From: a virus | Lineage: Duplodnaviria > Heunggongvirae > Uroviricota > Caudoviricetes | Direction: 5' to 3' (one strand) | Virus record (IMG/VR): IMGVR_UViG_2711768000_000008 | Length of the DNA stretch: 4,624 nucleotides | Shown: positions 1 to 4,624 of the stretch, one piece after another | Position numbering within the stretch: position 1 is the stretch's first letter | Layout of the letters: each line of letters starts with the position of its first letter | The notes under the pieces: generated by a model | What the model was told of the DNA's origin: nothing | Seen by the model: the letters and a program-made list of their open reading frames with translations, nothing else | Database searches by the model: none | Position numbers and translations under genes: made by a program

Positions 1-151
1 CTCTTTAGAGTAACGTTGGGTTTTTCTGCTCATTATTAGCTCCTTCTGATGCCATTCTATTTCAGGAAGGAGTGTCCGTTAAACTCAGGCTACCTCAGGT
101 TATTCGCTTCTGGGCATGGGCGGATCAACAAATGATAGACGGTAATGCAGA

Positions 152-174
152 TTGTAACGCTCGCGGCGTTACAA
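152..174. repeat. Palindrome TTGTAACGC-n5-GCGTTACAA (iteron-like)
   Basis: Perfect 9-bp inverted arms at 152-160 and 166-174, read directly. The core 7-mer recurs at 363-369, 375-381 and 398-404. Confidence 0.5.
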
Positions 175-362
175 AAAGTGCAATAGATCGCATCACTTTT
201 ATGTCTGGTTTTGCTGATGCGTTAATTCAGGTTGGATGGCTGGTCGAAAATGACGGAGGGCTTTCTCTACCTAACTTTGAACGTCATAACGGAAAAAGCT
301 CTAAAAAAAACGGGCGGTTACAAACGAGCGAGTAACAAAAATACGCGAACTGAAACGAAAAG

Positions 363-405
363 GTAACGCTGCCAGCGTTACACAAACGGATCAAAAAGCG
401 TTACC
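363..405. repeat. Palindrome GTAACGCTG-c-CAGCGTTAC plus an extra GCGTTACC half-site (iteron-like)
   Basis: Perfect 19-bp palindrome at 363-381, with a further GCGTTACC at 398-405. It sits in an A-rich, purine-rich stretch of the initiator gene. Confidence 0.5.
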
Positions 406-780
406 AGAGGAAGAGGAAGAGGAAGATCTAAATACTGATCTCCCCCTCGCCAAAAACGAGCGTCTAAAAAATTCGAGCCGGAGGCTATTGAGCTGCCCGA
501 TTGGTTGCCGGAAACACTCTGGCATGAGTGGGTCCGGTTCAGACAGGCATTGCGAAAACCGATTCGAACGGAGCAGGGCGCTAACGGGGCGATACGGGAA
601 CTGGAAAAATTCCGTCAGCAGGGTTTTACACCTGAGCAGGTGATTCGACACAGCATCGCCAATGAATACCAGGGCCTGTTCGCGCCGAAAGGTGTTCGGC
701 CTGAGACGTTGCTCCGACAGGTTAACACCGTCTCGTTGCCGGACAGTGCGATCCCGCCAGGCTTCAGGGGGTAACGGACC

Positions 781-1211
781 ATGAAAAATATTGCGACAGG
801 CGGCGTTCTGGAACGCATCCGCCGACTGACCCCGCCACATGTAACCGCCCCATTCAGAACGGTAGCGGAGTGGCGCGAGTGGCAACTTGCTGAAGGCCAG
901 AAACGTAGCGAGGAGATCAACCGCCTGAATCGCCAGTTGCGGGTGGAAAAAATTCTGAATCGCTCAGGCATCCAGCCGTTGCACCGTAAATGCTCGTTTG
1001 CGAATTACCAGGTGCAGAACGACGGCCAGCGATACGCGTTAAGCCAGGCGAAATCCATCGCCGATGAACTGATGACCGGGTGTACAAATTTTGCGTTCAG
1101 CGGAAAACCTGGTACCGGGAAGAATCACTTAGCGGCAGCTATCGGGAATCGCCTGCTGAAAGACGGTCAGACAGTGATTGTGGTTACCGTGGCTGATGTT
1201 ATGAGCGCCCT
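781..1211 (+). CDS. DnaC-family helicase loader (phage paralog), 5' portion only; 3' end lost in the N run
   Basis: ATG at 781 follows a GGGG run at 767-770. The N-terminus, NRSGIQPLH, CSFANY, and the Walker A block FSGKPGTGKNHLAAAIGN followed by TVADVMSA all track E. coli DnaC as I recall it. Host DnaC is about 245 aa, so the true stop should fall near 1500-1540 inside the mask. The ORF-track extension to 1722 is an artifact of reading through N. Confidence 0.88.
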
Positions 1212-1602
1212 NNNNNNNNNNNNNNNNNNNNNNNNNNNNNNNNNNNNNNNNNNNNNNNNNNNNNNNNNNNNNNNNNNNNNNNNNNNNNNNNNNNNNNNNN
1301 NNNNNNNNNNNNNNNNNNNNNNNNNNNNNNNNNNNNNNNNNNNNNNNNNNNNNNNNNNNNNNNNNNNNNNNNNNNNNNNNNNNNNNNNNNNNNNNNNNNN
1401 NNNNNNNNNNNNNNNNNNNNNNNNNNNNNNNNNNNNNNNNNNNNNNNNNNNNNNNNNNNNNNNNNNNNNNNNNNNNNNNNNNNNNNNNNNNNNNNNNNNN
1501 NNNNNNNNNNNNNNNNNNNNNNNNNNNNNNNNNNNNNNNNNNNNNNNNNNNNNNNNNNNNNNNNNNNNNNNNNNNNNNNNNNNNNNNNNNNNNNNNNNNN
1601 NN
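1212..1602. other. Run of 391 N (undetermined or masked sequence)
   Basis: Literal n characters. It must hold the 3' third of the DnaC-like gene and roughly 60-100 nt more. Confidence 1.
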
Positions 1603-1618
1603 AGTTTCAGGAGGATTT

Positions 1619-2041
1619 ATGGCGAAACCTTTTACTCCCGAACAGCGGGAAGAACTGAAGACGCGAATTGTGGAACTCGTGCATCAGGACGGTCGGGTCA
1701 CGATTCGGCAGTTGTCAGATGAAACAGGTATCAGTCGTGCGTCTGTCGGTCGCTTATGCATAGAACTGGTCGCAAGTGGTGATGTATATAATTCTGGCTA
1801 CGGCTTATTCCCGTCTGAACAGGCTCGCAAGGACTGGCAAAGCGCCCGCAAAAAACTCTCGAGAGTAAAGGTGAGGAAACCGGTTGTTGTTGATCCGGAC
1901 CTTATCTGGTCATTACCTGACGGAGAAATACGCCGCTACGACAGGCGCCTGAATATAATCTGTCGCGAGTGCCGGAAGAGCGAAGCTATGCAGCGTGTAC
2001 TGGCTTTCTATCAGGGTAATTTTCAGGAGGCGATACTGTGA
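1619..2041 (+). CDS. Small HTH-like protein, tentatively Ren family (Rex-exclusion negation); family assignment unverified
   Basis: AGGAGG at 1609-1614, 4 nt before ATG 1619; 140 aa. The segment VTIRQLSDETGISRASVGRLCIEL looks like a helix-turn-helix. The C-terminal CRECRKSEAMQRVLAFY resembles my recollection of the lambda Ren C-terminus, and the position right after the P/DnaC-like gene matches lambda gene order. Confidence 0.6.
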   Translation: MAKPFTPEQREELKTRIVELVHQDGRVTIRQLSDETGISRASVGRLCIELVASGDVYNSGYGLFPSEQARKDWQSARKKLSRVKVRKPVVVDPDLIWSLPDGEIRRYDRRLNIICRECRKSEAMQRVLAFYQGNFQEAIL

Positions 2042-2098
2042 ATGAAATTAGCTATCAGGCTTCAATTACCGCTGGCATTCGCATCAAAGGAGAGGAGC

Positions 2099-2455
2099 AT
2101 GGAAATAAAACCAGAAGATGAGTTAAGCAATATCGTTTTATTTCCGGTAAAAGAGGATGACCCTCGTAATCAGGTTAATTTTCTTTATGAGCCATCGGAA
2201 AGACCATATTGCCATCACGCCTCTGTACGGGTTGACGAAAAAGAGCGTCAGGTCCGCTGTAAAATCTGCGGTGCGGTTGTGGAGCCGTTTGACTGGATGC
2301 TCTCTGTGGCAAAAAGAGAAACCAGACTGGCAGATGATGTAAGGCTATTGCGCCAGGAGGAACAGGAAAGGCGGAGAAATATAGAAAAGCTGATACAGAT
2401 TGAGCGTAACGCGAAAGCGCGGATACGCAGGGCGACAAAATCCAGAACTGAATAA
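2099..2455 (+). CDS. Hypothetical Cys/His zinc-ribbon protein with a charged coiled-coil-like C-terminus
   Basis: AGGAG at 2088-2092, 6 nt before ATG 2099. Contains C-H-H ... C-x2-C (CHHASVRVDEKERQVRCKIC) and then an Arg/Glu-rich helical tail. An in-frame ATG at 2042, immediately after the upstream TGA stop, is an alternative start (AGGAGG sits 12 nt upstream of it). Confidence 0.55.
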   Translation: MEIKPEDELSNIVLFPVKEDDPRNQVNFLYEPSERPYCHHASVRVDEKERQVRCKICGAVVEPFDWMLSVAKRETRLADDVRLLRQEEQERRRNIEKLIQIERNAKARIRRATKSRTE

Positions 2456-2560
2456 TTAAATTTAGCACTGTTAAAAATTTAATCCTTAACCGGAGGGATT
2501 TCTGCACCCTCAAATCATCAGGAGACCACCCGAAAGGGCGGGGAGCAGTCACACATCTGT

Positions 2561-2589
2561 TTCCGATAGCCCCGTTCTAATGCTACACT
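2561..2589 (+). promoter_or_regulatory. Candidate sigma70 promoter for the QueH-like gene
   Basis: TTCCGA at 2561-2566, a 17-nt spacer, then TGcTACACT (extended -10) at 2581-2589. Pattern match only. Confidence 0.3.
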
Positions 2590-2602
2590 CTTTGATATTT
2601 TT

Positions 2603-3289
2603 ATGACCCCAATAAACATATTTATGACAGTTGCTGATTTCAAACGGCCCAAATTGGAGCTCCCAAACGGGGCAAACAAACTACTACTGCACTCTTGCTG
2701 TGCTCCATGTTCCGGTGAGGTGATGGAGGCGCTTCAGGCCTCGGGAATCGACTACACCATCTTTTTCTACAACCCGAACATTCATCCTCAGAAAGAGTAT
2801 TTAATTCGTAAGGATGAGAATATTCGCTTTGCTGAACAACACGGCGTGCCGTTTATTGATGCTGATTACGACACAGACAACTGGTTTGAACGAGCCAAAG
2901 GAATGGAATGGGAGCCCGAACGAGGGATCCGTTGCACCATGTGTTTTGACATGCGTTTTGAGCGGACAGCGCTGTACGCCGCTGAAAATGGTTTCAGTGT
3001 GATCAGCAGTTCACTGGGCATTTCACGCTGGAAAAATATGCAGCAGGTTAACGACTGTGGGCGGCGAGCCGTCGCGCATTATCCGGGCATGGTGTACTGG
3101 GATTATAACTGGCGCAAGCAGGGCGGCTCGTCCCGTATGATTGAAATCAGCAAGCGCGAAAAATTCTATCAGCAGGAATATTGTGGCTGTGTGTATTCTC
3201 TGCGCGATACCAATCTACACCGCAAATCTCAGGGACGCCCTCTTATCAAAATTGGTCAACTCCACTACGGTAAAGAAGAGAAGGAGTGA
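2603..3289 (+). CDS. DUF208/QueH-family protein (putative B12-independent epoxyqueuosine reductase)
   Basis: 228-aa ORF with the N-terminal signature [14 protein letters not shown], which I recognise as the QueH/DUF208 hallmark, plus further Cys pairs (CTMC, CGC). No clear SD at ATG 2603; ATG 2624 is an alternative start. Stop TGA 3287-3289. Confidence 0.72.
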
Positions 3290-3310
3290 TTTTATGGGGC
3301 ACCTTTCTGA

Positions 3311-3340
3311 TTGATTTCATATTGGCGAGGTAAGTAGAAT
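3311..3340 (+). promoter_or_regulatory. Candidate sigma70 promoter reading into the masked region
   Basis: TTGATT at 3311-3316, an 18-nt spacer, TAGAAT at 3335-3340. The same hexamer pair recurs at 3776-3803. Confidence 0.3.
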
Positions 3341-3438
3341 GACTGCGGGTGCTTGAGGCTATCTGCTTCAGGCATGAACACCAAAAGGCAGATAGAGAAA
3401 AGCCCCAGTTAACATTACGCGTCCGGCAAGACGCTTAA

Positions 3439-3688
3439 NNNNNNNNNNNNNNNNNNNNNNNNNNNNNNNNNNNNNNNNNNNNNNNNNNNNNNNNNNNNNN
3501 NNNNNNNNNNNNNNNNNNNNNNNNNNNNNNNNNNNNNNNNNNNNNNNNNNNNNNNNNNNNNNNNNNNNNNNNNNNNNNNNNNNNNNNNNNNNNNNNNNNN
3601 NNNNNNNNNNNNNNNNNNNNNNNNNNNNNNNNNNNNNNNNNNNNNNNNNNNNNNNNNNNNNNNNNNNNNNNNNNNNNNNNNNNNNNNN
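3439..3688. other. Run of 250 N (undetermined or masked sequence)
   Basis: Literal n characters, flanked by a candidate promoter upstream and a strong terminator downstream. Confidence 1.
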
Positions 3689-3710
3689 CATCCTCAACGC
3701 ACCCGCACTT

Positions 3711-3767
3711 AACCCGCCCATCGCTGTGATCTCTCAGCGTTTCGGCGGGTTTTTTGTTGTTTATTTC
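3711..3767 (+). terminator. Rho-independent terminator
   Basis: Outer stem CCCGCC (3713-3718) pairs with GGCGGG (3744-3749); inner stem CGCTG (3722-3726) pairs with CAGCG (3735-3739). Followed by TTTTTTGTTGTTTATTT. An in-frame TAA at 3710-3712 sits just before the stem. Confidence 0.7.
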
Positions 3768-3775
3768 CGGTGAAT

Positions 3776-3803
3776 TTGATTCGCGCACCTTCGCAGATAG
3801 AAT
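3776..3803 (+). promoter_or_regulatory. Candidate sigma70 promoter for the downstream cassette
   Basis: TTGATT at 3776-3781, a 16-nt spacer, TAGAAT at 3798-3803, directly after the terminator. Confidence 0.35.
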
Positions 3804-3837
3804 CGACTCACTTAAGTAGCGCGCAGGGAGAAGAGGG

Positions 3838-3882
3838 ATGGACCCCGAACAGGGGAGAGCTATTTATCTGGAAGGATTCTGA
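3838..3882 (+). CDS. Possible 14-codon leader ORF (MDPEQGRAIYLEGF)
   Basis: Strongest SD in the region (AGGGAG 3825-3830, GAGGG 3833-3837) precedes ATG 3838. Its TGA stop at 3880-3882 ends 2 nt before the next ATG. Confidence 0.2.
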   Translation: MDPEQGRAIYLEGF

Positions 3883-3884
3883 AG

Positions 3885-4172
3885 ATGAAAATCGAAGAAT
3901 TGCGTGAAATTTTTAGTGAAAATGGCCTCTATGCTGTGCGCGTTGAGAATGGAGCGATTGTCAGCCATTGCCGCATTAGATGTTTGCAATCTCAACAAAG
4001 GAAGAGCGGTGCTGTGTTATTTTATTTTTGTAATGGACTTCTGACGGACGGTTTTATTTTGCGTGAGGACGAATTTGTCACATCATTACGGGTTTTGAAA
4101 GAGATTGGTTTTAAGGCTGGTTTTCTGCTTTTGCTGAAGAATAAACTCATCTACAATCTTGAGCAGGATTGA
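3885..4172 (+). CDS. Hypothetical 95-aa protein, AT-rich, no family recognised
   Basis: ATG 3885 is the first start in an ORF that opens at 3816; GAAGG at 3871-3875. Visibly AT-richer than the neighbouring genes. Stop TGA 4170-4172. Confidence 0.55.
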   Translation: MKIEELREIFSENGLYAVRVENGAIVSHCRIRCLQSQQRKSGAVLFYFCNGLLTDGFILREDEFVTSLRVLKEIGFKAGFLLLLKNKLIYNLEQD

Positions 4173-4210
4173 ACTCCTGCTGTGTAACACCGTGCCACCG
4201 GAGAAAGCCG

Positions 4211-4564
4211 ATGGCACATATACAACTGGTCAAACAAACCTCTTCCGGATTACTTCTCCCGGCGACGCCGGAGAGTTGCGATTTTCTGCATCAAATCAAA
4301 ATAGGTGAGTGGATACACGCAGACTTTAAGCGTGTGTGTAACTACGCATTCCACAAGCGTTTTTTCAAACTCCTGCAACTGGGTTTCGATTACTGGACTC
4401 CGGTCGGTGGGGCGATCACGCCTCGCGAACGAAAACTGGTGTCCGGTTTCGTTGATTACCTGTGTGAATCAGTAGGCCGGGAACATACGCCAGCTCTGAG
4501 CGAAGCCGCAGAGCAATTGAGGTGTACTGGCAATAGCGGACACTACCATTTGTTCTTTTTTTAA
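4211..4564 (+). CDS. Hypothetical 117-aa protein, no family recognised
   Basis: GGAG at 4200-4203, 7 nt before ATG 4211. The ORF track starts it at TTG 4169, which has no SD. Ends in a T7 run (FFF then TAA 4562-4564). Confidence 0.55.
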   Translation: MAHIQLVKQTSSGLLLPATPESCDFLHQIKIGEWIHADFKRVCNYAFHKRFFKLLQLGFDYWTPVGGAITPRERKLVSGFVDYLCESVGREHTPALSEAAEQLRCTGNSGHYHLFFF

Positions 4565-4624
4565 GCAGCCATCTGATGATATTTTTCCCTGAAGGCTGCC
4601 GGGGAGATATTCCCCAGACGAGAG

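Follow-up and report, generated by a model that had tools for sequence, protein, structure and literature searches.

In SPP1, the replication origin oriL lies inside gene 38, its own initiator gene. Ori-lambda is comparable in position, its iterons and AT-rich tract occupying the middle of gene O (PMC7466680), and in Stx phages two extra iterons add 13 residues to the O protein (PMC7466680). The Rac prophage of Escherichia coli is referred to as having an active origin, oriJ (PMC3945230; Potrykus et al. 2000, cited in PMC11014345). A sequence-level map of oriJ, or a function for the products of the Rac genes ydaU and ydaV, was not found in the papers searched; these state only that Rac has an active origin. 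Our literature search, with most subscription journals outside its reach, found no published origin map for the initiator family described below, and searches on its motif or on epsilon15 or DnaT-like initiators returned only primers and unrelated work. Here we describe a set of palindromes in a ydaU-like gene that, judged by sequence comparison, are probably the recognition sites of a phage replication origin located inside the gene of its own initiator.

The DNA analysed (the window) is the whole 4,624-nucleotide stretch of IMG/VR virus record IMGVR_UViG_2711768000_000008. Over positions 97-1210 the window is 93-99% identical to ydaU-ydaV of Rac-like E. coli prophages, and the homology to intact ydaU begins at 97. 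Positions 1-101 are 99% identical to Stx2a phage DNA coding for HTH_Tnp_1 and rve transposase ORFs, and the right end of the window (4561-4623, minus strand) codes for the C-terminus of the same kind of transposase. Given insertion sequence (IS) DNA at both ends, the window is a prophage fragment between two IS copies. The features considered here are as follows.

1..95, minus strand: end of an IS3-family insertion sequence, with the orfA start codon at ~33; it stands in place of the initiator gene's first ~103 nt.
96..774, plus strand: ydaU-like replication initiator, a pseudogene, read in frame 3 to ~310, in frame 2 to ~445 and in frame 1 to the stop at 772-774.
142..148, plus strand: degenerate left half-site GTAATGC, with one mismatch, inside a 12-nt (4-codon) insertion.
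154..172, no strand assigned: palindrome 1, GTAACGC-TCGCG-GCGTTAC, which codes for C-N-A-R-G-V-T.
271..450, plus strand: A-rich, purine-skewed stretch with the second cluster of sites (GC 0.40-0.48, AT skew +0.31 to +0.67).
303..310, plus strand: A8 run, A6 in the intact genes with which it was aligned, causing a +2 frameshift.
363..381, no strand assigned: palindrome 2, GTAACGC-TGCCA-GCGTTAC, within linker-coding DNA.
398..405, minus strand: solitary right half-site GCGTTAC(C), which codes for K-A-L-P in a frame unlike that of the palindrome arms.
406..426, plus strand: all-purine tract of 21 nt, AGAGGAAGAGGAAGAGGAAGA, immediately 3' of the last half-site and coding for an acidic EEEEEED linker.
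440..441, plus strand: point at which 10 bp (TCCCCCTAAA) have been deleted between direct TCCCCC repeats, causing a second frameshift, from alignment to intact genes.
781..1211, plus strand: ydaV, coding for a DnaC/IstB-like helicase loader; its 3' part is N-masked.

The intact initiator gene has 789 bp and codes for 262 aa. The copy in the window is a pseudogene because the IS has replaced its start, eight A residues stand in place of six and 10 bases have been lost after 440; three-frame translation and alignment to intact 262-aa genes follow it from frame 3 to frame 2 to frame 1. Since the initiator is a pseudogene here, the sites could act only with a matching initiator supplied in trans, and the proposed origin module in the window is a relic. 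The IS3-family end at 1-95 is context and lies outside the proposed origin.

Within the initiator gene, GTAACGC or its complement occurs in five exact copies, at 154-160 (+), 166-172 (-), 363-369 (+), 375-381 (-) and 398-404 (-), all of them where the initial annotation had placed them. Also as claimed there, these make up two perfect palindromes and one half-site; the palindromes are 19 bp long (GTAACGC-N5-GCGTTAC, 154-172 and 363-381), and their arms reach 9 nt (TTGTAACGC/GCGTTACAA and GTAACGCTG/CAGCGTTAC). Together with a sixth, unrelated copy at 2406, the window holds six of these 7-mers. The annotation had put the chance expectation well below one and had suggested a comparison with shuffled sequence: the expectation is 0.46 even for the whole window, and the comparison was clear, with none of 200 dinucleotide shuffles giving six copies. 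Two partial copies that it had listed at 316-321 and 331-336 have to be dropped, being mere 5-mers (GTTAC and GTAAC) that are absent from a search allowing one mismatch and that lie at codons not fixed among homologues. A better additional copy in such a search is GTAATGC at 142-148, 12 bp 5' of the half-site at 154. It is carried by the 4-codon insertion (142-153), which is confined to the E. coli/Serratia/Pantoea type and appears as a 4-aa alignment gap in most homologues.

The resulting layout, from left to right, is a first cluster of half-sites at 142 (degenerate left), 154 (left) and 166 (right), a second at 363 (left) and 375 (right), the right half-site at 398, and the purines at 406-426. 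The unit as corrected thus also takes in the copy at 142-148 and the purine tract. The sites had originally been assigned to the linker-coding part of the gene; this is right for palindrome 2 and the solitary half-site, and wrong for palindrome 1, which lies in DNA coding for the folded N-terminal domain. The purine tract has a GC content of ~0.47 in the E. coli type and is only moderately AT-rich; its role as an unwinding element is a guess on our part.

To examine conservation, we used 75 homologous loci from species-representative genomes, chosen by the peptide LPNFERHNG with the DNA motif playing no part; 72 are non-redundant. The loci span at least six phyla (Enterobacterales, Pseudomonadales, Burkholderiales, Planctomycetota, Verrucomicrobiota, Ignavibacteriae, Thermoanaerobaculia and others), and the homologous proteins are 31-71% identical to the query, bar two near-identical Shigella/E. 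coli loci (98%). Sites were detected as matches to the consensus with up to three mismatches, which biases the following counts towards the consensus. At the position of palindrome 1 (~+149/161) there was a match in 59/72 loci, 30 of them perfect; at that of palindrome 2 (+335 to +413) there was a match in 58/72 loci, 16 of them perfect; and 51/72 loci had the motif at both gene positions. The 5-nt spacer of the palindromes varies freely among homologues. The gene's first 520 nt contain 5.5 exact half-sites per kb, the flanks 0.18 per kb.

The surroundings of the palindromes are also retained. After palindrome 2, a further right half-site follows at 4, 5 or 16 nt in 35 of the 58 loci, usually GCGTTACC and mostly then C, and in most homologues the last half-site is followed by a GA-repeat polypurine tract (e.g. 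AGAGAAGAGAAGAGAAG). The majority of the 51 two-site loci have both the extra half-site and the tract. The longest purine run has a median of 18 nt, and the median fraction of background windows from the same locus that equal the run is zero. When mismatches are scored against each locus's own consensus, the median number of half-sites per gene is eight. Adjacent half-sites are spaced by 11-12 bp in 194 cases, with 22-24 and 33 bp the next most frequent spacings, and the commonest orientation has left copies ahead of right copies. At periods of 10-12 bp, R for the distance between the clusters was 0.34-0.41, which is no clear sign of helical phasing. One verrucomicrobial clade (L046-L051, L054, L060, L064, L065, L067 and L070) had no clear repeat at the usual positions and only weak palindromes further downstream.

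Where the half-site sequence departs from GTAACGC, it does so in concert. Five loci (L043, L056, L069, L071 and L075), a clade of Pseudomonas, Paraburkholderia, Caballeronia and related loci, have GTCACGC..GCGTGAC at every half-site, the solitary one included; the change is non-synonymous in the left arm (Asn to His) and synonymous in the right arm (GTT to GTG). At L057 both sites read CTAACGC..GCGTTAG. L040 has two clusters with nine copies of GTTGCGC in all and then a purine run of 19 nt, and at L073 and L078 the half-sites are GTCCGC/GTCCGG. In epsilon15 and phiPSA1, whose N-terminal domains share ~33% identity with the query, GTCCGC-N7-GCGGAC is present at +66 and +345/366, accompanied by extra half-sites and GCGGACC; despite the different half-site sequence their purine tract is unchanged (AGAGAAGAGAAG; AGAGAAGAGAAGAGAAGAGAAGA). 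The site sequence shifts with the N-domain clade while the layout and the purine tract stay constant, as expected of an initiator and its sites.

We also considered whether the repeats could be due to chance, or to protein-level selection of a repeated peptide x-N-A-x-x-V-T in DNA that itself has no function. The intact E. coli gene does read both palindromes in one frame, as N-A-x-x-V-T. Against chance stands the shuffling result above, and against the peptide stands codon usage. In a codon alignment of 70 sequences, 91 columns were testable (that is, had enough sequences with the consensus amino acid); the median column had a codon fixation of 0.52, and the highest values were those of the palindrome, solitary half-site and purine-tract codons. 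In palindrome 1, Asn is encoded by AAC in 56/56 sequences, Ser by AGC in 34/34 (out of six possible codons) and Gly by GGT in 46/58. Val is encoded by GTT in 31/35 and 55/65 sequences, the latter in palindrome 1, and in the solitary half-site Leu is TTA in 29/29 and Ala is GCG in 27/29. The synonymous codons are fixed even in GC-rich hosts. Reading frame is not conserved in the same way: in 19 of the 51 two-site loci the palindromes are separated by a number of bases not divisible by three, which places palindrome 2 in a different frame, the solitary half-site of the window uses another frame, and cluster 1 of epsilon15 lies at +66 instead of +149. Because the codons are fixed and the frames differ, the peptides GNAxSVT, NAxSV and ALP in the protein alignment are a consequence of the DNA element and not its cause. 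The fixed codons and the frame-independent palindrome 2 contradict an origin of the repeats in chance or in the peptide, to which we attach a negligible probability.

The initial annotation had proposed to check whether the palindromes are conserved beyond coding constraint. That they are, and by a wide margin, is borne out by the fixed synonymous codons, by site positions kept despite the frame, by the free spacers and by the joint changes of the half-sites. These comparisons show selection on the DNA itself, the GTAACGC palindromes persisting in this one gene all the way from prophages of E. coli to Planctomycetes.

Selection on DNA could also act through single strands, with the palindromes serving as hairpins or cruciforms in ssDNA or mRNA (in single-strand initiation, primosome assembly, or translational or transcriptional control) and not as duplex sites. 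The folds of palindromes 1 and 2 are stable, at -9.4 and -7.6 kcal/mol (z of -5.5 and -4.5, respectively), the solitary half-site offers the left arm of palindrome 2 an alternative partner (-10.3 kcal/mol), and the arrays of left followed by right half-sites could give nested stems. A DnaT-like ssDNA-binding domain (PF17948) is, moreover, present in some family members. Since any palindrome folds, such energetics do not separate the alternatives; comparative counts do. Among departures from the consensus, 86 break a pair versus 16 that keep it, 14 of the 16 being one clade-wide A-to-C switch at position 3, and at the innermost pair there are 45 breaks and no compensating change, counts that are biased towards the consensus as the sites were found by it. 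What is kept across phyla is the arm sequence itself, beyond mere pairing; half-sites without a partner are conserved and change jointly with the rest; and the 11-12 bp register suits one face of duplex DNA. There is no Rfam family match, the only hit of the Rfam covariance models on 1-1210 being at chance level (1027-1062, E=0.65). We therefore think it unlikely that the palindromes act as folded single strands, and favour sites in duplex DNA that are recognised by a protein.

The proposed binder is the product of the gene itself. The profile phrog_2509 ('replication initiation protein') aligns with all 262 aa of the intact homologue (E=1.2e-89, residues 1-262 versus profile 1-277), while the homologue's match to phrog_678 ('O-like') covers residues 77-236 only. 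A Pfam search with it found no family at E<=0.1, and an NCBIfam search assigned the intact initiator to no family. An AlphaFold2 model from an input alignment of 49 sequences places helices in the N-domain (16-25, 29-49, 61-68, 73-80), followed by a beta hairpin (84-91), a short helix (95-99) and a long basic helix (101-124), with pLDDT of 81-96 across most of the domain; beyond residue 124 come a disordered linker and a separate C-terminal helical part. The N-domain is thus predicted to be a winged helix, and the C-N-A-R-G-V-T peptide encoded by palindrome 1 is an inter-helix loop of this predicted fold.

The family defined by the N-domain is large, with 3,831 clusters (50% identity) at E<=0.001 and 823 at E<=1e-10. 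Its members in cultured phages include those of epsilon15 (Salmonella), SPN1S, TL-2011b (E. coli), Xanthomonas CP2, Xylella Usme, Pseudomonas PAN70 and phiPSA1, and Ralstonia phages, where they are annotated as 'replication initiation protein' or 'primosomal protein I'. In the alignment of homologues, the N-terminal ~120 residues are followed by a wide variety of C-terminal parts; the N-domain thus moves with the repeats, apart from the C-terminal domain. The next gene in 45 homologous loci codes for DnaB in 11, a lambda-P-like protein in 10 and a DnaC/IstB-like protein in 9. The intact YdaV homologue belongs with the last of these (Pfam IstB_IS21, E=1e-19; Bac_DnaA, E=2.5e-8).

These features can be arranged into a model in which the N-domain would bind the sites, the purine tract would unwind and the whole would act as an origin. 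The N-terminal winged-helix domain, as dimers or higher oligomers, would bind the 7-bp half-sites, spaced 11-12 bp apart, in two clusters separated by ~190-230 bp, one in the domain-coding DNA (142-172) and one in the linker-coding DNA (363-405). The resulting nucleoprotein complex would destabilise the GA-repeat polypurine tract at 406-426, and the variable C-terminal domain would recruit the helicase or helicase loader encoded by the neighbouring gene, here the DnaC-like YdaV. The N-domain coding sequence, the sites and the purine tract travel as one module.

In iteron plasmids, inverted repeats are typically operators for Rep dimers. By analogy, the sites described here could be bound by the initiator or another phage protein for regulation (autorepression, a roadblock or copy-number control, as at plasmid Rep operators), with the true origin elsewhere. 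They do lie inside a transcribed gene, and a repression loop is possible between clusters ~200 bp apart. A conserved polypurine tract after the last half-site has, however, no obvious autoregulatory role, and the flanks, where half-sites occur at only the background density given above, showed no second conserved repeat cluster. The iterons of lambda, moreover, are likewise dyad-symmetric and in-gene (PMC7466680), and regulation and origin functions are not mutually exclusive. A purely regulatory role with an origin at another place consequently seems improbable to us.

A further alternative takes its cue from the modular protein: the conserved DNA might be a module-boundary linker that promotes homologous exchange of initiator domains and has no role in replication. 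The C-terminal domains switch immediately 3' of the purine tract, and K-12 YdaU passes from unrelated to 81% identical near this point. In two database proteins, P0012 and P0027, the N-domain is fused to DUF1627, and P0012 joins directly after 'KALP'. (The fusion point of P0027 is earlier, at 'LPNF', inside the N-domain.) An exchange function would nevertheless leave unexplained the palindromic symmetry, the 11-12 bp arrays, the presence of a cluster in the domain-coding DNA and the joint change of half-sites with the N-domain clade, and recombination at this point is more simply a by-product of a conserved origin. We regard exchange alone as very unlikely, and continue with the sites as those of an origin.

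As such, the locus resembles ori-lambda (gene O of lambdoid and Stx phages) in several respects. The origin would lie in the initiator gene, with dyad-symmetric repeats and an adjoining strand-asymmetric tract that is a candidate for unwinding here; the sites are linked to the initiator's N-terminal region, and the helicase-loading partner next door to its C-terminal region. The likeness to ori-lambda drawn in the initial annotation can thus be extended from position to architecture: dyad sites in the initiator gene, the strand-asymmetric tract beside them, the helicase or loader gene adjacent, and the N-domain and sites swapped as one module versus a constant C-terminal domain. Site duplication also lengthens the protein in both cases, by the four codons of 142-153 here and by 13 residues in Stx phages. 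The differences are equally marked. The ydaU-like protein has no detectable sequence relationship to lambda O, and in the absence of any Pfam match at E<=0.1 it does not belong to the Lambda O family (Phage_rep_O). The iterons of lambda number four to six, are 19 bp long and form a single block, whereas here 7-bp half-sites 11-12 bp apart form two clusters ~200 bp apart, one of them inside the very DNA that codes for the DNA-binding domain. A GA repeat takes the place of the AT-rich tract, and the site sequence is shared across phyla.

Rac of K-12 is alike in genomic position, oriJ/YdaU and the present locus having the same ydaT-ydaU-ydaV arrangement. Only the C-terminal 124 aa of YdaU are shared, with 81% identity (BLASTP, residues 139-262 of the intact protein), and K-12 also has repeats in the linker-coding DNA just ahead of the shared part. 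Its N-terminal domain is different and unrelated (DUF1376), and its repeat is ATGTTCAAACA, in direct and inverted copies, in place of GTAACGC. The initiator described here is not a DUF1376 protein, since it has no Pfam DUF1376 match and its alignment to K-12 YdaU is limited to residues 139-262.

With the replisome organiser G38P of SPP1, our initiator shares a winged-helix-type N-terminal origin-binding domain (predicted here); the origin sites of SPP1 are direct repeats, as opposed to the inverted half-sites of the present family. A profile match to a replisome organizer family (phrog_13246) is weak (E=0.002), and there is no Pfam Phage_rep_org_N match. The Rep proteins of iteron plasmids (RepA, pi and RepE) differ in having direct repeats of ~19-22 bp outside the rep gene versus short inverted half-sites in the gene; the 7-bp inverted half-sites, their 11-12 bp spacing and their in-gene position do not fit an iteron-plasmid origin. 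DnaT (primosomal protein I) has lent its name to many of the phage family members, some of which carry PF17948; the DnaT C-terminus has a likeness to the final 19 residues of the intact protein (E=0.006), and the gene pair is like dnaT-dnaC. This likeness, however, is in the exchangeable C-terminal part and not in the palindrome-linked N-domain. As for membership in DnaT itself (NCBIfam NF002770), the protein scores 16.2 bits versus a cut-off of 201, over its last 19 residues only, and is not assigned to it.

What sets the locus apart, on the comparisons made here, is the conservation of a site across phyla and the writing of that site into the codons of the very protein predicted to bind it. 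We suggest more tentatively, as a possibility just short of an even one, that it represents an undescribed, self-contained replicator cassette carried by thousands of lineages of phages and prophages in different bacterial phyla. In such a cassette the winged-helix and linker codons would spell the protein's own binding sites (with G-N-A-x-S-V-T due to the DNA site), the GA tract would unwind, and the specificity would have switched several times together with the domain (GTAACGC, GTCACGC, GTTGCGC and GTCCGC).

If the sites are those of an origin, a large initiator family without a Pfam model would gain an origin defined at sequence level, Rac-like prophages of E. coli and Shigella included. 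The clades would form a natural series of initiator/site specificity switches that could be used in studies of recognition, and the motif with its purine tract could mark origins in prophage and metagenomic contigs. The gene would also be a case of DNA function dictating protein sequence, its variable linker retaining NAxSV, ALP and an acidic or charged run due to the underlying sites. Finally, a conserved origin at the N-/C-terminal boundary may explain why initiator domains are swapped there.

In two database proteins (P0012 and P0027), the N-terminal, predicted winged-helix domain of the ydaU-like initiator is fused to a DUF1627 (YdaW-like) protein. The join in P0012 lies directly 3' of 'KALP', at the solitary half-site and the adjoining purine tract; thus, a recombination junction coincides with the candidate origin. 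In P0027 the join is earlier, at 'LPNF'.

Just 3' of the site region there is a homopolymer-rich stretch with A runs and TCCCCC repeats. Several database versions of the initiator (P0001, P0002, P0003 and P0006; 208-218 aa) lose the frame within or after this stretch; the window positions concerned are 303-310, 440-441 and 466-471. Either the gene decays often in E. coli and Shigella, or these out-of-frame versions stem from sequencing errors that recur. In the Xanthomonas phage CP2 locus (NC_020205), the initiator gene contains the point at which the deposited circular genome was opened; i.e. the CDS extends from 42178 to the end of the record and continues from its first position to 231.

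The half-sites (GTAACGC or its complement) vary among the homologues. At the alignment column of residue 70, 27 of 31 sequences have the Val codon GTT, as part of a V-T dipeptide (G-V-T-G-F) that is encoded ~30 nt 3' of palindrome 1. Read from the alignment, this suggests an additional conserved GTTAC half-site in many homologues; the E. coli type is without it. Clear half-site clusters were not found at the usual positions in a verrucomicrobial clade of the N-terminal domain family (Akkermansia and Prosthecobacter; loci L046-L051, L054, L060, L064, L065, L067 and L070), where there are instead weak palindromes near +527 and +709. The origin in this clade may be displaced or may differ in specificity.

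The remainder of the window has the following features:

1-95, minus strand: IS3-family insertion sequence, left copy (orfA start)
1212-1602: N run, masking the 3' part of ydaV
2603-3289: intact QueH (epoxyqueuosine reductase) gene, prophage early region
3439-3688: N run, masking a stretch downstream of queH
4561-4624, minus strand: IS3-family insertion sequence, right copy (orfB C-terminus, SRLGNISPAAFREKYHQMAA and stop)

The same IS3-family element is present at both ends, on the minus strand in each case, so that IS copies flank the 4.4-kb prophage fragment on either side. Possibly, the window represents a complete short-read contig that was broken at the IS repeats. The DUF1367 gene (4169-4564) matches only positions 1-102 of the 198 in the profile (E=1.5e-46) and was apparently truncated by the right-hand IS copy. 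The intact relative (L001) also carries queH, with a hokD toxin gene downstream of it. QueH is a tRNA-modification enzyme, here with a prophage as its carrier.

The last 19 residues (244-262; window 718-771) of the initiator encoded at L001:2398-3186, ending in VSLPDSAIPPGFRG, have a weak likeness (E=0.006) to the C-terminal end of DnaT from E. coli, and PDTEIPPGFRG is kept in the Klebsiella homologues. Together with the matching gene orders ydaU-ydaV and dnaT-dnaC, this likeness hints at a tail, common to the initiator and DnaT, that contacts DnaC.

Follow-up and report, generated by a model that had tools for sequence, protein, structure and literature searches.

Two indels and an IS600 insertion very probably account for a prophage replication-initiator gene split over three reading frames in Shigella sonnei

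The window analysed here, a stretch of 4,624 nucleotides from a tailed-phage record (IMG/VR IMGVR_UViG_2711768000_000008), contains at positions 98-774 what its sequence identifies as the 3' remnant of the replication-initiator gene of a lambdoid (Rac/YdaU-type) prophage, located in the chromosome of Shigella sonnei. The remnant is spread over three reading frames, and we are close to certain that this reflects gene decay, with three independent and real mutations inactivating the gene, and neither recoding nor sequencing error. The three lesions (a run of six adenines lengthened to eight, a 10-bp deletion and an IS600 insertion) are present in many independent assemblies, and relatives carry the gene intact. 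Each of the two indels shifts the downstream homologous coding sequence to another frame, giving rise to the three-frame pattern. A functional initiator is probably no longer made, since the start codon has gone with the insertion of IS600 after codon 35 and two frameshifts follow. The coordinates of all features are collected in Table 1.

Table 1. Features of the 4,624-nt window, with the evidence on which each was placed
Feature	Position	Strand	Evidence or remark
IS600 left end (IRL and first orfA codons, MSRKTQRYSKE...)	1-97	-	inserted after initiator codon 35
GGT, right copy of the 3-bp target-site duplication	98-100	.	L006 compared with intact L001
Initiator pseudogene segment 1, codons 36 to about 105 of 262	99-310	+	alignment to intact genes, translation
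A8 run, A6 in intact genes; +2, first frame change	303-310	+	three intact E. coli genes; locus counts
Initiator pseudogene segment 2 (RAVTNERV...EEEEEEDLNTDLP), frame 2, 5, 8...	311-446	+	alignment, translation
(AGAGGA)x3 hexamer repeat, poly-Glu linker	406-423	+	Tandem Repeats Finder
Lone TCCCCCT left after loss of 10 bp (TCCCCCTAAA) between 7-bp direct repeats; second frame change	441-447	+	alignment
Initiator pseudogene segment 3, C-terminal, with DnaT-like domain, frame 1, 4, 7...	447-774	+	alignment, translation
A6 run, proposed second slip site, unchanged and uninvolved	466-471	+	A6 in all aligned intact genes
Start of DnaC-like helicase-loader gene, ydaV type	781-1211	+	PHROG 50 'DnaC-like helicase loader', E 5e-39; RefSeq ydaV in relatives
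DUF1367/NinB-like gene, cut at 4517/4518 by second IS600	4169-4517	+	Pfam DUF1367, PHROG 319 NinB/Orf
IS600 right end (IRR and end of orfB), second copy in the same orientation	4518-4624	-	identical to L006 1762-1869

The intact form of the gene is well represented in Escherichia coli, where the initiator homologues are one ORF of 262 codons. A megablast search of complete E. coli genomes with window 1-1210 as query retrieved hundreds of close relatives, with homology starting only at window position 97, and in those genomes the same region is a single gene of 783-789 bp. The gene order in the relatives is cI-like, cro-like, ydaT, initiator, ydaV and DUF977. We assigned the initiator to its family by PHROGs and by its RefSeq name. 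Residues 1-262 of the intact 262-aa homologue produced a full-length match to PHROG 2509 'replication initiation protein' (E 1.2e-89), the O-like PHROG 678 was matched as well (E 7e-26), and RefSeq gives WP_001737256.1 the name 'phage replication initiator YdaU family protein'. The Pfam search of the intact initiator gave no family at E<=0.01, DUF1376 (YdaU) included, and the NCBIfam search gave no match. The ydaV-type gene, which encodes a DnaC-like ATPase, begins 7 nt past the initiator stop codon, and the part of it beyond 1211 is masked in the window by a run of Ns (1212-1602). This is the gene order of the Rac-type ydaU-ydaV module (initiator plus DnaC-like loader) found in E. coli and lambdoid phages, and the ydaU of phage Rac is 93.2% identical in DNA to the initiator gene; what sets the window apart from this module is the broken state of its copy, the gene of the relatives being an uninterrupted ORF of 260-265 codons. 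A literature search on ydaU/ydaV replication found nothing.

An additional feature of the family emerged from the intact homologue at L001 1398-2186, in which the C-terminal stretch of about 90 residues (170-262) resembles the C-terminal domain of the primosomal protein DnaT (PDB 2ru8, E 9.5e-5; also 9zbt). The similarity hints at a coupling of this initiator family with the helicase-loading machinery.

Three-frame forward translation of the window placed the stop of the N-terminal frame (codons on positions 3, 6, 9...) at 333-335. The middle frame opens at 305, next to the stop at 302-304, and runs to 641-643, and the third frame is open from 439, after a TGA at 436-438, and ends with the TAA at 772-774. 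An earlier note on this DNA had described the same architecture in most respects: it read A8 at 303-310 and A6 at 466-471, ended the first frame at 335 and opened the second exactly at 305, all of which we confirmed. It had the second frame giving way to the third between 439 and 613; the first of these limits is right, and the second has to be moved to 641-643. The two A runs were also taken to be the sole homopolymers in the overlaps between frames, and here the second overlap turned out to hold a C5 (442-446) and two A5 runs (452-456 and 605-609) besides the A6.

The alignment with three intact E. coli genes (783-789 bp) contains exactly two indels in the window, the first of which is the A8 run, with A6 as its counterpart. 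The first change is thus a gain of two bases, and not the loss of a single base proposed previously. Among the 140 viral and metagenome loci scored, which share the flanks of the A run, the run is A6 in 127, A7 in 3, A8 in 8 and A9 in 2; an intact ORF of 260-265 codons is present in at least 103 of these loci. None of the 162 matching E. coli complete genomes contained the exact A8 stretch, and in the species-representative genomes the variable-A-run pattern found A6 alleles only, one in S. flexneri and one in E. coli.

Other lengths of the run are found on different backgrounds. The A7 viral contigs (L031, L042 and L126) do not have the 10-bp deletion, differ in the copy number of the hexamer repeat and carry truncated ORFs of 117-123 codons. 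An A9 variant that does have the deletion, with no IS600 in the gene, is found in L016, L081 and L130, where the ORF has 222-224 codons. Judging from these alleles, the run length has been altered at least twice within the deletion lineage, and indels seem to recur at the A6 run, making it an apparent hotspot in the initiator gene family.

The second indel lies where intact genes read TCCCCCTAAATCCCCCT, and of this the window retains one copy of the 7-bp repeat. The earlier note had located the second frame change at the A6 run (466-471) and ascribed it again to loss of a single base in a homopolymer. The alignment to intact genes puts it at the junction 441-447, some 20 nt before the heptamer in question (466-472), as a direct-repeat deletion outside any homopolymer. 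From position 445 at the latest, homology to the protein runs in the third frame, and the S-K-K-F of the intact genes is encoded across the A6 run without any change of frame; the run is A6 in 112 of 112 scorable loci. An exact match to the deletion junction was found in 0 of 647 matching E. coli complete genomes, and the listed full-length matches among these genomes span 10 more bases at the deletion site. In the viral and metagenome set of 140, every locus with A8 or A9 has the deletion, and no scorable locus with A6 or A7 does.

Repairing the two indels restores the gene completely. When AA is removed and TCCCCCTAAA is put back in window 99-774, the translation is identical in 227 of 227 amino acids to residues 36-262 of the intact protein, indicating that the decay is recent and that the remnant has no coding lesion besides the two indels. 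A9 and A7 at the two runs, which the earlier note took to give one continuous ORF, would leave the gene broken. The intact state proved to be A6 plus the 10 missing bases, and A9 does exist in nature (in L016, L081 and L130 as above), with the gene still broken by the deletion. The hexamer repeat situated between the two indels varies from 1 to 8 copies across loci and is always in frame, hence it is not the cause of the frame changes. The window has 3 copies, and some S. sonnei-type loci that are identical in other respects have 6-8; the repeat is an in-frame VNTR, still variable even in the dead gene.

The third lesion was not mentioned in the earlier note, in which the loss of the first 35 codons of the initiator also went unnoticed. 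The left IS600 copy runs past the left edge of the window, of which positions 1-97 are identical to L006 2930-3026, where a 1264-bp element ends. This element is 99.8% identical, over 1264 bp, to an annotated 'IS3-like element IS600 family transposase', and its ORFs match the NCBIfam IS3 transposase NF033516 (E 1e-99). L006 reads ...GGGAAGGT, IS600, GGTTATTCGC where the intact L001 reads GGGAAGGTTATTCGC, and the missing 35 codons are found in L006 beyond IS600. The gene fragment of the window is without a start codon because IS600 was inserted after codon 35.

The three changes can be described as follows. The A6 run became A8 (+2), most likely by replication slippage. One TCCCCCT copy and its AAA spacer were lost (-10 bp), for which slipped-strand mispairing is the most likely mechanism. 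IS600 entered after codon 35 with duplication of GGT, cutting the remnant off from its start codon and promoter. The indels are probably older than the insertion, since loci exist that have both indels and no IS600 in the gene, namely L020, L064 and L138 with A8 and L016, L081 and L130 with A9.

One alternative is that two programmed -1 frameshifts, or transcriptional slippage, at two A-rich heptamers would produce a full-length initiator from the three frames. A_AAA_AAC (305-311) and A_AAA_AAT (466-472) both have the canonical -1 slippery form X_XXY_YYZ, as the earlier note had recognized, and both proved to be in the correct codon phase. A hypothetical double slip leaves an open product, and runs of eight or more As are known to permit some polymerase slippage. 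Nevertheless, the homologues are single ORFs with A6 in the proportions given above, the start codon and the first 35 codons have been lost to IS600, and none of the matched E. coli complete genomes has the allele, which indicates a recent lineage-specific change and no conserved recoding signal. At a genuine frameshift site the homology should switch frame at the slippery sequence. In the case of the first heptamer the switch does coincide with it but comes about through the +2 insertion, and in the case of the second the switch is found at 441-447 and not at 466-472; moreover, a slip at 466-472 would exchange the conserved LNPPRQKRAS for LAKNERL. Folding of pseudoknot-free structures found no strong one 5-9 nt downstream of either heptamer. 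The first is followed only by a 5-bp stem with a 10-nt loop, with a strong hairpin about 50 nt away, and the overall fold z of -2.53 after it is driven by the palindrome at 363-381; after the second heptamer the fold z is -1.46.

Programmed -1 frameshifting was rejected on these grounds: the phase is right, but conservation is lacking, the switch at the second site is misplaced and the downstream structure is weak. Earlier, such frameshifting had been kept as a possibility, which the single-ORF A6 homologues, the lack of a convincing stimulatory structure and the severed start codon leave unsupported; the preference expressed at the same time for prophage decay went in the right direction. The comparison with established programmed sites (A_AAA_AAG of dnaX and those of the IS3-family transposases, IS600 among them) leads to the same result. 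The heptamers are likewise in phase, but here the two-frame layout is not conserved, no convincing stimulatory structure follows and the second breakpoint is a deletion located elsewhere, so that the likeness is one of letters only. We consider recoding to a full-length product highly improbable.

A weaker version of the same idea concerns the A8 run only. Since both A-run heptamers are in -1 phase, slippage on A8 could occur at a low level. The in-phase A_AAA_AAC and a tract long enough for polymerase slippage are the reasons for considering that some frame correction takes place there, and that a truncated N-terminal/linker fragment might then be made in the sublineages without IS600, which have A8 or A9 together with the deletion, and might keep some activity, for example binding to the GTAACGC-N5-GCGTTAC palindromes. 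The probability that we would assign to such a residual function is very small, of the same order as that of full recoding.

Decay by real mutations also has to be set against a technical explanation, namely miscalled homopolymer lengths in a genome whose initiator is really intact. Sequencing errors typically arise in such runs, and the A9 found for A8 in a few records (L016, L081 and L130) could partly be due to miscalls. However, the allele is far too widespread for such an origin. Outside its N runs, the window matches S. sonnei FORC_011 (CP010829.1; PMC5447701) and at least five other assemblies at 100% identity; the organism is documented for CP010829.1 only, and we infer it for the other identical assemblies. 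Identical alleles were found in at least 15 loci, complete chromosomes included, and A8 together with the 10-bp deletion in every locus of the window type, from short contigs of 4 kb to chromosomes of 4.8 Mb. An 87-aa ORF (72-335) that starts within IS600, spans the junction and is ended by the A8 run was present in 481 blocks of an assembly collection, mostly on contigs of 2-5 kb, a size that matches the expectation for a 4.4-kb segment between IS600 repeats in short-read assemblies. Because this ORF, which needs A8, is on record in 481 blocks, we treat sequencing error, one of the two options offered by the earlier note, as refuted. In addition, the second lesion is a deletion of 10 bp and not a homopolymer miscall, and the IS600 insertion is a third and independent disruption. 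Miscalling has in our estimate hardly any probability left, less even than recoding.

Equally implausible is that the A run acts as a contingency locus, a reversible on/off switch (phase variation) of the prophage initiator: the run does vary in relatives (A6, A7, A8 and A9), but its natural state is overwhelmingly A6 (127 of 140), on the background of the 10-bp deletion the protein is not recovered at any run length (the A9 ORF has 222-224 codons), with A7 or A10 the middle segment would be read in the frame that contains the stops at 364-366 and 436-438, and slippage cannot reverse the IS600 insertion. Compensation between the indels, or rescue by other A lengths, was examined separately and rejected, the net change being -8 with A8 and -7 with A9.

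What remains is a lineage-fixed pseudogene of an ordinary kind. IS600 belongs to the five IS that have expanded in all Shigella, and half of the pseudogenes of S. sonnei are caused by IS, with a further 12% having an IS plus another inactivating mutation (PMC7373316). The remnant belongs to this same class of Shigella pseudogenes, described in the context of reductive genome evolution (Hawkey et al., 2020, PMC7373316), in that an IS is combined with frameshifting indels and the lesions are fixed across many isolates. Nothing of substance differs, except that this example sits in a prophage gene and not in a metabolic one. The lesions bring no new biology, and the value of the case is mainly that of a negative result, since paired in-phase heptamers look like recoding and ordinary cryptic-prophage decay explains them fully. 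It also illustrates that the way to locate frame changes is to align the sequence with intact homologues, not to search for homopolymers. On a more practical side, small markers of lineages within S. sonnei could be drawn from the hexamer copy number, the A8/A9 run, and the presence of the 10-bp deletion and of the IS600 insertion.

Some other properties of the region deserve description. Two perfect 7-N5-7 palindromes (GTAACGC-N5-GCGTTAC) are located inside the initiator gene at window 154-172 and 363-381, and a third copy is found just upstream of the start codon in intact relatives (L001 1366-1384). The chance expectation for the window is about 0.01 such palindromes. Their spacing is some 190-210 bp, and they flank an A-rich stretch that holds the A8 run. 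In phage lambda, the origin lies inside the O gene, and by analogy the palindromes may be the predicted binding sites of the initiator itself (an origin inside the gene) or else an autoregulatory operator. A tandem repeat of 14-15 nt (AAACGAGCGAGTAAC, 2.2 copies, 83% match) directly after the A8 run, at 308-339, may be part of the same origin-like region.

The two runs of Ns in the window differ in length from the matching stretches of loci that are otherwise 100% identical (391 nt in the window vs 314 nt in L018 for 1212-1602, and 250 vs 287 nt for 3439-3688). The first hides the middle and the end of ydaV and the second most of a hok/sok-type toxin-antitoxin locus, for which Rfam sok RF01794 was detected at L018 5766-5941 (window about 3347 onward) and a Pfam HOK_GEF gene at L018 5936-6091.

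At the right edge of the window, a second IS600 copy interrupts the DUF1367/NinB-like gene, and the Pfam DUF1367 match covers profile positions 1-102 of 198 only. The ORF reads into IS600 up to an accidental stop at 4562-4564, whereas the intact relative L041 goes on as ...GAGCAATACC... past the cut point. The T7 run reported previously at 4556-4562 is indeed at that position. It had been thought to end the last gene, and it is in fact IS600 sequence (IS600 positions 1220-1226), an A7 on the minus strand located after the transposase TAA and before the terminal inverted repeat. In an S. flexneri locus (L004, 2801-2969) the IS600 end is found about 61 nt deeper in the same DUF1367/NinB-like gene, which suggests either an independent insertion or an IS-adjacent deletion.

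IS3-family transposases are known to use -1 frameshifting. IS600 orfA has an in-phase A_AAA_AAA near its end (IS positions 316-322, L006 2705-2711, outside the window), and in some assemblies a fused 385-aa product is encoded by an IS600 copy with two substitutions and no indel relative to L006. Since the fused product fits the frameshifting of the IS3 family, a real recoding site probably does exist in IS600 orfA, just beyond the left edge of the window.

In several draft assemblies (loci L010 and L012-L015) the sequence upstream of IS600 is not the 5' part of this gene but the replication module of another prophage, consisting of a DUF1376 initiator and an IS-truncated DnaC-like gene. This suggests either that prophages recombined through IS600 or that the repeat led to false joins during assembly.

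Follow-up and report, generated by a model that had tools for sequence, protein, structure and literature searches.

In bacteriophage lambda, ren is co-translated with O and P, and its mutation impairs growth on Rex+ lysogens. Ren binds RexA and RexB in two-hybrid assays, and suppressors of the ren phenotype map to O and P. A ren gene is present in every initiator–helicase-loader module, and Ren is treated as a probable component of the replication module. This published work on lambda suggests a replication-linked role for Ren at least as much as one in anti-exclusion. Among other early phage proteins, Ea22 has been described as carrying interchangeable C-terminal domains.

The DNA we analyzed is a stretch of 4,624 nt from a Caudoviricetes virus (IMG/VR record IMGVR_UViG_2711768000_000008), referred to here as the window, which appears to represent the early-right (PR-type) operon of an E. 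coli or Shigella lambdoid prophage that is in decay. The genes, protein features, ribosome-binding sites and spacer described below all lie on the plus strand. In order, the window encodes an O-like initiator, a DnaC/YdaV-like helicase loader, two open reading frames that are the subject of this analysis (ORF1 and ORF2), QueH, hok/sok and a NinB-like/DUF1367 protein whose gene is interrupted by IS600. The helicase-loader gene (781–1604) was identified by its match to NCBIfam PRK12377 (E = 4e-85 over its unmasked portion); it is N-masked at 1212–1602, and its end was inferred from a near-identical genome (L003). In L003, an annotated ydaV lies directly 5' of the DUF977 gene that corresponds to ORF1, giving the order O-like gene, ydaV, DUF977. 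ORF1 and ORF2 are both real, and both are ordinary, already catalogued prophage genes.

ORF1 (1619–2041) specifies a protein of 140 aa, begins with ATG, ends with TGA at 2039–2041 and is preceded by a Shine-Dalgarno sequence that can be read directly from the DNA (AGGAGG, 1609–1614, 4 nt 5' of the ATG). The protein matches the entire Pfam model for DUF977 (PF06163; positions 1–134 of 134, E = 1.1e-33) with a score of 116.5 bits, above the gathering threshold of 22.1 bits. The initial annotation had described the product as a Ren-like HTH protein, and several lines of evidence uphold that assignment. The profile of PHROG 142 ("Ren-like exclusion protein") matches ORF1 over residues 1–139 (E = 2.7e-44) and lambda Ren (NP_040633, 96 aa) over residues 1–95 (E = 1.6e-41), in both cases full length. 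An hhalign comparison of the DUF977 profile with lambda Ren gave a probability of 93.3% over 89 columns with 25% identity, spanning both the winged helix-turn-helix (wHTH) and the C-terminal motif. Finally, genes of the ORF1 type lie directly 3' of replication genes, as ren does, and were seen behind four different replication modules. The relationship is remote, as lambda Ren falls short of a match to Pfam DUF977. By sequence comparison, then, ORF1 is a member of DUF977 and truly homologous to lambda Ren over its full length.

The two proteins share an N-terminal wHTH and a C-terminal helix with the motif ECRxSxAMxRVLAxY, which is near-invariant across DUF977 proteins. In ORF1 this C-terminal Ren signature (NIICRECRKSEAMQRVLAFYQ; aa 112–132, 1952–2014) aligned by BLASTP with residues 73–92 of lambda Ren at 60% identity (E = 3e-7). 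The wHTH is predicted to span aa 7–84 (1637–1870) on the basis of an AlphaFold2 model (pLDDT 85–93), Foldseek comparisons and matches to HTH_24 and HTH_IclR; the structures retrieved with the model by Foldseek were generic winged helices only, of the IclR, GntR, MarR and MntR types. At least three alleles of the DUF977 HTH exist, of which ORF1 carries one, and the region of the recognition helix (about aa 27–50) is polymorphic between them. The wHTH allele is linked to the neighboring replication module among loci that are not independent of one another, and this linkage is weak evidence that would fit the replication view of Ren.

ORF1 and lambda ren occupy the same place, each being the third gene of the replication module of a PR operon (O-like gene, ydaV and ORF1 in the window; O, P and ren in lambda), but the surroundings and architecture of the two genes differ. 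The loader encoded before ORF1 is DnaC-type, whereas ren follows a loader of the lambda-P type. ORF1 has its own Shine-Dalgarno sequence and is separated from ydaV by a 14-nt gap (measured in L003, since the end of the upstream gene is N-masked in the window), whereas lambda ren overlaps the upstream gene and is translationally coupled to it. ORF1 also contains an insertion of ~30–40 residues between the wHTH and the C-terminal motif that lambda Ren, which lies outside DUF977, lacks. Relative to the DUF977 proteins of enterobacterial prophages, also annotated as LygF in phage and E. coli records, ORF1 shows no substantive difference: it is a typical member, 99% identical to Shigella and E. coli entries, of a family that has no assigned function.

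By homology, ORF1 would most likely contact the replication machinery of the phage and act in this way early in lytic growth. Like its lambda counterpart, it could also weaken the Rex-type exclusion imposed by a resident prophage, given that the lambda ren phenotype is suppressed in O and P and that Ren binds both Rex proteins. Resistance to RexAB and interaction with the Rex proteins are known for the lambda protein only, and a role for ORF1 in anti-exclusion or counter-defense would be extrapolated from one lambda phenotype. Searches of ORF1 against PADLOC defense-system models gave no match at E ≤ 1e-3, the best of several weak matches confined to the HTH region having an E of 0.0017. The lyg name derives from the Sdf region of Salmonella Enteritidis. 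We rejected LygF as a functional name, as the literature retrieved with it concerns either lysozyme genes of the goose type or announcements of Salmonella genomes, and gives no function. We also rejected K-12 YdaW as a functional proxy for ORF1: ydaW appears in a preprint's list of retron-Sen2 toxin blockers, but its product is a member of another family, PHROG 630 (BLASTP E = 0.054 to ORF1), and the retron result is therefore not transferable.

With regard to the second gene, an open reading frame ending at 2455 had been called from 2042, directly after ORF1 at 1619–2041. Both reading frames are present as described, but the second gene starts at ATG 2099 (2099–2455, 118 aa) and not at ATG 2042 (137 aa). 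A strong Shine-Dalgarno sequence (AAGGAGAGGAG, 2087–2097) lies just 5' of ATG 2099, and RefSeq calls the protein (WP_001343130.1) from this codon, which is also where the PHROG profile starts, along with every homologue from other genera. Moreover, relatives have GTG or GTA at position 2042, and where ORF2 occurs in other genomic contexts conservation starts only ~27 nt 5' of 2099. Comparison of junctions delimits the intervening 57 nt (2042–2098) as a spacer in the ORF1 frame that contains no stop codon and holds the ORF2 Shine-Dalgarno sequence. An 11-bp hairpin at the ORF2 start was considered as a conserved element of translational control and discarded, as divergent homologues lack the structure (z from -0.25 to +1.2).

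The ORF2 product had been described as an unassigned zinc-ribbon/coiled-coil protein, and this is correct: searches of Pfam, NCBIfam, PADLOC, PDB and BFVD placed it in no family, and its sole match was to PHROG 1621 (function unknown; E = 5.1e-56, residues 20–136 of the long open reading frame, model positions 1–120 of 134). The Cys/His pattern (C-x-H...C-x2-C, 2204–2290) is evident from conserved alignment columns, with predicted strands at residues 43–46 and 51–54 and a sub-threshold match to Zn_Ribbon_TF. The putative zinc ligands are C38 (2210–2212), H40 (2216–2218), C54 (2258–2260) and C57 (2267–2269). All of 118 diverse homologues keep C38, C54 and C57, while 94% of them keep H40 and the other 6% have C in its place, which bears out the pattern noted in the initial annotation. 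A G-x3-DPFD motif directly follows the ribbon. In the AlphaFold2 model, two beta hairpins precede a single helix of 55 residues (aa 63–117, 2285–2449; pLDDT 84–94 over aa 71–110). ORF2 is thus predicted to have a generic zinc-ribbon fold, with two knuckles on beta hairpins supplying four conserved predicted metal ligands.

The long helix is closed by a basic motif (IEKLIQIERNAKARIRR) that corresponds to the near-invariant ERNxKARIRR of the family; within the helix L98, E102, N104, K106 and R108 are 81–91% conserved. Conserved hydrophobic residues recur along it at 3/4 spacing (84, 88, 91, 95, 98, 105, 109 and 112), a heptad pattern, and the Pfam coiled-coil matches obtained with the family are weak and generic only. 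Toward the N-terminus, an acidic segment that is predicted to be disordered (pLDDT about 55) contains a short motif, ELSNIVLFP (2120–2146), recognized from alignments, for which the family consensus is [DE]x[NK][VI][IV]x[FL]P (NV[VI]xFP for short). Two residues of this motif, F15 and P16, are 41% and 30% conserved family-wide.

Comparison of ORF2 with PHROG 1621 yields a family name only: like the related PHROGs 8538 and 4865 it has no assigned function, and none of its members has a known structure or Pfam model. ORF2 has the CHCC ribbon and the ERNxKAR helix in common with about 1,600 clusters. The family comprises 1,636 cluster representatives at 50% identity (E ≤ 1e-3). Pfam returned no zinc-ribbon match above threshold. 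The best, weak matches were to ribbons of the TFIIB and S27e types (PF08271 and PF01667), which have the two-knuckle geometry and ligand spacing in common with ORF2; PF08271 scored 21.1–21.5 bits against a gathering cut-off of 29 bits, and only 16 of the 118 family members gave any match to it. In these ribbons the first knuckle is C-x2-C, whereas that of ORF2 is C-x-H, and the 55-residue helix has no counterpart in TFIIB. Foldseek searches of PDB and BFVD with the ORF2 model gave nothing below an E of 0.2, the best being a TFIIB ribbon at that value, which is not significant. The family profile retrieved coiled-coil noise only from PDB sequences, PADLOC models gave no match to ORF2 at E ≤ 1e-3, and no ORF2 paralogue was found in the examined parts of lambda, K-12 Rac and related loci.

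The genomic distribution of ORF2 argues against the functional pairing with ORF1 that the initial annotation had implied. In 79 IMG/VR loci the gene before ORF2 encodes a DUF977 protein in 42 and something else in 37. Prophages of Klebsiella, Salmonella and Serratia carry an ORF2 homologue between YbcO/RusA/NinG and YlcG and the antiterminator Q, with no adjacent DUF977 gene, and lytic phages likewise have homologues without DUF977. In Stx2a-type phages, the ORF2 sequence directly follows the N-terminal coiled-coil module of an Ead/Ea22-like protein (PF13935) or forms the C-terminal part of such a protein; ORF2 of the window lacks the Ea22 N-terminal module. The C-terminal domain of lambda Ea22 was considered as a relative of ORF2 and is unrelated (hhalign probability 0.05%). 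In the one Salmonella prophage inspected from the DUF977 side, that gene is followed by an unrelated one. The location of ORF2 is always in an early region. ORF1 and ORF2 are therefore not a conserved pair; ORF2, which occurs independently of DUF977, is a cassette that has its own ribosome-binding site and travels separately. It would recombine into different places in lambdoid genomes, and the two genes would adjoin in the window through mosaic recombination and not as a dedicated two-gene system. We favor, with a probability of roughly 55%, an account in which ORF1 is a Ren homologue belonging to the replication module, ORF2 is a separate mobile accessory gene, and an inverted repeat that follows ORF2 has no demonstrable role.

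Two other accounts tie the genes more closely together. ORF1 and ORF2 might form an anti-exclusion module, in which the Ren-like protein neutralizes Rex-type abortive infection and ORF2 acts as its partner or as a second anti-defense factor. Homology to a protein whose loss in lambda impairs growth on Rex+ lysogens, adjacency across an invariable in-frame spacer of 57 nt in 42 of the 79 E. coli-type loci, and the existence of fusion variants speak for such a module, but we consider it improbable, as homologues of ORF2 are found apart from DUF977 in lytic phages, behind Ea22 modules and in the nin region of prophages from three other genera, and the inspected Salmonella DUF977 gene adjoins an unrelated gene. 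Nor did either protein match a PADLOC defense model at the cut-off used, no rex genes were seen in the near-identical prophage, and the retron-blocker finding for ydaW concerns a different family. Alternatively, read-through of the in-frame UGA might produce some DUF977–zinc-ribbon fusion besides the two separate proteins. In each of the 42 DUF977-ORF2 junctions a single TGA precedes 19 stop-free spacer codons that keep the reading frame, and in four database clusters, which encode fusions of 278 aa, the stop is replaced by a codon for W, R or G. However, because these junctions are near-identical their conservation carries no independent weight, and an in-frame, stop-free arrangement would arise by chance with a probability of about 0.13. 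ORF2 has a strong Shine-Dalgarno sequence of its own and occurs without ORF1, and no element that promotes read-through was identified. Further database fusions of ORF2 (to DUF977, DUF1133, terminase and others) were rejected as evidence of domain fusion, as they are mostly clear rearrangement chimeras; in one, the ORF2 N-terminus is joined to a DUF977 C-terminus. We regard read-through as very unlikely. Some functional coupling of ORF1 and ORF2 may nevertheless exist within the E. coli lineage, because in about half of the loci the genes are neighbors that always share a frame, with one TGA between them, and fusion variants exist.

The inverted repeat after ORF2 raises a comparable question, namely whether it is a terminator or protein-binding site that ends the module. 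The repeat is exactly as first described, AT-only with 9-bp arms (ATTAAATTT at 2455–2463 and AAATTTAAT at 2475–2483) and an 11-nt loop. Dinucleotide shuffling of the 147-nt intergenic region produced a repeat of this kind in only about 1.1% of cases, and the repeat sits inside a block that is co-inherited with ORF2. Against a function, it is perfect in 32 of 80 close relatives and broken in the other 48, is absent from the RNA minimum-free-energy fold of a segment whose folding is not unusual (z = -0.9), and, having an AT-only stem with no G-C pairs and no T-run, was not called as an intrinsic terminator; an Rfam and tRNA scan of 2456–2602 likewise found nothing. Its reading as a meaningful signal is not supported, and we judge the repeat to be incidental and not a terminator; that it is nonetheless functional strikes us as a very slim prospect. 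As for ORF2 itself, its product might be a host-takeover factor whose N-terminal NV[VI]xFP peptide docks on a conserved host protein while the coiled coil dimerizes. Candidate targets would include a component of replication or repair, or a protease. In keeping with this proposal, the motif is retained from enterobacterial to high-GC members while the surrounding sequence is not, the segment that contains it is predicted to be disordered, the gene is always early, and in Ea22-like proteins, whose presumed targets are host processes, ORF2 can take the place of the variable C-terminal "cargo" domain. The motif, however, matches no testable known docking consensus, and the family-wide conservation of F15 and P16 is limited (41% and 30%). 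We hold this proposal to be tentative and rather unlikely. A broader version appears unlikely as well: that ORF2 represents a large, unrecognized family of phage early proteins, defined by the CHCC ribbon, the N-terminal peptide and an invariant ERNxKARxRR helix, which would serve host takeover or anti-defense in a new way through a universally conserved host machine or nucleic acid, and that in the E. coli lineage it may work with the Ren-like protein, possibly by way of a low-level UGA read-through fusion.

Under the account we favor, with ORF1 in the replication module and ORF2 as a mobile accessory gene, the ORF2 product would carry a CHCC zinc ribbon, a conserved N-terminal peptide and a strongly basic, near-invariant C-terminal helix face (E-R-N-x-K-A-R-I-R-R), and would most likely form a coiled-coil dimer. 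Judging from its composition, zinc ribbon and pattern of conservation, it would most likely bind nucleic acid, or else a highly conserved host machine, and so modulate an early transaction between phage and host. Sequence composition alone further suggests that the family spans several phyla.

These findings leave the current understanding of phage defense and counter-defense unchanged. ORF1 can be annotated as a Ren homologue (DUF977), with the caveat that the mechanism of Ren may concern replication as much as exclusion, and ORF2 is best annotated from ATG 2099, as an independent cassette. Very widespread among phages, the ORF2 family lacks a Pfam model, a structure and a phenotype, and is a reasonable and cheap target for a first functional study, for which conservation singles out the invariant basic helix face and the short N-terminal peptide.

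The window covers part of a lambdoid prophage's early-right operon. Nucleotides 1603-2620 share 99.7% identity with the chromosomes of E. coli FDAARGOS_943 and 944, and the nearest protein entries belong to Shigella and E. coli. A near-identical annotated prophage (L003) carries, in order, genes for a Cro/CI-type repressor, a YdaT-like protein, a 262-aa hypothetical protein, YdaV (DnaC-like), DUF977, a hypothetical protein, QueH, HokD, a further hypothetical protein, DUF1367, DUF1364 and DUF1133, and then tRNA and lysis genes. This order is matched by the window's own ORFs, which comprise pieces of an O-like replication initiator (72-774), a DnaC-like gene (from 781, partly N-masked), the DUF977 gene (ORF1, 1619-2041), a second gene ending at 2455 (ORF2), queH (2603-3289) and a NinB-like/DUF1367 gene (4169-4564). 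ORF1 and ORF2 are both present where the initial annotation had placed them.

Several other features of the locus were recorded. The O-like initiator (window 63-774) is broken across three reading frames, with changes near an A8 run (about 303-310) and near about 470; in a related genome, the alignment to which covers 1603-2620 only, RefSeq has an unbroken 262-aa protein here. Inverted repeats within the O-like region (TTGTAACGC/GCGTTACAA at 152-174 and GGTAACGCT/AGCGTTACC at 362-405), together with a third GCGTTAC at 375, look like origin iterons, and the whole window has six perfect inverted-repeat hits of at least 9 bp (four distinct) versus 0.47 expected. Directly downstream of ORF2 lies queH, a prophage-borne epoxyqueuosine reductase gene (Pfam E 1.9e-65); the homology block common to most relatives stops at about 2499-2541, placing queH in a different mosaic module. 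At 3347-3406 the sok antitoxin RNA is matched in part, with 53.9 bits just short of the gathering score (59). In the related genome hokD occupies the place of the N-masked stretch 3439-3688, and further on, at about 3706-3756, a G+C-rich hairpin with a T-run was read by eye. The right end of the window (about 4503-4624) matches an end of IS600 (IS3 family), which cuts the DUF1367/NinB-like gene to 131 aa (199 aa for the complete copy in the related genome), consistent with a decaying Shigella or E. coli prophage.

The description of ORF1 as a Ren-like HTH protein is borne out by a PHROG shared with lambda Ren, a profile alignment, a predicted winged helix and a position behind replication genes. 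ORF1, which has a canonical AGGAGG Shine-Dalgarno sequence four bases ahead of its ATG, is covered end to end by Pfam DUF977 (116.5 bits, E 1.1e-33), and it also has a match to PHROG 142, 'Ren-like exclusion protein' (E 2.7e-44). Lambda Ren, taken from NC_001416 for direct comparison, matches PHROG 142 over its whole length (E 1.6e-41). BLASTP aligned ORF1 with lambda Ren over the C-terminal 20 residues only (NIICRECRKSEAMQRVLAFY versus NLVFKECRQSAAMKRVLAVY, E 3e-7), and hhalign of the DUF977 profile against lambda Ren covered the HTH and the C-terminal motif (probability 93.3%, E 2.7e-7, 89 columns). ORF1 differs from lambda Ren by an insertion of about 30-40 residues. Lambda Ren itself falls short of Pfam DUF977, which makes the kinship real but distant; as judged from these comparisons, ORF1 is a genuine Ren homologue. 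AlphaFold2 predicts a winged helix-turn-helix at aa 7-84 with confidence (pLDDT 85-93) and the C-terminal part at lower confidence, and the structural neighbours of the model are generic IclR/GntR/MarR/MntR winged helices. Synteny points the same way: in lambda, ren comes after O and P, and in the window's prophage DUF977 comes after the replication genes; DUF977 is also found behind three other kinds of replication module. Whereas lambda ren overlaps the gene upstream, ORF1 is set off by a 14-nt gap and its own Shine-Dalgarno sequence.

The initial annotation had read this homology as an anti-exclusion function. Heteroimmune ren-minus lambda grows poorly on Rex+ lysogens, and suppressors of the phenotype lie in O and P (Toothman and Herskowitz 1980, as cited in Thomason et al., bioRxiv 10.1101/2021.04.19.439022); in two-hybrid assays Ren contacts RexA and RexB (10.1101/2021.04.19.439022). 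The O, P and ren genes overlap one another and are translated together, according to the supplement of Thomason et al. (10.1101/2021.04.19.439022). The same authors consider ren 'likely involved in DNA replication', and every 'initiator-helicase loader' module is said to have a ren (Weigel and Seitz 2006, as cited in 10.1101/2021.04.19.439022); a separate study found that P-lethality and replicative killing do not need Ren. On this literature, 'counter-defence' describes a single phenotype of one family member and not an established family activity. An anti-exclusion role for ORF1 is plausible by analogy, with a role in replication as the competing reading; extrapolating from lambda genetics, ORF1 would act in early lytic growth via replication proteins, Rex-type proteins or both. 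K-12 YdaW, encoded at the equivalent place in the Rac prophage and reported among retron-Sen2 toxin blockers, was rejected as a proxy since its family is PHROG 630 rather than Ren/DUF977. In the phage records and literature covered, the name 'LygF' had no function attached.

The recognition-helix region of DUF977 (about aa 27-50 of ORF1; window 1700-1770) differs sharply between at least three alleles in E. coli prophages, whereas residues 51-135 are almost invariant, and many megablast matches begin at about window 1760, just past the HTH. In a set of 40 loci that are not independent of one another, the window's allele was found with a YdaV-type upstream gene in 18 of 18 cases, and the other two alleles were enriched, not exclusively, with other upstream modules. 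This linkage fits a domain acting together with the replication module next to it, though it may simply stem from proximity.

The second gene is real and ends at 2455 as annotated, but its start required revision. The mechanical ORF runs from ATG 2042, whereas the true start is at ATG 2099, because AAGGAGAGGAG lies upstream (2087-2097), RefSeq has the 118-aa form, the PHROG profile alignment starts at residue 20 of the long ORF, homologues in Klebsiella, Salmonella, Serratia, Erwinia and Yersinia all start at the equivalent methionine, relatives have GTG or GTA at 2042, and at loci without an upstream DUF977 gene similarity starts only about 27 nt 5' of 2099. An 11-bp perfect inverted repeat (GGAAATAAAAC/GTTTTATTTCC, 2101-2111/2135-2145) forms as RNA a -12.1 kcal/mol hairpin (z = -2.7) with the ORF2 start codon inside; it is kept in close relatives and was not found in divergent ORF2 homologues.

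ORF1 and ORF2 share a frame, with a single TGA and then a spacer of 57 nt free of stop codons between them (window 2039-2101), an arrangement present in 42 of 42 DUF977-ORF2 junctions, and four database protein clusters are 278-aa ORF1-ORF2 fusions with the stop replaced by W, R or G. We did not take this arrangement as evidence for programmed TGA read-through because the junctions are nearly identical and so cannot count as independent samples, an in-frame spacer with no stop has a prior probability of about 0.13, ORF2 is served by a ribosome-binding site of its own, and other 'fusions' in the database are obvious rearrangement chimeras.

By its wider distribution, ORF2 is a cassette of its own and no dedicated partner of the Ren homologue. 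Among 79 usable IMG/VR loci, the gene directly upstream of E. coli-type ORF2 was DUF977 in 42 and something else in 37; in the latter, conservation begins at ...LAFASKERS-ATG, the Shine-Dalgarno region. Klebsiella and Salmonella prophages carry the homologue between YbcO/RusA and YlcG plus the Q antiterminator, and in an inspected Salmonella prophage a DUF977 gene lies several kilobases away, with an unrelated gene directly after it. In Serratia the homologue sits between RusA or NinG and a small ORF followed by a 204-aa ORF. In the early-left region of Stx2a-type phages (e.g. ArgO145), ORF2 comes after an Ead/Ea22-like N-terminal module or is joined to it in a fusion; Ea22 has been described in the literature as consisting of an N-terminal domain, then a coiled coil, and a C-terminal domain that varies between phages, and the lambda Ea22 C-terminal domain, when compared, proved unrelated to ORF2. 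Homologues also occur in phages such as Serratia phage Parlo, Enterobacter phage Tyrion and Cronobacter phage JK004, and among runs of small early-type genes on distant metagenomic contigs. From these varied contexts we conclude that DUF977-ORF2 adjacency is one frequent recombinant arrangement in E. coli and not a conserved operon. Past their lysis genes, two Klebsiella prophages with an ORF2 homologue encode an anti-defence protein of the Acb2/Tad1-hairpin family (Pfam PF24729; L004 10488-10772, L005 10489-10782).

The AT-only 9-bp inverted repeat after the ORF2 stop lies exactly where it had been noted (2455-2463/2475-2483). When the 147-nt intergenic region was shuffled with dinucleotides preserved, about 1.1% of shuffles contained a perfect 9-bp repeat (loop of 3-30 nt), which makes the repeat mildly unusual. 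As a signal it did not hold up: it falls outside the RNA minimum-free-energy structure, its segment folds no better than shuffles (z = -0.9), a terminator scan called no site there, and it is intact in only 32 of 80 closely related loci, the others having disrupting variants such as TAAATAAATTTAGCACTGTAAATAAAATC. Rfam and tRNA scans returned nothing in 2456-2602. We regard the repeat as incidental AT-rich sequence.

The original remark that the zinc-ribbon protein has no obvious family stands for the curated libraries: ORF2 has no above-threshold match in Pfam, NCBIfam or PADLOC, the last two being empty. A TFIIB-type zinc ribbon is the only Pfam match, but falls below threshold (21 bits against a cut-off of 29). 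In PHROGs, ORF2 hits PHROG 1621 at E 5e-56, with weaker hits to 8538 and 4865; each of the three is labelled unknown function. Homologues, annotated as hypothetical throughout, occur in E. coli, Shigella, Salmonella, Klebsiella, Kluyvera, Serratia, Yersinia, Erwinia, Pantoea, Pluralibacter and Morganella, and an ORF2 profile run against 1.84 billion cluster representatives retrieved 1,636 at E <= 1e-3 and 254 at E <= 1e-10, most of them 100-185 residues long. Their composition, from AT-rich through very GC-rich, suggests that the family is present in several phyla. We found no ORF2 paralogues in the examined parts of lambda, Rac and related loci.

Across 118 diverse members, C38, C54 and C57 are 100% conserved, R50 96% and H40 94%, with Cys at position 40 in the other 6%, as would be expected of a metal ligand. 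A G-x3-D-P-F-D motif past the second knuckle, A71, L98 and the motif E102-R-N104-x-K106-A-R108-[IL]-[RK]-R are also conserved. In Enterobacterales the helix LRxEExxRRxNIEKLIQIERNAKARIRR is almost invariant, with the remainder down to about 45% identity, and a short N-terminal motif (ELSNVVxFP in enterics, DDNVVPFP in GC-rich members) is recognisable family-wide inside a variable acidic segment. The AlphaFold2 model (mean pLDDT 76, N-terminus at low confidence) places the predicted metal ligands on two beta hairpins, followed by a single unbroken helix at aa 63-117 (pLDDT 84-94 over 71-110). Conserved hydrophobic residues along it (84, 88, 91, 95, 98, 105, 109 and 112) have the 3/4 spacing that fits a putative coiled coil. 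Foldseek searches of PDB and BFVD gave a TFIIB ribbon as the best match (E 0.2), and the family profile retrieved only coiled-coil noise from PDB sequences.

ORF1 and ORF2 are ordinary prophage genes that are already catalogued. ORF2 combines a ribbon with four conserved ligands, a long helix and an invariant basic motif with an early-region location and independent mobility. We tentatively propose that it would dimerise through the long helix and that, with similarly low confidence, the ribbon and the basic helix face would bind either nucleic acid or some highly conserved component of the host; a second docking site or a stability determinant are possible roles for the N-terminal peptide. 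The one point of some interest to emerge from the locus is the function of the large ORF2 family, which lacks a Pfam model.

Follow-up and report, generated by a model that had tools for sequence, protein, structure and literature searches.

The QueH family of enzymes is well characterized, and its members convert the epoxide of epoxyqueuosine (oQ34) to the cyclopentene of queuosine (Q34) by means of an Fe–S centre. Structures of the T. maritima enzyme (7lc5/7lc7) offer a direct point of comparison for new members of the family. The same reaction is carried out on the same tRNAs by QueG (YjeS) (PMC4646009), an enzyme that is not homologous to QueH and that depends on cobalamin and on two [4Fe–4S] clusters. 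In E. coli, queG is a universal chromosomal gene whereas queH is mobile, and the two coexist in every queH-positive E. coli.

Phages are known to carry other genes of 7-deazaguanine metabolism. The phage Q-pathway genes folE, queC/D/E and dpdA usually serve DNA modification, and no QueA, QueG or QueH was seen in the DNA-modifying viruses analysed by Hutinet et al. 2019 (PMC6884629). In phages 9g and CAjan, folE, queC, queD and queE are clustered with the gene for the DpdA transglycosylase, and provide preQ0-type bases for the phage DNA. The prophage gene described here resembles those of 9g and CAjan in belonging to phage-borne 7-deazaguanine metabolism, but differs from them in encoding a lone, last-step tRNA enzyme.

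In its architecture, the locus resembles the morons of lambdoid phages (self-contained, independently transcribed extra genes of temperate phages), for example bor and lom of phage lambda, with which it shares the character of a discrete insert placed between conserved phage genes, with its own (here putative) promoter, sharp mosaic boundaries and a patchy presence among relatives. It departs from bor and lom in two respects: a generic scan identified no terminator-like site within positions 2300–3900, and the cargo is a tRNA-modification enzyme, not a surface or virulence protein.

The QueH protein of the prophage

We analysed a window of 4,624 nt, partly masked, from a virus record (IMG/VR record IMGVR_UViG_2711768000_000008). 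An ORF on the + strand had first been called at 2603–3289 (228 aa). RefSeq places the start of the gene at the ATG at 2624, giving a coding sequence at 2624–3289 on the + strand and a product of 221 aa (WP_012421537.1, ‘epoxyqueuosine reductase QueH’). At least 1000 contigs encode this exact protein, recorded there as QueH, MULTISPECIES Enterobacteriaceae / Shigella sonnei, and its annotation as QueH is already established in that database.

The first-pass annotation, made from the sequence letters alone, had assigned the product to the QueH (DUF208) family, and the profile, sequence and structure comparisons below agree with that assignment. The Pfam profile PF02677 (QueH) matched residues 27–201 essentially from end to end, over profile positions 1–174 of 175, with an E value of 1.9e-65 and a score of 220.6 bits against a curated cut-off of 23.5 bits. 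The sequence of T. maritima QueH (PDB 7lc5) matched the window protein with an E value of 5e-22, at ~30% identity over a full-length domain; the window protein is distinguished from it by a 20-residue C-terminal tail, and by being encoded in a prophage and not in chromosomal surroundings. NCBIfam gave no match for the protein, which we take to mean that the collection holds no matching model, and not as evidence against membership of the family.

Structure prediction pointed the same way. An AF2 model of the protein (pLDDT 77.9, pTM 0.80) was compared with the PDB by Foldseek, and the top five matches were 7lc7, 7lc5, 9d86, 9deu and 9dco, all of them T. maritima QueH, with E values of 2.6e-12 to 9.2e-11, target-normalized TM scores of 0.82–0.84 and an rmsd of ~2.8–3.7 Å. 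The next match after the QueH entries was to generic PP-loop ATPases (E 7e-5), seven orders of magnitude weaker. The window protein is thus predicted to adopt the QueH fold, which has an adenine-nucleotide alpha-hydrolase-like Rossmann core. Phage annotation pipelines overlook queH: the corresponding family in the phage protein family database PHROG, PHROG 3217, carries the label ‘unknown function’, and its profile begins only after the CCAPC motif.

The residues C9, C10, D13, C87, C90, C169 and C171 of T. maritima QueH, numbered here from the 7lc5 alignment, line the metal site of the enzyme. They are reportedly split (Li et al. 2021) between ligands of a [4Fe–4S] cluster and ligands of an extra iron. 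All seven positions are conserved in the window protein, and the two enzymes share six cysteines in the arrangement CC...CxxC...CxC. A CCAPC motif at 2696–2710 (+ strand; HSCCAPC at codons 2690–2710) provides Cys25, Cys26 and Cys29, the counterparts of C9, C10 and D13. The CxxC pair Cys104 and Cys107 (2933–2944, + strand; RCTMC at 2930–2944) corresponds to C87 and C90, and the CGC pair Cys187 and Cys189 (3182–3190, + strand; YCGC at 3179–3190) to C169 and C171; both pairs are invariant in A1.

The one substitution at these positions is Cys (CCAPC) for the Asp (CCAPD) of the T. maritima enzyme. Among representatives of clusters formed at 50% identity, 116 have Cys at this position and 3 have Asp; CCAPC thus predominates in the family, and the difference is not a defect. 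The positions of Cys104 and Cys107 are occupied by Cys in 138 and 134 aligned representatives, respectively, and those of Cys187 and Cys189 by Cys in 85–86 of 87 and 86 of 86, respectively, of the representatives extending this far. The CCAPC-containing N-terminus and the additional Cys pairs that had suggested an Fe–S enzyme at the outset are, accordingly, present in the protein, and no cluster-binding Cys is lost on alignment.

We consider that translation of queH probably starts at the ATG at 2624. Three comparative observations favour this start: chromosomal and plasmid orthologues align from it; the in-frame ATG at 2603 is specific to the phage lineage, with ATT or other codons at its position in locus L174, in plasmids and in chromosomal copies; and one phage copy (L154) has a 1 nt insertion between the two ATGs. 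The upstream ATG and the six codons that follow it (2603–2623, + strand) are probably a 5′ leader and not coding. A derivation of the 2603 ATG from a 21 nt duplication (repeat D1) was dropped, the orthologues showing a point change from ATT to ATG. No recognizable Shine–Dalgarno sequence precedes 2624.

Setting and boundaries of the queH cassette

Comparison of ORFs, Pfam and PHROG matches and related genomes identified the window as the early-right region of a lambdoid prophage. An O-like replication gene (72–774) is followed by a DnaC-like ydaV gene that begins at 781 and is partly masked, by a DUF977/Ren-like gene (1619–2041, + strand; Pfam DUF977, E 1.1e-33; PHROG 142) and by a small zinc-ribbon gene (2099–2455). 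A hok/sok type I toxin–antitoxin locus (3311–3700, + strand), most of which is masked, lies directly 3′ of the queH cassette and outside it. The sok RNA was recognized by Rfam model RF01794 at 3347–3406, a match cut by the mask; it is full length in locus L001, where the hokD coding sequence is also annotated. Further downstream are an ORF of 95 aa (3885–4172) and a DUF1367/NinB-like gene that is truncated at 4517/4518, where an IS600 end abuts it. The queH gene thus lies between the replication genes and the nin region, in the same direction as the early-right operon, and the nin-like location originally proposed for it holds on both PHROG assignments and genome comparison.

The best genomic match to the window was to E. 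coli FDAARGOS_944, with 99.9% identity across 2456–3438. In that genome, the same genes are found within a complete prophage adjoining ybhA/modC. The RefSeq record of the exact protein and the IS600 end, taken together, suggest Shigella sonnei as the source of the window.

The queH cassette, consisting of putative promoter and coding sequence, occupies 2560–3296 on the + strand, and is the only block that is homologous between the lambdoid-phage copies and the copies on Klebsiella IncF plasmids. When the window was aligned by blastn with two plasmid loci (L175 and L176), 2560–3296 aligned at ~83% and nothing aligned outside it. Among phage loci, homology to the window starts at 2553 in 65 of 83, marking the left boundary, and continues on the right to 3438 in 80 of 83, that is, the cassette precedes hok/sok. 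The usual left neighbour is the DUF977 gene, which was found upstream of queH in 75 of 80 IMG/VR loci and ends 150–200 nt before the ATG in 62. The boundaries at 2553/2560 and 3296 define a unit of ~740 bp of promoter plus coding sequence, of which 737 bp are shared with plasmids; the interval initially delimited from the window alone, 2561–3289, is almost equal to this shared block. No meaningful repeats (IS ends, att-like or attC-like sites) were found on either side of the cassette.

Several observations bear on the movement of this unit. The queH prophages occupy at least three attachment sites (the ybhA side, ompW and ttcA) and have differing virion modules, and the gene is carried by the isolated phage HannyBb. 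In a Rac-like prophage and on plasmids the gene occurs without hok/sok, and in two Klebsiella IncF plasmids the cassette adjoins repA. Judged by sequence comparison, the queH cassette is a mobile promoter-plus-gene unit that is present on both phages and plasmids.

The putative promoter consists of an extended −10 element, TGcTACACT, at 2581–2589 (+ strand), with a weak −35-like hexamer, TTCCGA, at 2561–2566 (+ strand), 17 nt upstream of the −10; transcription is predicted to start near 2595–2598. A generic sigma-70 promoter scan called no queH promoter, because the hexamer fits the TTGACA consensus at just 3 of 6 positions, and the case for the promoter is for this reason a comparative one. 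In the commonest phage allele and in the plasmids the hexamer reads TCCCGA. The extended −10 is invariant in all eight of the upstream variants present among 83 phage copies, and in chromosomal and plasmid copies of queH it occurs as TGCTACACT, TGCTACAAT or TGCTAAAAT, its spacing from the ATG being unchanged. The carriers of these three forms include Scandinavium, Kluyvera, three Enterobacter species, Symbiopectobacterium, Erwinia and the Klebsiella plasmids, and the flanks around the element cannot be aligned between the phage copies and the chromosomal and plasmid copies.

The pattern TGnTAnnnT was present within positions −80 to −1 of queH in 21 of 81 chromosomal loci, and at −45 to −36 in 18. 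Control windows further upstream gave an expectation of 2.7, an enrichment upstream of queH of ~8-fold. Taken together, these data are good comparative evidence that queH brought its native promoter along, and make plausible the earlier suggestion that the gene has a promoter of its own, with an extended −10 conserved in phage, plasmid and chromosomal copies.

Other regulatory signals were sought around the gene. An Rfam scan at E values of up to 1 found no preQ1 or cobalamin riboswitch or other RNA before queH, its sole match being sok. Downstream, the sequence at 3270–3350 folded no better than shuffled sequence (z = −1.06).

Origin, distribution and selection

Of 5426 complete E. coli genomes, 995 (18%) carry the queH coding sequence, usually as one copy and almost always in a chromosomal location. 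As queG is found in all 5426 of these genomes, queH duplicates an existing function. Carriers of the queH prophage include O104:H4, APEC and enteroaggregative strain 042, and probably also Shigella sonnei. Only 1 of 50,697 phage records, that of HannyBb, contains queH of this type; distant QueH homologues were found in 24 other phage records, mostly unannotated faecal contigs. The gene is commoner on plasmids: 296 plasmid records carry it, of which 99 are from Klebsiella and 62 from Escherichia.

Chromosomal, non-phage copies of queH that are 80–92% identical to the window gene are found in Scandinavium, Kluyvera, Enterobacter, Erwinia, Providencia, Photorhabdus, Serratia, Dickeya and others. 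At the amino-acid level, the window protein is 92% identical to that of Scandinavium, 91% to Kluyvera, 89–90% to Enterobacter, 86% to Erwinia and 84% to Providencia. Besides this identity of 84–92%, the chromosomal copies of these five genera share with the window the start codon and the extended −10 at ~35 nt before the ATG. They differ in setting, being situated among metabolic or core genes and not in the replication-to-nin region of a phage: queH lies between purL and glrK in Erwinia and between tmcA and purC in Providencia, the Enterobacter gene is beside a DeoR regulator and a GH28 gene, and the Enterobacter and Scandinavium copies are found among metabolic genes.

In a neighbour-joining tree, the phage alleles formed one tight clade inside the queH genes of Scandinavium, Enterobacter and Kluyvera. 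The tree is distance-based and carries no support values; its single nested phage clade points to one capture of queH from an Enterobacteriaceae chromosome. These distributions also qualify the opinion, expressed in the first-pass annotation, that enterobacteria normally use QueG and that QueH is unexpected in them. The former part is in keeping with the presence of queG in every complete E. coli genome, but the latter is not, as chromosomal queH is common in Enterobacterales and the gene is present on ~100 Klebsiella plasmids.

In the open-access literature, we found no description of queH as a promoter-plus-gene cassette of phages or plasmids, no mention of its presence in 18% of E. coli beside a universal queG, and no account of a single enterobacterial chromosomal origin of phage queH or of strong purifying selection on it. 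The travel of the queH cassette on phages and plasmids appears not to have been described before.

The phage copies of queH are under strong purifying selection. All 83 retain the full 221 codons, and they represent 19 nucleotide alleles that encode 6 protein variants. Between the window allele and the commonest one there are 19 synonymous and 2 non-synonymous changes, the median dN/dS of phage queH is 0.02, and the two main allele groups show a synonymous divergence of ~0.15.

The element that carries queH in the window is a defective, decaying lambda-like prophage. Relative to FDAARGOS_944, its O-like replication gene is frameshifted (two extra A in the run at 302–310, and a 10 nt deletion at 445), and its DUF1367 gene is interrupted by IS600. 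The queH gene, in contrast to these, is 100% identical at the nucleotide level to the copy in the intact FDAARGOS_944 prophage. The integrity of queH within a decaying prophage fits selection in the host, or lysogen, rather than for phage growth alone.

Possible roles of prophage-borne queH

The most likely role of the window QueH is to turn epoxyqueuosine into queuosine on host tRNA without B12. We consider it probable that queH is a moron of ~740 bp, with its own promoter, which performs this conversion to the benefit of the lysogen. On such a model, a lambdoid phage would have captured the promoter and queH once from an Enterobacteriaceae chromosome, and the captured cassette would be the one that now lies between the DUF977/Ren-like gene and hok/sok in the early-right region. 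In the lysogen, queH would be transcribed from its own putative promoter, and the enzyme would reduce oQ34 to Q34 on tRNA-Asp, -Asn, -His and -Tyr, using a [4Fe–4S] cluster and an adjacent iron site and no cobalamin. The cassette would in this way free the completion of Q from the supply and uptake of B12, and a small benefit by lysogenic conversion may have kept the gene intact even in a decaying prophage.

The proposed benefit depends on the cofactor of QueG. E. coli and Shigella are unable to make B12 de novo, and since QueG, the only other oQ reductase, needs B12, possession of the cassette would make Q formation B12-independent in these bacteria. Corrinoids are usually present in the gut, which weakens the argument from B12 scarcity, and we know of no demonstration in E. 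coli of a fitness difference between oQ- and Q-containing tRNA. The oQ-tRNA would be supplied by the upstream host pathway (tgt, queA). Q itself is made de novo by both E. coli and Shigella (PMC9508795), and the QueG step is given as B12-dependent in PMC4646009, citing Frey et al. 1988.

As queH has the same direction as the early-right operon, it could also, or instead, be transcribed in lytic growth. A purely phage-serving version of this idea, in which queH is a lytic auxiliary gene on the antiterminated pR transcript and finishes Q to aid translation of phage NAU/NAC codons, seems unlikely to us. Its position and direction between the replication and nin genes, the lack of a terminator separating it from its neighbours and its presence in the isolated phage HannyBb would all suit such a gene, but the promoter appears to derive from chromosomal and plasmid settings without phage transcription, and the survival of queH beside a broken replication gene is better matched by selection in the lysogen. 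Lytic expression is in itself compatible with the lysogen-benefit explanation that we prefer. It is also conceivable, although highly unlikely in our judgement, that the enzyme has been repurposed, acting on another epoxide or nucleoside substrate or in counter-defence, for example by altering the anticodon recognized by tRNA-cleaving toxins of the colicin E5 type. The duplication of QueG in every host (5426 of 5426 E. coli genomes), the carriage of queH by phages and conjugative plasmids and the proximity of addiction and exclusion genes (hok/sok and the Ren-like gene) could be understood in that light. However, a protein 89–92% identical to chromosomal QueH of Scandinavium, Kluyvera and Enterobacter, and 84–86% identical to the Erwinia and Providencia copies, which sit in conserved core-gene loci, with identical catalytic residues and no extra domains, bears no sequence sign of altered specificity.

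Adjacency to hok/sok in 80 of 83 loci, together with the lack of a known phenotype, might also suggest a functionless passenger retained by linkage to the addiction module. We find this scarcely credible: a dN/dS of ~0.02 at a synonymous divergence of ~0.15, with 0 of 83 copies disrupted, means that the selection analysis already contradicts it, and queH is found apart from hok/sok in the Rac-like prophage and on plasmids. The reading that stands closest to refutation, and to which we assign almost no probability, is the one entertained in the first-pass annotation, that queH is the visible part of a 7-deazaguanine system for DNA modification or anti-restriction whose other members lie in the masked sequence or beyond the window. 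The usual employment of phage folE, queC/D/E and dpdA in DNA modification speaks for it, but the annotations of phage HannyBb and of the complete prophages of FDAARGOS_944, O104:H4 and ST70, all of which carry queH, include no queC/D/E, folE, dpdA or tgt. In the 99.9%-identical FDAARGOS_944, the masked stretches correspond to the rest of ydaV and to hokD; the masks measure 391 and 250 N against 314 and 287 nt in that genome, and these unequal lengths leave small differences possible within the masked stretches. The lack of QueA, QueG and QueH from the DNA-modifying viruses surveyed previously also argues against a DNA target, and no oQ-type DNA base is known to us.

The lysogen-benefit explanation can be extended to a wider reading, which we regard as speculative and rather unlikely to be correct in full: that, within the Enterobacteriaceae mobilome, queH forms a mobile ‘B12-independence’ cassette, selected for full Q-tRNA when cobalamin cannot be obtained. 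Its carriers would be lambdoid phages in 18% of E. coli and IncF plasmids in Klebsiella, and cobalamin might be lacking, for example, at extra-intestinal sites or after loss of BtuB/TonB, itself favoured by attack by phages and colicins. If this reading were true, queH would be the first auxiliary gene of a phage or plasmid shown to act on the queuosine of host tRNA and not on DNA, and oQ and Q would not be equivalent in decoding.

The general reading of phage ‘queuosine genes’ is at present that they serve to modify DNA. For a lone last-step enzyme under strong purifying selection, such as this QueH, only tRNA is plausible as the target. Natural strains that differ only in the cassette would allow one to ask whether oQ and Q differ in their effects on the cell, and whether the supply of B12 limits the completion of Q. 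The queH cassette would be a clear-cut example of mobile elements that adjust the tRNA modification state of their hosts.

Decay of the prophage and the masked sequence

The prophage represented by the window is probably defective. An end of IS600, an IS3 family element, occupies positions 4518–4624 and disrupts a DUF1367/NinB-like gene, and the last position homologous to the intact prophage is 4517, directly before the IS600 end. IS600 is a typical Shigella element, which agrees with the name 'Shigella sonnei' attached to the exact QueH protein. In comparison with the intact prophage of Escherichia coli FDAARGOS_944, the best genomic match, the O-like replication gene has two additional A residues in a poly-A run (302–310) and a 10 nt deletion at 445, and as a result of these changes it is split between two frames (ORFs 72–335 and 505–774).

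Both masked runs differ in length from their counterparts in the 99.9 %-identical genome: the run at 1212–1602 comprises 391 N against 314 nt, and that at 3439–3688 comprises 250 N against 287 nt. These differences reflect a mask that is not length-preserving or else indels hidden beneath it.

The neighbourhood of queH

Directly 3′ of queH lies a hok/sok type I toxin–antitoxin locus (3311–3700, of which 3439–3688 is masked). The Rfam match to sok (RF01794) at 3347–3406 is truncated by the mask, and the annotation of FDAARGOS_944 at the corresponding place is hokD. A promoter-like site, TTGATT-18-TAGAAT, is located within the locus at 3311–3340. No terminator was found 3′ of queH, so transcription could possibly read through from queH into the hok leader. 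In L133, the commonest IMG/VR allele, the sequence just 3′ of queH diverges after the hok promoter into GAACCGCCCCGGGTTTCCTGGAGAGTG..., which may be an IS629/IS1203-type end; if so, an insertion sequence has entered hok/sok in this allele.

Prophages that carry queH also have tRNA genes near the Q-antiterminator and lysis region, at 23423–23733 in the FDAARGOS_944 locus (L001) and at 25426–25675 in a further prophage locus (L173). These are genes for Ile, Arg, Thr and Gly tRNAs; none of the queuosine-modified tRNAs (Asp, Asn, His, Tyr) is among them.

Divergent, plasmid-borne and distant homologues

A 222-aa queH allele with 91–93 % nucleotide identity to that of the window is carried by a Rac-like prophage at ttcA in E. 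coli ST70 (L174 20001–20669). Its homology to the window does not reach further upstream than the extended −10 (2576); a DUF1971 gene stands 3′ of queH in place of hok/sok. This allele may represent a second capture or a recombinant. On two conjugative IncF plasmids from Klebsiella pneumoniae (8001–8669 in both L175 and L176), queH is 92–93 % identical, has the same promoter block upstream and adjoins the IncFII repA region. QueH homologues occur in 296 plasmid records in total, including 99 from Klebsiella and 62 from Escherichia, with Bacillus, Ligilactobacillus and Acinetobacter among the other hosts.

Enterobacterales members of this QueH subfamily share 76–80 % identity with those from alphaproteobacteria or from other gammaproteobacteria (L057–L088, loci from Sphingomonas, Stenotrophomonas, Lysobacter, Paracoccus and Pseudomonas). 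This is unusually high across such distances, and implies either extreme constraint on QueH or its wide transfer.

Annotation of queH in phages

The profile of PHROG 3217 ('unknown function') covers 2723–3289, corresponding to residues 34–221; as it begins at Met34, it lacks the CCAPC metal-site motif. In the isolated phage HannyBb, the queH product is annotated as 'hypothetical protein'. Phage annotations seem either to give queH a late start or to call its product hypothetical, which conceals the QueH identity of the protein in phage databases.

What the first reader, a model, noticed from the sequence alone, without database searches (positions are those of the whole stretch)
3311..3767. 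Promoter-to-terminator unit of about 410 nt whose body is masked
A TTGATT-n18-TAGAAT promoter at 3311-3340 is followed by an 8-bp inverted repeat (CTATCTGC 3359-3366 / GCAGATAG 3388-3395). The 250-nt N run comes next, then a TAA at 3710-3712 and a strong terminator. No complete ORF is visible in the flanks. The hidden body could hold a small protein gene ending at 3712 or a structured non-coding RNA.
Basis: partly seen in the sequence, partly recalled or inferred. Interest (0 to 1): 0.55.

Follow-up and report, generated by a model that had tools for sequence, protein, structure and literature searches.

The report
Prophage hok/sok toxin-antitoxin locus, masked
The masked promoter-to-terminator unit is an ordinary hok/mok/sok type I toxin-antitoxin locus of a decayed lambda-like prophage, almost identical to the already studied hokW-sokW of Shiga-toxin phages and present in most E. 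coli genomes.

Summary
The unit is a known element, a hok/mok/sok type I toxin-antitoxin locus.

The visible flanks already show this. Rfam RF01794 (hok/sok locus) matches 3347-3406 and is cut off by the mask. The first 12 transcript bases (3347-3358) are complementary to 3692-3704, which is the tac/fbi fold-back pairing typical of hok mRNAs.

An unmasked IMG/VR contig (L137) is 100% identical to all visible parts of the window. It shows that the 250 N stand for 287 nt. These hold:
- a 70-codon mok ORF
- a 51-codon hok ORF (Pfam HOK_GEF, 81 bits), one residue different from the experimentally toxic HokW of phage 933W/Sp5
- on the minus strand, the promoter and 5' tail of a ~71-nt Sok antisense RNA, whose 3' hairpin is visible at 3398-3438

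The full Rfam match scores 117 bits (threshold 59). The hok stop lies inside the mask, so TAA 3710-3712 is 3'-UTR sequence.

Related loci occur in 4713 of 5426 complete E. coli genomes. Novelty: already known. Interest: low.

The parts
3311..3340 (+). hok/mok mRNA promoter: -35 TTGATT (3311-3316), 18-nt spacer, -10 TAGAAT (3335-3340)
   Evidence: Consensus scan. The -10 TAGAAT/TAAGAT sits at a fixed distance from the GGGTGC start in most of the 53 different upstream contexts, whereas the -35 region varies. The -35 assignment is inferred.
3347..3757 (+). Full-length hok (mok-hok) mRNA. It spans 411 nt in window coordinates and 448 nt in reality, because the 250 N hide 287 nt.
   Evidence: Rfam RF01794 starts at 3347. 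On the unmasked identical contig L137 the match is full length, 117 bits against a gathering score of 59. The fold of the 448-nt RNA gives -191.2 kcal/mol, z = -7.96. The 3' end is inferred from the terminator.
3347..3358 (+). tac element (GGGUGCUUGAGG), the 5' end of the mRNA. It pairs with fbi in the full-length RNA and with ucb in the processed RNA.
   Evidence: In the MFE structure nt 1-12 pair with nt 383-395. The Rfam consensus structure pairs nt 1-8 with nt 52-58.
3349..3375 (+). Candidate metastable 5' hairpin of the nascent transcript (nt 3-13 / 19-29)
   Evidence: It appears in the MFE and centroid of 3'-truncated RNA. An equivalent structure is described for R1 hok mRNA (PMC9841398).
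3347..3406 (+). tac stem-loop.
   Evidence: Rfam alignment to model positions 1-58, 53.9 bits, E = 2.3e-10. Inverted repeat I1. In the full-length fold GCCCC pairs with the mok SD GAGGC.
3398..3438 (-). Visible 3' part of the Sok antisense RNA gene (terminator hairpin and U tail). The remaining ~30 nt (5' single-stranded tail) and its promoter TTGCCT-17-TAACCT lie inside the mask.
   Evidence: Positional homology to the annotated sokW misc_RNA of phage 933W. The 71-nt RNA folds into a 15-nt 5' tail plus a long hairpin plus UUU, -28.6 kcal/mol, z = -4.7. The promoter was read from the - strand and is too weak for the consensus scan.
3439..3688 (.). Masked body. The 250 N stand for 287 nt (L137 11946-12232) holding the mok SD, the mok ORF (70 codons), the hok ORF (51 codons, same frame and stop), dcb, the Sok promoter and 5' tail (- strand), and a GC-rich 3'-UTR hairpin.
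   Evidence: L137 is 100% identical to all visible window segments. Sequence and ORFs. Pfam HOK_GEF 81.1 bits on the identical ORF in L003. 98 related loci have 277-287 nt between the same flanks, and all carry a recognisable hok reading frame, one with an internal stop.
3692..3704 (+). fbi (fold-back inhibition) element CCUCAACGCACCC, complementary to tac
   Evidence: RNAduplex gives -21.5 kcal/mol, and 3 of 300 shuffled tac sequences do as well. It sits 56 nt after the hok stop, the same place as in R1-type loci.
3711..3755 (+). Intrinsic terminator: outer stem 3711-3718/3744-3751, inner stem CGCTG/CAGCG, then a T run
   Evidence: -22.8 kcal/mol, z = -4.9.

Best explanation
The interval is a complete hok/mok/sok type I toxin-antitoxin locus of the hokW/hokD subfamily, sitting in the early-gene region of an IS-disrupted lambdoid prophage.

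Shown by sequence:
- A constitutive-type promoter (3311-3340) drives a ~448-nt mRNA starting at G3347.
- The mRNA carries a 70-codon mok frame and, in the same frame, the 51-codon hok toxin frame.
- On the opposite strand, a ~71-nt Sok RNA is encoded from its own promoter, across the mok start.

Inferred by homology to R1 hok/sok and 933W/Sp5 hokW-sokW:
1. The full-length mRNA is locked by pairing of its 5' end (tac, 3347-3358) with fbi (3692-3704). In this form the mok Shine-Dalgarno is sequestered by the ucb box (3402-3406), so the RNA is neither translated nor bound by Sok.
2. Slow 3' trimming removes the terminator and fbi.
4. While Sok is made, its 5' tail pairs across the mok start and the duplex is cut by RNase III.
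5. When unstable Sok is no longer replenished (loss of the element, or prophage induction), mok translation opens hok translation, and the membrane peptide Hok depolarises or kills the cell.

The likely role is addiction/stabilisation of the prophage remnant, and/or help with lysis on induction as reported for hokW-sokW.
For: 1. Rfam. RF01794 matches window 3347-3406 on the + strand (53.9 bits, E = 2.3e-10, model positions 1-58 of 157, cut by the mask). On the unmasked source-identical contig L137 and on E. coli FDAARGOS_944 the match is full length: 117 bits against a gathering score of 59.
2. Source sequence. L137 is 100% identical to window 1-1211, 1603-3438 and 3689-4624. Its hidden 287 nt contain mok (70 aa) and hok (51 aa).
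3. Protein. Pfam HOK_GEF scores 81.1 bits against a cut-off of 22. PGAP annotates the identical gene as 'type I toxin-antitoxin system toxin HokD'. The peptide is 98% identical to the EDL933 Hok and differs from 933W HokW at 1 of 51 residues.
4. Annotated relative. The 933W record annotates sokW, mokW and hokW at the homologous positions. hokW-sokW has been shown experimentally to be a type I TA system that depends partly on RNase III and Hfq (PMC8621323).
5. tac/fbi pairing. It is in the MFE structure of the full-length RNA, which folds far better than shuffles (z = -7.96). The pairing co-varies between subfamilies at the same position, 47-56 nt after the hok stop: GGGUGC/GCACCC here, GGCGC/GCGCC in R1-type loci, GGUGC/GCACC in pHCM1.
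6. SD sequestration. In the full-length fold the mok SD pairs with ucb. When tac/ucb is imposed on two of the four truncations tried (ends at nt 362 and 366), the SD pairs with GCCUC, the dcb position, as in the R1 model (PMC9841398).
7. Sok. The RNA folds as a 5' tail plus a terminator hairpin (z = -4.7).
Against: - Nothing here measures transcription, processing, toxicity or antitoxin activity. The mechanism is carried over from homologues.
- For 3'-truncated RNA, the thermodynamic prediction prefers the closed form (metastable 5' hairpin plus SD/ucb) over the tac/ucb 'open' form by about 15 kcal/mol. The activation switch is therefore not reproduced by MFE folding. With the two longer truncations the imposed tac/ucb fold did not pair the SD with the dcb position.
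- The Sok promoter (TTGCCT-17-TAACCT) and the hok -35 are weak matches to consensus.
- Relative to its nearest relatives this variant lacks 10 nt between TTGATT and TAGAAT, so its -35 is a different hexamer from theirs.
- The surrounding prophage is broken by IS600, so the biological role in this host is uncertain.
Confidence: 0.95

Rival explanations
1. It is a hok/sok locus by descent but functionally dead in this host, a relic carried along in a decaying prophage as several chromosomal hok loci of laboratory E. coli are. In that case neither killing nor stabilisation occurs.
For: The prophage segment is bracketed by IS600 copies that interrupt a replication gene and a DUF1367 gene, and the DNA beyond the right copy is rearranged. 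A 10-nt deletion relative to close relatives displaces the TTGGCG -35 used by those relatives. From general knowledge (Pedersen and Gerdes 1999, not checked here), most K-12 chromosomal hok loci are inactivated. One of 98 related loci has an in-frame stop in hok.
Against: Every element is intact: the -10, tac, ucb, mok, hok, the Sok promoter, fbi and the terminator. Rfam scores 117 bits over the full model. The same 287-nt body is found unchanged in 15 of the 22 fetched loci that share both exact flanks, and the whole 448-nt locus is 100% identical in both FDAARGOS chromosomes. The peptide differs by one C-terminal residue from HokW, which is toxic when expressed (PMC8621323). TTGATT at 18 nt is as good a -35 as the one it replaces.
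Confidence: 0.12
2. The unit is a stand-alone structured non-coding RNA with no protein product.
For: The RNA is very structured (z = -7.96), and the only Rfam hit is to an RNA family.
Against: The hidden body holds a conserved 51-codon ORF with a strong Pfam HOK_GEF match. Across 98 loci the ORF is kept open in 97.
Confidence: 0.01
3. A small protein gene runs through the mask and ends at TAA 3710-3712.
For: A TAA is present at 3710-3712, just before the terminator.
Against: In the identical unmasked contig, mok and hok stop at L137 12177-12179, 53 nt before the visible flank resumes. No ORF of 25 aa or more on the + strand ends at the position equivalent to 3712. The stretch 3692-3704 is the fbi RNA element.
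Confidence: 0.01

Closest known systems
hokW-sokW (with mokW) of Stx2 phages 933W / Sp5 (VT2-Sakai)
   Same: Same architecture and nearly the same sequence from the -10 through fbi (alignment A1). Hok is 50/51 identical. mok is in frame with hok, 57 nt upstream. Sok is at the same position. Both are prophage-borne. hokW-sokW is experimentally a type I TA system and assists lysis and phage release after mitomycin C (PMC8621323).
   Different: - The genomic neighbourhood differs. Here the locus lies between queH and a rem-like ORF in the replication/nin-like region of a Rac/Qin-like prophage. In 933W it lies near the right end of the genome.
- The sequence 3' of fbi, including the terminator, is unrelated.
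- The Sok 5' tail / mok start patch differs at several bases, so cross-recognition is not guaranteed.
- The -35 region differs.
hokD (relF) and other chromosomal or prophage hok loci of E. coli (hokA-E family)
   Same: PGAP names the identical gene hokD. The most common relatives in IMG/VR encode a peptide ending ...VFTAYEPEE, which from memory is the K-12 HokD sequence. Loci of this type occur in 4713 of 5426 complete E. coli genomes, with a median of 2 per genome.
   Different: From general knowledge, the K-12 hokD sits downstream of relBE and lacks the mok/sok leader. A relBE-linked plasmid Hok (L128) likewise gave no Rfam leader match. The present locus has the full leader, Sok and fbi.
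hok/sok (parB) of plasmid R1 and F-type plasmids
   Same: Same gene order and the same RNA logic: tac/fbi, ucb/SD, dcb, and Sok across the mok start. The same Rfam family matches (L124/L125: 89-93 bits). fbi lies at the same distance after the hok stop. The mechanism is documented in PMC9841398.
   Different: Hok is only 44% identical. In R1-type loci mok is out of frame with hok (58-nt offset), whereas here it is in frame (57 nt). The tac/fbi sequences differ by compensatory changes. R1-type loci are plasmid-borne and act in post-segregational killing, whereas this one is in a prophage.

Membership tests
[quoted passage not shown] | Match to the hok/sok leader covariance model at or above Rfam's gathering score | tested here: met
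   On the masked window the match is 53.9 bits, below the threshold of 59, because only model positions 1-58 are visible. On the source-identical unmasked contig L137 it is 117 bits over positions 1-157. FDAARGOS_944 gives the same result.
[quoted passage not shown] | ORF of about 50 codons encoding a Hok/Gef-family membrane peptide | tested here: met
   A 51-aa ORF at L137 12024-12179. Pfam HOK_GEF scores 81.1 bits against a cut-off of 22 on the identical sequence. NCBIfam Hok-subfamily models score below their cut-offs (55 against 73), so it is not an equivalog of HokA.
[quoted passage not shown] | Upstream overlapping mok reading frame with its own SD, needed for hok translation | tested here: met
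   A 70-codon ORF starts 57 nt upstream of hok, in frame, preceded by GAGG. 933W annotates the same arrangement as mokW. Translational coupling itself cannot be tested with these tools.
[quoted passage not shown] | cis-encoded antisense Sok RNA (about 65-70 nt: single-stranded 5' tail plus terminator hairpin) overlapping the mok translation start, with its own promoter | tested here: met
   It aligns with the annotated sokW. The fold is a 15-nt tail plus hairpin plus U tail, z = -4.7. The promoter TTGCCT-17-TAACCT was read on the - strand. It falls below the consensus scan threshold, so expression is inferred.
[quoted passage not shown] | Long-range tac/fbi pairing between the 5' end and the 3' UTR of the full-length mRNA | tested here: met
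   Twelve pairs form between nt 1-12 and nt 383-395 in the MFE and centroid structures. The pairing is visible in the masked window itself. Compensatory differences against R1-type and pHCM1 loci occur at the same position.
[quoted passage not shown] | Sequestration of the mok SD by ucb in the full-length RNA, and a switch to tac/ucb plus SD/dcb after 3' processing | tested here: inconclusive
   SD/ucb pairing is present in the full-length MFE structure. The tac/ucb hairpin matches the Rfam consensus structure, and SD/dcb forms when tac/ucb is imposed on RNAs ending at nt 362 or 366. However, the open form is predicted to be about 15 kcal/mol less stable than the closed form for truncated RNAs.
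[quoted passage not shown] | Hok is toxic, Sok neutralises it post-transcriptionally, Sok is unstable and hok mRNA is stable | not testable with these tools
   Shown for hokW-sokW (PMC8621323) and for R1 (PMC9841398), not for this copy.

The most novel reading that the evidence does not exclude
The most novel reading still open concerns Sok specificity. The only variable patch inside an otherwise almost invariant transcript is the Sok 5' tail / mok start (transcript nt 103-122). This patch could be a specificity code that keeps the several hok/sok copies of one genome (median 2, up to 9) from cross-neutralising each other. If so, this copy would be an orthogonal, still active addiction or lysis-assist module holding an IS600-riddled prophage fragment in place.
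Probability: 0.25. Interest if true: 0.3.

Novelty: already known. Interest (0 to 1): 0.07.

Why it matters
It matters little as a discovery. hok/sok is one of the best-studied type I toxin-antitoxin systems. This subtype is annotated in phage 933W and was characterised experimentally in Sp5. It is present in most E. coli genomes, and Hok genes are known to be enriched in prophages (bioRxiv 10.1101/2025.08.07.668861).

The useful outcomes are practical:
- The masked unit is fully explained.
- A hok locus can be recognised from its flanks alone: the tac/fbi complementarity plus a truncated Rfam hit.
- The N-run lengths in this window do not reflect the true lengths, which affects any length- or frame-based reasoning about masked windows.

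Tried and rejected
1. Source search in genome contigs. Two exact-pattern scans (the 3' flank 60-mer and the DUF1367/IS600 junction) found nothing. The source was instead found in viral contigs.
2. Terminator scan. The simple scan found no terminator in 3200-3900 because the loop exceeds its limit. Folding was used instead.
3. Covariation within the subfamily. Across 95 unique hokW/hokD-type loci, tac is invariant and fbi nearly so, so this set was uninformative. Comparison with R1-type and pHCM1 loci was needed. For the R1-type loci L124/L125 and for L130, the duplex energy of tac with the 3' UTR is not significantly better than for shuffled tac (33-110 of 300 shuffles reach it). The argument there rests on position and compensatory bases, not on energy.
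4. Plasmid Hok loci without a leader. Three loci (L127-L129) gave no Rfam leader match and were left out.
5. Folding of 3'-truncated RNAs. MFE folding did not reproduce the expected open (tac/ucb) conformation.
6. Minus-strand ORFs across the mask. 3368-3721 and 3435-3788 are artefacts of translating N. In the unmasked sequence the longest - strand ORF is 43 aa, with no support.
7. Composite transposon. I considered that the IS600-bracketed segment was one, and rejected this for the left copy, which has its own 3-bp target duplication (GGT) at an otherwise colinear site.
8. Weak Rfam hit. The ceN48 snoRNA hit (18.4 bits against 70, E = 0.67) is chance.

Full report
**Observation**

The window is a piece of a lambdoid prophage. 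It carries a replication-region gene, a DnaC/YdaV-like gene interrupted by the first mask, a DUF977 gene, queH at 2603-3289, the finding itself, and then a 95-aa ORF and a DUF1367 gene.

- The promoter-like site TTGATT-18-TAGAAT lies at 3311-3340. The local region has two such sites against 0.5 expected.
- The 8-bp inverted repeat is the core of a 19-nt imperfect hairpin, 3348-3366 / 3388-3406.
- The 250-N run spans 3439-3688.
- The TAA is at 3710-3712.
- The terminator hairpin is 3711-3751 followed by a T run. The simple scan misses it because of its long loop, but it folds at -22.8 kcal/mol with z = -4.9.

TGCGGGTGC 3344-3352 pairs perfectly with GCACCCGCA 3699-3707, and 12 pairs form between 3347-3358 and 3692-3704.

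**What the flanks alone say**

A scan of the masked window against Rfam gives a single hit, RF01794 ('sok antitoxin'). The model in fact covers the hok mRNA leader on the hok strand. The hit is at 3347-3406 on the + strand, 53.9 bits, E = 2.3e-10, model positions 1-58 of 157, and it stops because the mask begins.

Model position 1 falls on G3347, seven bases after the -10 hexamer. A 5' end that pairs with a segment just upstream of the terminator is the tac/fbi fold-back that characterises hok mRNAs (mechanism summarised in PMC9841398).

**Recovering the hidden body**

- The 5' flank matches 67 phage records. In 933W and VT2-Sakai the feature under the match is 'sokW: SokW antisense RNA', followed by mokW and hokW.
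- Two complete E. coli chromosomes (FDAARGOS_944 and FDAARGOS_943) match both flanks at 100% and 99.9%. They annotate 'type I toxin-antitoxin system toxin HokD' between them.
- An IMG/VR contig, L137 (IMGVR_UViG_2671180821_000008), is 100% identical to all three visible segments of the window, including both IS ends. It is the source or an exact copy.

In L137 the second mask corresponds to 287 nt, not 250, and the first to 314 nt, not 391. The N-run lengths are therefore not faithful, and the unit is about 448 nt long. Among 98 related loci with the same flank motifs the hidden distance is always 277-287 nt. Each holds a recognisable hok reading frame, and one of them has an internal stop.

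**Anatomy of the unmasked locus** (L137; window x = L137 x-8507 for the 5' flank and x-8544 for the 3' flank)

- RF01794 now matches over its whole length, 117 bits against a gathering score of 59.
- mok is a 70-codon ORF at L137 11967-12179.
- hok is the 51-codon ORF at 12024-12179, in the same frame. Its product is MKQQKAMLIALIVICLTVIVTALVTRKDLCEVRIRTGQTEVAVFVDYESRK.
- The peptide scores 81.1 bits on Pfam HOK_GEF. It differs from 933W HokW at one residue and is 44% identical to R1 Hok.
- The stop codon lies 53 nt before the visible 3' flank resumes, so TAA 3710-3712 is 3'-UTR sequence between fbi and the terminator.
- On the minus strand, by alignment to the annotated sokW, a 71-nt Sok RNA runs from inside the mask to window 3398. 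Its promoter TTGCCT-17-TAACCT also lies inside the mask.
- Sok folds into a 15-nt single-stranded 5' tail, complementary to the mok start region, followed by a long hairpin and a U tail (-28.6 kcal/mol, z = -4.7).

**RNA logic**

The 448-nt full-length RNA folds at -191.2 kcal/mol, against -139.4 +/- 6.5 for shuffles (z = -7.96). The MFE and centroid structures are identical. In this structure nt 1-12 (tac) pair with nt 383-395 (fbi), and the mok Shine-Dalgarno GAGGC pairs with GCCCC (ucb, window 3402-3406). This is the closed, untranslatable and Sok-refractory form described for R1.

The Rfam consensus structure pairs tac with ucb instead. When I impose that pairing on truncated RNA ending at nt 362 or 366, the SD pairs with GCCUC at the dcb position, again as in R1. 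With the two longer truncations it did not. Truncated RNAs also show a 5' hairpin (nt 3-13 / 19-29) equivalent to the metastable structure of nascent hok mRNA.

One caveat applies. The thermodynamic prediction favours the closed form over the open form of truncated RNA by about 15 kcal/mol. The switch is therefore inferred from homology, not reproduced by folding.

**Comparative test of tac/fbi**

Within 95 unique hokW/hokD-type loci, tac is invariant, which is uninformative. Across subfamilies the pairing is kept by changes on both sides, always 47-56 nt after the hok stop:
- GGGUGC/GCACCC in this locus
- GGCGC/GCGCC in R1-type loci (L124, L126)
- GGUGC/GCACC in pHCM1 (L130)

**Mechanism and role**

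The steps shown here are sequence-level: the promoter, the ORFs, the antisense gene, the pairings and family membership. The following steps are inferred from R1 hok/sok (PMC9841398) and from hokW-sokW (PMC8621323):
- slow 3' trimming of the full-length mRNA
- refolding to the open form
- Sok binding and RNase III cleavage
- mok-coupled hok translation
- membrane damage by Hok

For hokW-sokW, toxicity, neutralisation by Sok from its own promoter, and partial dependence on RNase III and Hfq were demonstrated. The locus was also found to assist lysis and phage release after mitomycin C (PMC8621323).

The role here is stabilisation of the prophage remnant or lysis assistance, and is not determined. 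I put about 0.12 on the locus being a silent relic. It is intact in every element, but its prophage is broken by IS600, and its -35 differs from that of close relatives because of a 10-nt deletion.

**Comparison, novelty and score**

This is a member of a known family and of a known subfamily. The same kind of locus occurs in 4713 of 5426 complete E. coli genomes, with a median of two copies, and in over a hundred IMG/VR contigs. Enrichment of hok in prophages is already documented (10.1101/2025.08.07.668861).

Differences from hokW-sokW are minor: the neighbourhood, the terminator, the -35, and a few bases in the Sok tail.

Verdict: already known, interest 0.07.

Noticed in passing
window 1212-1602 and 3439-3688: The N-run lengths do not equal the hidden lengths. 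In the 100%-identical contig L137, 391 N stand for 314 nt and 250 N stand for 287 nt. Taken literally, the first run would put the YdaV/DnaC-like gene (start 781) out of frame with its stop.
   Followed up: yes
window 1-98 and 4518-4624 (L137 7419-8682 and 13062-14326): Both window ends are ends of IS600 (IS3 family). Two direct, 99.8%-identical copies bracket window 99-4517. The left copy has its own 3-bp target duplication (GGT) inside a replication-region gene. The right copy interrupts the DUF1367 gene and is followed by DNA that is not colinear with the intact prophage of FDAARGOS_944. The prophage is therefore defective. From memory, IS600 is typical of Shigella-like genomes.
   Followed up: partly
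hidden body, transcript nt 103-122 (L137 11956-11975): Across 95 unique related loci the transcript is almost invariant, except for a patch at the mok start and Sok 5' tail, where 16-26% of loci differ from the majority base against 10% or less elsewhere. This allele and sokW differ there. It could be a specificity determinant between co-resident hok/sok copies.
   Followed up: partly
window 3311-3340: Close relatives (HannyBb type) have 10 extra bases between TTGATT and TAGAAT and would use TTGGCG-17-TAGAAT. In this allele the deletion brings TTGATT to 18 nt instead. The -10 and its distance to the start are conserved, but the -35 is not.
   Followed up: partly
hidden body (L137 11967-12179) compared with L124/L125/L126: mok is in frame with hok here, in 933W and in pHCM1 (57-nt offset, giving an N-terminally extended Hok). 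It is out of frame in R1-type loci (58-nt offset).
   Followed up: yes
window 2603-3289: A prophage-borne epoxyqueuosine reductase QueH gene (228-aa ORF; annotated as such in RefSeq relatives) lies directly upstream of the hok promoter. This is a tRNA-modification gene carried by the phage. In the intact relative, a tRNA cluster (Ile, Arg, Thr, Gly) lies about 2 kb downstream.
   Followed up: no
window 3776-3803 and 3885-4172: A second TTGATT-16-TAGAAT promoter-like site lies just after the hok terminator, upstream of a 95-aa ORF annotated 'rem' or hypothetical in PPompW/Rac-type phages. Its -10 overlaps GCAGATAG, which matches the hok leader repeat (I3). This is probably chance.
   Followed up: no
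L128 (Enterobacter cloacae plasmid pECLA): A Hok gene directly downstream of relB-relE shows no Rfam hok/sok leader. It resembles the relBEF arrangement, where hok has lost its own RNA control region.
   Followed up: no
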